64,000 nt of DNA from Oscillospiraceae bacterium (GTDB lineage Bacteria > Bacillota > Clostridia > Oscillospirales > Acutalibacteraceae). A program made the position numbers and the translations under genes. Positions 1-64,000 of the stretch are shown here, in pieces (within the stretch, counting starts at the first letter, position 1; each line of letters begins with the position of its first letter). Location: the NCBI GenBank assembly GCA_015065885.1, contig SVPJ01000005.1, positions 1,915 to 65,914 of the forward strand, in the 5' to 3' direction. The notes below the pieces were generated by a model. The model did no database searches. It was not told where the DNA came from and saw nothing but the letters and a program-made list of their open reading frames with translations.

Positions 1-2852
1 TGCAATCGAAGTTGGAACTTGCCCGCACGCAGTACGATGCGGCGGGTGCGGATATCGACCGCGTGGAAGCAGAGACCGAAGAGATCGCCCGCGAAGCGCA
101 GGCTCTCGCGGTGCAGATGGACGAGATCCGCCGTGCCGCCGCCGCACTGGAAGAGGAGGCACTCCGCGCCGAAAGCGAAAGCGCGGTGTTGCGCAACGAC
201 ATCTTCCACCGCGGCGAGACCATCGAGCGGGTGCGGGAGGATATCCGCAAAGCGGAAGAAGGCCGCACGCAAATTGACGAAGAAGTGGCCCGTCACACGG
301 CGGGTATTGCCGAGGAACAGGCGAAGATCGAAGCGGCGCAAGCAGAGAGTCTCACGCTGTCCGAACAGATGGAAGCTCTCTCCCGCAGCAGTGAAGAGGT
401 CACGGGGCGGATGGATACCCTTTCTGCCGAAGCGGCGGCGTTGGCACTGGAACTTTCGGATATCCGTGTGAAACGGGTGTCGGGCGAGACGGCGCTGTCC
501 GAGATCACCATGCGTCTGTCGCAACTGACGGCGGGGGTCACCCTGCGCAGTGAGCAGGCGAAAGAGGCGGAAGCCGAGCGTGCCGCGTGTGAGAAAGACC
601 GCGCGGCGGTGGAGGAGACGCTGACTTCACTGCGCAACTCGCAAAAGGGTTACACCATGCGCCTTGAGGCGCGGCAGGAAAAGTCGCAGACGCTGAAAGA
701 AGAGGCGGATCGCTTAACGTTGGACGCCGAAGCGGCGGCGCGTCGCGTGAGTTTGCTCGAAGAGATGGAGCGCAATCTGGAAGGCTTTTCCGAAAGCGTG
801 AAAACGGTGGTGAAGCAGGCGGGACGCGGCATGCTTCGCGGTCTGCACGGCCCCGTTTCGGGTTTGGTACACGCCCAAAAGGAATATGCGTTGGCGGTGG
901 AAACGGCACTCGGTGCCGCAACACAGCACGTTATTTGTGACCGTGAGGAAGACGCCAAACGTGCCATCGCCTATTTGAAGGAGAATCGTGCGGGACGTGT
1001 GACCTTCTTGCCGATCGCTTCGATGAAAGGTACCCTCCTGACCGAAAAGGGGTTGGAGGACGAAGAAGGCTTTATCGGACTGGCGAGTGACCTTGTGACC
1101 TGTGATAAGCAGTACGAGGAGATCGCCCGCAGTCTCTTGGGGCGCATCGCGGTGGTGGAGGACCTCGACCGCGCGGTGGAGATCGCCCGCAAATACAAAT
1201 ATCGGTTCCGTTTGGTGACACTGGACGGTCAGGTCATCAACGCGGGCGGCTCGATGACGGGCGGCTCGTCGGTGCGCTCGGCAGGCTTGCTGTCCCGCCG
1301 TGCGGAGATCGAACAGTTGAAGACGAAGGCGGAGAAACAAAAAGCCGCCGCCGCCGAAGCGCGGGAAAAGGCGCAAAAGGCGTTGCAGGAGACCGCGGCG
1401 GTGGAAGCCGAAGTGAACGGTCTGGCGGCAGAAATTTCTGTTGCACAGGAAGACGCGATCCGTCTGGACGGCGAGTTGCGCCGTTTGACGGAACTTTCGG
1501 AAAACAGCCGTCGCGAGGCGGAAAATGCCGCCCGCGAAGTTGAACAGTTGAACACCCGCGCCGCCGAACAGCGTGCCGCGATGGAGGGCGCCGAAAAAAC
1601 GGCAGCGGCCATCACCGAAAAGCAGGCGGCACTTGAAGCGCAGATGGCAGAGATCAGCGGCGGCCGTCAGCAGTTGTCGGATGAGCGCGAAGTGCTTGCG
1701 ACGCGTATCGGCGACGTGAAACTGGCGATCCTTTCCCACCGCAAGGAGATCGAGGCGCACGAGGCGGCGATTGCCGATCTGCGTGCCCGCGAAGCGGATT
1801 CGAGCGGATACCGCGAGGGATTGGAAGCACAGATCGCCGCGATCGAAGCGCAAAACGCCGAGACCGAACAGCGTATTGAAGAACTTGCCGCCCGCGCCGC
1901 CGCCCTGCGTGAGCAGGCGAAGGCAGGACTTGGCGAGATCGAAACGTTGATGCAGCGCCGCGACGAAGGCGAACAGCGGCAGACCGAATGCCGCCGGCTG
2001 GCGCGTGAAAAGAGCGACGAGCGCGAGCAGGCGGGTCGTGAAGTGGCGCGTCTGGAAGAAAAGGTGGAGACCGCCTCCCACGAAGCGGAAGACATCGTGC
2101 GCAAACTCTACGACGAATATGAGCTGACCCGCGCCGAAGCGGAACTGGAAGCACCGCCCATTGAAGAGCCTGCCAAAGCGGGCCGTCGTTTGGGCGAACT
2201 CAAGTCCAAGATCCGCGCACTCGGCAACGTCAACGTGGCGGCTATTGAGGAATACCGCGAGGTGAGCGAGCGGTACAACTTCATGTCCGAACAGGTGCGT
2301 GACGTGGAAGTGTCGAAGGAAGAACTGCTGAAACTGATCGGTGACCTTACCTCGCAGATGCGGGATATCTTCGTGGAACGCTTCCGCCAGATCAACCAGA
2401 ACTTCAGCGAGACCTTTACCGAACTGTTCGGCGGCGGTCAGGCGAAACTGGAATTGGCCGACCCGAACGACATTCTGCATTCGGGCATCGAAATGCACGT
2501 GCAGCCCCCCGGCAAAAAGATCCTGAATCTGGACTCCCTCTCGGGCGGCGAAAAGGCGCTGGTTGCCATTGCTTTGTTGTTTGCTATCTTGCACGTGACC
2601 CCCTCGCCCTTCTGCGTGCTGGACGAAATTGAGGCGGCACTCGACGACGTGAACGTGGACCGTTACGCGTCCTATCTGCGCCGTATGTGCGACAAGACGC
2701 AGTTTATCGTCATCACCCACCGTCGCGGCTCGATGGAAGAGGCGGACGTGCTGTACGGTGTGACGATGCAGGAAAAGGGCGTGTCCAAACTGCTCGAACT
2801 GCGCGCAAGCGAAGTGGAGCAAAAACTCGGTATTTCCCTGCAGCAACAGTAA
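1..2852 (+). CDS. smc: Chromosome partition protein Smc, C-terminal part (5' end upstream of window)
   Basis: ORF is open to the window start. Long Ala/Glu/Arg coiled-coil segments, a hinge-like block (GLHGPVSGLVHAQKEYALAVETALGAA...RVTFLPI) and a C-terminal ABC signature LSGGEKALVAIALLFAI plus Walker B FCVLDEIEAALD. Confidence 0.92.
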   Translation, partial: QSKLELARTQYDAAGADIDRVEAETEEIAREAQALAVQMDEIRRAAAALEEEALRAESESAVLRNDIFHRGETIERVREDIRKAEEGRTQIDEEVARHTAGIAEEQAKIEAAQAESLTLSEQMEALSRSSEEVTGRMDTLSAEAAALALELSDIRVKRVSGETALSEITMRLSQLTAGVTLRSEQAKEAEAERAACEKDRAAVEETLTSLRNSQKGYTMRLEARQEKSQTLKEEADRLTLDAEAAARRVSLLEEMERNLEGFSESVKTVVKQAGRGMLRGLHGPVSGLVHAQKEYALAVETALGAATQHVICDREEDAKRAIAYLKENRAGRVTFLPIASMKGTLLTEKGLEDEEGFIGLASDLVTCDKQYEEIARSLLGRIAVVEDLDRAVEIARKYKYRFRLVTLDGQVINAGGSMTGGSSVRSAGLLSRRAEIEQLKTKAEKQKAAAAEAREKAQKALQETAAVEAEVNGLAAEISVAQEDAIRLDGELRRLTELSENSRREAENAAREVEQLNTRAAEQRAAMEGAEKTAAAITEKQAALEAQMAEISGGRQQLSDEREVLATRIGDVKLAILSHRKEIEAHEAAIADLRAREADSSGYREGLEAQIAAIEAQNAETEQRIEELAARAAALREQAKAGLGEIETLMQRRDEGEQRQTECRRLAREKSDEREQAGREVARLEEKVETASHEAEDIVRKLYDEYELTRAEAELEAPPIEEPAKAGRRLGELKSKIRALGNVNVAAIEEYREVSERYNFMSEQVRDVEVSKEELLKLIGDLTSQMRDIFVERFRQINQNFSETFTELFGGGQAKLELADPNDILHSGIEMHVQPPGKKILNLDSLSGGEKALVAIALLFAILHVTPSPFCVLDEIEAALDDVNVDRYASYLRRMCDKTQFIVITHRRGSMEEADVLYGVTMQEKGVSKLLELRASEVEQKLGISLQQQ

Positions 2853-2864
2853 GGAGACTATACA

Positions 2865-3776
2865 ATGGGATTTTTCCAAAAGATCAAACAAGGTTTACAG
2901 AAAACGCGGGATTCGCTGATGAATCCGCTCAATTCCCTGTTTCGTTCCTTCACCAAAATTGACGAGGAACTGTTCGAGGAACTGGAAGAGATCCTCATTA
3001 TGGGGGATGTCGGCGCGAACACCGCCGCGCACATTTGTGAGCGACTGCGTGCCCGCGTGAAGGAAACGGGTACCACCGACCCTGCCGCCGTGCGCGATCT
3101 GCTGTCGGAGATCGTCAGCGATATGCTCGCGGGCGGGCAGGAGATGCAGATGAACACCCGTCCCTCCGTCGTGCTGGTCATCGGCGTGAACGGCGTGGGC
3201 AAGACCACCACCATCGGTAAACTCGCGGCGCGCTACCGTGCCGAAGGCAAAAAGGTGGTGCTCGCGGCGGCGGATACCTTCCGTGCCGCGGCGATTGAAC
3301 AACTCGAAATTTGGGCGGACCGTGCAGGCGCCGATTTTGTACACCACGCGGAAGGGTCCGACCCGGCGGCGGTGGTGTTCGACGCCATCGGTGCCGCGAA
3401 AGCCCGCGGTGCGGATATCGTCATTTGCGATACGGCAGGGCGGTTGCACAACAAGAAAAATCTGATGGACGAGTTGTCCAAAATTGCCCGTGTGATCGAC
3501 CGTGAGTTGCCGGGCGCGGACAAGGAAGTGTTGCTCGTGCTGGATGCCACCACCGGTCAAAACGCCGTGAATCAGGCGCGTGAGTTCAAAAACGCGGCGG
3601 GTATCACGGGTATCGTGCTGACCAAACTGGACGGCACGGCACGCGGCGGCGTGGTGCTTGCCATCCGCGAGGATCTGGACGTTCCCGTGAAATTCATCGG
3701 TGTCGGTGAAGGGGTGGACGACCTGCAACCGTTCGACCCCGCGGAGTTTACGAAAGGACTGTTCGAGACGGAATGA
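2865..3776 (+). CDS. ftsY: Signal recognition particle receptor FtsY
   Basis: SRP-GTPase motifs GVNGVGKTTTIGKLA, DTAGRL and TKLDGTARGG; no M-domain. AAGGAGA RBS upstream; classic smc-ftsY synteny. Confidence 0.92.
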   Translation: MGFFQKIKQGLQKTRDSLMNPLNSLFRSFTKIDEELFEELEEILIMGDVGANTAAHICERLRARVKETGTTDPAAVRDLLSEIVSDMLAGGQEMQMNTRPSVVLVIGVNGVGKTTTIGKLAARYRAEGKKVVLAAADTFRAAAIEQLEIWADRAGADFVHHAEGSDPAAVVFDAIGAAKARGADIVICDTAGRLHNKKNLMDELSKIARVIDRELPGADKEVLLVLDATTGQNAVNQAREFKNAAGITGIVLTKLDGTARGGVVLAIREDLDVPVKFIGVGEGVDDLQPFDPAEFTKGLFETE

Positions 3777-4360
3777 AATTCATAATTGCTACACACAATA
3801 CGCATAAATTGGACGAGTTGCGCCGCATTTTGGCGCCGCTCGGCATCGCGGCGGACATCGACCCCGCGCTGCCCGAAGCGGACGAGACGGGCGTGACCTT
3901 TGCGGAGAACGCGTTTATTAAGGCGGACGAGGCGTGTAAGTTTACGGGTCTGCCCGCGATTGCGGACGATTCGGGGCTCACGGTAGACGCACTCGGCGGG
4001 GAGCCGGGGGTGTATTCCGCCCGTTACGCCCCCGTGGGCAGTCGCAAGGCGACGGTGCTGAAAAAACTCGAAGGTCTGCCGACTGCCGAGCGCGGTGCCG
4101 CCTTCGTTTCGGCGGTGTGTTGCGTGTTTCCGAACGGGGATACGGTCACTGCCGAAGGGGTCTGCCGCGGGCATATCGGGGAAGCACCGCGCGGGGAAGG
4201 CGGCTTCGGCTACGATCCCATCTTTGTGACCGAAAACGGCAAGACCTTTGCCGAACTCTCACCCGCCGAAAAGGATGCGGTGAGCCACCGCGGCCGTGCC
4301 CTGCGCGCGTTTGCGGAAAAATTAGCGAACTATTTGGAGGAACATCATGTTGACGAGTAA
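3773..4360 (+). CDS. rdgB: Non-canonical purine NTP pyrophosphatase (RdgB/HAM1 family)
   Basis: Ham1-family motifs ATHNTHKLDE, FGYDPIF and SHRGRA. ATGA overlap with the ftsY stop. Confidence 0.85.
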   Translation: MKFIIATHNTHKLDELRRILAPLGIAADIDPALPEADETGVTFAENAFIKADEACKFTGLPAIADDSGLTVDALGGEPGVYSARYAPVGSRKATVLKKLEGLPTAERGAAFVSAVCCVFPNGDTVTAEGVCRGHIGEAPRGEGGFGYDPIFVTENGKTFAELSPAEKDAVSHRGRALRAFAEKLANYLEEHHVDE

Positions 4361-4643
4361 ACAACGCGCGTTTTTGCGCGGTATGGCGAATACGCTGGAT
4401 CCGATCCTGCACGCAGGTAAGGGCGGTATTTCGGATGCGATGAAAAAGCAGGCGGACGATGCGCTGACCGCGCGCGAACTCATGAAAGGTCGCGTGCTGG
4501 AAACGGCGCCTGCCTCCACCCGCGAAACGGCGGAGGAGATCGCCGCCGCGGTGGGTGCCGAGGTGGTCGGGGTCATCGGCCGCACCTTCGTGCTGTATCG
4601 CCGCAACCCGAAAGACCCCGTCATCGACCTGCCCCGCGCCTGA
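4347..4643 (+). CDS. yhbY: YhbY/CRM-domain RNA-binding ribosome assembly protein
   Basis: 98 aa with LTSKQRAFLRGMAN...GKGGIS...ELMK pattern typical of YhbY (B. subtilis YqeI). Sits directly before nadD, as in the yqe operon. Confidence 0.8.
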   Translation: MLTSKQRAFLRGMANTLDPILHAGKGGISDAMKKQADDALTARELMKGRVLETAPASTRETAEEIAAAVGAEVVGVIGRTFVLYRRNPKDPVIDLPRA

Positions 4644-5857
4644 TGGGAGCGACGAAACGGTGCGGTCTGTTCGGCGGCACGTTTGACCCGATCCACAGCG
4701 GGCACGTGGCACTGATTCGTGCCTTGATGCGGGAATTGTCGCTGGACGAAGTGGTGTTGATGCCCACCGCACAGCCGCCGCACAAACTGAAAAACGGCAT
4801 GGCGGCGGCGGAACACCGCCTTCAGATGTGCCGCCTGGCAACGGCGGATATGGCAGGGGTGCAGGTCTCGGACTGGGAACTGCGGCAAGGCGGTGTCAGT
4901 TTCACCGTCGATACGCTGGCGCACCTTACCGCCGAACGACCCGATACGCAGTGGTATCTGTTCGTGGGGGCCGATATGTTTTTGTCCATCGACACGTGGT
5001 TTCGTTTTGCTGACATTGCGGCGATGGCGGTGCTGTGTGCCGTGCCGCGCGGCGATGCCGATGCGGCGGATCTGCGCCGAAAAGCGGCTTCACTCACGGC
5101 GCGCGGTGCGCGGTGTGTGGTGGCGGATATGACGGCGGTGGACGTGTCTTCCACCGACTTGCGTGAGTGCATACGAAACGGAAAAGGAACGGACGGCTTG
5201 TTGCCGCCCGCCGTGGAGGCGTATATTATGGAAAACCGTTTATATACCGACGAGAGCGGTTCCCCCGCGACCGACGAGCAGATCACGGCGATCTTGCGCC
5301 GCCGTTTGAAACCGAAGCGTTTCGACCATTCGCTCGCGGTGGCAGAGGAAGCGGTGCGGCTGGCGACCCGCTACGGTGCCGACGTCCAAAAAGCACGCAC
5401 GGCGGGGTTGCTTCACGACGTGATGAAGAACACCCCGCCCGCCGACCAGTTGCAGGTGCTGGACAATTACGGCATTGCCATGAGCGAGGTGGAGCGTGGG
5501 GCGGAAAAACTCTACCACGCGATGAGCGGCGCGGCGTTTGCGGAACATGTGCTGGGTATTACCGACCGCGATATACTGAATGCCGTGCGGTATCACACCA
5601 CCGCTCGCGCAGGGATGAGTTTGCTTGAGCAGGTGTTGTATCTCGCGGATTTCACCTCTGCCGATCGCGACTACGACGACGTGGACGTGATGCGCCGACT
5701 GGTGGACGTTAGTATGGAAGATGCCATGGCGTACGCGCTTGCGTATACCATCAAAGATTTAGTAAAGAAGAAAAAGCCGATCCACCCCGACACGGTGGCG
5801 GCGTTTAACGAGGTTACGATGAAAGGAGACGGCGAGAATGGCAACTGCACCCGCTAA
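4643..5857 (+). CDS. nadD: Fusion protein: nicotinate-nucleotide adenylyltransferase (NadD) plus HD-domain YqeK-type phosphohydrolase
   Basis: The N-terminal half has GLFGGTFDPIHSGH (HxGH nucleotidyltransferase). The C-terminal half has HD-domain signatures (RFDHSLAVAEEA, GLLHDV, RYHTT). One continuous 404-aa frame. Confidence 0.85.
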   Translation: MGATKRCGLFGGTFDPIHSGHVALIRALMRELSLDEVVLMPTAQPPHKLKNGMAAAEHRLQMCRLATADMAGVQVSDWELRQGGVSFTVDTLAHLTAERPDTQWYLFVGADMFLSIDTWFRFADIAAMAVLCAVPRGDADAADLRRKAASLTARGARCVVADMTAVDVSSTDLRECIRNGKGTDGLLPPAVEAYIMENRLYTDESGSPATDEQITAILRRRLKPKRFDHSLAVAEEAVRLATRYGADVQKARTAGLLHDVMKNTPPADQLQVLDNYGIAMSEVERGAEKLYHAMSGAAFAEHVLGITDRDILNAVRYHTTARAGMSLLEQVLYLADFTSADRDYDDVDVMRRLVDVSMEDAMAYALAYTIKDLVKKKKPIHPDTVAAFNEVTMKGDGENGNCTR

Positions 5858-7055
5858 AAAACCGACAGCCAAGAAGAAAAAGAAAACGTACGGCCGCCTT
5901 GTGCTGACCGTGCTGATGGTGTTGCTCATCGTGCTGGCGTCCCTTTTGATCTATAAGATCGGGCGGGCGATGTACGATTCCTACATCGGCGGCGGTGACG
6001 ACGAGGGGGACGTTTCAAACGTCGATCCCGTGATCTACGAGACCACTCCCGTGGCACAAAGCACTAAGGTGGGGTATTACCTGCTCGGTGTGATGGGGGA
6101 AGAGGACGCCGAAGGGGAGACCGATCTTATCTCGCTCGTCTGCTTCGACAAGGAGAAAAAGACGGTGCGTATTCTGCAGATGCCGCAGGATACCTACCTT
6201 GGCGAGGACGATGCTTTCAAGGTGAAGCGTCTGTCCGAAGTGTTTGCGTCACCGCAGGACCTTTTGTGGTGCAACGTCTGCCGTTGTCGGGTGTACGAGC
6301 CCGCCGTGGGCGAGGAGATGACCCATGCGGAATGCGGCAGTAAACTCGCGACCAAAGAAGGCTCGTCTACCGTGAATCTGGTGGAGGTGTTCAACCGTCA
6401 GTACGGTCTGCCCATCGACGGGTTCTTCATCTTTGAACAGGAGACCTTCCGCAAACTGGTCGATCTGATCGGCGGCGTGACGGTGGATCTCGCGTTTGAC
6501 GTGAAGACCGAGGATGTCACCTACGAAAAGGGCGTTCGCGCCATCGACGGTACGGCGACACTTAAGTATATCGCCGCTTCGGGCGACGGTGCGGCGAAGG
6601 ATATCGAGCGGTTTGCCCGTTTCCAGCAGGTGTGTACCGCCGTTTTGCAACGCTTGTTTGCGATGGAGGATGCCAAGATGACGGCGGACGTGTTCCAGCC
6701 GCTGATGGTGGGCAGTACCCCCATCCGCATCAGTTTCAGCGACGATTACAAATCCATCGTGGAGTTGGTGCGCGCTCTTTCGGCGGTGCCGTTTGAAGAG
6801 ATGGCGGCGTACGTGCTTCCCGGTGAGACGGCAAGCGACGACGGCGAGACCTACTATTCGGTACACCGCGACGAGGTGTTGACGCTTTTGAACGGGGAGT
6901 TCAACCCGCACGGCGACCCGATCACCGAAGGAGACTTAAATCTGACCGAACTGGCAAACGGCAAGGAAAGCGATCTTACCCCCACGCTGCTTTCGCAGTG
7001 GGTGGTAGAACAAGAGACGGCGGTACAGCCGACTGAAGAACCGACGGAGGAATAA
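5838..7055 (+). CDS. LytR-CpsA-Psr (LCP) family protein with N-terminal membrane anchor
   Basis: Lys-rich N-terminus plus TM helix. LCP-like core (DLISLVCFDKEKKTVRILQMPQDTY ... GLPIDGFFIFEQETFRKLVDLIGGVTVDL). Confidence 0.7.
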   Translation: MATAPAKKPTAKKKKKTYGRLVLTVLMVLLIVLASLLIYKIGRAMYDSYIGGGDDEGDVSNVDPVIYETTPVAQSTKVGYYLLGVMGEEDAEGETDLISLVCFDKEKKTVRILQMPQDTYLGEDDAFKVKRLSEVFASPQDLLWCNVCRCRVYEPAVGEEMTHAECGSKLATKEGSSTVNLVEVFNRQYGLPIDGFFIFEQETFRKLVDLIGGVTVDLAFDVKTEDVTYEKGVRAIDGTATLKYIAASGDGAAKDIERFARFQQVCTAVLQRLFAMEDAKMTADVFQPLMVGSTPIRISFSDDYKSIVELVRALSAVPFEEMAAYVLPGETASDDGETYYSVHRDEVLTLLNGEFNPHGDPITEGDLNLTELANGKESDLTPTLLSQWVVEQETAVQPTEEPTEE

Positions 7056-7439
7056 ATGATGGCAGAAACCAAAACCACGGTGCGCGCCTTGGTGCGGGCA
7101 CTGGATAAGCATAAGGCGGGCAACATCCGCGTCATCGAGGTGGGAGACCTCACCTCGCTTGCCGACGTGTTCGTCATCTGTGAGGGCGGCAGTTCCACGC
7201 AGGTGCGGGCGCTCGCGGATTACGCCGAAGAAGAACTGAAGGCACAGGATATCGCTCCGCTTCGAGTGGAAGGCTACCGCTCGCAGGGGTGGATCGTGCT
7301 GGATTACGGCGACGTGGTGGCACACGTGTTCCATCACGAGACCCGCACATTTTATGATCTGGAACGCTTGTGGAAAGACGGGCGCGAGATAGATATTACT
7401 GAATTTTTGGATAACGAGGGTGACAACAATGCGGTATGA
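7056..7439 (+). CDS. rsfS: Ribosome silencing factor RsfS
   Basis: 127 aa; VFVICEGGSSTQVRALAD and WIVLDYGDVVAHVF motifs of the RsfS/iojap family. Confidence 0.88.
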   Translation: MMAETKTTVRALVRALDKHKAGNIRVIEVGDLTSLADVFVICEGGSSTQVRALADYAEEELKAQDIAPLRVEGYRSQGWIVLDYGDVVAHVFHHETRTFYDLERLWKDGREIDITEFLDNEGDNNAV

Positions 7440-9840
7440 TGCAAAAGTAACCGAAGCAAAATGGCAAAAGATCTGGGAGGACAGCCACGTGTTCGAGGCG
7501 TCTGACGATCATTCCAAACCGAAGTTTTACGGTTTGGTGGAGTTCCCGTATCCGTCGGGTGCGGGCATGCACGTGGGGCATATCAAGGCGTATTCGGGTC
7601 TGGAAGTGATCGGGCGCAAACGCCGTAAGCAGGGGTACAACGTGTTGTTCCCCATCGGCTTTGACGCGTACGGTCTGCCCACCGAAAACTACGCGATCAA
7701 AACGGGTATCCATCCCCGCGAAGTGACCGACAAAAACATTGCGCGTTTCACCGAACAGCTCAAACGCGTGGGTTTTGCGTTCGACTGGTCCCGCGTGATC
7801 GACACCACCGAGGAAGCGTATTATAAGTGGACGCAGTGGATCTTTTTGAAGATGTTCGAAAACGGTCTCGCGTTCCGCGACAAGACCCTCGTGAACTACT
7901 GCCCGAGCTGTAAGGTGGTGCTGTCCAACGAGGATTCGCAGGGCGGCAAGTGCGACATCTGCCACAGCGACGTGGTACAGCGCGCGAAAGACGTGTGGTA
8001 TCTGCGCATCACCCAGTACGCCGACAAATTGCTCGAAGGACTCGAAGAGGTGGATTATCTGCCGAACGTGAAACTGCAGCAGAAGAACTGGATCGGCAAG
8101 TCGACGGGTGCGTTCGTTAACTTCAAGCTGAACGGTGCAGAGGAGACGCTGCGCATCTATACCACCCGTCCCGACACCCTGTTCGGTGTGACCTTCATGG
8201 TCATGGCACCCGAGCATCCCTTGATCGAAAAGTACCGCGACCGCATTGCGAACATAGCGGCACTCGACGCCTACCGCACCGAGTGCAGTAAGAAGACCGA
8301 GTTCGAACGTACCCAGCTGGTGAAAGACAAGACGGGCGTGCGTATCGAAGGCTTGTCGGCGGTCAACCCCGTGACGGGCAAGGACGTGCCGATCTACATT
8401 TCGGATTACGTGATGATGGGTTACGGCACGGGTGCTATTATGGCGGTGCCCGCGCACGACGAGCGTGACTACGACTTCGCGAAGAAGTTCGGCATCGACA
8501 TCATCCCCGTCATTGAAGGCGGTAACATCGAAGAAGCCGCTTACACGGGTGACGGCAACGTCATCAACTCGGGTTTCTTGAACGGTTGCACCACCAAGCA
8601 GGAAGCGATCGAAAAGATGCTGGCGCATCTTGCCGCCGAAGGCATCGGTGAAGCGGGCGTGCAGTACAAGATGAAGGACTGGGCGTTCAACCGTCAGCGT
8701 TACTGGGGTGAGCCGATCCCGATCGTGCATTGCCCGACCTGCGGTATGGTGCCCGTGCCGTATGAAGAACTGCCGCTTCGTCTGCCGCGTGCGGACAGTT
8801 TTGCTCCCGGCTCGGACGGCGAAAGCCCGCTTGCCAAAATCGAAGAGTTCGTGAACTGCACCTGCCCAAAGTGTGGCGGTGCGGCACGCCGCGAGACCGA
8901 CACCATGCCCCAGTGGGCAGGCTCGTCGTGGTACTTCCTGCGGTATATCGACCCGAAGAACAGCGAGGCACTGGCGGACAAAAAGGAACTGGAATACTGG
9001 ATGCCGGTCGATTGGTACAACGGCGGTATGGAACACGTGACCCGTCACATGATCTACTCCCGTTTCTGGCACCATTTCCTGCACGATATCGGTGCCGTAC
9101 CGACGGCAGAGCCGTACGCCAAGCGCACCGCGCAGGGCCTCATTTTGGGCCCCGACGGCGATAAGATGAGCAAATCCAAGGGCAACGTGGTGGACCCGCT
9201 CGAGGTGGTGGATGCCTACGGTGCAGACGTGCTTCGCGTGTACATCCTGTTTATGGGTGACTACGAAAAGGCGACCCCGTGGTCGGAAAACGGCGTGAAA
9301 GGCTGCAAGCGCTTCCTCGACCGTGTGTGGTCGTTGCAGGATGCGCTGGTCGACAGTGAAGAACTTTCGGAGGATATGACCGCACCGTTCCACCGTACGC
9401 TGAAAAAGGTGACCGAAGATATCGAAGCGATGAAGTTCAACACCGCGATCGCGGCGATGATGACCCTGCTCAACCAACTCGGCGAAAAGGGGTCGGTCAC
9501 CCGCGGCGAGTGGAAACTGCTCCTTTCGATGCTCAACCCGTTTGCCCCGCACATCACCGAAGAGATGTGGCAGACGGCAGGTTTTGAAGGGATGCTCGCG
9601 ACCGCCGCGTGGCCCGCATACGACGAAGCGAAGTGTGCCGAAAGCACCATTGAGATCGCGGTACAGGTCAACGGCAAACTGCGCAGCCGCCTGACGGTGG
9701 CGGCGGACGTCACCGCCGCCGATGCGATCGCCGCGGCCAAAGCGGACGAAAAGACCCTGCCGTTTATCGAAGGTATGCAGTTCGTGAAAGAGTTGTACGT
9801 TCCCGGAAAATTGGTGAATTTGGTGGTAAAACCGCAGTAA
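7429..9840 (+). CDS. leuS: Leucine--tRNA ligase
   Basis: HIGH-type motif (PSGAGMHVGH), KMSKS (DKMSKSKGN), and LeuS-specific editing and Zn regions. ATG at 7429 is preferred over the GTG at 7420 because of a GAGGG RBS. Overlaps the rsfS end. Confidence 0.93.
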   Translation: MRYDAKVTEAKWQKIWEDSHVFEASDDHSKPKFYGLVEFPYPSGAGMHVGHIKAYSGLEVIGRKRRKQGYNVLFPIGFDAYGLPTENYAIKTGIHPREVTDKNIARFTEQLKRVGFAFDWSRVIDTTEEAYYKWTQWIFLKMFENGLAFRDKTLVNYCPSCKVVLSNEDSQGGKCDICHSDVVQRAKDVWYLRITQYADKLLEGLEEVDYLPNVKLQQKNWIGKSTGAFVNFKLNGAEETLRIYTTRPDTLFGVTFMVMAPEHPLIEKYRDRIANIAALDAYRTECSKKTEFERTQLVKDKTGVRIEGLSAVNPVTGKDVPIYISDYVMMGYGTGAIMAVPAHDERDYDFAKKFGIDIIPVIEGGNIEEAAYTGDGNVINSGFLNGCTTKQEAIEKMLAHLAAEGIGEAGVQYKMKDWAFNRQRYWGEPIPIVHCPTCGMVPVPYEELPLRLPRADSFAPGSDGESPLAKIEEFVNCTCPKCGGAARRETDTMPQWAGSSWYFLRYIDPKNSEALADKKELEYWMPVDWYNGGMEHVTRHMIYSRFWHHFLHDIGAVPTAEPYAKRTAQGLILGPDGDKMSKSKGNVVDPLEVVDAYGADVLRVYILFMGDYEKATPWSENGVKGCKRFLDRVWSLQDALVDSEELSEDMTAPFHRTLKKVTEDIEAMKFNTAIAAMMTLLNQLGEKGSVTRGEWKLLLSMLNPFAPHITEEMWQTAGFEGMLATAAWPAYDEAKCAESTIEIAVQVNGKLRSRLTVAADVTAADAIAAAKADEKTLPFIEGMQFVKELYVPGKLVNLVVKPQ

Positions 9841-9894
9841 AAAACAGCGGTTTGACGAAAAACACAAAAAACCGAAAAATTTCACAGATATGAC

Positions 9895-9923
9895 TTGACG
9901 AACGGATAAAAAGCGTGTATACT
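9895..9923 (+). promoter_or_regulatory. Sigma-A type promoter for rpsU
   Basis: TTGACG (9895-9900), 17-nt spacer, TATACT (9918-9923). Confidence 0.6.
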
Positions 9924-9976
9924 AATTAGGCTAATAGCATATTACCCCTGCTTACAGGCGGAGGGAGGGAATACGA

Positions 9977-10153
9977 ATGTCAGAAGTCAAGGTCAAAGAA
10001 AACGAAAGCTTGGACAGTGCTCTTCGCAGATGGAAGAAGTCCTGCGCTCGCGCGGGTACGCTCGCTGAAGTCCGCAAGAGAGAGCACTATGAAAAGCCTT
10101 CTGTCCGACGCAAGAAGAAGTCGGAGGCTGCACGCAAGAGAAAGTTCAAATAA
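9977..10153 (+). CDS. rpsU: 30S ribosomal protein S21
   Basis: 58-aa ORF below the ORF-track cutoff: [67 protein letters not shown] upstream. Confidence 0.9.
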
Positions 10154-10167
10154 GCGTATGCATCCGC

Positions 10168-10201
10168 AAACGGGATAGAAGTCAACTTCTATCCCGTTTT
10201 T
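10168..10201 (+). terminator. Rho-independent terminator after rpsU
   Basis: Stem AACGGGATAGAAG / CTTCTATCCCGTT followed by a T-run. Confidence 0.75.
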
Positions 10202-10212
10202 CATTGTAGGAG

Positions 10213-10716
10213 GTGTCCGATATGGGGCTGTTTCGGCCGACGGTGCGGTATCGCCGTATTACAGATATTACGATAGACGATCTGCAACGTATGGCGGTGC
10301 AGGGCATTTTGTTGGACGTGGATAACACCCTCACCACGCACTATTGTCCCGACTTGTCGGACGAAGTGGCCCAGTGGCTTCGCACCGTGCAGGCGGCGGG
10401 TGTGAAACTTACCGTCGTGTCCAACGCCAAACGCTACCGTGTAGAGCCGTTTGCCGCAAAGATCGGGCTTTCCTGCGTATGGCTCGCGGCAAAACCCTTG
10501 CCTTTCGGTTTTTGGCGGGGAATGCGCCGTCTGGGTGTCGGTCGGCGGCACTGCCTTGCCATCGGCGATCAAACCTTTACCGACACGCTGGGTGCCAAAC
10601 TCGCGGGGGTGCGGGTGGTGCAACTGGAACCCATACAACTCGAAGAAGATAAGCCGTTTATGATGTGTAAACGGCGGATCGAAGCATATATACTGAAAAA
10701 GGAGGCACGGCGATGA
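10213..10716 (+). CDS. yqeG: YqeG-family HAD-IIIA phosphatase
   Basis: HAD motif I LLDVDNTL, then VVSNA and AIGDQTFTD. Start may be the ATG at 10222 instead of the GTG at 10213. Confidence 0.75.
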   Translation: MSDMGLFRPTVRYRRITDITIDDLQRMAVQGILLDVDNTLTTHYCPDLSDEVAQWLRTVQAAGVKLTVVSNAKRYRVEPFAAKIGLSCVWLAAKPLPFGFWRGMRRLGVGRRHCLAIGDQTFTDTLGAKLAGVRVVQLEPIQLEEDKPFMMCKRRIEAYILKKEARR

Positions 10717-11573
10717 CGGCACGGTTCGGTCCTGCGGGGAACGGGGATGATTTTACGCTGGCGGGTCTAAAGCATACGGCAGAAGCCCCTGCGTGGCTGC
10801 GCACGCTCGGACTTTCGGCGTATGAATACCAGTGCGGGCGCGGTGTGCGGCTGAATGAGGATACCGCCGCGGCGATCGCGCTTTCCGCCATGCAAAACGA
10901 TATTGCGGTGTCGGTACACGCGCCGTATTTCATCTCGCTTGCTTCGGCAGAAGAAGAAAAACGGGATAACAGTTTAAAATACATTTTGGACAGCGCGGCG
11001 GCGGTGTCGATGCTCGGCGGTGACCGTATCGTGGTGCATCCCGGTGGGCTCGGCGGCCGCACGCGGGAGGAAGCGACTGCACTGGCGGTGCAGACCCTCA
11101 CCCGCGCCCAACGCGTGTTGGACGACGCGGGGCTCGGCGCGGTGCATATCTGCCCCGAAACGATGGGCAAGATCAACCAGTTGGGCGATCTGGACGAGGT
11201 GCTCACCTTCTGTGAGATCGACGAGCGGTTTTTGCCCTGCGTGGACTTCGGACATCTGAACTGCCGCGTGCAGGGTGCCTTGAATTCCGCCGACGCATTG
11301 GTGGGGGTGCTGGATACGGTTGCCAACCGTTTGGGTGTCGAGCGTATGCGGAAGATGCACATTCATTTTTCCCGCATCGAATATACGACGGGCGGCGAAA
11401 AACGCCACCTCACCTTTGAGGAAACGGCGTTCGGTCCCGAGCCGCAGCATTTGGCGGAAGCGCTGGTGCGGCGGGATGCCGCTCCCGTGGTGATCTGTGA
11501 ATCGGCGGGTACGCAGGCGCGGGATGCCGCGACGCTGTGCCGTTTGTGGAACGAGCAAAAAGGAGTGGAATGA
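10713..11573 (+). CDS. Endonuclease IV (Nfo)-like AP-endonuclease family 2 TIM-barrel protein
   Basis: VHAPYFISLAS, IVVHPGG, CPETMGK and VDFGHLN blocks resemble Nfo metal-binding blocks. Confidence 0.55.
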   Translation: MTARFGPAGNGDDFTLAGLKHTAEAPAWLRTLGLSAYEYQCGRGVRLNEDTAAAIALSAMQNDIAVSVHAPYFISLASAEEEKRDNSLKYILDSAAAVSMLGGDRIVVHPGGLGGRTREEATALAVQTLTRAQRVLDDAGLGAVHICPETMGKINQLGDLDEVLTFCEIDERFLPCVDFGHLNCRVQGALNSADALVGVLDTVANRLGVERMRKMHIHFSRIEYTTGGEKRHLTFEETAFGPEPQHLAEALVRRDAAPVVICESAGTQARDAATLCRLWNEQKGVE

Positions 11574-12646
11574 CAATGGTTTGGGAATGGCAACGATTGG
11601 CAGAGCATTTTGAAAAAGGGGAAGGGGCGCTCATCACCGCGGCACCCGATCAACGGTTGCTCACGCATTTCCCCGTGGACGATGCCCACGTGTTGGTGGC
11701 GGCAGACGGCGCGGTGTTGGTTACCGACTCGCGCTATATCGAAGCCGCCGAACGGGACGTACGATCGATGGAGATATTGTGCCCGAAAAACTTCAATGAA
11801 GAGGTGGCGGCGTGGCTTGCACGTCACGAAGTTTCCCGTTTGCACGTGCAGGCGGGGCACGTGAGCTTGTCTTCCTTTGGATGGTGGAAGACCGTTCTGC
11901 CCCAAGTGGAGTTGGTGGGTGACGGTGCGCTTGACGGCTGGCTTGCCGCTCTGCGCACGGTGAAGACACCCGAACAGATCGAGGCGATCCGTCGGGCACA
12001 GGCGCTCACCGACGAAGGGTTTGCCTACATCCTCGAGCGTATCGAGGCGGGTCGTACCGAGCGGGAAGTTGCGCTCGATCTGGAATTTGCGATGCGGCGT
12101 GCGGGTGCGGAAGGTATGGCGTTCGATTGCATCGTGGTGGCGGGCGAAAACGGCTCGTTGCCGCATGGGGTGCCGGGCGACCGTGTGATCCGCCGCGGCG
12201 ACCTTATCACGATGGATTTCGGTGCCAAACTCGACGGCTGGCATTCGGATATGACCCGCACGGTGGCGGTCGGTGAGGTAGCGGATTGGCAGCGTGAAAT
12301 TTACGACACGGTGCTGAAAGCGCAGGAGGCGTGCCTTCGGGGTCTCAAAGCGGGCGTGACCTGCGCCGCCGGTGACGCGCTGGCACGCGACGTCATCAAG
12401 GCGGCAGGCTACGGCGCGTATTTCGGGCACGGCACGGGTCACGGCGTGGGGTTACAGATCCACGAAGCGCCGTCGCTGTCACCGCGCGGCGGTGACCGTC
12501 CGCTCCAGGTGGGCGAGATCGTGACGGTGGAGCCCGGTATCTATCTGCCGGGGAAAGGCGGTGTCCGCATCGAAGATATGGTGGTCATCACCGAAAACGG
12601 CATCGATAATTTGACCAAATCCCCGAAAAATTTGATAATTTTATAA
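11570..12646 (+). CDS. M24-family Xaa-Pro aminopeptidase (PepP/PapA-like)
   Basis: HGTGHGVGLQIHE, EPGIY and GVRIED metal-ligand blocks. ATGA overlap with the upstream stop. Lies upstream of efp, as B. subtilis papA does. Confidence 0.8.
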   Translation: MTMVWEWQRLAEHFEKGEGALITAAPDQRLLTHFPVDDAHVLVAADGAVLVTDSRYIEAAERDVRSMEILCPKNFNEEVAAWLARHEVSRLHVQAGHVSLSSFGWWKTVLPQVELVGDGALDGWLAALRTVKTPEQIEAIRRAQALTDEGFAYILERIEAGRTEREVALDLEFAMRRAGAEGMAFDCIVVAGENGSLPHGVPGDRVIRRGDLITMDFGAKLDGWHSDMTRTVAVGEVADWQREIYDTVLKAQEACLRGLKAGVTCAAGDALARDVIKAAGYGAYFGHGTGHGVGLQIHEAPSLSPRGGDRPLQVGEIVTVEPGIYLPGKGGVRIEDMVVITENGIDNLTKSPKNLIIL

Positions 12647-12674
12647 TTTTCAGCGGGAAATTACCACTTTTTAC

Positions 12675-12703
12675 TTGCATTATCGTTCGTTATCGGTTAC
12701 AAT
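12675..12703 (+). promoter_or_regulatory. Sigma-A type promoter for efp
   Basis: TTGCAT (12675-12680), 17-nt spacer, TACAAT (12698-12703). Confidence 0.55.
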
Positions 12704-12744
12704 AAGGTGTACGAATGTAATAAAACATACGGAGGATTAGTATT

Positions 12745-13302
12745 ATGATTTCTGCAGGTGATTTTCGTAACGGCGTTACGTTTGAGATGGACGGTAACGT
12801 GTATCAGATCATTGAGTTCCAGCACGTGAAGCCGGGCAAGGGCGCGGCGTTCGTGCGTACCAAGGTGCGCAACGTTATCGCGGGTTCGGTGGTTGAAAAG
12901 ACGTTCAGCCCCACCGACAAGTTCCCCACCGCGTATGTGGAGCGCAAGGAGATGGAGTATTCCTACACCGACGGCGATCTCTACTACTTTATGGATCCCG
13001 AATCCTTCGAACTGGTGCCGATCGGTGCCGACGTGCTGTCCGACAGCTTCAAGTTCGTGAAGGAAAACATGGTCTGCCGCGTGATGTCCTATAAGGGCAA
13101 GGTGTTTGGTGTGGAAGCGCCGAACTTCGTGGAACTGCAGGTCACCCAGACCGATCCCGGTTTCAAGGGCGACACCGCCACCAACGCGACCAAACCCGCC
13201 ACCCTCGAAACGGGTGCGGAGATCCGCGTGCCGCTCTTCATCGACGAGGGCGAAATGATCCGTGTGGACACCCGTACGGGCGAATACATGGAGCGCGCAT
13301 AA
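12745..13302 (+). CDS. efp: Elongation factor P
   Basis: 185 aa; [40 protein letters not shown] with the conserved KPGKG loop. Confidence 0.95.
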
Positions 13303-13340
13303 GTTGACGCAATATTAACCACCACAAAGGAGGAACGGTT

Positions 13341-13775
13341 ATGGCTACGATTACGGAAAAGGTTGCCTATTTGAAGGGCTTGGTCGAAGGTATGGATATC
13401 GACCAGTCCACCAAAGAGGGTAAGGTACTCACCGCGGTGATGGACGTGCTGAGCGATCTCGCCACCACGCTGGAGGATCTGGAGGATTACACCGCCGAAC
13501 TCACCGAACAGGTCGATGCGATCGATGAAGATCTGGATCTGCTCGAATCGGATTACTATGAAGAGTGGGAAGAGGACGACGACTACTGCGACGGTTGCTG
13601 TGACGATTGCGACGAAGATTGCGGTGACGAGTTCTACGACGTGACCTGCCCCAGCTGTGACACCACCTTCTGCGTGGATGAAGAAACGTTGCTGGAAGGC
13701 GGCATCGAATGCCCGAACTGCGGCGAAAATCTGGAATTCGAGATCGAAGAAGACGAGATCGAAGAGGAAGACTAA
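13341..13775 (+). CDS. Highly acidic protein with Cys-rich segment and C-terminal zinc ribbon (CD1247 N-terminal-domain-like)
   Basis: 144 aa, extremely D/E rich. CDGCCDDCDEDCGDE, then CPSC...CPNC. The family name is recalled, not searched. Confidence 0.55.
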   Translation: MATITEKVAYLKGLVEGMDIDQSTKEGKVLTAVMDVLSDLATTLEDLEDYTAELTEQVDAIDEDLDLLESDYYEEWEEDDDYCDGCCDDCDEDCGDEFYDVTCPSCDTTFCVDEETLLEGGIECPNCGENLEFEIEEDEIEEED

Positions 13776-13853
13776 GGCAAGGCGGAGGTGGATGCCGTCT
13801 CGGCGGTCATCACCCTGCAGGACTTTATTGACAGTCGTAAAAAATGAGAAAAA

Positions 13854-13897
13854 GGGCTGTCGCGTTAAAGCAGTAACGCGACAGCCCTGCTTTTTTT
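13854..13897 (+). terminator. Rho-independent terminator after the efp operon
   Basis: 14-bp stem GGGCTGTCGCGTTA / TAACGCGACAGCCC followed by T7. Confidence 0.8.
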
Positions 13898-13900
13898 GCG

Positions 13901-13953
13901 AAAAACTCAAAAATCTCAAAAAAATTTCAAAAAATCTCAAAAAAACCTCAAAA
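13901..13953. repeat. Phased A-tract array (putative intrinsic DNA bend / UP-like element)
   Basis: Six A4-A7 tracts start at 13901, 13909, 13918, 13929, 13939 and 13950 (spacing 8-11 bp), separated by CTC/TTC. Confidence 0.6.
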
Positions 13954-13984
13954 CTGTGCTGTCAGCATCGGACTTTTCTGTTTT

Positions 13985-13997
13985 GATGTGCTACAAT
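13985..13997 (+). promoter_or_regulatory. Extended -10 promoter (TGcTACAAT) for the collagen-like gene
   Basis: GATGTGCTACAAT with TACAAT at 13992-13997. No good -35. The identical 13-mer recurs at 19874-19886. Confidence 0.45.
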
Positions 13998-14055
13998 GAA
14001 AGAGCAATGGGGGCAAGGATGCCCCGAAGAGCTTTTTTATAGGAGTGTGACAGAA

Positions 14056-18900
<4,845 letters not shown>

Positions 18901-18981
18901 GATATACGGTGCCTTCCTCATTGAGATAGTAGGTAGTCGTGCATTTTTTAGGAATGGATTAAAACTGTTGGATGTGAGAAA

Positions 18982-19452
18982 ATGAGTAGTGAAAGAAAAA
19001 TTCCTGAACACTTAAAGCATAAGCCACTGTATGTGATCAGCGGTTACGAAAAAATGGACAGCGAATACAAAGATGGCGAAACCGATGTTGTCGGCTTGTC
19101 TGTCGGTAAAGCGCAGTGGGATGCCGAAAAAGTCATTCCCAGTGTCAAAGTGTGGCGGTATAAAACCCGTTGGTCTCGTCAAAGCGAGGAAACGACGTTT
19201 ACCCGTGCGTTGGATATGGCAACGTTGGTCATTAAGGTGTTGGACAAGCATTACAACGGGCAGGAACTCGAACCGATAACCGTAAACGGCATTTACAAAC
19301 CGGTGAAACAATACGAAGGATATACACAGGCGGATATCGCGGCGTTCGATGCCTACTTACAAGAGCATAAGGACGACATCGGTGCCCATCTGGAACTGTT
19401 GCAAACGGCGATCCGCTCATACTGTGAAAATTCTCTTGTGAAAAAGGCGTAA
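18982..19452 (+). CDS. Hypothetical protein (156 aa), inside the low-GC islet
   Basis: Clean ORF with ATG start and no recognisable motif. AT-rich like the 3' end of the upstream gene. Confidence 0.6.
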   Translation: MSSERKIPEHLKHKPLYVISGYEKMDSEYKDGETDVVGLSVGKAQWDAEKVIPSVKVWRYKTRWSRQSEETTFTRALDMATLVIKVLDKHYNGQELEPITVNGIYKPVKQYEGYTQADIAAFDAYLQEHKDDIGAHLELLQTAIRSYCENSLVKKA

Positions 19453-19464
19453 TACATATATAAA

Positions 19465-19513
19465 ACACCCCCGCCCTTGCGCTACGGCGCAAAGACGGGG
19501 GTGTCATTTTCTT
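19465..19513 (+). terminator. Compound hairpin terminator
   Basis: Outer stem ACACCCCCG / CGGGGGTGT and inner stem TTGCGC / GCGCAA, followed by CATTTTCTT. Confidence 0.55.
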
Positions 19514-19575
19514 GGCATGGCGGTGGGACTTGCACCTTCGGCGCCAAGTCCGTGAGTGAGCGATCGGTCGGGAAC

Positions 19576-19829
19576 GGGACGTCGAGGGCGCCGTCCCCTA
19601 CCGCATAACACGAATCGTGCGGTAGGGGCGGCAATCTGCCGCCCGCATTACGACCTCTCCGTCACGGCTACGCCGTGCCACCTCTCCTTGAAAGGAGAGG
19701 CAAGGGGTGGGGCGCCCGCTACGGGTACGTGGTCGGTCGTGGGACGGACGCGCCATGCGCGCCCCTACCGTGTGCCCGCGAAAAAGCGAGGCGGATTTGG
19801 CACGGACGGGTCGGGAGACCCGTCCCTAC
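19576..19829. repeat. Cluster of REP-like GTAG-flanked hairpins (BIME-like)
   Basis: 19576-19601 (minus) reads GTAGGGGACGGCGCCCTCGACGTCCC. 19622-19644 (plus) reads GTAGGGGCGGCAATCTGCCGCCC. 19741-19768 (minus) reads GTAGGGGCGCGCATGGCGCGTCCGTCCC. 19804-19829 (minus) reads GTAGGGACGGGTCTCCCGACCCGTCC. There is a short GTAGCGGGCGCCCC at 19709-19722 (minus), plus extra hairpins at 19663-19677 and 19681-19700. Confidence 0.75.
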
Positions 19830-19857
19830 GGGTTGTTACCGATTTTGCGACAAACAG

Positions 19858-19886
19858 TGGACATATCCGACGGGATGTGCTACAAT
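19858..19886 (+). promoter_or_regulatory. Sigma-A promoter with extended -10 for the MATE gene
   Basis: TGGACA (19858-19863), 17-nt spacer ending in TGC, TACAAT (19881-19886). Confidence 0.55.
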
Positions 19887-19942
19887 ACATTCATCGACAA
19901 AAAGTGAGATGATGTGTGATGGCGCTCGGACGGCGCAAAAAT

Positions 19943-21298
19943 ATGGATATGACGGTGGGCAGTGTGCCCAAAAACATACTGCTGTTTGCCTTTCCGCTGT
20001 TGCTCGGCAACCTGTTTCAGCAACTCTACAATATGGTGGACACCTGGGTCATCGGGCAGACGGGGCAGACGGGTGCCTATGCCGCGGTGGGCAGTATCGG
20101 CCCTGTCATTAATATTCTGATCGGCTTCTTTTTGGGCCTTTCCAGCGGCGCGGGGGTGGTCATCTCCCAGTATTTCGGTGCGAAAAAAGAGCACGAGGTG
20201 CGCCGTGCGGTACACACCGCCGTGGCGATGACACTGATTATGGGTGTGCTGTTCACCGCGCTCGGCTTGTGGCTGGCGCCCTACATTCTGCGCTTGATGT
20301 TAAACGGTGAGCAGTCGGTAGAGGTGTATCCCTTTGCCAAGACCTATCTCACCATCTATTTTGCGGGAGTGATGGGGCTGATGGTGTACAACATCGGTGC
20401 GGGCATTCTCCGCGCGGTGGGGGATTCCCGCCGTCCGTTCTACTTCCTCGTGGTGTCGGCTGTGTTGAACATCGTGCTCGACCTCGTTTTTGTATTTGGA
20501 TTCGAAATGGGGGTGGCGGGTGTGGCACTGGCCACCGTGATCGCGCAAACCGTGTCCGCGGTGCTGACGGTCATCACCCTTTTACGCACTTCGCTGTGCG
20601 TGCAGGTGCGGGTGCGGGACATCCGTATCGACCGCGAAATGCTTGGCAAAATTGTGAAAGTCGGCATTCCTGCAGCGTTGCAGATGGCGATCACGGCGTT
20701 CTCCAACGTGTTCGTGCAGTCGTACATCGCAAACGTCAACGGCGACCAAACGGCATGTCTCGGCGGCTGGACGACCTATTCCAAGGTGGATATGTTCATC
20801 TTTATGCCGGTGCAGTCGATCGCGTTGGCGGTGACCACGTTTGTGGGACAGAATTTGGGATGCGGGCAGGTCAAACGTGCCAAGAAAGGCACGTTCACCG
20901 CGTTTTTAATGGCGCTTGGTGCGACGGTGGCGGTGATCGCGCTTGTCATGGCACTGGCCGCGCCGCTCGCCCGCATCTTTAACCCCGATCCGTTGGTGGT
21001 GCATTACGCGACCCTGCTCCTTCACACGCTGACCCCGTTTTATGTACTGTGCTGTGTGAACCAGATCTTTTCGGCAGCCTTGCGCGGGGCGGGGGATACC
21101 CGCGCACCGATGATCATTATGCTGTCCTCCTTCGTGGCGTTTCGGCAGGTGTATTTGTTCGTGATGTCGAATTACATTTCCAACGAGATATTGCCGCTCG
21201 GTATGAGTTATCCCGCGGGATGGTTGCTGTGTGCGATATTGACGGTGGTGTATTACCTGCGTTGTGATTTCAGCCGCAACCGCGTGGTGGAAGAATAA
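19943..21298 (+). CDS. MATE family efflux transporter
   Basis: 12-TM protein with the typical MATE N-terminus (VPKNILLFAFPLLLGNLFQQLYNMVDTWVIGQ) and a second-half repeat. ATG at 19943 is preferred over the GTG at 19916. Confidence 0.85.
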   Translation: MDMTVGSVPKNILLFAFPLLLGNLFQQLYNMVDTWVIGQTGQTGAYAAVGSIGPVINILIGFFLGLSSGAGVVISQYFGAKKEHEVRRAVHTAVAMTLIMGVLFTALGLWLAPYILRLMLNGEQSVEVYPFAKTYLTIYFAGVMGLMVYNIGAGILRAVGDSRRPFYFLVVSAVLNIVLDLVFVFGFEMGVAGVALATVIAQTVSAVLTVITLLRTSLCVQVRVRDIRIDREMLGKIVKVGIPAALQMAITAFSNVFVQSYIANVNGDQTACLGGWTTYSKVDMFIFMPVQSIALAVTTFVGQNLGCGQVKRAKKGTFTAFLMALGATVAVIALVMALAAPLARIFNPDPLVVHYATLLLHTLTPFYVLCCVNQIFSAALRGAGDTRAPMIIMLSSFVAFRQVYLFVMSNYISNEILPLGMSYPAGWLLCAILTVVYYLRCDFSRNRVVEE

Positions 21299-21308
21299 GG
21301 AACAAGAA

Positions 21309-21340
21309 AGGACTTCAGCTCGTGCTGAAGTCCTTTGTTT
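21309..21340. terminator. Bidirectional terminator between the convergent MATE and RAYT genes
   Basis: Stem AGGACTTCAGC / GCTGAAGTCCT, loop TCGT, then TTGTTT. Confidence 0.7.
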
Positions 21341-21346
21341 GTGGGG

Positions 21347-21802
21347 TCAGTCGGTAAAAAAGCAATCCGATTTCCATCGCAGTGGGTTTTGCTCTATATA
21401 ATTCCAAATGTTTGCGTAGTCGCGTTCGTTACGTATGATGTGATCGTGGAAAGAACGTTGAAAGAGCGGTTTGCCGATCTCTTTCGAGACCAAAGTCTTT
21501 ATCGATCGCACTACTGTCGAAACCGAATGTGTAGGGGGCGATGCCCACATCGCCCCGTCCCCTAATTTTATAAGCAAATGGATGTGGTTGGGCATAATTA
21601 CGTATTTTTCAACCTCTGCGGCGGAGCGTAAATACTTTTCAACTACCATGCCGTAAGGTTTCGGGACGATGTGGGCATCGTCCCCTACGATATCACATAG
21701 CAGTTTTTCTTTGCTTTTTACACAGATCGTCACAAAATAGTAACCGATAGTTTTGTAATCGTATCCCTTGCACCGAAGGGATTTTCGCTTTGGTAGTTCC
21801 AT
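21347..21802 (-). CDS. REP-associated tyrosine transposase (RAYT) / IS200-like Y1 HUH transposase homologue
   Basis: 151 aa with HUH motif (PNHIHLLIK) and a C-terminal Tyr helix (DYANIWNYIEQNP). No TnpB partner. Starts 3 nt after the SGNH gene stop. Confidence 0.8.
   Translation of the reverse strand: MELPKRKSLRCKGYDYKTIGYYFVTICVKSKEKLLCDIVGDDAHIVPKPYGMVVEKYLRSAAEVEKYVIMPNHIHLLIKLGDGAMWASPPTHSVSTVVRSIKTLVSKEIGKPLFQRSFHDHIIRNERDYANIWNYIEQNPLRWKSDCFFTD
21531..21688. repeat. Inverted pair of 26-nt REP-like hairpins inside the RAYT coding sequence
   Basis: 21531-21556 (plus) is GTAGGGGGCGATGCCCACATCGCCCC. The reverse complement of 21663-21688 is GTAGGGGACGATGCCCACATCGTCCC. Each has a 9-bp stem and 4-nt loop. 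The only two differences are the two partners of one base pair. Confidence 0.85.
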
Positions 21803-21805
21803 ATT

Positions 21806-22795
21806 TCACGCGAAATACGGTTTCAATTTCGCGGTCAAATTGCGGGCGATCTCAATGACACCTTCCACACCGGGGTGGACGATGTCGGTCACCAATCCCG
21901 CGCCGTTCGGCAGAATATCAAGACCCGGGATATGTACGATACGGTCGCTGCCGATGCGGGCGATCTCCTCTTCCAACACACGGCGGAAGGGCGGCGCCAT
22001 ATTCTCGTTGAACAGGTCGCCGCGATAGCAGAACACGTCGATGCAGAAAAGGTAGGCATCGGGGTGGGTGTTGTGCATGGATTCGAGCATATACCGCACT
22101 CTGCCGCGGAAATCCTCGGGATCGTAGTGGTCCACCATATTGATACCCAGTTCCAACACCGCAAAATCCCAATCGTTGCGGGCGGCAAACCAATCGGCAA
22201 ACTCTTTTTCCAGTTTGCAGTTGCCTGCCACACCGTGGTTAAAGTGGTCACATCCGAGCGCTTCCGCCACGCGGCGGCTCCAAAGAAGAATGTTCGATGC
22301 CAGGCAGGCGCCTTGTGTAATGGAAGAACCGTAGAAGATGCCGGTCTTTTGAGGCACTTCGTCCGCCTGCGGCGGGCGGCAGGGCCCTTCGATGGCATGT
22401 ACGATGACGGGGGCATTGCCGAGCAGGATACGCACCACGTTGTGGGCGTAGGGGAGGTTGTAGAGTTCGGTCAGGTGGGCCGTGTGTTTCGCCATCTTCG
22501 GCGGGTTGAAGGTAAAGGTGGTGGGGGTGGAGGGAATGGTGATGTGCTGCAGCGGCTCGCCCGATTGCAAACCGCCGTAAAAAACGGTGGCGTAGTTGCT
22601 GCCGCGTGCCGACAGGGTAAGTTTCACTTCCCCCTCGGGCACGAAACGCAGTTCCATACCGACCATGCATTTGGTATGTTCCATCAAGTGCGGATGAACT
22701 TCGTACACTTCGCGGGGCAGGCGATAGGGCATGACACCGCCCTCAACTTCGTGCAGTTCCACTGCACCGTGGATGTCCAAATTTTGATACAACAT
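21806..22795 (-). CDS. SGNH/GDSL-type hydrolase (putative carbohydrate esterase)
   Basis: Block I FYGSSITQG, block II GVAGN, block V DIVHP, preceded by a roughly 140-aa beta-rich N-domain. Confidence 0.6.
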   Translation of the reverse strand: MLYQNLDIHGAVELHEVEGGVMPYRLPREVYEVHPHLMEHTKCMVGMELRFVPEGEVKLTLSARGSNYATVFYGGLQSGEPLQHITIPSTPTTFTFNPPKMAKHTAHLTELYNLPYAHNVVRILLGNAPVIVHAIEGPCRPPQADEVPQKTGIFYGSSITQGACLASNILLWSRRVAEALGCDHFNHGVAGNCKLEKEFADWFAARNDWDFAVLELGINMVDHYDPEDFRGRVRYMLESMHNTHPDAYLFCIDVFCYRGDLFNENMAPPFRRVLEEEIARIGSDRIVHIPGLDILPNGAGLVTDIVHPGVEGVIEIARNLTAKLKPYFA

Positions 22796-22799
22796 GTGA

Positions 22800-23729
22800 T
22801 TAACCTCCTATTAAACTTGCCAGCCCCACGATGAGCGGCATCGTGACGGCAGACAGCAACGTTGACAAAACGACCAGATTGACCGAGAGGGTGGGGGAGC
22901 GGTCGAATTTCGCCGCGAACATGGTGGTGGCGGTGGCGACGGGCGCACTTGCACCGATGACCGCCGAGACCAGTACCGTGCCGCGGATGCCGCACACCCA
23001 CAGTACCCCAAGCGTGATGAGCGGAATGAGCGCCAGCCGCAAGGCGATGGTGAGATACGCCGAGCGGTCGCGCAACGCCTCTTTGATATTGGCCCCCGCA
23101 AGGTAGTACCCGATGATGAGCATCGGCACGGGGGTGTTCAAATTCGCAAGATGACTGACGGGAGAGGCGATGACGGTGGGTAACGTGATGCCGCCGAGCA
23201 GGAAAAATAACCCCAGTGTGACGCCGATCAGGCCGGGGTTGAGCAGTACCTTACGCAAGGAAAGCGCCTTTACACCACCGCTCATAACGCCGACGCCGTA
23301 GGTCCACAGCACGATATTGAACACCGCCACGAATACCGCGCCGAAAAAGACGCCGTCATCCCCTAAGATGGCTTGCTGTAAAGGGATCGCCATATACCCC
23401 GCGTTGGAGAATACCACACCGAAGCGCAGAACAGCACGGCGACTTTCCTCCTTATCGCGGCACAAAAGGTGCGCCAAGGCGATTCCCAAAAGGTGCACCC
23501 CCACGGCTGCCAGCGCCGCAACGCCCAGATCCTTCATCAGCGCAGCAGTGAGCGGACGCTGAAACGAGCGGATGATCACACACGGGGTGGCGAAATACAG
23601 CACCACGTCCGCCATGCACCGCACGGCGGCGGCGGACAACAGTTTGGCTTTGGTGCAAACGACACCCACGCCGATCAGCAAAAACAGCACCAACACCTGT
23701 GTGCCGACGGTCAAAAAGTTCTCAAGCAT
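22800..23729 (-). CDS. AEC (auxin efflux carrier) family transporter
   Basis: 309-aa polytopic membrane protein with the typical AEC N-terminus (MLENFLTVGTQVLVLFLLIGVGVV). AGGAGG RBS. Confidence 0.75.
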   Translation of the reverse strand: MLENFLTVGTQVLVLFLLIGVGVVCTKAKLLSAAAVRCMADVVLYFATPCVIIRSFQRPLTAALMKDLGVAALAAVGVHLLGIALAHLLCRDKEESRRAVLRFGVVFSNAGYMAIPLQQAILGDDGVFFGAVFVAVFNIVLWTYGVGVMSGGVKALSLRKVLLNPGLIGVTLGLFFLLGGITLPTVIASPVSHLANLNTPVPMLIIGYYLAGANIKEALRDRSAYLTIALRLALIPLITLGVLWVCGIRGTVLVSAVIGASAPVATATTMFAAKFDRSPTLSVNLVVLSTLLSAVTMPLIVGLASLIGG

Positions 23730-23822
23730 TGCTTACCGACCTCCTGCTAACAGAATAGCATATTTTGTCCGAAAAGCAAAGAGAAAATACGAATTCCGCA
23801 AAAAAAGATGATAATACAACAA

Positions 23823-23867
23823 AAAAACATCCATCGTATCGGACAGCCCGAGACGATGGATGTTTTT
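23823..23867. terminator. Bidirectional hairpin terminator
   Basis: AAAAACATCCATCGT / ACGATGGATGTTTTT arms flanked by A- and T-runs. Confidence 0.7.
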
Positions 23868-23877
23868 CACAAAGCCA

Positions 23878-24240
23878 TTACGCGATGCAGACTTCACGCG
23901 AAGGTGCCGCGCCGCCGGCGGGCACTTCATGCAGCGGATGCAAGGCGTTGTACAGCTCCCGCTTTTGACGGGCGCGTTTTTTCTTTTCGGCACGGGCGAG
24001 AGCGGCGTCCCGCTTCATCAGCAATACGCAAAAACCGAACAGCGACAGCCGCAGGGCGACCAACAGAAGGGTGAGTACGGGGAACTTGACGGCGGACAGA
24101 AGTCCCATCGACAAGAGTTCCACCGCGCAGGTGCCGAGCGGCAACCAAAGAAACTCACGCGTTTCACGCATTTTGGAACGGCACAGCATATACAAAAACA
24201 TACCCGCCATCAACAAAGCAAAGGTCAAATTCAAGATCAT
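23878..24240 (-). CDS. Hypothetical small membrane protein
   Basis: Three predicted TM helices then a basic tail (AEKKKRARQKRE). ATG at 24240 has a GGAGG RBS; the ORF-track start at 24303 is less likely. Confidence 0.6.
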   Translation of the reverse strand: MILNLTFALLMAGMFLYMLCRSKMRETREFLWLPLGTCAVELLSMGLLSAVKFPVLTLLLVALRLSLFGFCVLLMKRDAALARAEKKKRARQKRELYNALHPLHEVPAGGAAPSREVCIA

Positions 24241-24313
24241 AACGGATACCTCCAAACCGAACAAATGTTTTACTGTAATTTCAGTATACACGAAAAAAAT
24301 CATTTGTCAATAG

Positions 24314-24358
24314 AAAAACGAACAAATTTTCGATTTTTCCGAAAATTTGTTCGTTTTT
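24314..24358 (-). terminator. Rho-independent terminator after the zinc-ribbon membrane protein gene
   Basis: AAACGAACAAATTTTCG / CGAAAATTTGTTCGTTT stem with flanking A/T runs. Confidence 0.7.
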
Positions 24359-24385
24359 GTTCTTTTTCTGTGAAGTTATTCAGCT

Positions 24386-25435
24386 TTACACCGTTTGGCG
24401 GCGGCGACGAAGAATGCGCATGACCGCAAACAAAACGATGCACAGCACACCGCCGCCGATGAGGCAGAAGCCGACCTGCCAGAAGCCCGACAGCACGGCG
24501 TGAACCAAGGCGGACAGTACGTTTGCGGAGAAGGGGAGTCCTGCCGAGGCAATGACATCCACGGCGAGTGCTTCCACCCCTAACGTGAGGGAGGCAATAC
24601 CGCCTGCAATGAGTAAAGCGATACCACTGTACAGCGAGGTGAGGAAGTGACCGCACAGATTGAACAGCGCGAGGAGCAACACCAACAAAAGACACAGACC
24701 GACGGCGGCGTAAAACGCTTCGTTGTATACCAATTGTACCGTATTGACCACGGTAACGTCGTCTTGGGGCAGGATCGTCGACATATCGAGTTGTTCCACG
24801 ATGCCGCTTTCGTCGATCGCACTTTCGATCATCGCGTAATGTTCGTCGGTCAGAGATTTTCCGCCCGTTACCTTTTCGATCACCGCTTCGTTTTCCCGCA
24901 CCAAATTGAGCAACTCCTCCTTGGTCACGGCAACGTCGTTTTCACCGCTCATAAAAGCGGAGAGGTACGCGGCAGTCTTCTCCGAAAGAAATTCATCCAG
25001 CGTGGAGGAATCCAACACCTTTTGCAGTTCGGTTTCGGTGAGGATGTCCATCTCGCTTTCGGCGGCCGCCTGCTCGTACGCGTCGTAGATGACGGCGGCA
25101 AAAGAGTCGGTCTCGCCCTCGGTGAGGACTTCGGCGATCATTTTGGTGGGCTCGATCTTGTTGAACAGAGATTCCACCGTGGATACTTTGGGAATACGGC
25201 GTGCGGCGGACAGTGTGGTGAAGAGCAACAGTGCCGCGACCAACAGCATGGTGAGCGGAATGCTGAAGATGCAACGGATCACGCGCCACCACGTGGGTGT
25301 CCCTTTTTTGACGGGGATCTCTGCCGTCTCTTCCGCGACGGGCGCGGGCAACTCCAGTGTCCTGCCGCAAGCGGTGCAGATCGCGGCGTCTTCGTTCACG
25401 TCTTTGCCGCAGTGCGGGCAAATGATGGTGGTCAT
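24386..25435 (-). CDS. Zinc-ribbon domain membrane protein, function unknown
   Basis: N-terminal CPHCG...CTACG zinc ribbon, a TM helix, an acidic helical ectodomain and C-terminal TM helices. Confidence 0.65.
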   Translation of the reverse strand: MTTIICPHCGKDVNEDAAICTACGRTLELPAPVAEETAEIPVKKGTPTWWRVIRCIFSIPLTMLLVAALLLFTTLSAARRIPKVSTVESLFNKIEPTKMIAEVLTEGETDSFAAVIYDAYEQAAAESEMDILTETELQKVLDSSTLDEFLSEKTAAYLSAFMSGENDVAVTKEELLNLVRENEAVIEKVTGGKSLTDEHYAMIESAIDESGIVEQLDMSTILPQDDVTVVNTVQLVYNEAFYAAVGLCLLLVLLLALFNLCGHFLTSLYSGIALLIAGGIASLTLGVEALAVDVIASAGLPFSANVLSALVHAVLSGFWQVGFCLIGGGVLCIVLFAVMRILRRRRQTV

Positions 25436-25509
25436 ACAAACACCTCCGATAATGTAGTATGTTTATCTTACCATAAAGTGAAAAAACTGTCAATGTAGGT
25501 GCCGACCTC

Positions 25510-25537
25510 TTGCATTTTCGGGAAAGTGCGGTATAAT
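25510..25537 (+). promoter_or_regulatory. Sigma-A promoter for ktrB/ktrA
   Basis: TTGCAT (25510-25515), 16-nt spacer, TATAAT (25532-25537). Confidence 0.55.
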
Positions 25538-25568
25538 AGGAGTATATTGTATACGAAGGAGGCGGCGT

Positions 25569-26903
25569 ATGAAACGCGAGAGACGGTCGTTCAGGATATC
25601 GCCGTTTCGGGTGATCCTTTTTGGATTCGTGGGGGTCATTCTGCTTGGCGCTTTACTGTTGATGTTGCCCTTCTCTTCCCGCGGTGCGGGCGGTGCGTCC
25701 TTTCCCGACGCGCTGTTTACCGCCACCTCCGCCGTGTGTGTGACGGGGTTGATCGTGCAGGATACCGCGACGTACTGGAGTGGTTTCGGGCAAGTCATCA
25801 TACTGTTGCTGATACAGGTCGGCGGACTCGGCGTGGTGACGGTGGCGGCTTCGGTGGTGCGCCTGACGGGCAAAAAGATCGGATTACGGCAACGCAGTTT
25901 GATGCAGGAGGCGACGGCCGCACCGCAGATGGGCGGTATCGTCCGTTTGACGGGCTTTATCGTGAAGGTCACTTTCTTGGTGGAAGGCATCGGCGCCGTG
26001 CTGTTTTCCTTCGCGTTTTGCCCCGAATTCGGGTTTTGGCAAGGGCTGTGGTATGCGGTGTTTCACGCGATCTCGGCCTTTTGTAACGCGGGGTTTGACC
26101 TGATGGGTGTGCGTGCCCCGTTTTCCTCGCTCACGACCTTTGCAACGCATCCGCTCGTGAACACGGTGGTGATGTTGCTTATCGTACTCGGCGGCATCGG
26201 CTTTTTGACGTGGGAGGATATGTACGTTCACAAATGGCGTCTTTCCCGTTACCGTATGCAAAGTAAAGTGATCCTCGCGGTGACGGCGGTGCTCATCTTC
26301 CTGCCTGCCGTGTACTATTTCTTCTTCGAGTTTACCGAAGGGACGGTCGCGGCGCGGATATGGTATTCGCTGTTCCAATCGGTGACGGCGCGCACGGCAG
26401 GTTTTAACACGGTGGACCTCGCGGCGATGCGTTCGCCCGCTCTGCTCGTGATGATCTGCTTGATGCTGATCGGCGGTTCACCCGGATCCACGGCGGGTGG
26501 TATGAAGACGACGACGGTGGCGGTACTCGGCTCGTCGGCGGTCTCGGTGTTTCGGCGGCGGGAACACGCGCACTTCTTCGGTCGGCGCATTCCGACCGAA
26601 ACGTTCCGTAACGCGGCGGCGATCCTCATTATGTATATGGTGTTATTTATCGGCAGCGGTATCGTGATCTGCCATATGGAAGGGTTGCCTCTGCTTTCGT
26701 GTTTGTACGAAACGGCGTCCGCCATCGGCACGGTCGGAACGACGCTCGGTATTACGGGGCAGGTGAGCATGGTCTCACGCGGAATCTTGATCGGATTGAT
26801 GTTGTTTGGCCGTGTGGGTGGTCTTACGATGATCTATGCGGCGTTGTCCGACGGACGCGGCGACGTGTCGCGTTTGCCGGAGGAAAAAATTACGGTAGGA
26901 TAA
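25569..26903 (+). CDS. ktrB: TrkH/KtrB family potassium uptake membrane subunit
   Basis: Repeated pore-loop motifs (TARTAGFNTV, GGSPGSTAGGMKTTT) and about 8-10 TM helices. Confidence 0.88.
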   Translation: MKRERRSFRISPFRVILFGFVGVILLGALLLMLPFSSRGAGGASFPDALFTATSAVCVTGLIVQDTATYWSGFGQVIILLLIQVGGLGVVTVAASVVRLTGKKIGLRQRSLMQEATAAPQMGGIVRLTGFIVKVTFLVEGIGAVLFSFAFCPEFGFWQGLWYAVFHAISAFCNAGFDLMGVRAPFSSLTTFATHPLVNTVVMLLIVLGGIGFLTWEDMYVHKWRLSRYRMQSKVILAVTAVLIFLPAVYYFFFEFTEGTVAARIWYSLFQSVTARTAGFNTVDLAAMRSPALLVMICLMLIGGSPGSTAGGMKTTTVAVLGSSAVSVFRRREHAHFFGRRIPTETFRNAAAILIMYMVLFIGSGIVICHMEGLPLLSCLYETASAIGTVGTTLGITGQVSMVSRGILIGLMLFGRVGGLTMIYAALSDGRGDVSRLPEEKITVG

Positions 26904-26915
26904 AGGAGAAACGCT

Positions 26916-27563
26916 ATGAAATCGGTTTTGTTGATCGGGCTTGGTCTGTTTGGGCAGCATATTGCCCGTGAGTTGGATCAGCTCAAGCATCAGGTGTTGG
27001 CGGTGGATATTTGTGAAGAGCGGGTAAACGCGGTGTTGCCGTACGTCACGAGCGCGCAGATCGGCGACAGCACGAGCGAGGAGTTTTTGCGCTCGCTCGG
27101 CGTGCGTAACTTCGACGTGTGCATCGTCACCATCGGAGAAAGTTTTCAAAATTCCTTACAGACTACCTCGTTGCTCAAAGAGCTCGGTGCGCCGATGGTG
27201 GTCTCCCGCGCGTCCAACGACGTACACGCGAAGTTTTTGCTGAAGAACGGTGCGGACGAAGTGGTGTATCCCGAACGGGAACTCGCGTCGTGGACGGCGA
27301 TCCGTTACACCGCCGACCATATTCTCGACTATATCGAATTGGACGGCGAATACGCGATCTTTGAGGTGGCGGTGCCCGACGAGTGGTGCGGTAAGACGGT
27401 GGTGCAGCTGGATATCCGCAAAAAATACGGCATCAACGTGATGGGCGTGAAGAGTGACGGGGTGTTGAACATGGCGGTAACGCCCGACACCCCGCTGACA
27501 GAGGGCGGCTCGGTGATGGTACTCGGCCGCCGGCGGGATATTCAGCGGTATTTCCGTCTGTAA
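26916..27563 (+). CDS. ktrA: TrkA/KtrA family potassium uptake regulatory subunit (RCK domain)
   Basis: Rossmann motif IGLGLFGQHIAREL, then an RCK_C-like C-terminus (GKTVVQLDIRKKYGINVMGV). Confidence 0.88.
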   Translation: MKSVLLIGLGLFGQHIARELDQLKHQVLAVDICEERVNAVLPYVTSAQIGDSTSEEFLRSLGVRNFDVCIVTIGESFQNSLQTTSLLKELGAPMVVSRASNDVHAKFLLKNGADEVVYPERELASWTAIRYTADHILDYIELDGEYAIFEVAVPDEWCGKTVVQLDIRKKYGINVMGVKSDGVLNMAVTPDTPLTEGGSVMVLGRRRDIQRYFRL

Positions 27564-27592
27564 ATAAATTTTGAGAAAATCTAAAAAAAGAC

Positions 27593-27621
27593 TTGATTTT
27601 TTGCGGATTGTCCAGTATAAT
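27593..27621 (+). promoter_or_regulatory. Sigma-A promoter for tRNA-Ser
   Basis: TTGATT (27593-27598), 17-nt spacer, TATAAT (27616-27621). Confidence 0.6.
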
Positions 27622-27649
27622 GTATTGGCGCCTTGAAAAAGCGAGTTAC

Positions 27650-27741
27650 GGAGAGATGGCTGAGCTGGTCGAAGGCGCACGATTGGAAATCGTGTAACGG
27701 CTATAAACCGTTCGGGGGTTCGAATCCCCCTCTCTCCGCCA
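27650..27741 (+). tRNA. tRNA-Ser (anticodon GGA), CCA encoded
   Basis: Acceptor GGAGAGA/TCTCTCC, anticodon stem CACGA/TCGTG with loop TTGGAAA, a long variable arm (class II), T-arm GGGGGTTCGAATCCCCC, and a GCCA end. Confidence 0.9.
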
Positions 27742-27744
27742 AAC

Positions 27745-27783
27745 AAAAGAACACACCCCAACGGGGTGTGTTCTTTTGTTTTT
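27745..27783 (+). terminator. Rho-independent terminator after tRNA-Ser
   Basis: 13-bp stem AAGAACACACCCC / GGGGTGTGTTCTT, loop AAC, T-rich tail. Confidence 0.8.
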
Positions 27784-27793
27784 GGCTTCAGAG

Positions 27794-27892
27794 GGGGATT
27801 CGAAACGAACTCCAAGGGTGAGTGCCCAACGGGCGCGAAGCCTTGGGAGCAACAGTCCGGGGGACTGTTGCGTTCGTGAGAAGAGAATCCCC
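27794..27892 (+). ncRNA. Candidate structured RNA of unknown class (Y-shaped three-way junction)
   Basis: P1 is 27794-27801/27885-27892 (8 bp). P1b is 27805-27810/27872-27877. P2 is 27812-27817/27841-27846, enclosing GUGA/GAAG and hairpin 27822-27836. P3 is 27849-27858/27862-27871 (10 bp). No unpaired junction nucleotides; followed by its own terminator. Confidence 0.45.
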
Positions 27893-27930
27893 GTAAACTA
27901 CGATAAGCAGGCGTGTGAGGAGAGGGTATG

Positions 27931-27964
27931 CACACCGAAGCGGGGTGTGTTCTTTTGTTTTGGG
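27931..27964 (+). terminator. Second terminator, paralogous to the tRNA-Ser terminator
   Basis: CACACC-GAAG-CGGGGTGTGTTCTTTTGTTTT. The 21-nt 3' arm plus T-tract (27941-27961) is identical to 27762-27782. Confidence 0.65.
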
Positions 27965-28035
27965 TACCGCAACGGGAAGGCGTGAAATGCCCCATGTTAA
28001 GACGTGTTTTCCGTATTCGCCCCCTCGCAAAAACA

Positions 28036-28064
28036 TTGACAGTCACCCCTAAATGTGGTACAAT
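28036..28064 (+). promoter_or_regulatory. Sigma-A promoter with extended -10 for the acyltransferase gene
   Basis: TTGACA (28036-28041), 17-nt spacer ending in TGG, TACAAT (28059-28064). Confidence 0.65.
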
Positions 28065-28103
28065 ACCTGTTATGTAATACAAGATAGTGTGAGGAGGGGT
28101 GAC

Positions 28104-29318
28104 GTGGCACAGACGAAGAAAAAGCCGTGGATGCGGTTTCGGCATCGGGTGGTGCGTAATATCGCGTTTGCCGTGCTGTACCCGTATTCCCGTGTGAAAT
28201 ACGGTTTTCACGTGGAGAAATTCCGCGAGCAGGGAAAGCGGCAGTACCTTATTTTGTTCAATCACCAGACGGCGTTTGACCAATTTTTCGTCGGTATGGC
28301 GTTTCGCGGTCCCGTGTACTACCTCGCTTCGGAAGACCTGTTTTCGAACGGGTGGGTGTCGTCGTTGATCCGTTGGTTGGTTGCCCCCATTCCGATCAAA
28401 AAGCAGGCGACGGATATTGCCGCGGTGAAAAAGTGTATGGCGGTGGCGAAAGAGGGTGGCACCATTGCCATCGCCCCCGAAGGCAACCGCACCTACAGCG
28501 GCAAGACCGAATACATCAACCCTGCCATCGTACCGCTCGCGAAGAAATTGGGACTCCCCATCGTGCTGTACCGTTTGGAAGGCGGCTACGGCGTGCAGCC
28601 CCGCTGGAGTGACGGCACGCGCCGCGGCAACATGCGTGGGTACGTTTCCGAAGTGATCGAGCCCGAAGAGTACGCCGCGATGACGGTCGAGCAGTTGCAA
28701 GCCCGTATTGAAGAAGGGTTGTACGTAAACGAAGGCGTCGCAGACGGCGTCTTTCGCCATGCGAAGCGGGCGGAATATCTCGAACGGGCGATGTACGTGT
28801 GCCCGACCTGCGGGCTTACCACGTTTGAAAGCCACGGCAACGAGATCGCCTGCAAGGGATGCGGACTTACCGTAGAGTACGGCATGGATAAACGCCTTGC
28901 GGGCGTGGGGTGTGAATTCCCCTTCGCCTTTACCACCGACTGGTATGCGTATCAACAAGCATTCGTGCATCGGTTGGATCTTACGGCGTACACCGAGACA
29001 CCGATGTACCGCGAGCGAGTGCGGTTGTCGGAAGTGATCCTGCAAGAGCGCAAGCACCTGCTTTCGGAGAACAGCGAGATCGCGCTGTACGGTGACCGCA
29101 TCACGGTGAACGTGGCTGACGCGCCGCAGGTGTTCCGCTTCGAGGATACGTCGGCGGTGACGGTGCTGGGGCGTAATAAGCTGAATATCTACTACGACGG
29201 GCACGTATATCAAGTCAAAGGGGATAAACGCTTCAACGCTTTGAAATACGTGAATATGTTTTATCACTACAAGAACGTGAGCAGGGGGGATACGTGTGGA
29301 GAATTTTTGGGACTTTAA
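28104..29318 (+). CDS. PlsC-like lysophospholipid (1-acyl-sn-glycerol-3-phosphate) acyltransferase family protein with C-terminal extension
   Basis: HX4D motif NHQTAFD and an APEGNRT block. GTG at 28104 has a GAGGAGG RBS. The C-terminal roughly 200 aa contain CPTCG...CKGCG. Confidence 0.7.
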   Translation: MAQTKKKPWMRFRHRVVRNIAFAVLYPYSRVKYGFHVEKFREQGKRQYLILFNHQTAFDQFFVGMAFRGPVYYLASEDLFSNGWVSSLIRWLVAPIPIKKQATDIAAVKKCMAVAKEGGTIAIAPEGNRTYSGKTEYINPAIVPLAKKLGLPIVLYRLEGGYGVQPRWSDGTRRGNMRGYVSEVIEPEEYAAMTVEQLQARIEEGLYVNEGVADGVFRHAKRAEYLERAMYVCPTCGLTTFESHGNEIACKGCGLTVEYGMDKRLAGVGCEFPFAFTTDWYAYQQAFVHRLDLTAYTETPMYRERVRLSEVILQERKHLLSENSEIALYGDRITVNVADAPQVFRFEDTSAVTVLGRNKLNIYYDGHVYQVKGDKRFNALKYVNMFYHYKNVSRGDTCGEFLGL

Positions 29319-30672
29319 CGTATGGGGCAGTTGGAACTTGGTGGCGGTGTTGCTCATCAGTTTGCTGGCCGCCAATATGCTCAAACGATCCGTTCCGTTT
29401 TTGCGGGAGTCGCTGATCCCCACGTCGGTGCTCGGCGGCGGTCTGTTGATCCTTGTGGCGGGTATCTACAAAGGATTTACGGGTAACGTGATGTTCGACA
29501 CTGCCTTTTTCGGCGGACGCGGCACGACCAATCTCGAAATGCTCACCTACCACACGTTGGCGCTCGGTTTTATTGCCTCGACCTTTAAGAGCGGTAAGGG
29601 GACGATGACCAAACAGCGCACCAAAGAAATCTTCAATACGGGTGTGACCACCGTGTCCACCTATTTATTGCAGGCCGTCTTCGGCTTGGGCGTCTCGTTG
29701 ATCGCCGCGTTCGTGATAAAGGATTTCTTCCAAGCGGCGGGCGTGTTGCTGCCGTTTGGGTACGGACAAGGCACGGGTCAAGCGCTGAATTACGGCAACA
29801 TCTACGAAACGCAGTTTGGGTTTGCGGGCGGCAAGAGTTTCGGCCTTACGATCGCGGCACTCGGCTTTCTCAGTGCCAGCATCGGCGGTGTGATCCATCT
29901 GAATATTCTCAAAAAACGCGGCGTTATCTTGAATAAAGCTACGGAAAAGGCGATCCGATCCGAAGAGATCCAGCACGAAAACGAGATCCCGATGCAGGAG
30001 AGTATGGATAAACTGACGGTGCAGATCGCGCTGATCGCGGTGGCGTACATTTTGGCGTACGGATTGATGTTCCTTTTGGGCAACCTGTTGCCGGGCATGA
30101 AAGCGGTCATTTACGGTTTCAACTTCCTGCTCGGTGTGCTGACGGCTACGGTGGTCAAAACGGTGCTGAAATGGTTAAACCGCCGTCAATGGGTGCATCG
30201 GGATTATACCAACGACTTTTTGATGACCCGTACCAGCAACTTCTTCTTTGATCTGATGGTGGTGTCCGGTATCGCCGCCATTCGACTGGATATCTTGGAG
30301 AATTATTGGGGTATCATCCTCATAATGGGTGTGGTCGGTCTGAGCGTCACCTATGTCTACAACCGCATTGTGGCGAAGGTGCTGTTCAAGGATTATGCAG
30401 AAGAGCAGTTCCTCACGATGTACGGTATGCTGACGGGCACTGCCAGCACGGGCATCATTTTGCTGCGCGAGATCGACGGCGATTTCAAGACCCCTGCGGC
30501 GGATAATCTGGTGTATCAGAATTTCCCCGCCATCGTGTTCGGTTTTCCGATGATGTTGCTCGCGACCCTTGCGCCGGTGAAGCCGTATCTCTGTTTCGGC
30601 ATTTTCGTCGCCTTCTTTGCGGTGATGAACGTGATCCTGTTCCGTGAGCAGATATTTAAGAAAAGGAAATGA
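29296..30672 (+). CDS. GltS-family sodium/glutamate symporter-like transporter
   Basis: Blocks resemble E. coli GltS (LKRSVPFLRESLIPTSVLGGGLL; FGYGQGTGQA...FGFAGG...GFLSASIGG; GMLTGTASTG). GTG start overlaps the upstream gene end. Confidence 0.6.
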   Translation: MENFWDFNVWGSWNLVAVLLISLLAANMLKRSVPFLRESLIPTSVLGGGLLILVAGIYKGFTGNVMFDTAFFGGRGTTNLEMLTYHTLALGFIASTFKSGKGTMTKQRTKEIFNTGVTTVSTYLLQAVFGLGVSLIAAFVIKDFFQAAGVLLPFGYGQGTGQALNYGNIYETQFGFAGGKSFGLTIAALGFLSASIGGVIHLNILKKRGVILNKATEKAIRSEEIQHENEIPMQESMDKLTVQIALIAVAYILAYGLMFLLGNLLPGMKAVIYGFNFLLGVLTATVVKTVLKWLNRRQWVHRDYTNDFLMTRTSNFFFDLMVVSGIAAIRLDILENYWGIILIMGVVGLSVTYVYNRIVAKVLFKDYAEEQFLTMYGMLTGTASTGIILLREIDGDFKTPAADNLVYQNFPAIVFGFPMMLLATLAPVKPYLCFGIFVAFFAVMNVILFREQIFKKRK

Positions 30673-30674
30673 GC

Positions 30675-30708
30675 AAAAAAACACCCGCCGTACGGCGGGT
30701 GTTTTTTT
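30675..30708. terminator. Bidirectional terminator between convergent genes
   Basis: AAAAAAACACCCGCC-GTAC-GGCGGGTGTTTTTTT. Confidence 0.8.
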
Positions 30709-32497
30709 ATTGGATCGGCTCGAAATCGGCGGCGCCGTGTTTGCACAAGGGGCAGATGAAATCTTCAGGCAGTTCGTCGCCTTCGTACACGTAACCGCAC
30801 ACCTTACACACAAAGCCTTTTTTGCCGTCGGTCTGCGGCTTCGGTTTCACGTGATCCTGATAGTAGGTGTAGGTCATGGTCTCACGGTCGGACAGCACGC
30901 GCGCTTCACTCACCGAGCAGATGAACATGCCGTGGGTATCGAGGTCCACGTACTGTTCGACTTTGAGCGAGAGGAACGCGTTGATGTGCCGCGGCAGGAA
31001 GATCAGCCCGTTATCCGAACGCAGCGGTTCGCAATCGGCAAACTTGTCCACGTTGCGCCCGCTTTGGAACCCGAACTTTTCAAACACGGCAAACGGTGCG
31101 TCCACCGTCAGGCAGTTGATGTTCATCTTGCCGGTCTGTTTGATGACGTGGTGAGAATAGTTTTCCTTGTTGATGGTGACGGCGATGCGGTTCGGGGTGT
31201 TGGTCACCTGCGTGACGGTGTTGACGATCAACCCGTTGTCCTTTTTGCCGTCGTGCGAAGTCACGACATACAGACCGTACCCGATCTTGAAGAGGGCGGT
31301 AAGGTCGTTTTTATTGGCGGTGCTGTCCTGCTGTGCCAGGTATTCGCGGCAGAGTTCGTCCGCCAATGCGGTGATCTGTGCACGGCTTTCCTCGTTCAGG
31401 GCGGAGCGGATCTTTACGCCGCTTTCCGCAAAGGTGAGGTTTTTGCAGTTTTCCAGTGCGCGGTGCATCATCTTTGCCGCCTGCGGTGCCCAGGTGCCGT
31501 TTTCCACAAACGCGACCGTGCGGTTTTGGAAGTTGCGTTCGGTCAAATGGTCGATGAACTCCCGCATGAAGGGGAACATATCCGCATTATACGTGGTGGT
31601 AGCAAGCACCAATTTGCTGTAACGGAAGGCGTCCTCCACCGCTTCCGCCATATCACAGCGGGCAAGGTCGTTCACCACCACTTTCGGGCAACCGTTTTGA
31701 CGAAGCGCGTCCGCCAGTTGCAACACCGCTTTTTTGGTGTTGCCGTACACCGAGGTGTAGGCGATCACGATGCCTTCCTCTTCGGGTTGATAACTCGACC
31801 AGATGTCGTACAGGTTGAGGTAGTAACCGAGGTTTTCGGTGAGTACGGGACCGTGCAGAGGGCAGATGGTCTCGATATCCAAACCTGCCGCTTTTTTGAG
31901 CAGGGCTTGCACCTGTACGCCGTATTTGCCCACGATGCCGATGTAGTAGCGGCGGGCTTCGCACGCCCAATCCTCCTCCACGTCCAGTGCGCCGAATTTG
32001 CCGAAACCGTCCGCCGAAAACAACACTTTATCGGTGCTGTCGTAGGTGACGATGACCTCGGGCCAGTGCACCATGGGCGCGGTGACGAAGGAGAGGGTGT
32101 GGCGACCGAGGGTGAGGGTATCGCCTTCGCCGACCACCACCTGACGGTCGGCAAAATCGTTGCCGAAGAACTGCCCCATCATCACGAACGCTTTGGCCGA
32201 TGCGACGATCTTTGCGGTGGGGTACGCCTTGACAAAATTCACGATGTTGGCGGAATGGTCCGGCTCCATGTGTTGCACGATCAGATAGTTGGGTGTGCGC
32301 CCGCCGAGTGCGTTTTGCAGGTTGTCCAGCCATTCGTGGGTAAAGGCGGCGTCCACCGTATCCATTACGGCGACCTGCTCGTCCAGAATCACATAGGAGT
32401 TGTAGGACATGCCGTTCGGAACGACGTATTGCCCCTCAAACAAATCTACCTTATGGTCGTTGACACCGATGTATACGATATCGTTTGTAATCTTCAT
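30707..32497 (-). CDS. Multidomain flavodiiron protein: metallo-beta-lactamase-like diiron, flavodoxin-like, flavin-reductase-like and rubredoxin modules
   Basis: Diiron motif QHMEPDHS, a flavodoxin-like segment (IAYTSVYGNTKK), a flavin-reductase-like segment (DGKKDNGLIVNTVTQV...) and a C-terminal rubredoxin (CKVCGYVYEG...CPLCKHG). Confidence 0.8.
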   Translation of the reverse strand: MKITNDIVYIGVNDHKVDLFEGQYVVPNGMSYNSYVILDEQVAVMDTVDAAFTHEWLDNLQNALGGRTPNYLIVQHMEPDHSANIVNFVKAYPTAKIVASAKAFVMMGQFFGNDFADRQVVVGEGDTLTLGRHTLSFVTAPMVHWPEVIVTYDSTDKVLFSADGFGKFGALDVEEDWACEARRYYIGIVGKYGVQVQALLKKAAGLDIETICPLHGPVLTENLGYYLNLYDIWSSYQPEEEGIVIAYTSVYGNTKKAVLQLADALRQNGCPKVVVNDLARCDMAEAVEDAFRYSKLVLATTTYNADMFPFMREFIDHLTERNFQNRTVAFVENGTWAPQAAKMMHRALENCKNLTFAESGVKIRSALNEESRAQITALADELCREYLAQQDSTANKNDLTALFKIGYGLYVVTSHDGKKDNGLIVNTVTQVTNTPNRIAVTINKENYSHHVIKQTGKMNINCLTVDAPFAVFEKFGFQSGRNVDKFADCEPLRSDNGLIFLPRHINAFLSLKVEQYVDLDTHGMFICSVSEARVLSDRETMTYTYYQDHVKPKPQTDGKKGFVCKVCGYVYEGDELPEDFICPLCKHGAADFEPIQ

Positions 32498-32518
32498 TGT
32501 ATATCACCTCTATATAGT

Positions 32519-32547
32519 AGTATACTTGACTTTTTCGCAGTAATCAA
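32519..32547 (-). promoter_or_regulatory. Sigma-A promoter for the flavodiiron gene
   Basis: On the minus strand: TTGATT (32547-32542), 17-nt spacer, TATACT (32524-32519). Confidence 0.55.
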
Positions 32548-32568
32548 TACAAAAATGTGAAATAATTT

Positions 32569-32619
32569 AAAAGAGGCTTTTCATAGGCTCGGGTTGATCC
32601 TATGAAAAGCCTCTTTTTT
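32569..32619. terminator. Orphan bidirectional terminator-like hairpin between divergent genes
   Basis: 16-bp stem AGAGGCTTTTCATAGG / CCTATGAAAAGCCTCT, with an A-run on the left and T-run on the right. Confidence 0.6.
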
Positions 32620-32638
32620 GTGTCGCAACAAGGAGTCT

Positions 32639-32673
32639 TTGTTATGTTATAAAATATAACATATAATTATAAC
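32639..32673 (+). promoter_or_regulatory. Promoter with overlapping GTTATA/TATAAC operator-like half-sites upstream of the RHH gene
   Basis: TTGTTA (32639-32644), 17-nt spacer, TATAAT (32662-32667). Half-sites are GTTAT 32641-32645, GTTATA 32646-32651, TATAAC 32655-32660 and TATAAC 32668-32673. Confidence 0.45.
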
Positions 32674-32709
32674 ATTTGTCAAGGCATAATATTGGTGAGG
32701 TGGTTTTTT

Positions 32710-32898
32710 ATGAAAGAAAAACTGATTATTGATAAAAAAGCATTGAAGGGCGAGGATGGGTACAGGACGTTTTCTGTTCGTATTAGGGAAGAAACGGTGA
32801 AGAACCTGGATCAACTCGCGAAGGAGACCAACCGTTCCCGCAATGCGCTGATCAATCTGTTACTCGATTATGCACTGGAAAACAGCGAAGTGAAATAA
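32710..32898 (+). CDS. Ribbon-helix-helix (CopG/Arc/MetJ-type) DNA-binding protein
   Basis: 62 aa. The RTFSVRIREETVKNLDQLAKETNRSRNALINLLLDYAL pattern is beta strand-helix-helix. GGTGAGG RBS. Confidence 0.65.
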   Translation: MKEKLIIDKKALKGEDGYRTFSVRIREETVKNLDQLAKETNRSRNALINLLLDYALENSEVK

Positions 32899-32943
32899 AA
32901 AGCGGAGAGACTGTATCACCTACGATACAGTCTCTCCGTTTTT
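32898..32943. terminator. Bidirectional terminator between the RHH gene and ferritin
   Basis: 15-bp stem CGGAGAGACTGTATC / GATACAGTCTCTCCG flanked by A5 and T5. Confidence 0.8.
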
Positions 32944-32957
32944 ACGTATATTGTGTT

Positions 32958-33467
32958 TTACAGTACCAACGACGGGGCGGAGTACACGCGCGCCGCGAGT
33001 TCCTGGTTGAGCATATACAAACTCTTGGGGTCGCTGCCGAAGAGTTCCATTTTGGTGATGAGGTCGTGGGCGTTGGTCTCTTCTTCGCCCTGCTCTTTCA
33101 CGAACCAGTCGAGGAACTGCATGGTGCGGAAATCCCGCACGTCATACGCGGCGGCATAGATATCGTTGATGAGCGAGGTGACGTATTCCTCGTGTTCCAA
33201 CCCTGCCTTCAGCACGTCCATGTGGCAGGTGAAGGTCTTGTCGGGCTTGGCAATGGCGTCCAGCGTGACGGTTTGGCTTTCGTTTTGCAGGTAGGTGTAA
33301 AACAGCATCGCGTGGTCGCGTTCCTCCTGCGCCTGGATCTTATACCAGTTGGCAAAGCCGTCCAAGCCGACCGCTTCGAAGTAATTCGAAAAATCGAGAT
33401 ACAAATAGGCGGAGTAGAACTCCTTGTTGATCTGTTGGTTGAGCAATTCGTGTACTTTTGCGTTCAT
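32958..33467 (-). CDS. ftn: Non-haem ferritin
   Basis: 169 aa; NQQINKEFYSAYLYLDFSNYF...QAQEERDHAMLFYTYL...EHEEYVT ferroxidase-centre pattern. Confidence 0.88.
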   Translation of the reverse strand: MNAKVHELLNQQINKEFYSAYLYLDFSNYFEAVGLDGFANWYKIQAQEERDHAMLFYTYLQNESQTVTLDAIAKPDKTFTCHMDVLKAGLEHEEYVTSLINDIYAAAYDVRDFRTMQFLDWFVKEQGEEETNAHDLITKMELFGSDPKSLYMLNQELAARVYSAPSLVL

Positions 33468-33512
33468 AGCAAAGACCTCCTTTAACGTTTGCTTTCATTA
33501 TACCGAAATTTC

Positions 33513-35597
33513 TTAGAAAATGCAATAGTGAATCTCCGGGGGGCAGGTGATGCGCGGCGGTTTGCCCGCGTGCATCTCACAGGTGACCTTGCCGTGCGGG
33601 GTGAGTAACTCGACCGTGGCGTGTTGCAGACCGAGCAACGAGGGGGAGAGGGTGATCTTCCGCATTCCCGCCTCCTCTACCGTCAACCCGAGCAGTGCTT
33701 TCGGGAGCGAATAGAGCGGCGTGCCGCCCCAGGCGTGACTATGGTCAAAAGTATAGTGTTCTTCGGGCGAGATAAACCCTTCGACCAATCCTTTGCGGCA
33801 GGCCGCGACGGGTGCTTTCCACCTCTCGAGCAGCGGAAGGGTGTATTGCTCGCGCAGTCCCAAACGGAACACCGCCTCCAACAGATAATGCAAAAAGTAC
33901 GGCTGACATTCCGTGAGATCTTCTTCGAACAAGCGATGGAGGATCCGGCGCGCCGTATCGTCGTCACACACGCCGAAAAGTGCGGCGAGAATGTTGGCGT
34001 AGGGGAGGAAATACCGTTTGTCGGTGTTTGGCGGCATCTCATTCCGTAAAAGGGCGTCGGGGGTGGGGGTATTCAGCCCCTCGTGGTACAGTCCGCGCGC
34101 GGCATCAAACAAATGGGTGTTGATGGCATGGCGCAAGTCCTCCCGCAGAGCGGTACACCGCGTGTGTTCGGCAGGGAGACCGATCGTTTCGTATATACGG
34201 GCGGCGGCGTCGAGTGCGCCGAAATAAAACATATTCAGTACCGATTGCCCGAGTGCTTTGGGCGGGTGATGCAGGGAATACCCGTCGATAAACCGCCAAT
34301 CGACAAACATATAGTCGGGTGGCGTTTCAAGCAGTCCGTTATCGCCAAGGTAGGTTTCAAAACGGGTCAGAAGTTTTTGCAGTGCCGTTCGACAACGGGT
34401 GAGCAAAGAAACGTCTCCTGTCAGCATATACGTATCCCACAACCATCGCACCCAGATCAGCGAATAGGTGGTGTGATACATACGTCCGTTCTCGCGTTCA
34501 AGCAAGACGGCGGTACGCAAAATGTCGAACTGTGCCAGCCGCATATCTCCGAAGGCGAAGGGAGTCATCAGACTTTCGATGTAATAATCTCCCGTGCAGG
34601 CGAGCGGCTCGCAGTGGCGGGTGCTGTCGAGGTGCAAGGTCTGCCGACATATTTTTAAGGTGTGACGGCAGGTGTCCAGTACCGTGTTCAGGGCTTCGTC
34701 GCTGCAAAGTGTGCGCGCTTCTTCGGTTACGGGATAATGCGTCACAATAAACGTGACGGTGATGGTGAGCGGGGCGTTCGAACGGTTTTCAAACGTGGCG
34801 GCGATCTGCCCCGCACTGTGCAGGGCAAAACCGCGATAGTGCGCGCCGTCACACAAAGTCAATGCTTCACGGCTGCCTTCCTCGCCCGCTTCGCTGAACG
34901 TGAAGACGGCGTGTGCCGTGCCGTTTCCTTCGGCACTCACCGCGAGAAAACCACCGAAAATACGGTCGAGTTCCCACGTGTGGGTGACGGTCTCGCCTGC
35001 CGCCGCCGTGACGGCCGCGTGTTTTAAGGGATAGGCGTATTCCGCCCGCACGGGAATGGGCGCGGGTGTGGCGTGCCAACTGTCGTCGAGCGTCGCGGCG
35101 GGCACAAACGGTGCCGCAGGCTGTGTGGCGTCGAAGCAAAAGGGTGCGGTGTACGCCGTGCTTTTTCGCATCTCCCAATCCTCGCCCGTCCCGAGCGTGT
35201 GCGTTTTGCCGTCGGCGGTGGTGACCGTTGCCGTCAGCAAAAAGCCGCCGTGCCCTTTGGAAAATTCGAACAACTGCACCGGCATCGTTTGCACGCGCGC
35301 GAAAAAGCGGAGTTCGTCGGCGTGCGGTGCGACCGTCACTTCAAAGGTATAAAAATTGTCCCGCGGCGTATCGTTGCCGATAAAGTCACCGCCCACACTC
35401 GGTGGGCCGGTCATAATACAGGCATCGTTTAAAAACAGTTGAAACGCCGTGTCGCCGCACGCCTGCACGGTGGCACGGGTGACCGGCGTGTCAAAACGGT
35501 AGGTACGGCGAAATTCCGCGACGGTGTAATGCACGGGGTCGCCGCCCGCAGCAAAGGGACCGCAGAGAGAAGAAGGAAAGCCGATCCAGTGGGTCAT
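33513..35597 (-). CDS. GH78-like (alpha-L-rhamnosidase family) six-hairpin glycoside hydrolase
   Basis: The CEPLACTGDYYIESL and GDVSLL...NGLLETPPDYMFVDW blocks resemble the rhamnosidase (alpha/alpha)6 catalytic domain. N-terminal beta-sandwich region. Confidence 0.5.
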   Translation of the reverse strand: MTHWIGFPSSLCGPFAAGGDPVHYTVAEFRRTYRFDTPVTRATVQACGDTAFQLFLNDACIMTGPPSVGGDFIGNDTPRDNFYTFEVTVAPHADELRFFARVQTMPVQLFEFSKGHGGFLLTATVTTADGKTHTLGTGEDWEMRKSTAYTAPFCFDATQPAAPFVPAATLDDSWHATPAPIPVRAEYAYPLKHAAVTAAAGETVTHTWELDRIFGGFLAVSAEGNGTAHAVFTFSEAGEEGSREALTLCDGAHYRGFALHSAGQIAATFENRSNAPLTITVTFIVTHYPVTEEARTLCSDEALNTVLDTCRHTLKICRQTLHLDSTRHCEPLACTGDYYIESLMTPFAFGDMRLAQFDILRTAVLLERENGRMYHTTYSLIWVRWLWDTYMLTGDVSLLTRCRTALQKLLTRFETYLGDNGLLETPPDYMFVDWRFIDGYSLHHPPKALGQSVLNMFYFGALDAAARIYETIGLPAEHTRCTALREDLRHAINTHLFDAARGLYHEGLNTPTPDALLRNEMPPNTDKRYFLPYANILAALFGVCDDDTARRILHRLFEEDLTECQPYFLHYLLEAVFRLGLREQYTLPLLERWKAPVAACRKGLVEGFISPEEHYTFDHSHAWGGTPLYSLPKALLGLTVEEAGMRKITLSPSLLGLQHATVELLTPHGKVTCEMHAGKPPRITCPPEIHYCIF

Positions 35598-35600
35598 ACG

Positions 35601-36569
35601 TCACCTCATTGATTGGCCGCGCAGTACGGCGTCGTACACGGCGGCGGACTCCATCGTGATCTGCGGAGTCACGACGTCGCTCGTGAGTTTGCCTGCGGCA
35701 AGACATTGTAACACGTGTTCGATCTGGAATTCAAAGCCGTTTTCCCACGGGGCGTGGAATTCTTCCGCCAGGCAGCGGTGTTTATCGTACAGACGGACGG
35801 TCTGCAGGCTGATGATGCAGGGGCATTCCACGTAGCCGTCACTGCCGTTTAACACCGAAAACTCCCGCACGTTGGCGGAAATACTGCACTGCAACGAGAT
35901 ATCGCACGAGGCGGTGCGCAACAGAAGGGCGGCGCGCTCATCCACCCCCGTTACGGGATGCGGACGCCACACACCGTGAACTTCCACGATAGGCTCCCCG
36001 ATGAGATAGCGAAGCGGCTCGATGGCGTAGACGCCGATATCGTACATACCGCCGCCCGCGAGCGCGGGGTTCAAAAGACGCCCTTCGGGGTTTTGGTCAC
36101 AGTGAAAGCCCAGTGCCCCCATGGCGGAATGCACGGTGCCGATGCGCCCGCTCTCCACCCATTCTTTGGCTTTTTGGTACGCAGGCAAAAAGCACGACCA
36201 CATGGCCTCCATCAGAAAGAGACCGCGTGCGGCGGCTTCGCGGAACACCTCTTCGGCATCCGCACGGGTCAGCACCATCGGCTTTTCGCACAGCACGTGC
36301 TTGCCGTGGGAGAGCGCCAACAGAATGTTCTCTTTATGAAAATTGTGGGTGGTGGCGATATACACGGCGTCAATGTCCGCGCGTTGCAACATCGCCTCGT
36401 ACGAAGCGTAGAAGGCGGGGACGTGGCACCGCGCGGCAAAGTCCGAAGCCCGTGCGGCAGAGGTGGAAGCGACCGCCGCTACCTCGGCGCCCTCCACGTT
36501 TTTCACAGCGTCGCAAAAGCGGGCGGCGATGTTGCCCGCCCCGATAATGCCGAAACGGCACAGTGACAT
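35601..36569 (-). CDS. Gfo/Idh/MocA family NAD(P)-dependent oxidoreductase
   Basis: N-terminal Rossmann motif FGIIGAGNIAARF and EKP motif (LCEKPM). ATG at 36569 has a GAGGAG RBS. Confidence 0.8.
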   Translation of the reverse strand: MSLCRFGIIGAGNIAARFCDAVKNVEGAEVAAVASTSAARASDFAARCHVPAFYASYEAMLQRADIDAVYIATTHNFHKENILLALSHGKHVLCEKPMVLTRADAEEVFREAAARGLFLMEAMWSCFLPAYQKAKEWVESGRIGTVHSAMGALGFHCDQNPEGRLLNPALAGGGMYDIGVYAIEPLRYLIGEPIVEVHGVWRPHPVTGVDERAALLLRTASCDISLQCSISANVREFSVLNGSDGYVECPCIISLQTVRLYDKHRCLAEEFHAPWENGFEFQIEHVLQCLAAGKLTSDVVTPQITMESAAVYDAVLRGQSMR

Positions 36570-36574
36570 AGGGA

Positions 36575-37852
36575 TCACTCCTCGTCTTTAGTTAAGCGAT
36601 ATTCCAGTGTAAAGGGTTCATCCTTTGCATCCTGCACGCGCAGCAGTACGGCGTCGCCGGGTGCAAGGGTGAGGGAGATGCTTTCGGTGCTGTCGCACAG
36701 CACGCTTTGCCGTCCCGTTTCGCGGCTGACTTCGTAGAGGCGGTACGCCTTTTTAAGCGGCAGGGAGACGGTTTGTTCCACCGTGAAATCGCGGTTTAAC
36801 ACCATCACGTACGCGTTGCCGTAGGCATCGCACAGTTCGCCCGCCGAAAGGCGGGTGGGAAGGGCGGCGGCGAAGATATCGCTTTCGGCAATATCGTCCG
36901 CCAGGCCTTTAAAGAACGGGACGTCGGGCAACAGGTCGGGCGAGTGGAAGACGTAGCGGTTTTCCAGTGCCATCAGCGTGTTGCCGAGTTTTTTGAATTC
37001 GCGGTGGATGGCTTTTTGCTGTTCAAAGAAGGGGCCGCGCTGTCCGTCGTCGGTGATGACGGTGTCCACCACGGTGAAGTGCTGTAAAGCCTTGCACCCG
37101 TACATAGCGGCGGCGTACATCTGTTCGCGCACCATCGGGAATTCGAAGTGCGGGTATTTATAAAGGTTCATACCGAGATAGTAAAACCACAGCGGCATTT
37201 GGTATTTTCTGCCGAGCAGGCGCATCACCCCGAGGTCGCACCACACGAGCGAATCGTCGAGCTGATGCTCGTCGGTGTAGCCGGGCAAGCCGATGGGGTA
37301 GTAATCGAGCGACAGAATAGGCGGGTCGATCACCGTGACGTATCGCTCGAGATAGTCCGCAAACTGTCCGTTTTGCCAGGTGTAAATATCGTTATAGCTC
37401 GGAATTGCCACGGTGAAGGGCAGACGGGCGGGGTCTTCCTTTTGAAACAGATCCACCACACGGCGTGCTTCGGCCAGCTGATCGTCCTTATACGGCTCGT
37501 CCCAAATGTAATAGCCGTAGCAGTGGCGATAGGGGCGGGTGTGATCCGTCACCGCTTTGGCACCGTTCCACGGGCCGCGGTCCAGATGCCACTCCTGCAT
37601 ACCGCCGAAACGGGAAAAATCCTGAAACAGAATGTCCACCTGCAACTCTTCGCAGATACGCAGGGATTCTTCCGCCGCTTCGTGGGACGCCCAGCCCATT
37701 TCGAGCAGGTTGAATCCGCATTCGGCGCAGTTTGTGAGTCCTTCGCGCAACGCCGTGGTGTGGGCGCGGAAGGTGGAGAGGATGAAGTTGTCCTGCCGCC
37801 ACACACGGCGCGGGTTGCCGAGGGGGTAGCGGTTTAAAATGCGATGTTCCAT
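36575..37852 (-). CDS. Hypothetical protein, possibly a TIM-barrel glycosidase-like enzyme
   Basis: 425-aa ORF tightly packed in a sugar-related operon. Alternating beta/alpha pattern (GFNLLEMGW, YYIWDEP). No firm family assignment. Confidence 0.35.
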   Translation of the reverse strand: MEHRILNRYPLGNPRRVWRQDNFILSTFRAHTTALREGLTNCAECGFNLLEMGWASHEAAEESLRICEELQVDILFQDFSRFGGMQEWHLDRGPWNGAKAVTDHTRPYRHCYGYYIWDEPYKDDQLAEARRVVDLFQKEDPARLPFTVAIPSYNDIYTWQNGQFADYLERYVTVIDPPILSLDYYPIGLPGYTDEHQLDDSLVWCDLGVMRLLGRKYQMPLWFYYLGMNLYKYPHFEFPMVREQMYAAAMYGCKALQHFTVVDTVITDDGQRGPFFEQQKAIHREFKKLGNTLMALENRYVFHSPDLLPDVPFFKGLADDIAESDIFAAALPTRLSAGELCDAYGNAYVMVLNRDFTVEQTVSLPLKKAYRLYEVSRETGRQSVLCDSTESISLTLAPGDAVLLRVQDAKDEPFTLEYRLTKDEE

Positions 37853-37855
37853 TTT

Positions 37856-38614
37856 TTACTTCTCCTTTTTGGCGCGGCGGTCTTTCAGATGCCACGGAAG
37901 ATACGCGAGGACGAACAAGAGGGTGATCACGGCAAGCATTACCAAGAGACGCAGAAGGAAGTTCGGCGGGAGAATATCCAGCACCGAGGGGGTGTCTTCG
38001 GGTTTGGCCATAAAGAGGTAGTTCGCGCCGGGGCCAAGGAGGCGGTTGGCGGCATAGGCAATGACCGCGAGTACCGCAAGTGCCCCGTACGAGCGAAAGA
38101 GCGACCGCCACGTCGGGCGCATGTTATGTACGAAGATCATATAAAAGATCGCCACGTAGCCGAGCAGATGCTCCGCCCAGAATTGGTAATACCGAAAACG
38201 GGTGGGGCCGGTGTAGGTGATAACGGTGGGGGTGAGAAGTGCAAACACCGTGCCTGAAAGCAACCAGAAATAGGAGATGTCAAACAGTGCTTGCGATTTG
38301 CTCACCACCATGTAACTGCAAAAGACGACTGCCCAGCCGCACACGGTAATGGGCAGATGATCAATAGGATTTGGCCCCAGCGACGGGATCGCGATCAATC
38401 GCCAGTAGTAGGACATTTCCGACACGATCAGCGCGAAGGCAAGTGCCCAGCGGAATTTCGGCTCGTATTTCGAGCGGGCGAGCGGGTCGCGGAAACGGTA
38501 GATCAAGAAGATCACGGCAACGCCGACCAAAATGGGCAGAAAGTGCGCGAGCGTGAAGTTTTGAAACTCCACCGTATCACCCTGCCCGAAAAAATAGCGT
38601 AAAAAGTCTTTCAT
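37856..38614 (-). CDS. YwaF/TIGR02206-family integral membrane protein
   Basis: Polytopic protein with HLPITVCGW and YQFWAEHLLGY blocks as recalled for the YwaF family. ATG at 38614 has a GAGGTG RBS. Confidence 0.55.
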   Translation of the reverse strand: MKDFLRYFFGQGDTVEFQNFTLAHFLPILVGVAVIFLIYRFRDPLARSKYEPKFRWALAFALIVSEMSYYWRLIAIPSLGPNPIDHLPITVCGWAVVFCSYMVVSKSQALFDISYFWLLSGTVFALLTPTVITYTGPTRFRYYQFWAEHLLGYVAIFYMIFVHNMRPTWRSLFRSYGALAVLAVIAYAANRLLGPGANYLFMAKPEDTPSVLDILPPNFLLRLLVMLAVITLLFVLAYLPWHLKDRRAKKEK

Positions 38615-38701
38615 AACGTAACACCTCAAAAGAAGTATACCACATTCGACAGGGTTTGACAACCGGAAAATCCGCCACCGAAAACGGTGACGGATTTCGT
38701 T

Positions 38702-39937
38702 TTACTTCTTCGGGCGGGGCAGTGCTTCGGGCAGGACGTAGTGCTGCGGGATACCGTTTTTCATGCGGAAATTTTGCTCGCCTTGAATCAGCGGCAGAGT
38801 GTAACGGATGGCGTCCTCGGTGACGTCGTTGCCCGCTTCGTTGATCCATTCGGTGGGGAAATACTTTACGTGGTTGGCGACCTTTTCCGCCTCTACCGAC
38901 ACGATGCGGACGTTGTACGGACGGTCGGAGATGCGTTGAAATACCATCATCTTGCCCGATTCACCGTTCAGCGCCGCTTTCACCGCCGCACCGCCGATGC
39001 GTTCCGCTTCGGTGATGTCCCGCTTGGAGCTTAAATGCGAGGCACAGCGTTGCATGACGTTGAGTTCGATTGAACGCACTTTGCACCCTATCTCACGGGT
39101 AACGACCTTTTCAAGTGCTTTGCCGACACCGGCGAGATACTTGTGGCCGAACGCGTCGTTTTTGCCCGACTGGAAACCTTCCGCTTCGTCGGGGGAGAGT
39201 TCGATTCCTTCCGACACCGCGACGATGACGGCGGGGTAGGTCGCCTGCACGCGGCGGCAGTCCTCAACAAATTGCTTGACCGAGAAAGGACGCTCGGGCA
39301 GATAGATGAGGTGGGGGGCGACTTCGCCGTTCGCACGAAGCACGGCGGAGGCGGCGGTGAGCCAGCCGGTGTCGCGTCCCATAATTTCCACGATGGTGAC
39401 CGATTCCACCGAATAGACACTGCTGTCCCGCGTGATCTCCTGTATGCTGGTGGCAATGTATTTCGCCGCCGAGCCGAAACCGGGGGTGTGGTCGGTCACG
39501 GGCAGGTCGTTGTCGATGGTCTTCGGAATACCGATCACCTTGATGTCGATGTTGTTTGCCTCAAAATAACGGTCGAGCTTCATCACCGTGTCCATCGAAT
39601 CGTTGCCGCCGATGTAGAAAAAGGCGCGAATATCCCGCGCACGCAGGGTGGCGACGATGGTCTCGTACACCGCATCCCCGCTGTCGGGTGCGGGCAGTTT
39701 GTAACGGCAGGAGCCGAGCACGGTGGACGGGGTCTGACGGATCAGTTCCACGTCGTCGTCGCTTTGGATGATGTCATTCAAACTGACGAAATTGTTATAG
39801 ATCAGCCCTTCCACGCCGTTGACGGCGCCGTACACCGTTTCGATGTCCTCATACTTCGTGGCGTGGCGAAACACGCCGAGCAGGGAGGCGTTGATGGCAC
39901 AGGTCGGACCGCCCGACTGGGCAACGGCAATATTCAT
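38702..39937 (-). CDS. pfk: 6-phosphofructokinase (long PFK-A family form; phosphoryl donor not assignable)
   Basis: QSGGPTCAIN, FFYIGGNDS, GIPKTIDNDL and MGRDTGWL blocks. ATG at 39937 has a GAGGAG RBS. Confidence 0.85.
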   Translation of the reverse strand: MNIAVAQSGGPTCAINASLLGVFRHATKYEDIETVYGAVNGVEGLIYNNFVSLNDIIQSDDDVELIRQTPSTVLGSCRYKLPAPDSGDAVYETIVATLRARDIRAFFYIGGNDSMDTVMKLDRYFEANNIDIKVIGIPKTIDNDLPVTDHTPGFGSAAKYIATSIQEITRDSSVYSVESVTIVEIMGRDTGWLTAASAVLRANGEVAPHLIYLPERPFSVKQFVEDCRRVQATYPAVIVAVSEGIELSPDEAEGFQSGKNDAFGHKYLAGVGKALEKVVTREIGCKVRSIELNVMQRCASHLSSKRDITEAERIGGAAVKAALNGESGKMMVFQRISDRPYNVRIVSVEAEKVANHVKYFPTEWINEAGNDVTEDAIRYTLPLIQGEQNFRMKNGIPQHYVLPEALPRPKK

Positions 39938-40025
39938 GGTACATTCTCCTCGCATTGTGATACGCGGTTAGTATAGCACAAAAACCGACGAATTACAAGA
40001 AGAAAACGCAAAAAAGAACCGATTT

Positions 40026-40826
40026 TTATTGCTGTTTGCGGTATTGCAGGGCAGAAATCCCCACTTCCTTTTTGAAGGTTTTCATAAAATGGTTTTCGTC
40101 CTGAAATCCGCAGGAGAGCGCCACCGAGGCTACCGAAAGTTCGGTGGTACGCAGCAGCTCGCGGGCGAATGCTATGCGCCGCAGAATGACGTACCGCTGC
40201 ACCGTGACGCCGTAGGCGGCTTTGAATTGGCGCAGCAGATGGGCGTGGCTGATCCCCACGTCGCGGCAGAGCTGCTCCACGCGAAAAGAGGGGAGCGAAA
40301 AGCTTTCGTCGATCAGCGCTTTTACGGCGCGCATACCGCTTTGCGGAGCGTAGGCGGTACAGACGTCGAGTATTTCATAAAACGCGGCGAGCACACCGAA
40401 ATAACCGATCTCCTCTGCGGCAAGTGCGGTGAGCAGGCGGCTCAAGATGGCAGAAACCTTGTGGAAATGGGGGATCGGGCGCACCGCCGCCTCGGGGGAA
40501 AAGCCGAACAGTTCACGGCAGCCCGCCGTATCCTTCAAAACGAACCACACGTAATCCCACGGGTCGTCGGGGTCGGGGAAATACCGCATTTCGGTGTCAG
40601 CGGGGGTGAAAAACATCTCGCCGCTTTGTACGTAATAGACGTGCTCGCCGATCTCCAACCGACCGCGCCCACCGACCACGAAATGCAGGGTGCAGGCACT
40701 TTGCTTGTGAAATGCAAGGGCGGCACGCACCGTGTGGAAGTCGTTGTACCCGACGGTGGAGATGCCGAGCGGTGCGGCGGCGTGAAACAGCCTGTAAAAA
40801 TCCGGGGGGTTAAAAAATTTTTCCAT
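40026..40826 (-). CDS. AraC family transcriptional regulator (cupin sensor plus HTH)
   Basis: N-terminal cupin-like region; C-terminal double HTH (ISHAHLLRQFKAAYGVT ... SCGFQDENHFMKTFKKEVG). Confidence 0.85.
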   Translation of the reverse strand: MEKFFNPPDFYRLFHAAAPLGISTVGYNDFHTVRAALAFHKQSACTLHFVVGGRGRLEIGEHVYYVQSGEMFFTPADTEMRYFPDPDDPWDYVWFVLKDTAGCRELFGFSPEAAVRPIPHFHKVSAILSRLLTALAAEEIGYFGVLAAFYEILDVCTAYAPQSGMRAVKALIDESFSLPSFRVEQLCRDVGISHAHLLRQFKAAYGVTVQRYVILRRIAFARELLRTTELSVASVALSCGFQDENHFMKTFKKEVGISALQYRKQQ

Positions 40827-40970
40827 ATATATATCACCTGAAAATCAGTGTATCACAAAGTGGAAGGAATGTAAAGGATAAAAAAACACAGTTTTTTGTG
40901 CAAAATTTCCCTTGCCAATTCTTTAAATTCTGCGTATGATTAAACTGTCAATAAAGGGAGGTCGTAAACG

Positions 40971-42185
40971 ATGGTAAAAGCATGTGTGATCGGTCTTGGC
41001 TGCCGCGGTTATCAGTTGATCCGCGACGTGCTGACTAAGAATGATAATTTGGAAATCATTGCCGTGTGCGACGTGTACGAGGACCGTATCGTACAAGCGC
41101 AGGAAGAATTGGAAAAGAACGGACAAACGGCGCAGGGCTTTACGGATTATAAGGAAGCACTCGCTGTGGAGGGCTTGCAGGCGGCGTTCGTGTTTACGAA
41201 CTGGGGCACCCACACCGAGATTGCCTGCCACGCCATGCGGCAGGGCATCCCCGTGGCGAGCGAGGTGGGCAGTGAACTCTCGCTTGAGAACTGCTGGGCA
41301 CTCGTGAACACCCACGAGGAAACGGGCACGCCGTATATGCTGATGGAAAACTGCTGTTACGACAGAGCGGAAATGCTCGTCACCGCGATGGCGCGTCACG
41401 GCAAGTTCGGCACCGTCGTGCATTGTGCCGGCTCGTATTCTCACGATCTGCGGCAGGAAGTGGCATACGGTCACGTCAACCGTCACTACCGCTACGACGT
41501 GTATCGCGATCACTGTGCGGATAATTATCCCACCCACGAGTTGGGCCCCATCGCGAAGTTGCTGGACATCAACCGCGGCAACCGCATCGTGTCGGTGTCC
41601 TCCTTCGCCACCAAAGCGGTGGGACTCAAGGAGTATATCGCCACCCGCGAGGATGCGACCGACGAGATGCGTGCGGAGACCTTCCGCCAGGGCGACGTCG
41701 TGCACACCGTGCTGACCTGCGAAAACGGCGAGACGATCCTGCTGCGTCTGGACACCACCATGCCGCGCTTTTATTCCCGCGACTTTACGGTGCGCGGCAC
41801 CAAGGGGATGTATACGCAGGACACGAATATGGTGCATATGGACGGCGACCCCGAATGGGGAATCGTGCATTTTTTGAAGGACGGCTCGTTGGATAACGCG
41901 GTGAAATACGAGGACGAATTTTTGCCCGCTATCTGGAAGAATATCACCCCCGAAGCGCAGGCGGCGGGACACGGCGGCATGGACTGGTTTGTCTACAAAG
42001 CGTTTGTGGATGCGGTGCAAAACGGCACGCCGATGCCGATCGACGTGTACGACAGCGCGACGTGGCAGGCGGTGGGTGCCCTTTCGGAAAAGTCGATCGC
42101 CGAAGGCGGTGCGCCGCAGGCGATGCCCGACTTCACGCGCGGCGCGTGGAAGACCCGCCCGCGTCTGGACGTTGTGGAATATTGA
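40971..42185 (+). CDS. Gfo/Idh/MocA-fold protein, GH109-like (NAD-dependent glycosidase candidate)
   Basis: Rossmann N-terminus (KACVIGLGCRGYQL), then MLMENCCY and YPTHELGPI blocks recalled from GH109-type enzymes. Divergent from the AraC gene. Confidence 0.5.
   Translation: MVKACVIGLGCRGYQLIRDVLTKNDNLEIIAVCDVYEDRIVQAQEELEKNGQTAQGFTDYKEALAVEGLQAAFVFTNWGTHTEIACHAMRQGIPVASEVGSELSLENCWALVNTHEETGTPYMLMENCCYDRAEMLVTAMARHGKFGTVVHCAGSYSHDLRQEVAYGHVNRHYRYDVYRDHCADNYPTHELGPIAKLLDINRGNRIVSVSSFATKAVGLKEYIATREDATDEMRAETFRQGDVVHTVLTCENGETILLRLDTTMPRFYSRDFTVRGTKGMYTQDTNMVHMDGDPEWGIVHFLKDGSLDNAVKYEDEFLPAIWKNITPEAQAAGHGGMDWFVYKAFVDAVQNGTPMPIDVYDSATWQAVGALSEKSIAEGGAPQAMPDFTRGAWKTRPRLDVVEY
42159..42185 (+). 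repeat. Direct repeat copy 1 (last 8 codons plus stop of the GH109-like gene)
   Basis: CCGCGTCTGGACGTTGTGGAATATTGA encodes PRLDVVEY-stop. Confidence 0.85.
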
Positions 42186-42200
42186 TAGGGGCAGTATAGT

Positions 42201-43295
42201 ATGCGCACGATTTCCATAGAAAAAACTTTATCCGCTTTTTCGGCATTCGAAACGACGGGGACGGTCGTTGGTTGTGCCCCGTACGGTAACGGGCATATTA
42301 ACGATACCTTTTTGGTAAATTGTCAGGACATAAACGGAGAAAAGCGGTACATTCTGCAAGCCGTCAATACCAATGTCTTTAAAAAACCTACGCAGGTGAT
42401 GCACAACATACAAAAGGTGACGTCGTTTCTGCGCGAGCACACGAACGATACACGGCACGTACTGTCGCTGGTTTATGCCAAGGACGGACGTTCCCATCAC
42501 ACCGATGGAGAGGGACGTGTATGGCGTGTGTACGACTTTGTGGAAGATTCCCTTTGTCTTGAAAGTCCCGAATGCTGTGAGGATTTTTACCAATCGGCCG
42601 TGGCGTTTGGTGATTTTCAAAAAAGATTGAGCGCTTTTCCTGTGGACGAGTTGTTTGAAGTTATCCCCGATTTTCATAACACCCCCGATCGGTATTGCAA
42701 GTTTTTGCAAGCGGTGCAGGAAGACGTGTGCGGTCGTGCCGCCGACGTGCGGGAAGAAATCGCCTTTGTAAAGGCACGGGCTTCGTTTTTCAGCTTACTT
42801 GCCGATGCACACCGTGAGGGAAGATTGCCGTTGCGCGTGACGCATAACGACACCAAGATGAACAACGTTATGCTGGATAAACACACACGTTCGGCGTTGT
42901 GCGTGATTGATCTGGACACCATTATGCCCGGATTTTCGGTGAATGATTTCGGTGACTCGATCCGATTCGGTGCCTCCACTGCGGCGGAGGACGAAACCAA
43001 TCTTTCCAAGGTGTCGCTGGACATTTCGTTGTTCGAAATGTATGTGAAAGGCTTTTTAGCAGGGTGTGGCGGTATGCTGACGGCAGAAGAGATTGAGCTG
43101 CTGCCGGAAGGCGCTAAAATGATGACAATCGAGTGCGGTATGCGTTTTCTGACCGATTATCTGCAAGGAGACGTGTATTTCAAGACCAAATATGACAACC
43201 ATAATTTGGTGCGTTGTCGTACGCAGTTTAAACTGGTGGCGGATATGGAAGAAAAGTGGGCACAGCTGAAAGCAATCGTACGGAAATATCGTTGA
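42201..43295 (+). CDS. nahK: N-acetylhexosamine 1-kinase (NahK/LnpB-like, APH fold)
   Basis: YGNGHINDT, THNDTKMNNVMLD, VIDLDTIMPG, DFGDSIRFGA, MRFLTDYLQGDVYF and QFKLV blocks match NahK as recalled. Confidence 0.8.
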   Translation: MRTISIEKTLSAFSAFETTGTVVGCAPYGNGHINDTFLVNCQDINGEKRYILQAVNTNVFKKPTQVMHNIQKVTSFLREHTNDTRHVLSLVYAKDGRSHHTDGEGRVWRVYDFVEDSLCLESPECCEDFYQSAVAFGDFQKRLSAFPVDELFEVIPDFHNTPDRYCKFLQAVQEDVCGRAADVREEIAFVKARASFFSLLADAHREGRLPLRVTHNDTKMNNVMLDKHTRSALCVIDLDTIMPGFSVNDFGDSIRFGASTAAEDETNLSKVSLDISLFEMYVKGFLAGCGGMLTAEEIELLPEGAKMMTIECGMRFLTDYLQGDVYFKTKYDNHNLVRCRTQFKLVADMEEKWAQLKAIVRKYR

Positions 43296-43337
43296 ATAAA
43301 CGAATGACGAGGCTATACGAATACTGAAACAAAGAAA

Positions 43338-43370
43338 AGCGGGAGAGAATCCGAACGATTCTCTCCCGCT
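43338..43370 (+). terminator. Hairpin after nahK (weak U-tract)
   Basis: 14-bp stem AGCGGGAGAGAATC / GATTCTCTCCCGCT followed by GTTGGTATTG. Confidence 0.45.
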
Positions 43371-43403
43371 GTTGGTATTGCAAGGGCAAGGGGAGGGGGC
43401 GCC

Positions 43404-43430
43404 CCTCGCTTGGACGTTGTGGAGTATTGA
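43404..43430 (+). repeat. Direct repeat copy 2 (relic of a GH109-like gene 3' end)
   Basis: CCTCGCTTGGACGTTGTGGAGTATTGA also reads PRLDVVEY-stop. 23/27 identical to copy 1, and all four differences are synonymous. Confidence 0.8.
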
Positions 43431-43438
43431 GGGAACAT

Positions 43439-43480
43439 AAAAAACGGTGACAGAAGCGCGATGCTCTGTCACCGTTTTTA
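43439..43480. terminator. Bidirectional terminator closing the Rnf-like operon
   Basis: 11-bp stem ACGGTGACAGA / TCTGTCACCGT flanked by A5 and T4. Confidence 0.75.
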
Positions 43481-43481
43481 T

Positions 43482-43910
43482 TTACAGCAGAATGCCCACG
43501 AAGCCTTGGGCGGCGAGGTAAAGACCGAAGCCGTAGACGAGCGGGGCGAAGCGGGAGGCGGGAGCGCGGTGCTGCAGGGAGGTGTACACCACCGTGAGCA
43601 GCAGGAACGTGATGCCGCCGATGACGCCCGTTTTGATCGCTTCCGTCCAAAGGAGGAAACCGCCGAGCCACGGGAACAGACCGAAGCACACTGCCGCGAC
43701 CGACGCCGAGAGCAGATAGCACGGTTTGGTTTTAGGGGCGAGATAGGCGTTTGCCGTGAGGGCGACCAACGACAGGAGTGCGATGGTCGGGAGATTCAAC
43801 TGCGGCAACACGGCGTAGGGGAGAAACGCGCGGCAGACCACGCACACCGCGACGGCGATGCCCACCGTGGCGGTGAGGAGAGCGTTCAACAGAAAACGTT
43901 TGTCTTTCAT
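43482..43910 (-). CDS. Hypothetical 142-aa four-TM membrane protein (last gene of the Rnf-like operon)
   Basis: ATG at 43910 is 5 nt after the rnfG-like stop. Four hydrophobic helices; no similarity to RnfA/E that I can see. Confidence 0.6.
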   Translation of the reverse strand: MKDKRFLLNALLTATVGIAVAVCVVCRAFLPYAVLPQLNLPTIALLSLVALTANAYLAPKTKPCYLLSASVAAVCFGLFPWLGGFLLWTEAIKTGVIGGITFLLLTVVYTSLQHRAPASRFAPLVYGFGLYLAAQGFVGILL

Positions 43911-43915
43911 AGTTC

Positions 43916-44452
43916 TCAACCTCCCCACGACGTAGCGCCCGAATCCACGTCCGCACCCGTCACGAAAGCGACGGCGGCGTTGACGCTGCGGGCAACGGCT
44001 TTGGAGGTCACCGTCGCACCCGTGAGCGCGTCGATATTGTCGCCGACGGCGGCGTCTCCCTTGTTTTTCAAAAATTGGGCAAGGAATTCCCAATCGGTCA
44101 AGGCCGCGGCACCGAGGCCCACCGTTTCGTGCATTTCCAGCACCCGAAGACCCGTGACGGTGCCTTCGTTGTTCACACCGATCAACATAGTGATCTCGTC
44201 GGCGTAGCCTTGCACTGCCGTTTCGATCACAAAGCCGCTCTCACCTTTGTGTACCGAGCGGATCAGCGGGTCGTCCCCTTCATACGGTTCGACCGTGAAG
44301 GTCTCGCTGCCCGGAAGCAGTGTTTTTAAAAGGCGTTCGTGTTCCTTTTGTGCGTTGCGGTTGGCAATGCCGTTTACACCGAAGGTGAGTGCCGTGAGCA
44401 GTAACCCGATTGCCGCCACCGAAACGAGGGAGATAAGGATGGTCTTTTTCAT
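43916..44452 (-). CDS. rnfG: RnfG-like FMN-binding membrane-anchored subunit
   Basis: N-terminal TM, FMN_bind domain (ITMLIGVNNEGTVTGLRVLEMHETVGLG) and flavinylation motif DALTGATVTS. 4-nt overlap with rnfD. Confidence 0.8.
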   Translation of the reverse strand: MKKTILISLVSVAAIGLLLTALTFGVNGIANRNAQKEHERLLKTLLPGSETFTVEPYEGDDPLIRSVHKGESGFVIETAVQGYADEITMLIGVNNEGTVTGLRVLEMHETVGLGAAALTDWEFLAQFLKNKGDAAVGDNIDALTGATVTSKAVARSVNAAVAFVTGADVDSGATSWGG

Positions 44453-45387
44453 CGTGCGACCCCTCCTTTCGCCTTGCCGAAACGGCGCGGGGCGGTGTAA
44501 CGGTCGAGCAACCACGCGAGTGCGTTCATCGAAAGAATGGCGTAGGTGACCCCTTCGGGATACAGACCGTAGTAGCGGAAGAACACGGTGAGCGCACCGC
44601 AACCGATACCGTAGATCCATTGCCCTTTCGGCGTGACGGGGGAGGTGGTATAGTCGGTCGCCATAAAGAGGGCACCGAGCATCACACCGCCGCTCGTCAG
44701 TGAATACAGCATCCACATAAGAGGGGCGTCGGTCTTGTGGAACACGAGGGTCAGCAGTGCGACCGTGCCGAGATAAGCGAGCGGGATGCGAAGGGTGATG
44801 ACGCGGCGCAACACGAGATAGAGCGCGCCGAGGAGCAGTGCCAGTGCCGAGATCTCACCGATCGAGCCGGAACAGTTGCCGAGAAACATATCCCACACGC
44901 TCTCTTCCGGCAGGGCGGGCATTACCATATGGTGGAGCGGGGTCGCACCCGTGGCGGCGTCCACCCCCGTGTATACCGTCATACCGACGGGGCAGATGAG
45001 CAACATAAACGCCCGTGCCGCAAGCGCGGGATTGAACACGTTTTCGCCGAGGCCGCCGCCGAGGAGTTTTACGAAACCCACGGCAAACAGACTGCCCACC
45101 GCCGCCAGCCAATACGGAACGGTAGGGGGAAGGGTCATCGCAAGCAACAACCCCGTGACGGCGGCCGAGCCGTCGCGCACGGTGCGTTTTTTCAAGAGCA
45201 GATCGCCGACCCATTCGGTCGCGACCGCGACCGCCACGCACAAGAGGGTGACGAAAAGTCCGCGCAGTCCCAAACGCCAGATACCCACCGCGAGTGCGGG
45301 GAGCAGGGCGAGCAGCACGTCCCGCATCAGGCGGGCGGTGGAGACGGGGCTTTTGATATGCGGGGAGGAGGGCGTGGTAAGTGTCAT
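44449..45387 (-). CDS. rnfD: RnfD/NqrB-family membrane subunit
   Basis: 312-aa polytopic protein with the conserved flavinylation motif DAATGATPLH. Confidence 0.88.
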   Translation of the reverse strand: MTLTTPSSPHIKSPVSTARLMRDVLLALLPALAVGIWRLGLRGLFVTLLCVAVAVATEWVGDLLLKKRTVRDGSAAVTGLLLAMTLPPTVPYWLAAVGSLFAVGFVKLLGGGLGENVFNPALAARAFMLLICPVGMTVYTGVDAATGATPLHHMVMPALPEESVWDMFLGNCSGSIGEISALALLLGALYLVLRRVITLRIPLAYLGTVALLTLVFHKTDAPLMWMLYSLTSGGVMLGALFMATDYTTSPVTPKGQWIYGIGCGALTVFFRYYGLYPEGVTYAILSMNALAWLLDRYTAPRRFGKAKGGVAR

Positions 45388-45388
45388 A

Positions 45389-46672
45389 TCATTCTCCTCC
45401 TTTTCTTTCGGATTTTACGCGGCGGAAGGTTTCGGTCAACGGCAGGCGTGCGGGACAGATATAGGAACAACACCCACATTCGATGCAGTCGGACACGTTC
45501 AAGCGTGTGAGTTCATCGTGGTCGCCGTGATTTGCCGCGCGGTAGAGGTACAGCGGCTGAAGCAACATCGGGCAGACGGTAAGGCACCGCCCGCACCGCA
45601 GACAGTTGGTTGCCGTTTCGCTCGCCGCTTTCGGCAGACAGAGGATCGCGTTGGTGCCTTTCATCACGGGGGCGGAAAGGTCCTTCTGGGCAATCCCCAT
45701 CATCGGGCCGCCGCACATCACGCGGTCGGCACCGTCGGTGAGACCGCCCGCCGCTTCGATCAGCGCTTGCAGTGGTGTGCCGATCGGCACCATAAAGTTT
45801 TGCGGGTTTGCCACCCCTTCGCCCGAAACGGTGACGATCCGTTCGGTGAGTGGTGCCCCTTCGCTGACGGCACGGTAGATGGTTGCCGTGGTGACAACGT
45901 TAAAAACGGCACAGCCTACCGCCATCGGCAGAGCGCCCGCCGGCACTTCCCGCCCCGTGACCGCTTGGATCAACTGCTTTTCACCGCCTTGCGGGTAACG
46001 CGTCGGCAGAATGCGCAGTTCGACGGCGGGGTATTGCGGCAGCACGTCGCGCAGGGCGGCGATGGCTTCGGGTTTGTTATCCTCCACCGCGATCACAAGC
46101 GTGGTCGGCTGCAATAAGCGATGTAACAGCATCGCGCCTTCCAGCACGCTTTGCGGTGCCGTGCGCATCACGGCGTCGTCGGACGTGATATACGGCTCAC
46201 ATTCGCAGGCGTTGATAAGGACGGTATTTACTGCTTGCCGCATGGCCGACAGCGCTTTGACGTCGCTGGGAAAGGCGGCACCACCCATGCCGACGATGCC
46301 CGCTTCGCGGATACACTGCAAAACGTCGTTTTCGGTTTCGGGAAGCGGAAGGGCGACGGTGGTATTCAAACGGTCGTTTTCGATTACGACGGATAACACG
46401 GCTTTGCCGCTGAGGTGCGGGCGGGGTTCCACTGCCGTTACCGTACCCGACACCGAGGCGTGTACGGGTGAGCACAACCCCTCGCCGTCACCGATCTTTT
46501 GGCCGCGGCGAACGACGTCACCCACCGCCACGAGCGGTGTGCAAGGGGCGCCGATATGCTGCTGCATCGGAATCACGACACAGTGCGGTACGATCGTTTG
46601 CAGGGCGGCGGTTGCCGCCGACATATCTTTTTTAGGGGCGGGGTGGATACCGCCGAAAAATAAGGATCCCAT
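45389..46672 (-). CDS. rnfC: RnfC-type NAD(H)-binding iron-sulfur subunit
   Basis: IVGMGGAAFP, two ferredoxin motifs (CLRCGRCLTVCP, CIECGCCSYICP) and an SLBB-like middle region. ATG at 46672 (MGSLFFGGIHP) is preferred over the GTG at 46744. Confidence 0.88.
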   Translation of the reverse strand: MGSLFFGGIHPAPKKDMSAATAALQTIVPHCVVIPMQQHIGAPCTPLVAVGDVVRRGQKIGDGEGLCSPVHASVSGTVTAVEPRPHLSGKAVLSVVIENDRLNTTVALPLPETENDVLQCIREAGIVGMGGAAFPSDVKALSAMRQAVNTVLINACECEPYITSDDAVMRTAPQSVLEGAMLLHRLLQPTTLVIAVEDNKPEAIAALRDVLPQYPAVELRILPTRYPQGGEKQLIQAVTGREVPAGALPMAVGCAVFNVVTTATIYRAVSEGAPLTERIVTVSGEGVANPQNFMVPIGTPLQALIEAAGGLTDGADRVMCGGPMMGIAQKDLSAPVMKGTNAILCLPKAASETATNCLRCGRCLTVCPMLLQPLYLYRAANHGDHDELTRLNVSDCIECGCCSYICPARLPLTETFRRVKSERKGGE

Positions 46673-46686
46673 AGCTGTCACCTCCG

Positions 46687-47703
46687 TTAGGTGCGAAGTT
46701 TCGCTCGAAACCCCGCGGTCATGTGTTCTTCGTCGCCGATCCACAACACGTCGACGTCGCAGGCGTCCGCCAGTGCTTTGCCTTCCTCAAGAGGCAGTAA
46801 AAACAAGGCGGTGGAAAGGGCATCCGCCAGTGCGGAATCCGCCGCCACGACCGTGACGCTGTGCCAGAGTGTGGCGGGGTACTGCGTTTTCGGATCGATG
46901 ATGTGGTGATAGGGGACACCGTTCACCGTATAGGTGCGCTGGTAATCCCCACTGGTGACTACAGCACCGTCGTTTACATACAGTGTGTGGCAGTTGCGGT
47001 TGCTGTCAGCGGGGTCGGAAATGCCGATGACCCACGGCGTGCCGACCGCTTTGGGGCCTGTGGCACACACGTTGCCGCCCACGCTGATGAGCATACCGTC
47101 GGGCGCTTCACGAGCGACCCGTTCGGTCGCCCAGCCTTTCGCAACGGCACCGACATCCAGCGATGCCGAGGGATCGCGGATATATACGGTAGATGCCGCA
47201 GGGTCGATCTCCAAGGCGTCGATCGCGATATGGTCGGCGGCGGCTTTCAGTGCGTCCGCCGCGGGCAGGCGTGCGTTTTGCGGGTCGTCCGCGCCCGCGG
47301 TGCGCGCTTCGTGCCACAGACGAAGCACACGGCCCATCATCACGTTCGTCTTGCCGCCCGTTTGCGTGTAATATGCCTTGCAATCGGTCAGAAATTCCAT
47401 GATGGTACCGTCCACCGTAACGGGGGCCTTGCCCGCCTGATCGTTCACCGTTTTCAGGTTTGCGATCCCGTCGTAGGTGTGGTAGATATCAAACAGACGG
47501 TGATAGACGAGCAATGCGTCGTGTACCGTTTGCGCTTTTTCCTGAAACGCCTCCTCCGACTCGGCGGTGCCGACAACGGTGGTGACGGTGTCGAACAGGT
47601 TCAAAAAGGTGGCGGTATATTGTTTTTGTCCCTTGGCGGGTGCCGTGCGGCAACCGCCGAAACACAGTACCGCTGCGAGAAGAAATACGGCTATCCGTTT
47701 CAT
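46687..47703 (-). CDS. apbE: FAD:protein FMN transferase ApbE (lipoprotein)
   Basis: Signal peptide with lipobox (LCFGGC). ApbE blocks (NLFDTVTTV, DVGAVAKGWA, SGDYQRTYTVNGVPYHHIIDPKTQ). Start at 47703 overlaps the upstream stop by 4 nt. Confidence 0.88.
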   Translation of the reverse strand: MKRIAVFLLAAVLCFGGCRTAPAKGQKQYTATFLNLFDTVTTVVGTAESEEAFQEKAQTVHDALLVYHRLFDIYHTYDGIANLKTVNDQAGKAPVTVDGTIMEFLTDCKAYYTQTGGKTNVMMGRVLRLWHEARTAGADDPQNARLPAADALKAAADHIAIDALEIDPAASTVYIRDPSASLDVGAVAKGWATERVAREAPDGMLISVGGNVCATGPKAVGTPWVIGISDPADSNRNCHTLYVNDGAVVTSGDYQRTYTVNGVPYHHIIDPKTQYPATLWHSVTVVAADSALADALSTALFLLPLEEGKALADACDVDVLWIGDEEHMTAGFRAKLRT

Positions 47704-48779
47704 GCCGCAAACGCCTTGGCGATCAGTGCCTGGAAACCGCCCACCGCAATGGTGACCGACGAGGAAAGGTCGGAGCCGTCGGCAGGCTTGGTGCTTTCGT
47801 CCACCGCAATGCCTGCCACTTCCGCGGCGGTCTTGCCGGTGACGTAGGCGGCAAAGGCGGCGGCTTGCTCGTTCCATTCCGCTTTGGCACCGCCCCACGC
47901 GACCATACCGTACTTATCACCCAGCTCGTTCTTGGTGGGGAGGGGGGCGGAAAGGTCGGAGGTGATGGTGCCGCTCACGTCAAACGCGATCTTCGCCTGC
48001 AGGCTGTCGATCAGGCAGGAGGTGATCTTGCCGTCCTTCATCGTGACGACGGCAACGTCGGTGTCGAGCTGAGCGTTACCGTTTTGTTCCGCCGTGGCGG
48101 CGGTGGAATTTTTGAGCGAATTTAAGGTGACCAGTTTCAAGGTGTCACCGCTGTCCGCACCGCAGTGGGCGGCGTTTTTCGCCGCGGCTTCAATGGCAGC
48201 CACGTATCCGCCGAGATAGATGGTGGCGGAGGAGGCAAGATCCGACCCGTCGGGTGCCTTGCCGTGTTCGTTCACCGCACCGCTTTTGAATGCGTCCACC
48301 GTTTTGCCTTCGGCAAAGCGGCAGAGGGCGGCGACCTGCTCGTCCCATTCGGCTTTCGCACCGCCCCACGCGACCATACCGTAGTTGTCGCCCAGTTCGT
48401 TTTTGGTGGGTACAGCGGCGGTGATATCCGAGCCGAGCGAGCCGTCGGCCTTCACCGTCACCGAGGCGGGAACGGCGTCGATCACGCACGAAGCAATGAC
48501 CCCGTTCTCGTCCACCGTGACGGCGGCGATGGTGACATCAAATTTCACCTCACCGCTTTTGTCGGTGGTGGCGTTGGTGCTGTCTGCCACCGTGGTGACG
48601 ACCGCAAGGCCCGTTTTCGCCGTGCCGGAGGCGGGGGTGTTGTTGTTGGTATCGGGGGTGGGCGTGGTGCCGTTTTGCGGGCACTTGCAATCGTTTATGA
48701 CAACGGTGGTGCCACTGCACCCGCAAAGCAGGCACAGACAGAGAAGCAGAGCGAGCAGGGAAAGAACAGTGCGTTTCAT
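47700..48779 (-). CDS. Lipoprotein with two tandem FMN_bind-like domains (PplA-like flavinylation target candidate)
   Basis: Lipobox LLCGC. Two roughly 145-aa repeats share PTKNELGD(N/K)YGMVAWGGAKAEW(D/N)EQ and end with DLASSATIY and DLSSSVTIA respectively (compare DxxSGAT). Confidence 0.6.
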   Translation of the reverse strand: MKRTVLSLLALLLCLCLLCGCSGTTVVINDCKCPQNGTTPTPDTNNNTPASGTAKTGLAVVTTVADSTNATTDKSGEVKFDVTIAAVTVDENGVIASCVIDAVPASVTVKADGSLGSDITAAVPTKNELGDNYGMVAWGGAKAEWDEQVAALCRFAEGKTVDAFKSGAVNEHGKAPDGSDLASSATIYLGGYVAAIEAAAKNAAHCGADSGDTLKLVTLNSLKNSTAATAEQNGNAQLDTDVAVVTMKDGKITSCLIDSLQAKIAFDVSGTITSDLSAPLPTKNELGDKYGMVAWGGAKAEWNEQAAAFAAYVTGKTAAEVAGIAVDESTKPADGSDLSSSVTIAVGGFQALIAKAFAA

Positions 48780-48790
48780 AGTGGTTCCTC

Positions 48791-49291
48791 CTATAAACGT
48801 TGTGTAATAACGTGCAACACACCGTTACAGACCGTAGCGGTGAGAAAGCCGGTGAACAGTGCCGCAATCAGCAAAAACGGCAGATACGCCGCGACGTAGA
48901 CCGAATGCATCAGCAGCATAGCGGCGGCAATTTGCCCGACGTTGTGGGCGGCGGCACCGAGAATGCTGACGCCGTACACCGAAAGGGCGGGGCTGCGCCG
49001 CACGAGCGACATCAGCGCGAGGGCGAGCGTGCCGCCGCAAAGGGAAAACAGAAGCGCGGTCACACTGCCGCCGAACACGGCGCCCAGCAAACAACGTGGG
49101 ATCAGGACGGAAAACGCTGTCTTCGCGTCGGTGTAATACAGCACTATCAAGGTGACGATGTTGGCAAGTCCGAGTTTGATGCCCGGCAGGGGGATCAGCG
49201 GTTGCAGGGGCAAAAAGCGTTCCACGTAGGACAACACCAGTGCGAGCGACAGCATGACCGCACAAAAAGTAAGACGTTTTGTTTTGCTCAT
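48791..49291 (-). CDS. Gx transporter family membrane protein (Hpre_diP_synt_I-like)
   Basis: 166 aa, five TM helices. The LPGIKLGLANIVTLIVL and GAAAHNVGQI blocks are as recalled for this family. Confidence 0.55.
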   Translation of the reverse strand: MSKTKRLTFCAVMLSLALVLSYVERFLPLQPLIPLPGIKLGLANIVTLIVLYYTDAKTAFSVLIPRCLLGAVFGGSVTALLFSLCGGTLALALMSLVRRSPALSVYGVSILGAAAHNVGQIAAAMLLMHSVYVAAYLPFLLIAALFTGFLTATVCNGVLHVITQRL

Positions 49292-49295
49292 GCCG

Positions 49296-49661
49296 TCACC
49301 TCACCACAAAGTCCACGTCGCTCGTGTCCGCCGCAATGCGGATCTCCAGACGGTTCGGCAGGCAGACGATACTGCGGGCGGGGGTGTTGACCCACCCGCT
49401 GTGTACGCAGTCTTCGCCGGGGCAATCCGACGCGGTCACGGCAACTTTTCCGTTCCGCACGGTGACGGTGCTGTGATAGTTGCCCGTGTAGGTGATCTGC
49501 ACGTCCTCGTTCAGCGGTAGCGTGTCGATCAGTGTACCGTCAAGATACACGGCGGCATACGCCGCCTCCTCTTTCGGAAGAAAGAGGAGGAAAACGAACA
49601 GTGCCGCGAGCAGTACCGCGCCGACGACTGCGGCGTCGCCCCATTTCCATACGCGTTTCAT
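49296..49661 (-). CDS. NusG domain II-containing (DUF1312) membrane-anchored protein
   Basis: N-terminal TM, then a small beta domain with a CPGEDCVHSGW...SIVCLPNRLEIRI pattern. ATGA overlap with the pepF stop. Confidence 0.55.
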   Translation of the reverse strand: MKRVWKWGDAAVVGAVLLAALFVFLLFLPKEEAAYAAVYLDGTLIDTLPLNEDVQITYTGNYHSTVTVRNGKVAVTASDCPGEDCVHSGWVNTPARSIVCLPNRLEIRIAADTSDVDFVVR

Positions 49662-51340
49662 CCGAGCGTTTCCAGCAGTGCCAGCGCACGGCGGCTCATT
49701 TCTGCGAGTGCGCCGTCTTCAAACGGCGAGGGGATGCCCGCTTCCTTCACAAGCGCACTAAACGGCTTGGTGCCGCCCTGACGGACGAAGTGCAGATACG
49801 TATCGAACGCGCCCTGATAATCCTCCTGCGAGAGCAGCAGGAAGTGGATCGCCACCGTCTGCGCCAAGCAGTAGTCGATATAGTAGAAGGGGCTTTCGTA
49901 GATGTGCATCTGATATTGCCAGCGGGTGCCTTCCTCGAGATACGGAATGCCGTCGAAGGAGAGGTAGGGGCGATAGGTCGCTTCAAGCTTACGATACGCC
50001 GCTTTGCGTTCGGCAGGGGTCATTTCGGGATGCTCGTACACGATATGCTGATATTCGTCCACGATCACGCCGTAGGGAATGAAGGAGAGGGCGTCGAGCA
50101 GGTGCTTTTTGCGGTAGGCGTTAGCCATGTCGCCGAAAAACTGTTCGGTGTATTTCCACGCAAAGAATTCCATACTCATCGAATGGCATTCCGCCGTTTC
50201 CATCGAGCCGACATTGAGTTCCCAATCGCCGTATTGCGCGATGCAGGAGGAGGCGAGTGCGTGACCGAATTCGTGGGTGATGACGTCCACGTCACCGCTG
50301 CCGCCGTTGAAGTTTGCCAAAATGAACGGCTGGTCGTATTTCGGGAAGCAGGTGCAGTAACCGCCGCCCCACTTACCGTCACGCGACTGATAGTCGAACG
50401 CTTCCGCCTCCATCATGCGGCGCATAAACGCACCCGTGGTATCACTCATATCGTCGTACATGGTGACGGCGCGACGGAAGATCTCCTCCGCGTCCACCAC
50501 GGGCTTCGGCGTTTCGCCTGCGGCGTAGATCTGATCGTCATAAAACATCATGCGATCCCAGCCCATATCGGCGGCGATGGTCTCTTTCACCTGTTTGACG
50601 CAAGGAACCAGCGATTCCCGCACGTTTTTGCGGAAGTTTGCCACCATATCCGCATCGTAGTCGGTGCGGTCCATACGGTAGTAGCCGAGTTCGATGAAGT
50701 TTTTGTACCCCATTTTTTTCGCTTGACGGTCGCGCAGTTTGACCAGCTTGTCATAGAAGGTGTCGAGCGCTTCGGCGTGTGCGCCGAGGCCGCGGCCGAT
50801 GGCTTCGGCTGTCTTGCGGCGTACGTCGCGGTCGGCGTCCTCCAGTTTGCCGCGCAGCATCGACAGCGGCATTTCTTCGCCGTCGTAGGTGAACACCATT
50901 TCGGACATAAATTTGGAGTATTCGGTCACCAGTGCGTTTTCCTCCTGCACCTCGGCGGTGATGACGGGGGAGAAGGCACGGGTGGCGCATTCAAAACGGC
51001 GGAAGAGTTGCGTGCCGAGTTTTTCTTCCAACGCGGGGCGGAAGGGAGAGGACAGCATACGGGTGGCGTACTGCACCTGCAATTCCGAAAACAGCGGGCC
51101 GACCTCGTCGTAATACGCCATCTCACCTTGATAGTATGCGTCACGGGTGTTCAATGTAAACCGACAGTTGGCAAGCGAAGCGGCGGTGACGTATTCGCAC
51201 AAAATGTCCATAAAGATCCCGCGGGCGGCGACCACCGCATCGGCATCGGCGGCGGTGTCCATCGCCGCTTCAAAACGGGCAAATGCTTCGCGCGCTTCTT
51301 CAATGGTATAACGGGCATAGGGGAGTTCGGAAACTTTCAT
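49658..51340 (-). CDS. pepF: M3-family oligoendopeptidase F
   Basis: 560 aa with the zinc motif HEFGHA and typical PepF helical regions. AGGAGG RBS. Confidence 0.85.
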   Translation of the reverse strand: MKVSELPYARYTIEEAREAFARFEAAMDTAADADAVVAARGIFMDILCEYVTAASLANCRFTLNTRDAYYQGEMAYYDEVGPLFSELQVQYATRMLSSPFRPALEEKLGTQLFRRFECATRAFSPVITAEVQEENALVTEYSKFMSEMVFTYDGEEMPLSMLRGKLEDADRDVRRKTAEAIGRGLGAHAEALDTFYDKLVKLRDRQAKKMGYKNFIELGYYRMDRTDYDADMVANFRKNVRESLVPCVKQVKETIAADMGWDRMMFYDDQIYAAGETPKPVVDAEEIFRRAVTMYDDMSDTTGAFMRRMMEAEAFDYQSRDGKWGGGYCTCFPKYDQPFILANFNGGSGDVDVITHEFGHALASSCIAQYGDWELNVGSMETAECHSMSMEFFAWKYTEQFFGDMANAYRKKHLLDALSFIPYGVIVDEYQHIVYEHPEMTPAERKAAYRKLEATYRPYLSFDGIPYLEEGTRWQYQMHIYESPFYYIDYCLAQTVAIHFLLLSQEDYQGAFDTYLHFVRQGGTKPFSALVKEAGIPSPFEDGALAEMSRRALALLETLG

Positions 51341-51373
51341 TTGAGTGACCTCCTATTAGTAAATTAACAAAAA

Positions 51374-51541
51374 GTGGCTGCAGCACAGAGGTAGCACAGG
51401 ACCACTCCCTCTAACGAGGGAGTGGTCCACCGCCCGAATAGGCGGTGGTTACTACCCCTCAGTCGGCTTTGCCGACAGCCCCTCTGAAAAGGAGCCGAGA
51501 GTGTTTTTCGTTTGCGCTACTGTCTCTGATGCGACAGCCAC
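51374..51541. other. Multi-hairpin structured intergenic element (unknown; possibly REP/MITE-like or 5' leader RNA)
   Basis: Outer pairing GTGGCTG (51374-51380) / CAGCCAC (51535-51541). Inner hairpins are 51399-51428 (13 bp), 51429-51446 and 51462-51476. The CCCCTC motif is duplicated around the third hairpin. Confidence 0.45.
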
Positions 51542-51547
51542 AAAATT

Positions 51548-51814
51548 TTAGGCGAACCACACGTTCGTGCAAAACAGAATAAACAGAAAATAGACCAGCA
51601 GGAAGATCCCGCCCACCGCCAGCACCGCAAGTAACACGCCGCCGACCAGCATCCCCATCTCGCGACGGGTGAGTTTGACGGGCTGTTGTTCACCGCTTTC
51701 GGATGATGTGGGCGGTGTGTCGGTTTCGTTGATGAACCACGGCATACCGTCCACGTTCATGGGGGCGATGGTGCGGCCGTCATCGTAATCGGGAAGCTTT
51801 GGTTTTTTTCTCAT
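51548..51814 (-). CDS. Hypothetical small single-pass membrane protein
   Basis: 88 aa with a C-terminal TM helix. Starts 3 nt after the oppF-like stop. Confidence 0.5.
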   Translation of the reverse strand: MRKKPKLPDYDDGRTIAPMNVDGMPWFINETDTPPTSSESGEQQPVKLTRREMGMLVGGVLLAVLAVGGIFLLVYFLFILFCTNVWFA

Positions 51815-51816
51815 CG

Positions 51817-52926
51817 TTACGCCTTTTTCTCCGCCGCTTTCAGTTCGGCGGCGTATTTTTCCAGTTCTGCCATACGTTCGGGAGTGTTGTAGAGATGGCA
51901 GGCACAGAAATGGTCGGGTTCAATTTCCGCAAAGTCGGGGGTGACGTACTTACAGACTTCCATGCAATCGCGGCAACGGGTGTGGAATTTGCAACCCTTC
52001 GGCGGATTGGCAGGGGAGGGGATACTGCCCTCGAGCGGAATACGGTCCATCTTGTAGTCGGGATCGGGCACGGGGATCGCGCTGAACAGCGACTTGGTGT
52101 AGGGATTCAGCGGATTTTCAAAAATCTTTTCGGTGGGAGCATACTCGATCAGATTGCCGAGATACATCACGCCGACCGTATCCGAAATGTGTTCCACCAC
52201 CGACAAGTCGTGGGAGATGAACAGATAGGTGAAACCGAAGTCCTTCTGCAATTCACGCAACAGGTTAATGATCTGTGCTTGAATGGACACGTCCAGTGCC
52301 GAGACCGGCTCGTCACACAGAATGAATTCGGGATTCAACGCCAGTGCGCGCGCAATGCAGATGCGCTGACGCTGACCGCCCGAAAATTCGTGGGGATAAC
52401 GGTCCTTGTGATACTCCTGCAAACCGCAGGCACGCATGATGCGGGAGATGTAATCGTCGTGCTCTTCGGGCGGGACAATGCCGTGCTCACGCACCGCTTC
52501 ACCGATGATCTCACCGACCGGCAGACGGGGAGAGAGACTGGAATACGGATCCTGGAAGATGATCTGCATTTGCGAACGCAGTTTCTTCAGTTCCGCACGG
52601 CTGAGCGAAAAGACTTCTTTACCGTTGAAGTACACTTCACCCGACGTCTTGTCCTGCAAACGGAGAATGGTGCGGCCGACGGTGGATTTACCGCAGCCGG
52701 ATTCGCCCACCAGACCCATCGTGGTGCCGCGGCGGATCTTGAACGAAATGCCGTCCACCGCCTTGACGTCACCAACGTGCATCTTGAAAAAGCTGGATTT
52801 GATGGGGAAGTATTTCTTTAAGTTCTTTACGACCAGCACATAGTTTTCGTCGTTTTCTGCGCCGTCAAACGAGGATGCTGCGTCGTTTTTCACGGTGGTA
52901 GCCACCGCTTCGGGATTCTTATTCAT
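51817..52926 (-). CDS. oppF: Oligopeptide/dipeptide ABC transporter ATP-binding protein (OppF-like)
   Basis: Walker A GESGCGKST, signature FSGGQRQRICIARAL, Walker B ILCDEPVSALD and a Cys-rich C-terminal oligopeptide domain. Confidence 0.88.
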   Translation of the reverse strand: MNKNPEAVATTVKNDAASSFDGAENDENYVLVVKNLKKYFPIKSSFFKMHVGDVKAVDGISFKIRRGTTMGLVGESGCGKSTVGRTILRLQDKTSGEVYFNGKEVFSLSRAELKKLRSQMQIIFQDPYSSLSPRLPVGEIIGEAVREHGIVPPEEHDDYISRIMRACGLQEYHKDRYPHEFSGGQRQRICIARALALNPEFILCDEPVSALDVSIQAQIINLLRELQKDFGFTYLFISHDLSVVEHISDTVGVMYLGNLIEYAPTEKIFENPLNPYTKSLFSAIPVPDPDYKMDRIPLEGSIPSPANPPKGCKFHTRCRDCMEVCKYVTPDFAEIEPDHFCACHLYNTPERMAELEKYAAELKAAEKKA

Positions 52927-52951
52927 CGTGTGCCAACTCCTTTCCGTGCGA

Positions 52952-54145
52952 TCACAGCGCGTTCAGGTCTGCCTGCTGCGGATAACCGATCACGGTGCCC
53001 TCTTCAAAGAAGCGGTAGCAGGAGACGATGTGAGTGTCGCTGATGCGGATGTTCGGCGGATAGTCGCCGCGGCACTGCTCGGTGCAGTATTCGCAACGGT
53101 CGCGGAAATAGCAGTAGTTCGGCATATTCACGGGGTTCGGAACGCTGCCGGGGATGTTGTAGAGCGCATCCACCTTCTTGCCCACGACCGGCTTGGATTT
53201 CATCAAACCGATGGTGTAGGGATGGCAGGGGTTGTGGAAGATCTCTTCCGCCGTGCCCGCTTCCACCACGCGGCCCGCATACATGACCACCACGTAATCC
53301 GCCATGCTTGCCACCACGCCGAGGTCGTGGGTGATGAGCATGATGGAACTGTTGATCTTATCTTTCAGTTCACGCAACAGATCGAGGATCTGTGCCTGAA
53401 TGGTCACGTCCAGAGCGGTGGTTGGCTCGTCCGCAATGATGAGCCCGGGGTTGCACGCGAGTGCGATCGCGATCATGATACGCTGGCGCATACCGCCCGA
53501 CAGTTCGTGCGGGTACATGGAGTAGACGCCTTCCTTATTCGCGATACCGACCAGTTCGAGCATTTCGAGGGTACGCATTTTGACGTCCTCTTTGCTCATA
53601 TTGGGGTTGTGCAGCTGAATGACTTCATCCACCTGCGCGCCGATGCGGAACACGGGGTTCAAGCTGGTCATCGGCTCCTGGAAGATCATGGACATCTTGT
53701 TGCCGCGGATCTTCATCATTTCGCTGGTGGGGGTGTTCACGATGTTGTACGCGGTGCCGTCACCCATATTGAAGCGGATCTCGCCCGAGACGACCTGACC
53801 GCTCGGACGCTGCACCAACTGCATCAGCGAGAGGGAGGTCACGCTCTTGCCGCAACCCGATTCGCCCACGACGCCGACGGTGGAGCACTTCGGAATGTTG
53901 AAGGACACGCCGTCCACCGCACGCACGGTGCCGATATCGGTGAAGAAGTAGGTACACAGGTTGTCGATCTCCACCACGTTGTTTTCGTCCTGCATCGTGG
54001 TCATATACTTTGCGGGATCGGTCTTGGCGTCGTTACGCTTCTTCTCGAGTTTGCGGGTCAACTTACGGTTGAACGCCGAAATGCGGCGCGACTCGCGGGA
54101 GGAGATATAACTGGACTTCTTGCCGTTTTTCTTTTGGTTTTCCAT
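52952..54145 (-). CDS. oppD: Oligopeptide/dipeptide ABC transporter ATP-binding protein (OppD-like)
   Basis: Walker A GESGCGKSV, signature LSGGMRQRIMIAIAL, Walker B IIADEPTTALD. Confidence 0.88.
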   Translation of the reverse strand: MENQKKNGKKSSYISSRESRRISAFNRKLTRKLEKKRNDAKTDPAKYMTTMQDENNVVEIDNLCTYFFTDIGTVRAVDGVSFNIPKCSTVGVVGESGCGKSVTSLSLMQLVQRPSGQVVSGEIRFNMGDGTAYNIVNTPTSEMMKIRGNKMSMIFQEPMTSLNPVFRIGAQVDEVIQLHNPNMSKEDVKMRTLEMLELVGIANKEGVYSMYPHELSGGMRQRIMIAIALACNPGLIIADEPTTALDVTIQAQILDLLRELKDKINSSIMLITHDLGVVASMADYVVVMYAGRVVEAGTAEEIFHNPCHPYTIGLMKSKPVVGKKVDALYNIPGSVPNPVNMPNYCYFRDRCEYCTEQCRGDYPPNIRISDTHIVSCYRFFEEGTVIGYPQQADLNAL

Positions 54146-54159
54146 TGCTTTACTCCTCC

Positions 54160-56196
54160 TTATCTCTTCATTTTGGGATCGAACGCATCGCGCAGACCGT
54201 CGCCCACGAAGTTAAACGCGATAACCGTGAGACAGATCAGCAAGCCGACGGGGATCCAAATGTAGGTGTATTTGATCATGGTTTCCGAAGAGGCGGTTGC
54301 CGAGTTGATCATCGTGCCCCAGGTTGCGAGCGGGTGTTTCACACCCAGACCGAGGAAGGAGAGGGTGGATTCGGTGATGATAACGCCGCCGAGACCCGCC
54401 GTTGCAGTCACGATCAGCTGGGGCATGACGTTCGGCACCAGATGGCGGAAGATACGCTTGCTGACGCTGAGACCGCACGCTTCGGTCGCCACCATGAATT
54501 CCTGCTCACGCAGCGAGAGGATCTGGCCGCGCACCAAACGAGCCACACCCGACCAGCCGAGAATACCGAGCACCGCCATCATCCATATCAAGCGGACGTA
54601 CGGCGTCATCTTCATCGCATCGAAGAATGCACCGAGAATGATCAAAATGGGCATCGAGGGGATACAGTTGAAGATATCCACCAAACGCATGATAAGGGTA
54701 TCCACCCAGCCGCCGAAATAACCGGCGATGCCGCCCATGATAACGCCGAGAATGGTTTCGAGGATAACGACCACGAAACCGACCATCAGCGAGACACGGC
54801 CGCCGAACATCATACGGGCGAGCACATCGTACCCGTCACTGTCAGTACCGAACACGTGCTGTGCCGAGGGGGCGCCGTAAATGTCGATGAGGAAGGTCTT
54901 CTGCATACAAGAGAGCACATAGCTGTCGTTGGAGCGTTCCACCGTGATGGTGGTATCCACCATCGTGAGGTTGCCGTTTTCATCGGTCTCGTATTCACCG
55001 TCTTCATTGATCTTCGGCAATTCGAAGGTGAAGGAGCCATTGCGCTCGTTGTTTGCCATCAAGGTCGCCACGGTCGCTGCCGCCGTTTCCTTGAATTCGA
55101 TGGAGAGGCTGTCCTCGCCGTTGTAACGGCGCACCACGAAGGTGGAGAGCTCTGCCACGGGGGTTTCGCCATTCGTGATAACGGGGGCCTTTTCGTTTTC
55201 GGTGATGGTGTAGGTCGTGCCGTCCACCGTGAAGGTGCCGTTTTCCGCCAGCAGCGCCTGCACCTTAAAGTCGTCCGACAGAGTAGCAGTGGTGTCGAAC
55301 ATATCGAACACGTACTTCGAGAAGACGAGTGCGGTCTTGCGGCCGTTGTCGACCATGACGCTCACGGTATCGCCCGCAATCACTTCGTAGGTCACGCCGT
55401 TCATGGTGAAGGTGCCGCCGTCGAGACGGGCACGCACTTCGGCTTCAAACGCTTCATCCATCGCCGTTTCGGGGTAGGAGAAGACGCCGTTTTGCTTATC
55501 GGTCACCTTCTGCACCGCATAGGAGAGCTTGTTCTGCGCGGTCAGCACGTAGGTTGCACCACCCACCTGCACTTCCGACTGCTTGGCGGCGATGGCTGTA
55601 TCGAACGCCGCCAGCACATCCGCCGAAAGCTCTTCGGGCGCACCCGTGAGGGTTTTGGATGCCTTGTTGTAGGTGCCGTACGCGATCGTCGTGCTGTAGC
55701 TCGCAACCTTGCGACGGTCGGTGAGGTCGAGTTTGTAGGTGTTGTCGTTCAGTTTGCTCAACTGATAGTCGGCACCGTCTTTTTCGACCGTGAAGGTGGA
55801 CTGATTTGCTGCCACCATCTCCTTAATGTAGGAGTTGACCATGTTCTTGAGCGAAGCGGGGACCTTCAGTTCTTTATCCACCGTGAGCGCCACGTACTCG
55901 GTACGCTCACTGGCAATGCCGTATTTGACGTTCAGATCGTCGAATTTGTAGAATTTCTCGGTCTGTCCGTAGGGGTACACAAGGGGACCCAAGAAGGCAA
56001 AGGCAAACATGATGACCAAGATGACCGTACCAATAACCGCCAGCTTGTTACGAATAAAGCGTTTGGCAACCAGACGACCGGGGCTGAGCACTTTGACGCG
56101 CTGGGTGCTGTCCAGTGCCATCTCCTCCGAATCGTTTTGAACGGCTGTTGCCGCCGCTTCGCGGCGTTTCAACTCTTCGTTAATGTTGTTTTTCAT
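54160..56196 (-). CDS. oppC: OppC-like ABC permease with a roughly 370-aa extracytoplasmic insertion after TM1
   Basis: TM1 (VIGTVILVIMFAFAFLGPLVY). The canonical HVFGTDSDGYDVLARMMFGGRVSL block appears only near residue 445. The C-terminal 230 aa are a normal binding-protein-dependent permease core. Confidence 0.85.
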   Translation of the reverse strand: MKNNINEELKRREAAATAVQNDSEEMALDSTQRVKVLSPGRLVAKRFIRNKLAVIGTVILVIMFAFAFLGPLVYPYGQTEKFYKFDDLNVKYGIASERTEYVALTVDKELKVPASLKNMVNSYIKEMVAANQSTFTVEKDGADYQLSKLNDNTYKLDLTDRRKVASYSTTIAYGTYNKASKTLTGAPEELSADVLAAFDTAIAAKQSEVQVGGATYVLTAQNKLSYAVQKVTDKQNGVFSYPETAMDEAFEAEVRARLDGGTFTMNGVTYEVIAGDTVSVMVDNGRKTALVFSKYVFDMFDTTATLSDDFKVQALLAENGTFTVDGTTYTITENEKAPVITNGETPVAELSTFVVRRYNGEDSLSIEFKETAAATVATLMANNERNGSFTFELPKINEDGEYETDENGNLTMVDTTITVERSNDSYVLSCMQKTFLIDIYGAPSAQHVFGTDSDGYDVLARMMFGGRVSLMVGFVVVILETILGVIMGGIAGYFGGWVDTLIMRLVDIFNCIPSMPILIILGAFFDAMKMTPYVRLIWMMAVLGILGWSGVARLVRGQILSLREQEFMVATEACGLSVSKRIFRHLVPNVMPQLIVTATAGLGGVIITESTLSFLGLGVKHPLATWGTMINSATASSETMIKYTYIWIPVGLLICLTVIAFNFVGDGLRDAFDPKMKR

Positions 56197-56209
56197 TGGG
56201 CAGCCCTCC

Positions 56210-57199
56210 TTAATTCACGCGCACACGCGGATCCACCACGGCGTACAAAACGTCCGCGATCAGCGTGCCGAGCAGCGTCAGGATCGCCATAAACGAAAGA
56301 TAGAACATTGTAAAGGGAATGTCGCCGTTGACCATCGAGTGGTAGGAGGCGTAACCGATACCGCGAATGGCAAACAGCGTTTCGGTGATCAGTGCACCGC
56401 TGAACAGGCCGGGCAGCGAGCCGCCCAGAATGGTCACGATGGGGATGAGGGTGTTGCGGAAGGCGTGATAGCCGATGACCCGCTTTTCCGACAGACCCTT
56501 TGCACGGGCGGTACGGATGTAGTCCGCGTTCAACACCTCAAGGGTGTTGGTACGGGTGTAACGCATCAGACCGCCGATACCCACCGTCACGAGGGTGAGT
56601 GCCGGCATGAAGAAGTGGGACGCCATATCCAAGAACTGGCCAAAGGGGGTCAAATTATGGAAGTCACGACCGATCATACCGTTGATCTCCACCAAGTTGA
56701 GCTTCACAGCGAAGATCAGCTTATAGATGGTGGCCACGAAGAAGGTTGGCATCGAAATACCAATCAAGGAAACCACCGTCACGGTGTAGTCGGTAAGGCT
56801 GTATTGCTTTTTCGCCGCCACGATACCGAGCGGAATCGCGATGGCGGTCTGTATCACGAATGCCACCGCGCCGAGAATGAAACTGTACCAGATGGTTTTG
56901 TTAAACTGTTCGGTAACGGGTACCGTCCAGTTCCAGCTGTCGCCGAAGTTGCCTTGCACAGCATTGCCGAGCCACACGAAAAAGCCGCCGACAAGGCCTT
57001 TGTCCAAGCCGTACTGTGCGTTCAGTTCCGACAGCCACTGCTCGGCACTTTTCAGCGTACCGGGCTGAGTTGCGAGCTGACGCGCCATTTTTTCGGTGTA
57101 ACTGGTCGGCAGAGAATAGATCAATGCGTAGACCAGGAACATAACGAAAAACAGGATGACGGCACTCAATAAGAGTCGTTTCACAATGAATTTAAACAC
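56210..57199 (-). CDS. oppB: OppB-like ABC permease
   Basis: N-terminus (V)FKFIVKRLLLS, six TM helices and an EAA-like loop (YIRTARAKGLSEKRVIGYHAFRN). GTG start. Confidence 0.88.
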   Translation of the reverse strand: MFKFIVKRLLLSAVILFFVMFLVYALIYSLPTSYTEKMARQLATQPGTLKSAEQWLSELNAQYGLDKGLVGGFFVWLGNAVQGNFGDSWNWTVPVTEQFNKTIWYSFILGAVAFVIQTAIAIPLGIVAAKKQYSLTDYTVTVVSLIGISMPTFFVATIYKLIFAVKLNLVEINGMIGRDFHNLTPFGQFLDMASHFFMPALTLVTVGIGGLMRYTRTNTLEVLNADYIRTARAKGLSEKRVIGYHAFRNTLIPIVTILGGSLPGLFSGALITETLFAIRGIGYASYHSMVNGDIPFTMFYLSFMAILTLLGTLIADVLYAVVDPRVRVN

Positions 57200-57490
57200 G
57201 AAATTGCCCCCAGACTTAGAAATTTCGACCTGCCTCAGAGCGAAAAACGCCCTGCTCTACAGCAGAAAACCGGTTTTCACCGGATCAAGAAGAAACGCTT
57301 ACAACGATTTTCTCCTTGAGGAAAAGCGGAAAACAAACGGCTTGTCCGCTCTTCCTCAAAGTGAAAAACGTGCAACAACGCACACGATACCGGTGTGCGT
57401 TTTGCGTATCACCGTAATCTTGCCGAGCACTGCACCAAGGCAGTGCTCGGCAAGACGGTTAGGTTTTAACGATTAGAATACACAGGAGAA
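57200..57490 (-). other. Hairpin-rich 291-nt intercistronic region between oppA and oppB
   Basis: 15-bp hairpin at 57419-57454 (CTTGCCGAGCACTGC / GCAGTGCTCGGCAAG) and an 8-bp hairpin at 57378-57400, with further stems upstream. None has a canonical U-tract. Confidence 0.55.
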
Positions 57491-59806
57491 TTAGTTCATC
57501 TCGAGCTTCTCGATATCGTTCATCCAACCCCAGAAGGTGGTGATGTCGGGAGTCAGGGTGCTGATCTTCACGCGCTCGGTGCTGAAGATCAAAGCATTCT
57601 GACGCTGGTAGGAGGGAATCTCCACGCCCCAGTCCATGATGATCTCAAGGCAGGACTTGTAGGTAGCCTTACGGTATGCACGGTCCGCAGAGGTACGCGC
57701 ATCCATGATCAGCTGATCCAGTTCGTCGTCCGCGATCGCATAGTGGTTGGAGTTGGTGCCGCCCAGACCCACAGCGTTGGTGCTGTAGTAGACCTGATAC
57801 ATATCCGGGTCAACCGTAGCGCCCCACGCAGCAGACCACATCTCGCACTCGCCCGCGTCCAGAGTATCCCACAGAACGTTGGAGTCGGACGGGTCGTTGA
57901 TCTCGAGAGTGATACCGATGGTTTCGAGAGCCGCCTTCGCGTCGGTCAGGATCGCGTAGTTCGGGTGGTCGCCCTTACCGTCGGCAGGAATGATGAACTC
58001 ATAAGTCATCTTTGCACCGGCAGGAGCCGCCGTGAACTTGGAGGAAGCTTCGTCCCAAGTGTAGCCGGCAGCCTTCAGGAAGCCGATGGTCGCCTGCAGA
58101 GCCGCTTCGTACTTCGCTTCTTCAGCCATATCCGCGGTGTAGATCGGGTTGCCGTCCACATCCTTGGAGTAAGCCAGAGCGTAGCCTTCGTCAGCCGGCT
58201 TCGGAGCCGCCCACGAGGTGTTGGAGATCGGGTACTGGATGACAGCCGCACGATCGCCGTAGTAGGAGTTGATCGCGGTGTCGCGATACACGGCAAACAG
58301 GGTCGCGAACGCTTTGCGCAGATTCTTGGAAGCTTCGCTGGTCTTGTCGTCGCCGACCTTCACGTTGTTCGCGTTGATGCCGAGGTAGCCGTAGCCGAGG
58401 TTGTCCACCGTGTTGGTGGTGATCTTGTTGCCGATCAGTTCGCCGCCGTTAGCTTCCTTAATGGAATCCACCGTTGCGGTATCGAAGTTCGGATCGGTCA
58501 CGTCGAACGCGCCGGAGGTCACGCCCGCCAGCTTATCGGTAGCAGCCGTTTCCTTGAACAGCAGGTTGGTGATCTTCGGGCAGCCCTTGAAGTAGTTTTC
58601 ATTCGCCACGAAGGTGATAACACCGTTCTCGAAGCTCTTGAACTTGTAGGGGCCGGCACCCAGAGGCTGGGTGGTCTTGGCCTTCACGCCGGACAGATCG
58701 CCCTTGGTGAAGCCGAACTTGTTGTTCGCATAGTCATACGCATCCACAGAGCCGTAGTAGTGCAGAGGAGCAACCGAAACAGCCAGTTGATAGATGGACA
58801 CAGCGTCGAACTTGCTCATGGTGATCTTCAAGGAGTAGTCGCCGGTCTTTTCGATACCCGCAATGTTCGCAGCGGATTCGCCGGTGACAACACCCGCGGC
58901 ATACTCGTTCGCTTTGTCGCCGAGTTCCGCGTTGATGAGGTCCACGATGGACTCGTTGAACGCTTCGTAGTCAATACCGGTGGAACTGATGTCGTAGCCG
59001 TAGTTCGCCTTGATCGCCGCCCAGAAGTCTGCAGCAGTTGCGATATCGGTGTAACCCCACAGCTCTGCAGCGCCGGCGTGATCGGATACGCCGTAGTCCG
59101 CGCCGTACGCTTCGATGATGTCATCGAGGATGCCGGTAGCAAACTTCAGACCGGCCGCTTCGAACGCATTCCAGTAGTACTCAGCCTGCTCAGCAGTGTA
59201 GAACTCACTGGTCTTGTCGGGGCCGTCCGCGAGCAGCAGGTTGGACAGAGCGTCCATACCGCTGCGATACTCTTCCATACCAACGATGGGCTGAGCATAG
59301 AAGGTGCTGGAGCCGTCGTAGGTCGGGTCGGACAGAACGTACATCGAGAAGATGACGTCATCCGCAGTCAGAGCATCGCCGTCGCTGAACTTGATGTCTT
59401 CGCGCAGCTTGAACTCGTACACGACCGTACCGTCATCGTTGTTGGTGATGGTGCAGTCCGCGATACCGGTGTATTTGTAATCGGTACCGTTGTAGGGAAT
59501 AGTTTCGCCTTCGATGCCCTTCAGGACAACGTTGCCTTCACGATCGGTGCCCAAAAGGCCGATCGAGACGATACCCGCAACGTCCTGATCATACGCAGTC
59601 GTTGCGAAGAAGGGGCTGAACTTGCTCGAGAAGTAGTCATACCCCGCCACCAGCGTGTCGCCGCCGGTGTAGCCCTGATCTTGGTTCGCCGGATCTTTTT
59701 TCGGATCTTCATTCGGCTTTTGGGTGCCGTTGCACGCCGCCAGCATGGAGACCATCATAAGAACAGACAGTACCAGAGCCAGGATTTTTGCCAGGTTCTT
59801 TTTCAT
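57491..59806 (-). CDS. oppA: Family-5 ABC substrate-binding lipoprotein (OppA-like, oversized at 771 aa)
   Basis: Signal peptide with lipobox (SMLAAC) and SBP_bac_5-like blocks. ATG at 59806 has an AGGAGGG RBS. Confidence 0.85.
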   Translation of the reverse strand: MKKNLAKILALVLSVLMMVSMLAACNGTQKPNEDPKKDPANQDQGYTGGDTLVAGYDYFSSKFSPFFATTAYDQDVAGIVSIGLLGTDREGNVVLKGIEGETIPYNGTDYKYTGIADCTITNNDDGTVVYEFKLREDIKFSDGDALTADDVIFSMYVLSDPTYDGSSTFYAQPIVGMEEYRSGMDALSNLLLADGPDKTSEFYTAEQAEYYWNAFEAAGLKFATGILDDIIEAYGADYGVSDHAGAAELWGYTDIATAADFWAAIKANYGYDISSTGIDYEAFNESIVDLINAELGDKANEYAAGVVTGESAANIAGIEKTGDYSLKITMSKFDAVSIYQLAVSVAPLHYYGSVDAYDYANNKFGFTKGDLSGVKAKTTQPLGAGPYKFKSFENGVITFVANENYFKGCPKITNLLFKETAATDKLAGVTSGAFDVTDPNFDTATVDSIKEANGGELIGNKITTNTVDNLGYGYLGINANNVKVGDDKTSEASKNLRKAFATLFAVYRDTAINSYYGDRAAVIQYPISNTSWAAPKPADEGYALAYSKDVDGNPIYTADMAEEAKYEAALQATIGFLKAAGYTWDEASSKFTAAPAGAKMTYEFIIPADGKGDHPNYAILTDAKAALETIGITLEINDPSDSNVLWDTLDAGECEMWSAAWGATVDPDMYQVYYSTNAVGLGGTNSNHYAIADDELDQLIMDARTSADRAYRKATYKSCLEIIMDWGVEIPSYQRQNALIFSTERVKISTLTPDITTFWGWMNDIEKLEMN

Positions 59807-59919
59807 AAGAATCCCTCCTAAAATATTTGAATCTGCGGCAAAGCCGCGAAATTCCTTGGTGAGTGATGACACTGCAAATCGTCATCGATTTAAATGAGTA
59901 AAGCAAAAAGGTGAAACCC

Positions 59920-60456
59920 TTACAGGGGAATCACGTCAAACGCACCTTTTTTGCGGTACATAACGCACGATGCGGAGAAGATGCCGAGTGCAGCAAGAAA
60001 AAATACCCACGTTTGCCATTCCGTTGTTGCAAGAGAAAGCGCAACCGCCGCACCCGCTCCGAGCAAAGATACACCCGAAAAGAAGATCAACAGCACGGTG
60101 GTGTGAGCCAAGCGGTCACAAATTTTGTCCCGTCGCTCGCGGGTGAGCGGGGGCGTCGAGGTGAAGGTGTAGATCACCGCGACAGTAAGATACCCCAGAG
60201 GAAGCAGGCAACAAAGCACGGGGAGCAGCACGTAAAATTGCCGCAACACCGCCGCGTTTAAGAACAGTATCACTCCGAAACACAGCACCGACCAAGCGGT
60301 CAGCAGGGCGTACAGCCTCGCCGCGCGCCTCACCGCTTGCGGTGAGGCTTTAAACGTGTATCGCGTACCGCGATACACGGCTACCGTCCTTAATTTTCCT
60401 TGTTTGTCCCGTACATTTTCCAGCCGATAGTCGGCGGCGTACTTCTTACTTACCAT
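59920..60456 (-). CDS. Hypothetical four-TM membrane protein
   Basis: 178-aa ORF between the two SBP genes. Basic N-terminal cytoplasmic segment, then hydrophobic helices. Confidence 0.55.
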   Translation of the reverse strand: MVSKKYAADYRLENVRDKQGKLRTVAVYRGTRYTFKASPQAVRRAARLYALLTAWSVLCFGVILFLNAAVLRQFYVLLPVLCCLLPLGYLTVAVIYTFTSTPPLTRERRDKICDRLAHTTVLLIFFSGVSLLGAGAAVALSLATTEWQTWVFFLAALGIFSASCVMYRKKGAFDVIPL

Positions 60457-60612
60457 ACAAAGAACACCTTTACCGTAATGAAAAGACCTGCGTATATATA
60501 CTGGTAAGATACCATAAAACGCCCCATTCTGTCAAGTGCTTGTACGAAAATTGGCTACATTATACAAATCCGTTTAAAAAATTTTACGATATCATCCAAA
60601 AGCGTATTCGAT

Positions 60613-60648
60613 GAAAAACGGTCGGCAAAATTTCGTTTGCCGACCGTT
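60613..60648 (-). terminator. Rho-independent terminator after the second SBP gene
   Basis: 13-bp stem AACGGTCGGCAAA / TTTGCCGACCGTT with T5 on the minus strand. Confidence 0.75.
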
Positions 60649-60661
60649 CATTATTCGCGCA

Positions 60662-62224
60662 TTATTCGCGCATCTTGAGCGTTTCGATTTCACGCATCCA
60701 ACGCCAAAAAGGGGTGATGTCGGCAGGAAGTGTGGAAGCGTCGATGCGTGCGGTATTGAAAACCACGACGGTCTTGCCGCCGTTTGCGGAGTCGGTACCG
60801 TTGTCCTCAAGACCGTCCACCGTGAGGACGGTGAAACGCCCGTCGTCCGGAATGTCGCTGTCTTCGCGTATATCCACTGCGGCAACGTCTACCGTGCCGT
60901 CGGCGAGGGCGCTCAAACGATCGCTGACGGTTTTCAGCAGCAGGGTCTCGATGGTGGGACAGCCTTTGCGGTAGTTCGTGTTTGCCGTTAAGGTGACCGT
61001 GCCGTCTTCGTAACTGTCGAAGACGAAGGGACCCGCACCGAGAGGGGTCGTTTTGGCGCGCACACCCGAAAGGTCGCCTTTCGTAAAGCCAAAGCGGTTG
61101 TTTTGGTAGTCGTACGCGTTGTCCGCACCGTAGTAGTGCAGAGGGGCTACGGGAACGTTTAAACCGCGCAGGGCGGCGGCATCCGCCGTGGTGAGCGTCA
61201 CGCGGACGGAGAAGTCGCCCGTCTTTTCGATACCGGCAACGGCGTGAACAAGTTCCTCGACGTTTTCGTCCTTTGGCCCTTCTGCTGTCACAAACGCTGT
61301 TTCCAAAAGGTCGGCAATAGGGGTGACGACGGCGTCGCGGTCGATGCCGTCTGCCGAAAGATCGTGATTATGGGCGGTGAGGATACACTGCCAAAAATCC
61401 GCCTTGGTTGGGAAGGCAGATCTTAGATCGTATACCGTGCCGAATGCGTCGGTGAAAGAACCGTCCTCATTTAAGGAACCGTATCCCCACACGTACATAC
61501 CGAGTACCACGTCGTCGTTTCCGCAGCGCGGAAGAAACTCCGCATAGTTTTGCAGACAATACGCGACGATCTCACCGACGAACATCTCACCTGCCGCCGC
61601 CAGCACGTCTCCCCAGTAGGCGGTGTACTGCGCTTCGGTGAAGCCGTCGTAGGCGGTGGCGTCGGGACCCGCCGCACGGATCTTGTCCGCAACAGCGGCG
61701 TATTTTTCATACAAAACGGGGCTGACGCCTGTGCGATATTCTGCGAGTCCTTTAATGGGCAGGGAGGAAAAGGCGGAAGGTCCGTCGTACGACGGGTCCG
61801 CCAGCACGTACATCGAAAAGATCACGTCGTCGGCGGTGAGCGTTTCGCCGTCGCTGAATTTCACGTCGTCGCGTAAAGTGAAATCGTACGTTACCGTGCC
61901 GTCTTCGTTTTCGGTGACGGTGCCGTTTGCAATACCGTTCTGTCCGTTCAAAACGACGTTGCCTTCACGGTCGGTATCGAGCAGAGAAAGGGTGACGAGG
62001 GATACTGCCTCCCGATCGTTGGGGGTACGGGCAAAAAACGGGTTGAACCGTCCCGAAAAGCGGTCGTACCCCACCGACAGCGCACGGCTCATCGGGGTGG
62101 TTGAGGCAGAGGGTGCGTTCGTCGGTGGCGCGGCAGGCGGGGTGGCGTGACACGCTGTCAGTGACGATATCCAAAAAAGCGCGGTGAGTATATACGCCCA
62201 AAAGCGAATAGGGTTCGTTTTCAC
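60662..62224 (-). CDS. Second family-5 ABC substrate-binding lipoprotein
   Basis: Lipobox SLTAC. Shares blocks with the 771-aa OppA-like protein (VKFSDGE.LTADDVIFSMYVL.DPSYDG, FGFTKGDLSGV.AKTT). GTG start with an AGGAGG RBS. Confidence 0.85.
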   Translation of the reverse strand: MKTNPIRFWAYILTALFWISSLTACHATPPAAPPTNAPSASTTPMSRALSVGYDRFSGRFNPFFARTPNDREAVSLVTLSLLDTDREGNVVLNGQNGIANGTVTENEDGTVTYDFTLRDDVKFSDGETLTADDVIFSMYVLADPSYDGPSAFSSLPIKGLAEYRTGVSPVLYEKYAAVADKIRAAGPDATAYDGFTEAQYTAYWGDVLAAAGEMFVGEIVAYCLQNYAEFLPRCGNDDVVLGMYVWGYGSLNEDGSFTDAFGTVYDLRSAFPTKADFWQCILTAHNHDLSADGIDRDAVVTPIADLLETAFVTAEGPKDENVEELVHAVAGIEKTGDFSVRVTLTTADAAALRGLNVPVAPLHYYGADNAYDYQNNRFGFTKGDLSGVRAKTTPLGAGPFVFDSYEDGTVTLTANTNYRKGCPTIETLLLKTVSDRLSALADGTVDVAAVDIREDSDIPDDGRFTVLTVDGLEDNGTDSANGGKTVVVFNTARIDASTLPADITPFWRWMREIETLKMRE

Positions 62225-62442
62225 GGAAACCCCTCCTTTGACAATTTACGTACGTTAAAGATACCACAAAAGCGGGAAGACTGTCAAGTTTGCGAAAGAG
62301 ATGACGCACTTTGTAAAATGTGTTAATATATTAGGAATATAATAGTATGCATAGGTTGTTCAAACGGTATATTTTCCCTCGTGTATGACGGTCGGCGGGA
62401 TTGCCCATACTGTTTTTAAAACGAGAAAAGGTGGGACGACGG

Positions 62443-63213
62443 ATGCTCGGTAAGGTGGAGATCTGCGGGGTGAACACCGCCACGCTGAAGGTGCTGAGTG
62501 AGGCGGAAAAAATGCGGCTTTTGCGGGAGATGCGTGAGGGGACCAACCCGAAAGCGCGGGAAGAAATGGTGAACGGCAATCTGCGGTTGGTACTCAGCGT
62601 GATCCAACGGTTTGCAGGACGCGGCGAAAATCCCGACGATCTGTTTCAGGTGGGTTGTATCGGACTTATGAAGGCGATCGACAACTTTGATATTACGCAA
62701 AACGTGCGGTTTTCCACCTACGGCGTGCCGATGATCATCGGCGAGATACGGCGGTATCTGCGGGATAACAACAGCGTGCGTATCAGCCGTTCGGTGCGGG
62801 ATCTGGCGTACCGTGCGATGCAGGTGAAGGAGCGGTTGACCGCCGAGCGGCAGACCGAGCCGACGGTGGAGGAGATCGCCCGTGTGCTGGACGTGGCGCG
62901 GGAAGACGTGGTGTTGGCGCTGGAATCGGTGGTGGAACCGGTGAGTTTGTATGAGCCGGTGTATGCCGACGGCGGGGATACCATCTACGTGATGGATCAA
63001 GTGGGAGACACGAACGGCGAAAACGACTGGTTGGAAGAACTGGCACTGAAAGAGGCGATCCGTTCGCTCGGTGAGCGGGAGAAGAAGATCTTGCGACTGC
63101 GCTTCTTTAAAGGAATGACGCAGGTGGAGGTTTCGGCGGAGATCGGCATCAGCCAGGCGCAGGTCAGCCGCTTGGAAAAAAGTGCGTTACAGCGTATTAA
63201 AGACCAGTTGTGA
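62443..63213 (+). CDS. sigG: Sporulation RNA polymerase sigma-G
   Basis: KVEICGVNTATLKVL, NGNLRLVLSVIQRF, DLFQVGCIGLMKAIDNFD, STYGVPMIIGEIRRYLRDNN and ISQAQVSRLEK closely parallel B. subtilis SigG as recalled. ATG at 62443. Confidence 0.85.
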   Translation: MLGKVEICGVNTATLKVLSEAEKMRLLREMREGTNPKAREEMVNGNLRLVLSVIQRFAGRGENPDDLFQVGCIGLMKAIDNFDITQNVRFSTYGVPMIIGEIRRYLRDNNSVRISRSVRDLAYRAMQVKERLTAERQTEPTVEEIARVLDVAREDVVLALESVVEPVSLYEPVYADGGDTIYVMDQVGDTNGENDWLEELALKEAIRSLGEREKKILRLRFFKGMTQVEVSAEIGISQAQVSRLEKSALQRIKDQL

Positions 63214-63260
63214 ATATTTACCGCCTCTCGCACATATGGTGTAGTAGGAGGTGGACAGGC

Positions 63261-63554
63261 GTGTTTTGTCGGATTACGGAACTGCACAATAAAGAGGTCA
63301 TCAACGTCTGTGACGGCACCCGTCTTGGGTGCGTGGACGACGTGGAGGTGGACACCCACACCGCGCAACTGACGGCGATCGTGCTGCACGGGCGACCGAA
63401 AATGCTTGGTATTATGGGGTGCGAGGAGGATACGGTCATTCCGTGGAAAGAGATCGAAGTGATCGGAGAGGAGACCATTTTGGTCAACCGCCCGCAAGGG
63501 GCGTGTAAGCCGAGCGGCGGCGTTTGCCGCGGATTGTTTGGACGCAAGTATTGA
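63261..63554 (+). CDS. ymxH: YlmC/YmxH family sporulation protein (PRC-barrel)
   Basis: The ITELHNKEVINVCDGTRLGCVDDVEVD...VIPWKEIEVIGEETILV pattern. GTG at 63261 has an AGGAGGTGG RBS. Confidence 0.75.
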   Translation: MFCRITELHNKEVINVCDGTRLGCVDDVEVDTHTAQLTAIVLHGRPKMLGIMGCEEDTVIPWKEIEVIGEETILVNRPQGACKPSGGVCRGLFGRKY

Positions 63555-63579
63555 CAAACGGGGAAAGGTTTGGTATACT
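63551..63579 (+). promoter_or_regulatory. Consensus sigma-A promoter driving the ZTP leader and pflB
   Basis: TTGACA (63551-63556), 17-nt spacer, TATACT (63574-63579). Confidence 0.7.
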
Positions 63580-63585
63580 GTATTC

Positions 63586-63660
63586 ACAGTTTTACATGAC
63601 TGACGGATTTCGCAGAGCACTGCGGGGAAGTGTAAAACACAGTATGCCGACCGTCTGGGC
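63586..63660 (+). promoter_or_regulatory. ZTP riboswitch (pfl motif)
   Basis: P1 is GTTTTACA (63589-63596) / TGTAAAAC (63631-63638) and P2 is CGCAG/CTGCG. The conserved TGACTGACGG and GGGGAAG segments are present, as is the 3' element CCGTCTGGGC (63651-63660). Its CCGTC can pair with GACGG (63602-63606). Confidence 0.75.
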
Positions 63661-63697
63661 GAGATCTGTTCGAAGTGAACGGATTTCGCCCTTTTTT
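63657..63697 (+). terminator. Riboswitch expression-platform terminator
   Basis: 15-bp stem (63657-63671 / 63677-63691, two G-U pairs) followed by T6. The 5' arm overlaps the CCGTCTGGGC aptamer element. Confidence 0.75.
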
Positions 63698-63726
63698 ATT
63701 TGTTTTATATAGAAGGAGACAGAACG

Positions 63727-64000
63727 ATGATGCACGAAAATTGGAACGGATTTACCACCGGCGTGTGGCAGAATGAGATCAACGTGCGCGACTTTATTCA
63801 GACGAACTATCACGCGTATGAAGGCGATGCCGATTTTCTCTCGGGTGCAACGCCGCGCACTGCGGCGTTGATGGACAAGGTGCAGGAATTGTTCCGCTTG
63901 GAAAGAGAAAAGGGCGGCGTGTTGGACGTGGACGTGAATACCGTGTCTTCGCTCGTCAATTACGCTCCCGGTTACATCGATAAAGAAAACGAACTGATCG
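63727..64000 (+). CDS. pflB: Formate C-acetyltransferase (pyruvate formate-lyase), N-terminal fragment running off the window
   Basis: MMHENWNGFTTGVWQNEINVRDFIQTNYHAYEGDADFLSGAT parallels the E. coli PflB N-terminus ([37 protein letters not shown]). AGGAGA RBS. Not in the ORF track because there is no stop in the window. Confidence 0.88.
   Translation, partial: MMHENWNGFTTGVWQNEINVRDFIQTNYHAYEGDADFLSGATPRTAALMDKVQELFRLEREKGGVLDVDVNTVSSLVNYAPGYIDKENELI

Follow-up and report, generated by a model that had tools for sequence, protein, structure and literature searches.

A doublet of REP-type hairpins inside a clostridial RAYT gene is constrained at the nucleotide level

The 64-kb stretch of DNA analysed here, which we call the window, contains a short gene whose product, judged by profile, fold and motif comparisons, is supported as a RAYT (TnpAREP-type) HUH-Y1 protein (Table 1). 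This 151-aa protein matched the Pfam model Y1_Tnp at 25.5 bits (cut-off 23) and the NCBIfam model REP_Tyr_transpos at 69.5 bits, under the model cut-off of 80; by these scores, it is related to REP_Tyr_transpos but lies outside the curated equivalog, a model built around other subclasses. Its best relative in the PDB was 4ER8, the E. coli TnpAREP (YafM) with REP bound, both in a profile search (E 8.3e-9) and in a fold search (E 9.5e-8, TMq 0.60). Together with the Y1_Tnp match, this bears out an earlier note on this DNA, which had proposed a RAYT-type gene from the letters. In alignment A1, H73, I74 and H75 of the HUH motif were invariant, as were Y135, I136, N139 and P140 of the tyrosine motif, which has the form Y---NP that Table 1 of PMC6006769 defines as the class-2 TnpAREP motif. 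Furthermore, residues Q115, D120, H121 and R124, conserved in alignment A1, aligned with Q95, E100, H101 and R104 of the E. coli protein, which are given as GTAG contacts in PMC6006769. The gene thus displays the hallmarks of a RAYT, namely an HuH motif on a beta-strand, Y---NP, and REPs with a GT[AG]G foot, two of which lie inside the gene itself. It was single-copy in the 64-kb window, where no second RAYT homologue or remnant was found, including near the intergenic REP cluster. RAYTs are small domesticated transposases.

Table 1. Coordinates of the RAYT gene, its internal elements and neighbouring features in the window.
Feature	Position	Strand	Description
Intergenic REP cluster	19576..19829	.	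four GTAG-foot REPs of other sequence types, ~1.5 kb from the RAYT gene
Cluster REP	19576-19601	-	GTAG-foot hairpin, GTAGGGGACGGCGCCCTCGACGTCCC
Cluster REP	19622-19644	+	GTAG-foot hairpin
Cluster REP	19741-19768	-	degenerate GTAG-foot hairpin
Cluster REP	19804-19829	-	GTAG-foot hairpin
MATE-like gene	19916-21298	+	convergent with the RAYT gene
13-bp-stem hairpin	21307..21336	.	between the convergent MATE-like and RAYT genes
RAYT / TnpAREP-like HUH-Y1 gene	21347..21802	-	151-aa ORF, 456 bp, apparently intact
Tyrosine motif	21383..21400	-	Y135-I-E-Q-N-P140, class-2 TnpAREP signature Y---NP
E1-E2 module	21531..21688	.	feet-out REP doublet, GTAG-hairpin ... hairpin-CTAC on either strand
E2, in-gene REP	21531..21556	+	GTAGGGGGCGATGCCCACATCGCCCC, 26 nt; same element as E1 on the opposite strand; coding strand reads hairpin + CTAC
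HUH motif codons	21578..21586	-	H73-I74-H75 in PNHIH (residues 71-75)
E1, in-gene REP	21663..21688	-	GTAGGGGACGATGCCCACATCGTCCC, 26 nt, the reverse complement of 21663-21688; GTAG foot + 9-bp stem + 4-nt loop on the coding strand

The two internal elements, E1 and E2, are inverted to each other with their feet pointing outwards. Sequence and folding agree with their earlier description as 26-nt units of GTAG, a 9-bp stem and a 4-nt loop, and the sequence confirmed that they differ at positions 8 and 23 alone, two bases that are partners in the stem (G-C in one element, A-T in the other) and hence amount to one compensated base pair. Folded as DNA, one element reached -11.9 kcal/mol (z = -5.6) and the other -10.6 kcal/mol (z = -5.4); none of 200 shuffles folded as stably as either. 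When the whole window was searched for the 22-nt hairpin with up to three mismatches, only the two in-gene places were recovered, against an expectation of 0.00. Translation of the ORF confirmed that both elements are read in frame: E1 as VGDDAHIVP (residues 39-47), upstream of the HUH motif, and E2 as GAMWASPPT (residues 83-91), right after the HUH strand and before a helix at residues 94-109. Between them lie 106 nt that code for helix 49-60 and for the HUH strand. In the AF2 model, E36-39/E44-47 make up a confident beta-hairpin (pLDDT >90) whose turn and second strand come from the E1 peptide, while the E2 peptide is a low-confidence loop (pLDDT <50 at residues 83-89), so that the predicted fold places E1 at the tip of a beta-hairpin and E2 in a disordered loop, two surface positions of the protein.

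The intergenic cluster of GTAG hairpins that had also been pointed out was found at the expected distance and comprises four REPs, one of them degenerate. RAYTs at four other loci (L028, L044, L073, L075) have in-gene elements with exactly the sequence of its member GTAGGGGACGGCGCCCTCGACGTCCC. The 64 kb held no extragenic copy of the window RAYT's own REP type, and the bare hexamer GTAGGG was not enriched in the window (18 counted versus 15.4 expected). No REPs flank the RAYT gene of the window; the sole flanking hairpin, with its 13-bp stem, is probably a terminator shared by both convergent genes. A search of positions 19300-22000 for known RNA families yielded no match at the gathering score.

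Within this RAYT subclass, we found that most members of a large clostridial clade have the paired layout. Our sample comprised 86 related genes (80 genomes plus the window), within about 200 loci of relatives overall. When the whole coding sequence of each gene was scanned without hairpin pre-selection, 75 of 86 genes had their two most stable 24-nt windows at the columns of E1 and E2. At the E1 site, GTAGG followed by a perfect-stem hairpin was present in 69 of 86 relatives, in one reading frame in all 69, whereas the hairpin at the E2 site (75 of 86 relatives) occurred in two frames, 59 ending in '..PT' and 16 in '..PL'. Of the 86 relatives, 65 had the feet-out geometry, their spacers measuring 106-181 nt (median 142). 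Within a gene the two elements strongly resembled each other: their lengths were equal in 65 of 65 scored genes, whereas lengths were unequal in 39% of between-gene pairs, and at equal element length their identity was 0.916 within genes versus 0.713 between genes. The E1 and E2 peptides vary between subfamilies and are nevertheless reverse-complement translations of each other. Both sites were occupied in about 90% of a clade that spans down to 36% protein identity.

Several measures showed that this conservation operates on the nucleotides. In nine genes whose proteins are only 59% identical, codon identity at invariant residues was 0.95 within the elements versus 0.48 elsewhere, and the nucleotides of E1 were invariant, wobble bases included. 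The motif G-x-MWAS-y-PT at E2 offered a second measure, since its variable residues x and y are encoded on opposite arms of the stem. Among 120 homologues picked by whole-protein similarity, the x/y pairs were T/S in 58, S/T in 32, A/P in 10, P/A in 10, R/A in 4, L/T in 2 and T/P in 1; apart from one clear break, these residue pairs are what the four Watson-Crick pairs of xCG...yCC encode. All four Watson-Crick types also occurred at three stem pairs among 61 distinct elements, a count that, like the count of stem compensation, is partly circular because the elements were pre-selected for perfect stems; the unbiased tests are the residue pairs, the codon identity and the position of the most stable windows. 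The claim of REP-type elements whose hairpin is kept by covariation therefore extends from this gene to the whole family, and the opposite pattern, in which peptides are kept and stems fall out of pairing, was not encountered: the peptides vary, E2 uses two frames, and the stems always pair. We conclude that the 26-nt elements are constrained as DNA (or RNA) structure, beyond the peptide alone.

The same sequences are dispersed outside RAYT genes. Exact copies of the E1 26-mer numbered at least 125 in metagenome contigs, in both orientations, and 122 of 125 had no RAYT homologue nearby, a statement that concerns RAYT proximity only, as the classing of these copies into genic and intergenic by mechanical ORFs is unreliable in such GC-rich DNA. 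Two extragenic 26-mer doublets had the feet-out orientation of the gene (L135 and L175; spacers of 25 and 55 nt), and a by-eye comparison found no likeness between their spacers and that of the gene. At a number of loci, flanking REPs matched the in-gene element of that locus exactly or almost exactly (L004, L032, L036, L059, L065, L071, L073, L075, L079); own-type extragenic REPs were missing from the 10-20 kb loci of many relatives. These extragenic REPs displayed no clear bias towards either element (7 nearer E2 versus 7 nearer E1, 2 ties). Taken together, the family layout, the equal type of the paired elements, the compensated stems, the frozen synonymous sites and the dispersed 26-mer indicate that the 26 nt are dual-coding.

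Some loci also bear traces of rearrangement at the elements. At L004, an exact GTAG..CTAC module copy lies outside the gene, 27 nt past the stop codon, the one such copy among about 200 loci, and truncated RAYT copies start exactly at the E1 foot in L053 and L003 and at E2 in L083. In sequence terms, the L004 copy, the truncation breakpoints and the tandem REPs found at E2 in some genes (see below) are hints of activity, and the L004 copy is the one, suggestive case for the earlier proposal that genomic REPs were seeded from the RAYT gene. An invertible on/off switch operating through the 26-bp inverted repeats was considered and rejected: the middle segment was never flipped in the 86 genes and other tblastn hits, and in the window, a flipped module would meet a stop codon (ORF 21471-21656).

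In-frame REPs of this RAYT subclass were already described in 2018 by Quentin, Siguier, Chandler and Fichant (BMC Genomics 19:475; PMC6006769), who reported REP "insertions" in TnpAREP subclass 2.4 (Bertels group 4). In their account, the insertions are variable in length and sequence, generally lie between HuH and Y, and are judged peripheral, tolerated and probably neutral; their homology model puts the insertion loop away from the DNA-binding face, so that the peptides themselves need not matter. Subclass 2.4 is defined there by the motifs NH[IFV]H (HuH), WQ (W) and YIxNNP (Y). The window protein fits with NHIH, has FQ where many homologues have WQ, and has YIEQNP where homologues have YIDxNP or YIENNP; we place it in subclass 2.4 provisionally, by its motifs. 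The two share the HuH form, the class-2 Y---NP, the GTAG-foot REPs, and REPs that sit inside the frame without disrupting it, in the beta3:alphaC loop that is the E2 site here. They differ in that the published sample, mainly from Cyanobacteria and Bacteroidetes, has flanking REPs, whereas the window's gene has none. In the sections and figure legends of that paper, there is no word of another site upstream of HuH, of a constant inverted arrangement, of copies matched in length or type, of compensatory changes or of synonymous sites that stay frozen. Relative to those parts of the 2018 description, three things appear to be new: that a further site lies upstream of HUH, that the pair has a fixed geometry, and that there is constraint and covariation at the DNA level.

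Comparison with other systems was similarly instructive. With the E. coli REPtron (TnpAREP/YafM plus REP/BIME; PMC3333891, PMC8266576), the window's gene shares the REP hairpin with a 5' GTAG foot, the closest relative by sequence and fold (4ER8) with conserved GTAG-contact residues, and the genetic linkage of enzyme and repeats. E. coli REPs, however, flank the gene, are long and require a bulge for recognition, whereas those here are short, perfect 9-bp hairpins inside the ORF; and while the E. coli enzyme has demonstrated cleavage activity, between C and T, 5' or 3' of the REP, the window protein is known from its sequence and predicted fold. The REPIN-RAYT system (Bertels and Rainey; PMC5581495) likewise has two inverted REPs able to form a long hairpin and a single-copy RAYT tied to a dispersed repeat family. 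REPINs, however, are extragenic units that replicate with a short non-coding spacer and form a long hairpin, whereas here the spacer is 106-181 nt (106 nt in the window) of essential coding sequence that includes the HUH motif, a single copied module was found (L004), and the conserved unit is apparently a local hairpin. With IS200/IS605 elements, the gene shares the HUH-Y1 fold, hairpins with an adjacent 5' tetranucleotide, and breakpoints at hairpin feet (L004, L053, L003). It departs from them in its tyrosine motif (Y---NP in place of Y---Q) and in that the hairpins of IS200/IS605 lie on either side of the transposase gene, with both recognised on one strand, in elements that are multicopy; the window's gene has the putative terminator as its only flanking hairpin and occurs there in one copy.

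Few bacterial repeat systems are as abundant, or as poorly understood, as REP-RAYT systems, and it is debated how enzyme and repeats stay matched over the long term and whether RAYTs move REPs at all. Against this background, a large gut-clostridial clade that holds a REP doublet in the enzyme's own frame, under clear nucleotide-level constraint, presents a compact and testable system, with enzyme and candidate substrate in one 456-bp gene and hairpins that can be recoded synonymously. The reading we favour, with somewhat better than even confidence, is that E1 and E2 are genuine copies of the RAYT's cognate REP, built into the ORF at two surface positions. The GTAGGG foot with its short perfect hairpin would be the cognate REP of the encoded RAYT, and the E1-E2 pair would be a REP doublet with the geometry of the extragenic doublets and the HUH-coding segment in place of the spacer. 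The nucleotide-level constraint would arise because the encoded enzyme recognises the in-gene sites as it would extragenic REPs, through the GTAG foot and stem-loop on single-stranded DNA, and the gene would be a REPtron folded into itself. Such an undeletable REP pair might keep enzyme and substrate together, might act as seed or target for more REP copies, and might possibly offer a binding site in cis for feedback on expression; these possible roles (substrate, seed or feedback site) we infer from sequence patterns. E1 may additionally be held by protein structure, leaving E2 free to track the REP population.

A bolder version, which we put forward tentatively and suspect goes too far, is that the in-gene pair is a working substrate and the 456-bp gene a self-contained REP-RAYT replicator that seeds REPs and throttles itself. 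The enzyme would bind or cut its own coding DNA at E1 and E2, the pair would seed or renew the dispersed REP family while the same interaction throttled the enzyme, and dual coding would lock enzyme specificity and repeat sequence together.

A rather unlikely alternative is that the REPs are passengers, inserted at two permissive surface sites and kept intact by re-insertion or gene conversion from the dispersed pool, the RAYT gene being simply the DNA closest to a cis-acting enzyme and the hairpins having no role in it; the finding would then shrink to a well-documented extension of the 2018 description. This agrees with the published judgement on subclass 2.4 (peripheral, probably neutral; PMC6006769), and the E1 beta-turn and disordered E2 loop suit the earlier note's suggestion of tolerated surface-loop insertions, at least as regards origin. 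Internal REPs are absent from the distant homologues in Leptolinea (L203) and Bacteroidota (L201/L202) and from L064/L072, and some homologues of this kind are classical REPtrons with flanking REPs. Additional REPs have accumulated in tandem at E2 in L001, L062 and L076. Across a shallow tree covering 119 close homologues, we counted about 27 switches of the E2 base pair and hardly any intermediates, a pattern explained no less well by recurrent overwriting out of a polymorphic REP pool than by selection in place; and where E1 differs from E2, the four exact extragenic matches are all to E2. Tolerance leaves unexplained, however, the frozen synonymous sites and the fixed pairing: about 90% of the clade has the same two sites filled, with protein identities down to 36%, E1 keeps one frame in 69 of 69 genes, element lengths within a gene are always equal, and E1 wobble bases are invariant at 59% protein identity. 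Moreover, neutrality predicts presence/absence polymorphism and decay; neither was observed, decayed in-gene hairpins being limited to a few genes, obvious pseudogenes L040 and L042 among them.

The nucleotide-level constraint could also reflect a RAYT-independent mRNA element that keeps expression of the nuclease low through ribosome slowing, protection from RNases or their recruitment, or a long E1:E2 stem, its likeness to REPs being secondary, and we regard this as quite improbable. Predicted RNA energies are in its favour, as the two best 24-nt windows had medians of -15 and -13 kcal/mol versus a background of -0.7 kcal/mol, and the most stable predicted fold of a 178-nt transcript segment was a long E1:E2 helix (-73.9 kcal/mol, z = -6.7). 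A generic RNA hairpin, however, would not need the GTAG foot, which is invariant (differences between E1 and E2 at 0 of 260 positions), and the 26-mer is a dispersed genomic repeat present in both orientations. Between E1 and E2, loops diverged more (17%) than stems (7%), and in close homologues E1 stayed fixed while the E2 base pair varied. We therefore rejected the long-range helix as the selected structure and take the conserved unit to be the local hairpin.

That VGDDAHIVP and GxMWASxPT are kept for protein reasons, with the palindromes a by-product, we consider extremely improbable: close homologues conserve few stretches as strongly as these two peptides and E1 is a confident beta-hairpin, but protein-only conservation is ruled out by the frozen wobble positions, the two frames of E2 and the subfamilies with wholly different, again reverse-complement peptides, and neither the Watson-Crick rules obeyed by the residue pairs nor the 122 copies of the 26-mer away from any RAYT agree with it. 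The family instead offers a clean natural case of dual coding, in which Watson-Crick covariation is seen as amino-acid covariation, and this accounts for the odd peptides that recur in annotated and hypothetical proteins, such as VGDDAHIVP, GTMWASSPT and GRAIRESPLQ.

We found that the RAYT (TnpAREP) gene carries two in-frame 26-nt elements arranged feet-out as a doublet (GTAG-hairpin...hairpin-CTAC, hereafter the module), namely, E1 at site 1, upstream of the HuH motif, and E2 at site 2, after the HuH strand. Each folds into a hairpin with a GTAG foot, a mismatch-free stem of 9 bp, and a loop of 4 nt, and they differ only at positions 8 and 23, which pair with each other (G-C versus A-T). Their folding energies (as DNA) are -11.9 and -10.6 kcal/mol (z ~ -5.5), and 0 of 200 shuffled sequences did equally well. 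Within the ORF, E1 is translated as VGDDAHIVP (residues 39-47) and E2 as GAMWASPPT (residues 83-91). The earlier note’s description of two inverted, in-frame hairpins with one compensated pair was thus confirmed as written by sequence, folding, and ORF. No further copy with up to three mismatches occurred in the 64-kb window (chance expectation, 0.00). An antisense 61-aa ORF spans the module and reads VGGDAHIAP, and the RAYT matches its own opposite strand in tblastn (E 1e-4); both are by-products of the inverted REP pair and do not count as evidence of a gene.

Coordinates of features in the window and in fetched loci carrying relatives
Feature	Source	Position	Strand	Remark
RAYT ORF, 151 aa	window	21347-21802	-	
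E1	window	21663-21688	-	GTAGGGGACGATGCCCACATCGTCCC
E2	window	21531-21556	+	GTAGGGGGCGATGCCCACATCGCCCC
Antisense ORF	window	21471-21656	+	
Intergenic REP cluster	window	19576-19829		four GTAG-foot REPs, three or four sequence types
Cluster element	window	19576-19601	-	
Cluster element	window	19622-19644	+	
Inverted repeat	window	24314-24358		AAAAACGAACAAATTTTCG
Long perfect hairpins	window	27741-27781, 32569-32617, 10168-10199, 57418-57455		stems 14-19 bp
Solo module copy	L004	2379-2557		
Truncated RAYT copy	L053	10004		
RAYT remnant	L003	8600-9050		
RAYT remnant	L083	first 330 nt	reverse	
CDS with E2-site repeats	L076	10001-10606		GPSRTPAPTRETGTGPSGTPAPTREAGTGPSGTPAPT...
Flanking REP arrays	L064	1-260, 2650-3560		spacing ~65-80 bp
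Flanking REP array	L072	5600-6600		spacing 150 bp

The ORF scores 25.5 bits against Pfam Y1_Tnp (cut-off 23) and 69.5 bits against NCBIfam REP_Tyr_transpos, under that model’s cut-off of 80. Its best solved relative, using a profile from 41 homologues, is E. coli TnpAREP (4ER8; E 8.3e-9), which is also the top fold match of the AlphaFold2 model (mean pLDDT 83; E 9.5e-8, TMq 0.60). The protein retains an intact HuH motif, PNHIH (71-75), and an intact tyrosine motif of class 2, YIEQNP (135-140), neither of which varies among homologues. Q115, D120, H121, and R124 occupy the alignment positions of E. coli residues named in PMC6006769 as contacting GTAG. Judged by the motifs tabulated in that paper, the protein looks like TnpAREP subclass 2.4 (Bertels group 4). 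Within-gene REPs were described there as a unique feature of this subclass (Quentin, Siguier, Chandler, Fichant 2018; PMC6006769), being inserted in frame, generally between HuH and Y in the beta3:alphaC loop, with variable length and sequence, and were viewed as peripheral and probably without effect. The core of the earlier note’s finding is already published in that paper; the sections and legends consulted describe no second site upstream of HuH (Figure S10 might draw one), no fixed feet-out pairing, no equal length or concerted type of the two copies, no compensatory changes or frozen synonymous sites, and no clostridial genes with an internal pair only. The window’s RAYT gene is single-copy there and has no flanking REPs, its neighbors being a terminator-like hairpin at one end and an adjacent gene at the other.

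The hairpin pair proved to be a family-wide property. A protein search returned 4638 relatives, of which the closest 120 by overall similarity were compared in peptide sequence. VGDDAHIVP was found in 112 of them, and the second peptide took the form G-x-MWAS-y-PT, with x/y being T/S (58), S/T (32), A/P (10), P/A (10), R/A (4), L/T (2), or T/P (1). Given the codons xCG...yCC, the x/y residues reflect one stem position, at which all four Watson-Crick combinations occur, along with a wobble form and one break. The test is not circular because the proteins were chosen by overall similarity. We also collected 80 genomic loci from 80 species-level genomes (36-57% identity; mostly Oscillospiraceae, Acutalibacteraceae, and other Clostridia), yielding 85 CDSs and, with the window’s gene, 86. 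In subfamilies, both peptides are replaced completely, yet remain reverse-complement translations of one another (sites 1/2: VGDDAHIVP/GTMWASSPT, VGGGALDAP/GTSRAPSPT, VGTGVLDCP/GPSGTPVPT, VGAIIDRP/GRSMIAPT, VGQGLAPA/AGASPCPT, VGEGLCALP/GGHGNPPLQ, and VGAIHESP/RAIRESPLQ). A GTAGG hairpin with a perfect stem occupies site 1 in 69 genes, site 2 in 75, and both in 65, and in all 65 the two elements are equally long (26, 24, or 23 nt). Element identity is 92% within a gene versus 71% between genes, where 39% of pairs are unequal in length. Site 1 is always read as GTA GGG, Val-Gly (69 of 69), and site 2 in two frames (59 ending ..PT, 16 ending ..PL). In a scan without hairpin pre-selection, the 24-nt windows ranking first and second in stability over the entire CDS fell at sites 1 and 2 in 75 of the 86 genes; exceptions were mostly single-mismatch elements or pseudogenes, and both elements are absent only in L064, L072, and L072_2. 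That hairpin potential is kept by covariation is accordingly borne out across the 86 genes and by the x/y residue pairs of the 120 closest relatives. The coincidence hypothesis, in which the peptides are conserved for protein reasons and the palindromes are incidental, was refuted.

The constraint acts on DNA as well as on peptide. Nine genes share VGDDAHIVP but have an overall identity of only 59%; their codon identity at degenerate residues that do not vary is 0.95 within the elements versus 0.48 elsewhere, and codons vary within the elements only if their third base lies beyond the 26 nt. Across 61 distinct 26-nt elements, the GTAG foot and the first two G-C pairs are invariant, and at three stem pairs each of the four Watson-Crick types is represented with zero unpaired cells, a count that is partly circular since the elements were selected by stem. 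Comparing E1 with E2 gene by gene, we found differences at 0 of 260 foot positions, 7% of stem positions, and 17% of loop positions. The predicted preferred fold of the 178-nt segment is a long E1:E2 helix; however, these loop and stem differences, and the fact that close homologues hold E1 fixed while E2 varies, indicate that the conserved unit is the local hairpin.

In the AlphaFold2 model, E1 encodes the turn and second strand of a confident beta-hairpin (residues 36-39 and 44-47, pLDDT >90), and E2 a loop (pLDDT <50 at 83-89) that connects the HuH strand to helix 94-109. In REP-less relatives, both the site 1 turn (e.g., IVNGEMV in Leptolinea) and the site 2 loop are shorter, so the elements are best regarded as having been added where the protein surface is permissive. 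We infer that E1 is constrained as protein and DNA and E2 as DNA only, which fits the near-invariant E1 and base-pair-changing E2 of close homologues. Leptolinea (L203) lacks an internal REP and has seven flanking GTAGGGG hairpins, and two Bacteroidota genes have none; such distant homologues presumably represent the ancestral state. L064 (Acetobacterium fimetarium) and L072, with regular flanking arrays of one REP type each and no internal REPs, are classical REPtrons (RAYT genes flanked by REPs) within the same protein family.

Several loci bear signs of activity at the elements. In L004, a solo module copy running exactly from GTAG foot to CTAC foot lies 27 nt past the RAYT stop, just before a terminator, and is near-identical to the in-gene module except for lacking the 21 nt encoding MPNHIHM. 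Truncated RAYT copies start exactly at the E1 foot beside an unrelated terminator (L053), at E1 with fusion to tandem 62-bp units of one REP each (L003), and at E2 with the downstream part only (L083). Additional tandem REPs sit at the E2 site in L001, L062, and L076: three in-frame REP-derived repeats in L076, a second REP of opposite orientation in L062, and in L001/P0098 an additional element, VGADTLIRP, that belongs to another REP type; protein P0025 has GAMWASPPT twice there. The loop after the HUH motif seems to be a preferred REP landing site. All these cases fit either enzyme action at the feet or recombination between REPs, neither being proven.

The elements also occur outside RAYT genes. 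The exact E1 26-mer was found in metagenome contigs in at least 125 copies on at least 120 stretches, and for 122 of the 125 copies listed the fetched stretch holds no RAYT homologue; some are feet-out doublets with spacers of 25 or 55 nt (L135, L175) or arrays (L185). In 1.24 Mb of genome loci, 270 hairpins of GTAGG plus at least 6 bp comprised 149 inside RAYT genes and 121 outside, the latter often adjoining a RAYT and identical or near-identical to its in-gene element (L004, L032, L036, L059, L065, L071, L073, L075, L079).

That E1 and E2 are copies of the cognate REP, which double as protein-coding sequence and are maintained as nucleic-acid structure, is well shown, and the earlier note’s interpretation is partly supported; for the reason behind the constraint we infer, as the most economical one, that the encoded enzyme recognizes them as it does the family’s other REPs. 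On this reading, the gene would amount to a REPtron folded into itself, whose undeletable REP pair could seed or attract more copies and may feed back on expression. With this finding, what had been noted as a curiosity becomes a system open to sharp tests. The main rival extends the published view, with passenger insertions repeatedly overwritten from a dispersed REP pool. Mapped on a tree of 119 close homologues, the base pair at E2 changes ~27 times, versus 54 for shuffled states, with almost no intermediates, a pattern that favors some copy-and-paste at E2. Passengers leave unexplained the invariant, wobble-frozen E1 and why both sites are occupied almost universally. Because the GTAG foot never varies, a purely RNA-level role of the hairpins is less likely.

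None of the four REPs in the window’s intergenic cluster matches the in-gene type. Two of them face each other feet-in, as an extended inverted repeat (CCCCTACCGCA...TGCGGTAGGGG), and the minus-strand one has the same sequence as the element inside the RAYT genes of L028, L044, L073, and L075. The host therefore probably holds several REP families, perhaps with additional RAYT paralogues outside the window. A perfect 19-bp inverted repeat, unlike these REPs, lies in an AT-rich gap that separates ORFs; its loop is 7 nt long, and it may serve as a terminator or an operator. Four other long perfect hairpins have no GTAG foot, and most carry the A- or T-runs typical of intrinsic terminators.

Follow-up and report, generated by a model that had tools for sequence, protein, structure and literature searches.

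Introduction

The order of the subunits C-D-G in Rnf and Nqr, the chemistry of the ApbE motif and the function of EetB are established. In Rnf one branch comprises the FMN of RnfG, the FMN of RnfD, riboflavin and the clusters of RnfC, and the other consists of RnfB and the [2Fe-2S] cluster of RnfA/E (PMC12174285). A unidirectional partial Nqr/Rnf has a precedent in the 'NQR/RNF-like' class (PMC8238504, PMC10979944). EetB (PF07456) is a demonstrated FAD-export subunit which colocalises with apbE in 2,169 genomes; in Listeria it binds FAD and is needed for the flavinylation of PplA (PMC9973259).

The gene cluster described here was found in a MAG of an Oscillospiraceae bacterium, within a stretch of 64,000 nucleotides which was analysed as a whole (the window). 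A published description of this cassette was not found in the literature, and the published 'NQR/RNF-like' class differs from it. We consider it rather likely that the operon forms an NADH-fed outward flavin relay which is independent of RnfA, RnfE and RnfB. What the sequence itself shows is the gene content, the motifs and lipoboxes, the synteny and the conservation.

Organization of the gene cluster

All of the eight tightly packed ORFs which the first-pass annotation had placed on the minus strand were present at their coordinates in an ORF check of the window. From 49661 to 43482 they encode a NusG_II protein, a PF07456 protein, a lipoprotein with two repeats, an ApbE lipoprotein, RnfC, RnfD, an RnfG-like protein and a small membrane protein. 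The junctions between them measure +4, +11, −4, +14, +1, −4 and +5 nt, most of the eight starts have a GGAGG-type ribosome-binding site, and the genes are translationally coupled. Pfam and NCBIfam HMM searches assigned six of the eight ORFs; the full two-repeat lipoprotein and the last protein showed no family match.

The last stop codon of the operon (43484-43482) is followed after 8 nt by an intrinsic-terminator-like hairpin on the minus strand, CGGTGACAGA / TCTGTCACCG, with AAAAA before and TTTTTT after it (43439-43474, including the T-run). It was read by eye from the sequence, since its loop exceeds the limit of the hairpin scanner and it is therefore not listed there. A second hairpin of 14 bp (43338-43370), flagged by the scan on both strands, sits between the operon and a convergent plus-strand gene. 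At the other end, the reported ATGA overlap between a pepF gene and the first gene of the operon is real, but the upstream gene matches TIGR02289 ('M3_not_pepF') and the linkage is not conserved, as none of the other loci with inspected gene tables shows it.

The Rnf-type subunits

RnfC (45389-46672, minus strand) represents the cytoplasmic NADH/FMN module and scores 498 bits against TIGR01945 (cut-off 246); RnfC_N, Complex1_51K, SLBB and Fer4 domains were found. Its two [4Fe-4S] motifs (CxxCxxCxxxCP) and the motif GxGGAAFP occur in 78/78 orthologues. RnfD (44449-45387, minus strand), a polytopic membrane subunit with the flavinylation site DAATGAT (T149), matches PF03116 (8e-111), TIGR01946 (291 bits, cut-off 207) and, over its full length, 7ZC6_D (3e-78); the motif D..[ST].A[ST] is present in 69 of 74 orthologues. 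Both subunits lie well over the NCBIfam Rnf cut-offs and match those of 7ZC6 end to end.

The RnfG-like protein (43916-44452, minus strand) possesses an N-terminal TM anchor, an FMN_bind domain (1e-18) with the motif DALTGAT (T147) and the tail motif TGADVDSGATSWGG (T174). It scores 72 bits against TIGR01947, under the cut-off of 102, and its alignment with 7ZC6_G (2.8e-18) stops at query residue 164, short of the C-terminal tail. The extra tail motif is conserved in 72/73 orthologues, WGG forms the C-terminal end in 68 and a third motif occurs in 22 of them. Flavinylation on an unstructured C-terminal extension has a precedent in FMN_red (PMC11334425). The motifs quoted in the first-pass annotation, namely GMGGAAFP and two CxxCxxCxxxCP in RnfC, TGAT in RnfD and LTGATVTS in RnfG, were likewise found.

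The two-domain lipoprotein, ApbE and EetA/EetB

The lipoprotein (47700-48779, minus strand) contains two divergent FMN_bind-type domains with predicted flavinylation sites at T186 and T343. It is a tandem duplication, its halves being 47% identical (E 2e-42), and its AF2 model shows a compact two-domain unit (pLDDT 79.5, pTM 0.78). In 85 sequences the lipobox L-x-G-C retains C21 (85/85) and G20 (84/85), the motif aspartates D180 and D337 are both invariant (85/85), and of the threonines predicted to be modified T343 is found in 85/85, with 83 T and 2 S at position 186. The domain profile matches 2KZX (4.7e-7), and in this alignment DAISGATI lies opposite the flavinylation motif; the 2KZX fragment itself is above the Pfam FMN_bind threshold and is given as a PF04205 member (PMC4348036). 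The Pfam FMN_bind model gave no match to the lipoprotein domains, hhalign against the RnfG family of the cassette was negative, and Foldseek found no match for the two-domain model; the FMN_bind assignment therefore consists of one transitive link (2KZX) together with the motif. Some relatives have lipoproteins with three or four domains. That the lipoprotein might not be co-conserved with rnfCDG was rejected, because it always adjoins apbE-rnfCDG and keeps both motifs in the 85 sequences.

The start of the ApbE-family FAD:protein FMN transferase (46687-47703, minus strand; PF02424, 9e-61) overlaps the stop of the two-domain lipoprotein by 4 nt, and its lipobox is present in 80/81 orthologues. 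The lipoboxes indicate that both proteins are extracytoplasmic.

The first two genes had been described as a NusG_II protein and a Gx transporter. Both domains are present, but the pair corresponds to EetA/EetB, the published FAD-export module supplying ApbE, which strengthens the earlier flavin-relay interpretation. The EetA homologue (49296-49661, minus strand; NusG_II PF07009, 4e-25), an accessory partner of the FAD exporter, has one N-terminal TM helix (segment 7-32); Data Set S1 of PMC9973259 gives PF07009 the label EetA. The ECF-S-like EetB homologue (48791-49291, minus strand; Hpre_diP_synt_I PF07456, 5e-38) is predicted to be the FAD export subunit that supplies the extracytoplasmic ApbE. 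EetA was found in 31/84 related loci, and EetA/EetB are missing from most of them.

The five-helix membrane protein

The last gene (43482-43910, minus strand) encodes a 142-aa membrane protein of an unannotated, cassette-specific family. It had been described as a 4-TM protein; five hydrophobic helices were counted, and the AF2 model (pLDDT 74.6) and a hydropathy scan agree in this number. A profile search among 1.84 billion proteins yielded 363 representatives, mostly of 140-148 aa among the 150 matches listed, and in all contexts examined the gene directly follows that for the RnfG-like protein.

As to a relationship with RnfA/E, Pfam, a profile search of PDB sequences and the profile search of 1.84 billion proteins were all negative. 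Foldseek placed RnfA chains at ranks 1, 2 and 4 with non-significant E-values, and hhalign gave a P of 8e-4 at a probability of only 25%, so that a resemblance to RnfA helices 5-6 is weak and unproven. Even if this kinship were real, the family could not hold the [2Fe-2S] cluster of RnfA/E, since it lacks a conserved Cys; no Cys or His column exceeds 54% conservation. Our reading is that the protein serves a structural or docking role, and it may be a remnant of RnfA/E.

Distribution and absence of RnfA, RnfE and RnfB

Loci with rnfCDG only and next to apbE recur in the same gene order at 84 loci of different species-level genomes, which are MAGs. In all of the 73 loci whose contig is long enough, which come from gut Oscillospiraceae and Acutalibacteraceae that are uncultured, the six-gene core (lipoprotein-ApbE-RnfC-RnfD-RnfG-5TM) keeps its synteny; the other 11 of the 84 stop at contig ends. 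The core is also kept around lipoprotein variants and distant representatives of the five-helix family. The flanks are unrelated between loci. A recent truncation of a standard operon was rejected on these grounds.

The first-pass annotation had seen no RnfA, RnfE or RnfB ORF, and no gene for them was found in the window: tblastn with an RsxA probe (validated by Pfam as PF02508, 6e-61) gave no match at E<=10, and among window ORFs of at least 60 aa RnfC alone has two ferredoxin-type Cys motifs. In 1.39 Mb of related loci neither an RnfA/E-like gene nor a recurrent RnfB-like or polyferredoxin ORF was found, and all three subunits are absent from the operon and within 10 kb in 84/84 loci.

Proposed electron path

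Subunit identities, the end-to-end alignment of RnfD and RnfG with Rnf subunits of C. tetanomorphum, synteny, the absence of RnfA/E/B and the EetA/EetB pair support the NADH-fed relay put forward in the first-pass annotation. From the roles of the subunits we infer that electrons flow outward from NADH to the lipoprotein and not to ferredoxin, independently of RnfA/E/B, and reach an acceptor outside. Cytoplasmic NADH would be oxidised by RnfC via FMN and two [4Fe-4S] clusters, and the electrons would cross the membrane via the covalent FMN of RnfD and via riboflavin, the latter assumed from its presence in Rnf. At the outer face they would reach the RnfG-like subunit, whose domain would hold one FMN and whose flexible C-terminal tail probably another; this subunit would transfer them to the lipid-anchored protein with two FMN_bind-type domains, which may pass them to an extracytoplasmic acceptor. 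The FMNs would be attached to the conserved threonines by the ApbE lipoprotein, with FAD exported by EetA/EetB where present. The ferredoxin branch (RnfB and the [2Fe-2S] cluster of RnfA/E) would be absent, the five-helix protein without cofactor ligands standing in its place.

RnfC, RnfD and RnfG are close to the canonical subunits, and their sequences show nothing that would bar binding of RnfA/E/B; hybrid complexes with RnfA/E/B encoded elsewhere in the genome are possible. It is unlikely, though worth serious consideration, that they are paralogues assembling in this way into a ferredoxin:NAD+ ion pump with the lipoprotein as a side exit. The high scores of RnfC and RnfD and their end-to-end matches to 7ZC6 fit such an isoform, and a bifurcated Rnf with multi-flavinylated RnfG has already been proposed (PMC8238504). 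Moreover, Clostridia often have eetAB-apbE beside rnf genes (572 genomes; one such cluster, apbE-eetA-eetB-rnfC-rnfD, is from Acutalibacteraceae), so that related genomes probably hold a canonical Rnf. However, rnf operons are normally contiguous, whereas the cassette lacks rnfE/A/B in every locus and the position after rnfG is always held by a dedicated five-helix partner; RnfG falls under its family cut-off and has a cassette-specific tail, and it would be strange for a branch to be added by duplicating C, D and G in full.

It is improbable that the flavin chain takes electrons inward from reduced extracellular shuttles, or serves mainly in oxygen/ROS or disulfide-type reduction or as a surface redox sensor, rather than as a route of NAD+ regeneration. 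Electron transfer in canonical Rnf is reversible (PMC12174285). A two-component system upstream of the cassette in about 19 loci suggests conditional use, and a dedicated terminal acceptor or reductase gene was not found among the recurrent flanking genes. NAD+ stands at about −320 mV; its reduction from typical extracellular donors would need energy input, and the usual coupling partners are missing. Every characterised surface flavoprotein that depends on ApbE and has a cytoplasmic NAD(P)H module has been proposed to carry electrons outward. Finally, it is hardly credible that the locus is what is left of a canonical rnf operon in decay, with no function of its own: three of six canonical subunits are missing, but the conservation data contradict this reading, as intact, translationally coupled ORFs with ribosome-binding sites keep an identical order in 73 complete loci, in most of which the five-helix protein is just 31-46% identical to that of the window, and cofactor motifs persist (78/78 RnfC, 72/73 RnfG tails, lipoprotein Asp and Thr with few or no exceptions).

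Comparison with known systems

With canonical Rnf (RnfCDGEAB; 7ZC6, 9ERI, 8AHX) the cassette shares the RnfC FMN/NADH module with two [4Fe-4S] motifs, the flavinylation site of RnfD, a membrane-anchored FMN_bind subunit and ApbE-dependent maturation; eetAB and apbE often adjoin the Rnf operon in Clostridia as well. It differs in the lack of RnfA, RnfE and RnfB within 10 kb in 84 loci, in the five-helix protein without conserved Cys after rnfG, in the extra C-terminal flavinylation motif of RnfG and in the predicted multi-FMN lipoprotein and apbE inserted 5' of rnfC. Rnf clusters with multi-flavinylated RnfG (PMC8238504; PMC11334425) resemble it in a series of several covalent flavins at the outer face, which are predicted in the cassette, but they are defined by the presence of RnfB, and their extra flavin sits on an added domain, not on a short tail motif. 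The 'FMN-bind2' proteins with two or four domains (PMC8238504; PMC11334425) are, by description, like the cassette lipoprotein in their domains of ~150-160 aa, missed by Pfam and even in number, and the compact two-domain unit of the AF2 model is a further likeness.

The 'NQR/RNF-like' two-subunit systems (Meheust et al. 2021, PMC8238504; Huang et al. 2024, PMC10979944/PMC11334425) are also partial, ApbE-associated Nqr/Rnf versions with one transmembrane branch, in which an extracytosolic FMN_bind protein is proposed to receive electrons one way from NAD(P)H. However, their RnfD-like protein carries the NAD(P)H site itself, in a fused PF00175 domain, whereas the cassette has a separate RnfC with Fe-S clusters and an RnfD of PF03116 only; the flavinylation Thr of RnfD is lost there and the site is kept here in 69/74. 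They occur mainly in Actinobacteria and CPR, in contrast to gut Oscillospirales, and neither a 5-TM subunit nor a two-domain lipoprotein has been described for them.

The Listeria locus for flavin-based extracellular electron transfer (Ndh2, EetA, EetB, FmnA, FmnB/ApbE, PplA, DmkA/B) shares EetA/EetB, an ApbE lipoprotein, NADH as the presumed donor and, as predicted in the cassette, a surface electron carrier in the form of a lipoprotein whose two domains are both flavinylated. Ndh2, quinone-synthesis and ECF-T (FmnA-like) genes were absent from the inspected cassette gene tables and recurrent flanks. The cassette lipoprotein differs in that its domains are missed by the Pfam FMN_bind model, and whereas in Listeria the membrane is crossed by Ndh2 and demethylmenaquinone, the cassette would use RnfC-D-G.

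Organisation of the operon

The eight minus-strand ORFs which the first-pass annotation had drawn at 49661-43482 are present there, separated by junctions of +4, +11, −4, +14, +1, −4 and +5 nt, and most of them start behind a GGAGG-like ribosome-binding site. On the 3' side of the last stop codon there is a hairpin with a T-run, and about 70 nt beyond it another hairpin. Six of the eight ORFs are supported by Pfam or NCBIfam families. The first two had been named NusG_II protein and Gx transporter; their matches to PF07009 (4e-25) and PF07456 (Hpre_diP_synt_I, 5e-38) identify them as EetA and EetB and thus as a flavin-supply module. EetB is an ECF-S-like FAD-binding protein which is needed for the flavinylation of PplA in Listeria (PMC9973259). 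The genome survey in the same paper counted 3,328 genomes where eetB is colocalised with eetA, 2,169 where its partner is apbE and 572 Clostridia where it accompanies RnfB-defined Rnf clusters (PMC9973259). The two eet genes are followed by the cassette lipoprotein-ApbE-RnfC-RnfD-RnfG-5TM. ApbE is assigned by PF02424 (9e-61), and its lipobox is kept in 80 of 81 orthologues. The 359-aa lipoprotein (47700-48779, minus strand) and the 142-aa membrane protein at the end of the operon (43482-43910, minus strand) match no family of Pfam or NCBIfam. Both are labelled 'hypothetical protein' in the GenBank entry, which is that of an uncultured Ruminococcaceae/Oscillospiraceae MAG.

The Rnf subunits and the proposed electron path

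The cofactors of Rnf and Nqr form two branches, one comprising those of RnfC (clusters and FMN), RnfD (FMN and riboflavin) and RnfG (FMN), the other with RnfB and the [2Fe-2S] cluster of RnfA/E (PMC12174285). The cassette keeps the first branch only. RnfC (TIGR01945, 498 bits at a cut-off of 246) has the NADH/FMN module and two [4Fe-4S] motifs; both CxxCxxCxxxCP motifs and GxGGAAFP are found in all 78 orthologues. RnfD (TIGR01946, 291 bits at a cut-off of 207) consists of 312 aa with PF03116 as its sole domain (residues 5-304) and matches 7ZC6_D, the RnfD chain of the Clostridium tetanomorphum Rnf structure, at 3e-78. Its motif for the threonine carrying covalent FMN, DAATGAT, is retained by 69 of 74 orthologues.

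The RnfG-like protein, just an 'FMN-binding protein' in GenBank, shows the usual layout of a transmembrane anchor and an FMN_bind domain (1e-18) with the motif DALTGAT. Its best match in the PDB is 7ZC6_G (2.8e-18), yet it stays below the TIGR01947 cut-off (72 against 102 bits). The alignment to 7ZC6_G stops at residue 164, ahead of a second motif of the ApbE type at the extreme C-terminus, TGADVDSGATSWGG (residues 165-178, window 43916-43960). Of 73 orthologues, 72 share the consensus of this tail, TGADxxS[GS]ATSWGG, and 68 end in WGG. The tail may carry a flavin on a flexible arm; in FMN_red proteins flavinylation was demonstrated on an unstructured C-terminal extension (PMC11334425). A third motif, AD(A/G)(S/F)(T/S)GATG, occurs in 22 of the 73 orthologues within a 24-column insertion ahead of the canonical site (e.g. 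the related loci L003:9410-9988 and L004:7562-8158).

To the first branch the cassette adds predicted surface flavin carriers, a flavin transferase and often a FAD exporter. The simplest reading, and in our opinion a fairly probable one, is a one-way flavin relay in which electrons would pass from NADH to RnfC, RnfD, RnfG, the lipoprotein and finally an acceptor outside the cell. The direction of flow, the independence from RnfA/E/B, the ion coupling and the acceptor of this relay are our inference.

The main rival is that the cassette represents a paralogous module which assembles with RnfA/E/B encoded elsewhere. RnfA/E (PF02508) was searched by tblastn with Escherichia coli RsxA, an RnfA homologue whose sequence was validated by PF02508 (6e-61). 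The window gave no match at E ≤ 10, and 1.39 Mb comprising the window and 84 related loci yielded no RnfA/E (best E value 0.8). As to RnfB, among the window ORFs of at least 60 aa only RnfC has two CxxCxxCxxxC-type motifs, and the 84 loci contain just three polyferredoxin-like ORFs, which are unrelated. The earlier statement that no gene for RnfA, RnfE or RnfB exists here is thus borne out within the window, a 64-kb piece of a MAG contig; the counts from the related loci likewise apply at locus level, and an assembly with partners encoded elsewhere is regarded as rather unlikely.

The lipoprotein and its predicted flavin domains

The terminal carrier of the proposed relay would be the lipoprotein, a tandem duplication with halves that are 47% identical (E 2e-42). 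Among 85 sequences the lipobox cysteine is invariant, as are the aspartates D180 and D337 of the two domains, and each domain has the motif D-L-x-[STA]-[STG]-[AV]-T-I. Of the predicted flavinylation sites, T343 is invariant and T186 is threonine in 83 sequences and serine in two. These motifs fit the ApbE motif Dxx[ST]GA[ST]. AF2 models the two domains as one compact unit (pLDDT 79.5, pTM 0.78).

Pfam FMN_bind (PF04205) did not match any of 20 single lipoprotein domains at E ≤ 10, hhalign gave a probability of 0.5% against the cassette RnfG family, and a Foldseek search of the two-domain model against the PDB had a best E value of 0.15 (IscU-like noise). Because of the negative Pfam and hhalign results the connection to FMN_bind was drawn via 2KZX, a solved protein of C. 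thermocellum, which the domain profile matches at 4.7e-7. Its DAISGATI is aligned to the lipoprotein motif (D..SGAT versus D..[ST][STG][AV]T). The 2KZX fragment scores 25.6 bits with Pfam FMN_bind, above the gathering threshold of 22, and 2KZX is listed as an NqrC-like member of PF04205 (PMC4348036). With this match and the aligned motif, the lipoprotein domains are read as divergent FMN_bind domains with predicted flavinylation. They probably belong to the 'FMN-bind2' type of about 160 aa, whose published description they resemble: such domains come in twos or fours and were found by BLAST, not by Pfam (PMC11334425). Apparently four-domain (L085:121-1995, 624 aa) and three-domain (L086:1648-3192, 514 aa) variants occur in the same cassette, the latter an exception to the published 'even number' rule of FMN-bind2 proteins. 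The number of predicted surface flavin sites appears to vary while the remaining operon stays fixed.

After the lipobox a C-x-C-P motif (NDCKCP, residues 29-34, window 48680-48695) lies in a disordered linker. C33 is found in 74 and C31 in 60 of 85 orthologues; the motif may bind a metal or form a disulfide.

The small membrane protein

Five hydrophobic helices, instead of the four counted earlier, are seen in the AF2 model of the small membrane protein (pLDDT 74.6) and in a hydropathy scan, and the loop charges fit an N-in/C-out topology. Its family is compact, with 363 representatives in a collection of 1.84 billion proteins, and most of the 150 that are listed measure 140-148 aa. Pfam had no match at E ≤ 10 to any of 25 members, and a profile search of the PDB returned no RnfA/E or NqrD/E chain. 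Conservation does not exceed 51% in any cysteine column and 54% in any column of cysteine or histidine, and the protein is therefore unable to provide a site for a [2Fe-2S] cluster or a haem. RnfA/E and NqrD/E are recognised by a Pfam or profile match, six transmembrane helices and cysteine ligands in LGLCP and TNCAVLG, a set which the small protein lacks.

Some similarity to RnfA/E was nevertheless seen, all of it weak. In blastp, RsxA residues 144-191 are aligned to positions 102-144 in many members of the family. In a Foldseek search of 350,542 chains RnfA of A. vinelandii ranked first, that of A. woodii second and that of C. tetanomorphum fourth, with NqrE in ninth and NqrD in 42nd place, all non-significant (E 0.12-4.5, TM about 0.35). 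An hhalign comparison of 213 members with an RnfA/NqrE alignment gave a local P of 7.8e-4 over 53 columns (RnfA TM5-6) at 25% probability, compared with P values of 0.1-0.22 for four controls. Since just the weak Foldseek and hhalign hints remain, the protein was left unassigned to RnfA/E. A remote derivation from RnfA/E is possible but unproven; whatever its origin, the protein is, judged by its alignment, without cluster ligands. In the relay it would serve as a structural or docking subunit.

Such a derivation enters a further reading, which we consider improbable. RnfC-D-G together with a cofactor-less five-helix RnfA/E remnant would be a complete, free-standing NADH-oxidising respiratory enzyme which passes electrons outward and still translocates Na+ or H+ by way of RnfD. 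The covalent flavins involved would number four to seven, located on RnfD, on RnfG (two to three) and on the lipoprotein (two to four). An assignment of the small protein to RnfA/E proper found no support in the Pfam, PDB-sequence profile and 1.84-billion-protein profile searches, all of them negative.

Distribution and synteny

One genome per species was searched with an alignment of the lipoprotein, which gave 122 relatives; 80 loci were kept. Among uncultured gut Oscillospirales the cassette is present in at least 122 species-level genomes. All 80 kept loci belong to uncultured gut Oscillospiraceae, Acutalibacteraceae, Faecousia, Lawsonibacter, Pelethomonas and relatives. The same gene order was seen on unrelated contigs which carry homologues of the lipoprotein and the small protein. 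Cassette content was scored by tblastn with the eight window proteins as queries (84 loci, 10-kb flanks). The order lipoprotein-ApbE-RnfC-RnfD-RnfG-5TM was found in all 73 loci with enough contig, the other 11 ending at a contig edge, and EetA/EetB in 31 of the 84. The same context surrounds the longer lipoproteins (514 and 624 aa) and also those 5-TM representatives which are most distant. The genes flanking the cassette vary between loci. A truncated rnf operon in the window is ruled out by this complete synteny on unrelated contigs with differing flanks.

Neighbouring genes and regulation

The gene upstream of eetA had been called pepF. Its ATGA overlap with the eetA start stands, the name does not: the product (49658-51340, minus strand), which has an oligopeptide ABC transporter upstream, matches TIGR02289 ('M3_not_pepF') and not oligoendopeptidase F. 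As its stop codon overlaps the eetA start, read-through into the operon is plausible in this genome only; this peptidase does not lie beside the cassette in the other loci with inspected gene tables. A promoter scan upstream of eetA in the window gave nothing convincing, and upstream of the operon no riboswitch or leader was present in the window or in three related loci.

In about 19 of 84 loci (e.g. L034:2363-4162) the cassette is directly preceded by genes for a histidine kinase and an OmpR-type response regulator, which suggests regulated expression there. Most of these loci are devoid of eetAB, and the window has no such system. It is the sole recurrent flanking element of the 84 loci, in which no recurrent reductase or acceptor gene was found. 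A TMEM164-family membrane protein (PF14808) is encoded directly downstream of the cassette in the loci L001 (15463-16254), L002 and L086 (7798-8583) and about 5 kb from it in the window (37856-38662, minus strand); the association may be a loose one.

Other features of the window were recorded as well. The convergent neighbours of the operon (40971-43295, plus strand) encode a GH109/GFO_IDH_MocA-type oxidoreductase and an APH-family kinase. The two probably form a pair for sugar salvage; in other loci they are unlinked to the cassette. A ZMP/ZTP riboswitch (RF01750, 63586-63667, plus strand; 60 bits, gathering score 39) is unrelated to the operon. Both GC and AT skew are strong (the latter up to 0.40) in the region of a 1634-aa ORF (13996-18900, plus strand), where repetitive antisense ORFs with LRALRTG repeats suggest a large repeat-rich surface protein.

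Implications

Known forms of flavin-based extracytosolic electron transfer employ Ndh2 and quinone (Listeria type), haem proteins or a two-subunit fusion of RnfD and an NAD-binding domain. The cassette, widespread in an important gut clade and of predicted function, would add a membrane-crossing route with the full NADH-side half of Rnf, without quinones or cytochromes. If these gut fermenters can dump NADH electrons outside, models of their redox balance, of their oxygen tolerance and of how they interact with acceptors from host or diet would change. Furthermore, the conserved C-terminal motif of RnfG and the lipoprotein domain family, unrecognised by Pfam, lengthen the list of likely ApbE substrates.

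Should the cassette instead form a free-standing ion-moving enzyme, quinone- and cytochrome-free, energy-conserving extracellular respiration would exist in a widespread group of gut Oscillospiraceae. Rnf would then have been dissected by nature, with the RnfD branch shown to be sufficient for ion translocation. Whether ions are translocated via RnfD/NqrB or via RnfA/E is debated (PMC12174285), and a natural RnfCDG-only complex would allow a direct test of which branch moves them.

Comparison with known systems

An RnfCDG-only operon was not encountered in full-text literature searches; reports on partial or Rnf-like systems concerned the two-subunit NQR/RNF-like class or used 'RnfCDG' as shorthand inside complete complexes. 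Published supplementary cluster tables contain eetAB-apbE-rnfC-rnfD layouts in Clostridia, and the full cassette was not found in them. In the eLife survey, 'RNF' comprises only clusters containing RnfB and 'NQR/RNF-like' only RnfD fused with PF00175 (PMC8238504); the cassette satisfies neither definition. Rnf clusters with multi-flavinylated RnfG possess rnfEAB, which the cassette lacks.

The NQR/RNF-like class shares with the cassette an FMN_bind partner and ApbE in the cluster. However, its RnfD-like domain carries a C-terminal PF00175 NAD-binding domain, whereas the RnfD of the cassette has no such fusion. The relay proposed here parallels the published proposal for this two-subunit class. 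The EET locus of Listeria differs in its NADH entry by Ndh2 (K03885) and its quinone genes; Ndh2 and quinone-synthesis genes are absent from the inspected gene tables and the recurrent flanking clusters. Common to both are EetA, EetB, an ApbE/FmnB lipoprotein and a lipoprotein with two flavinylation sites, the latter predicted in the cassette. The cassette is regarded as a variant within the known flavinylation-associated transmembrane electron transfer.
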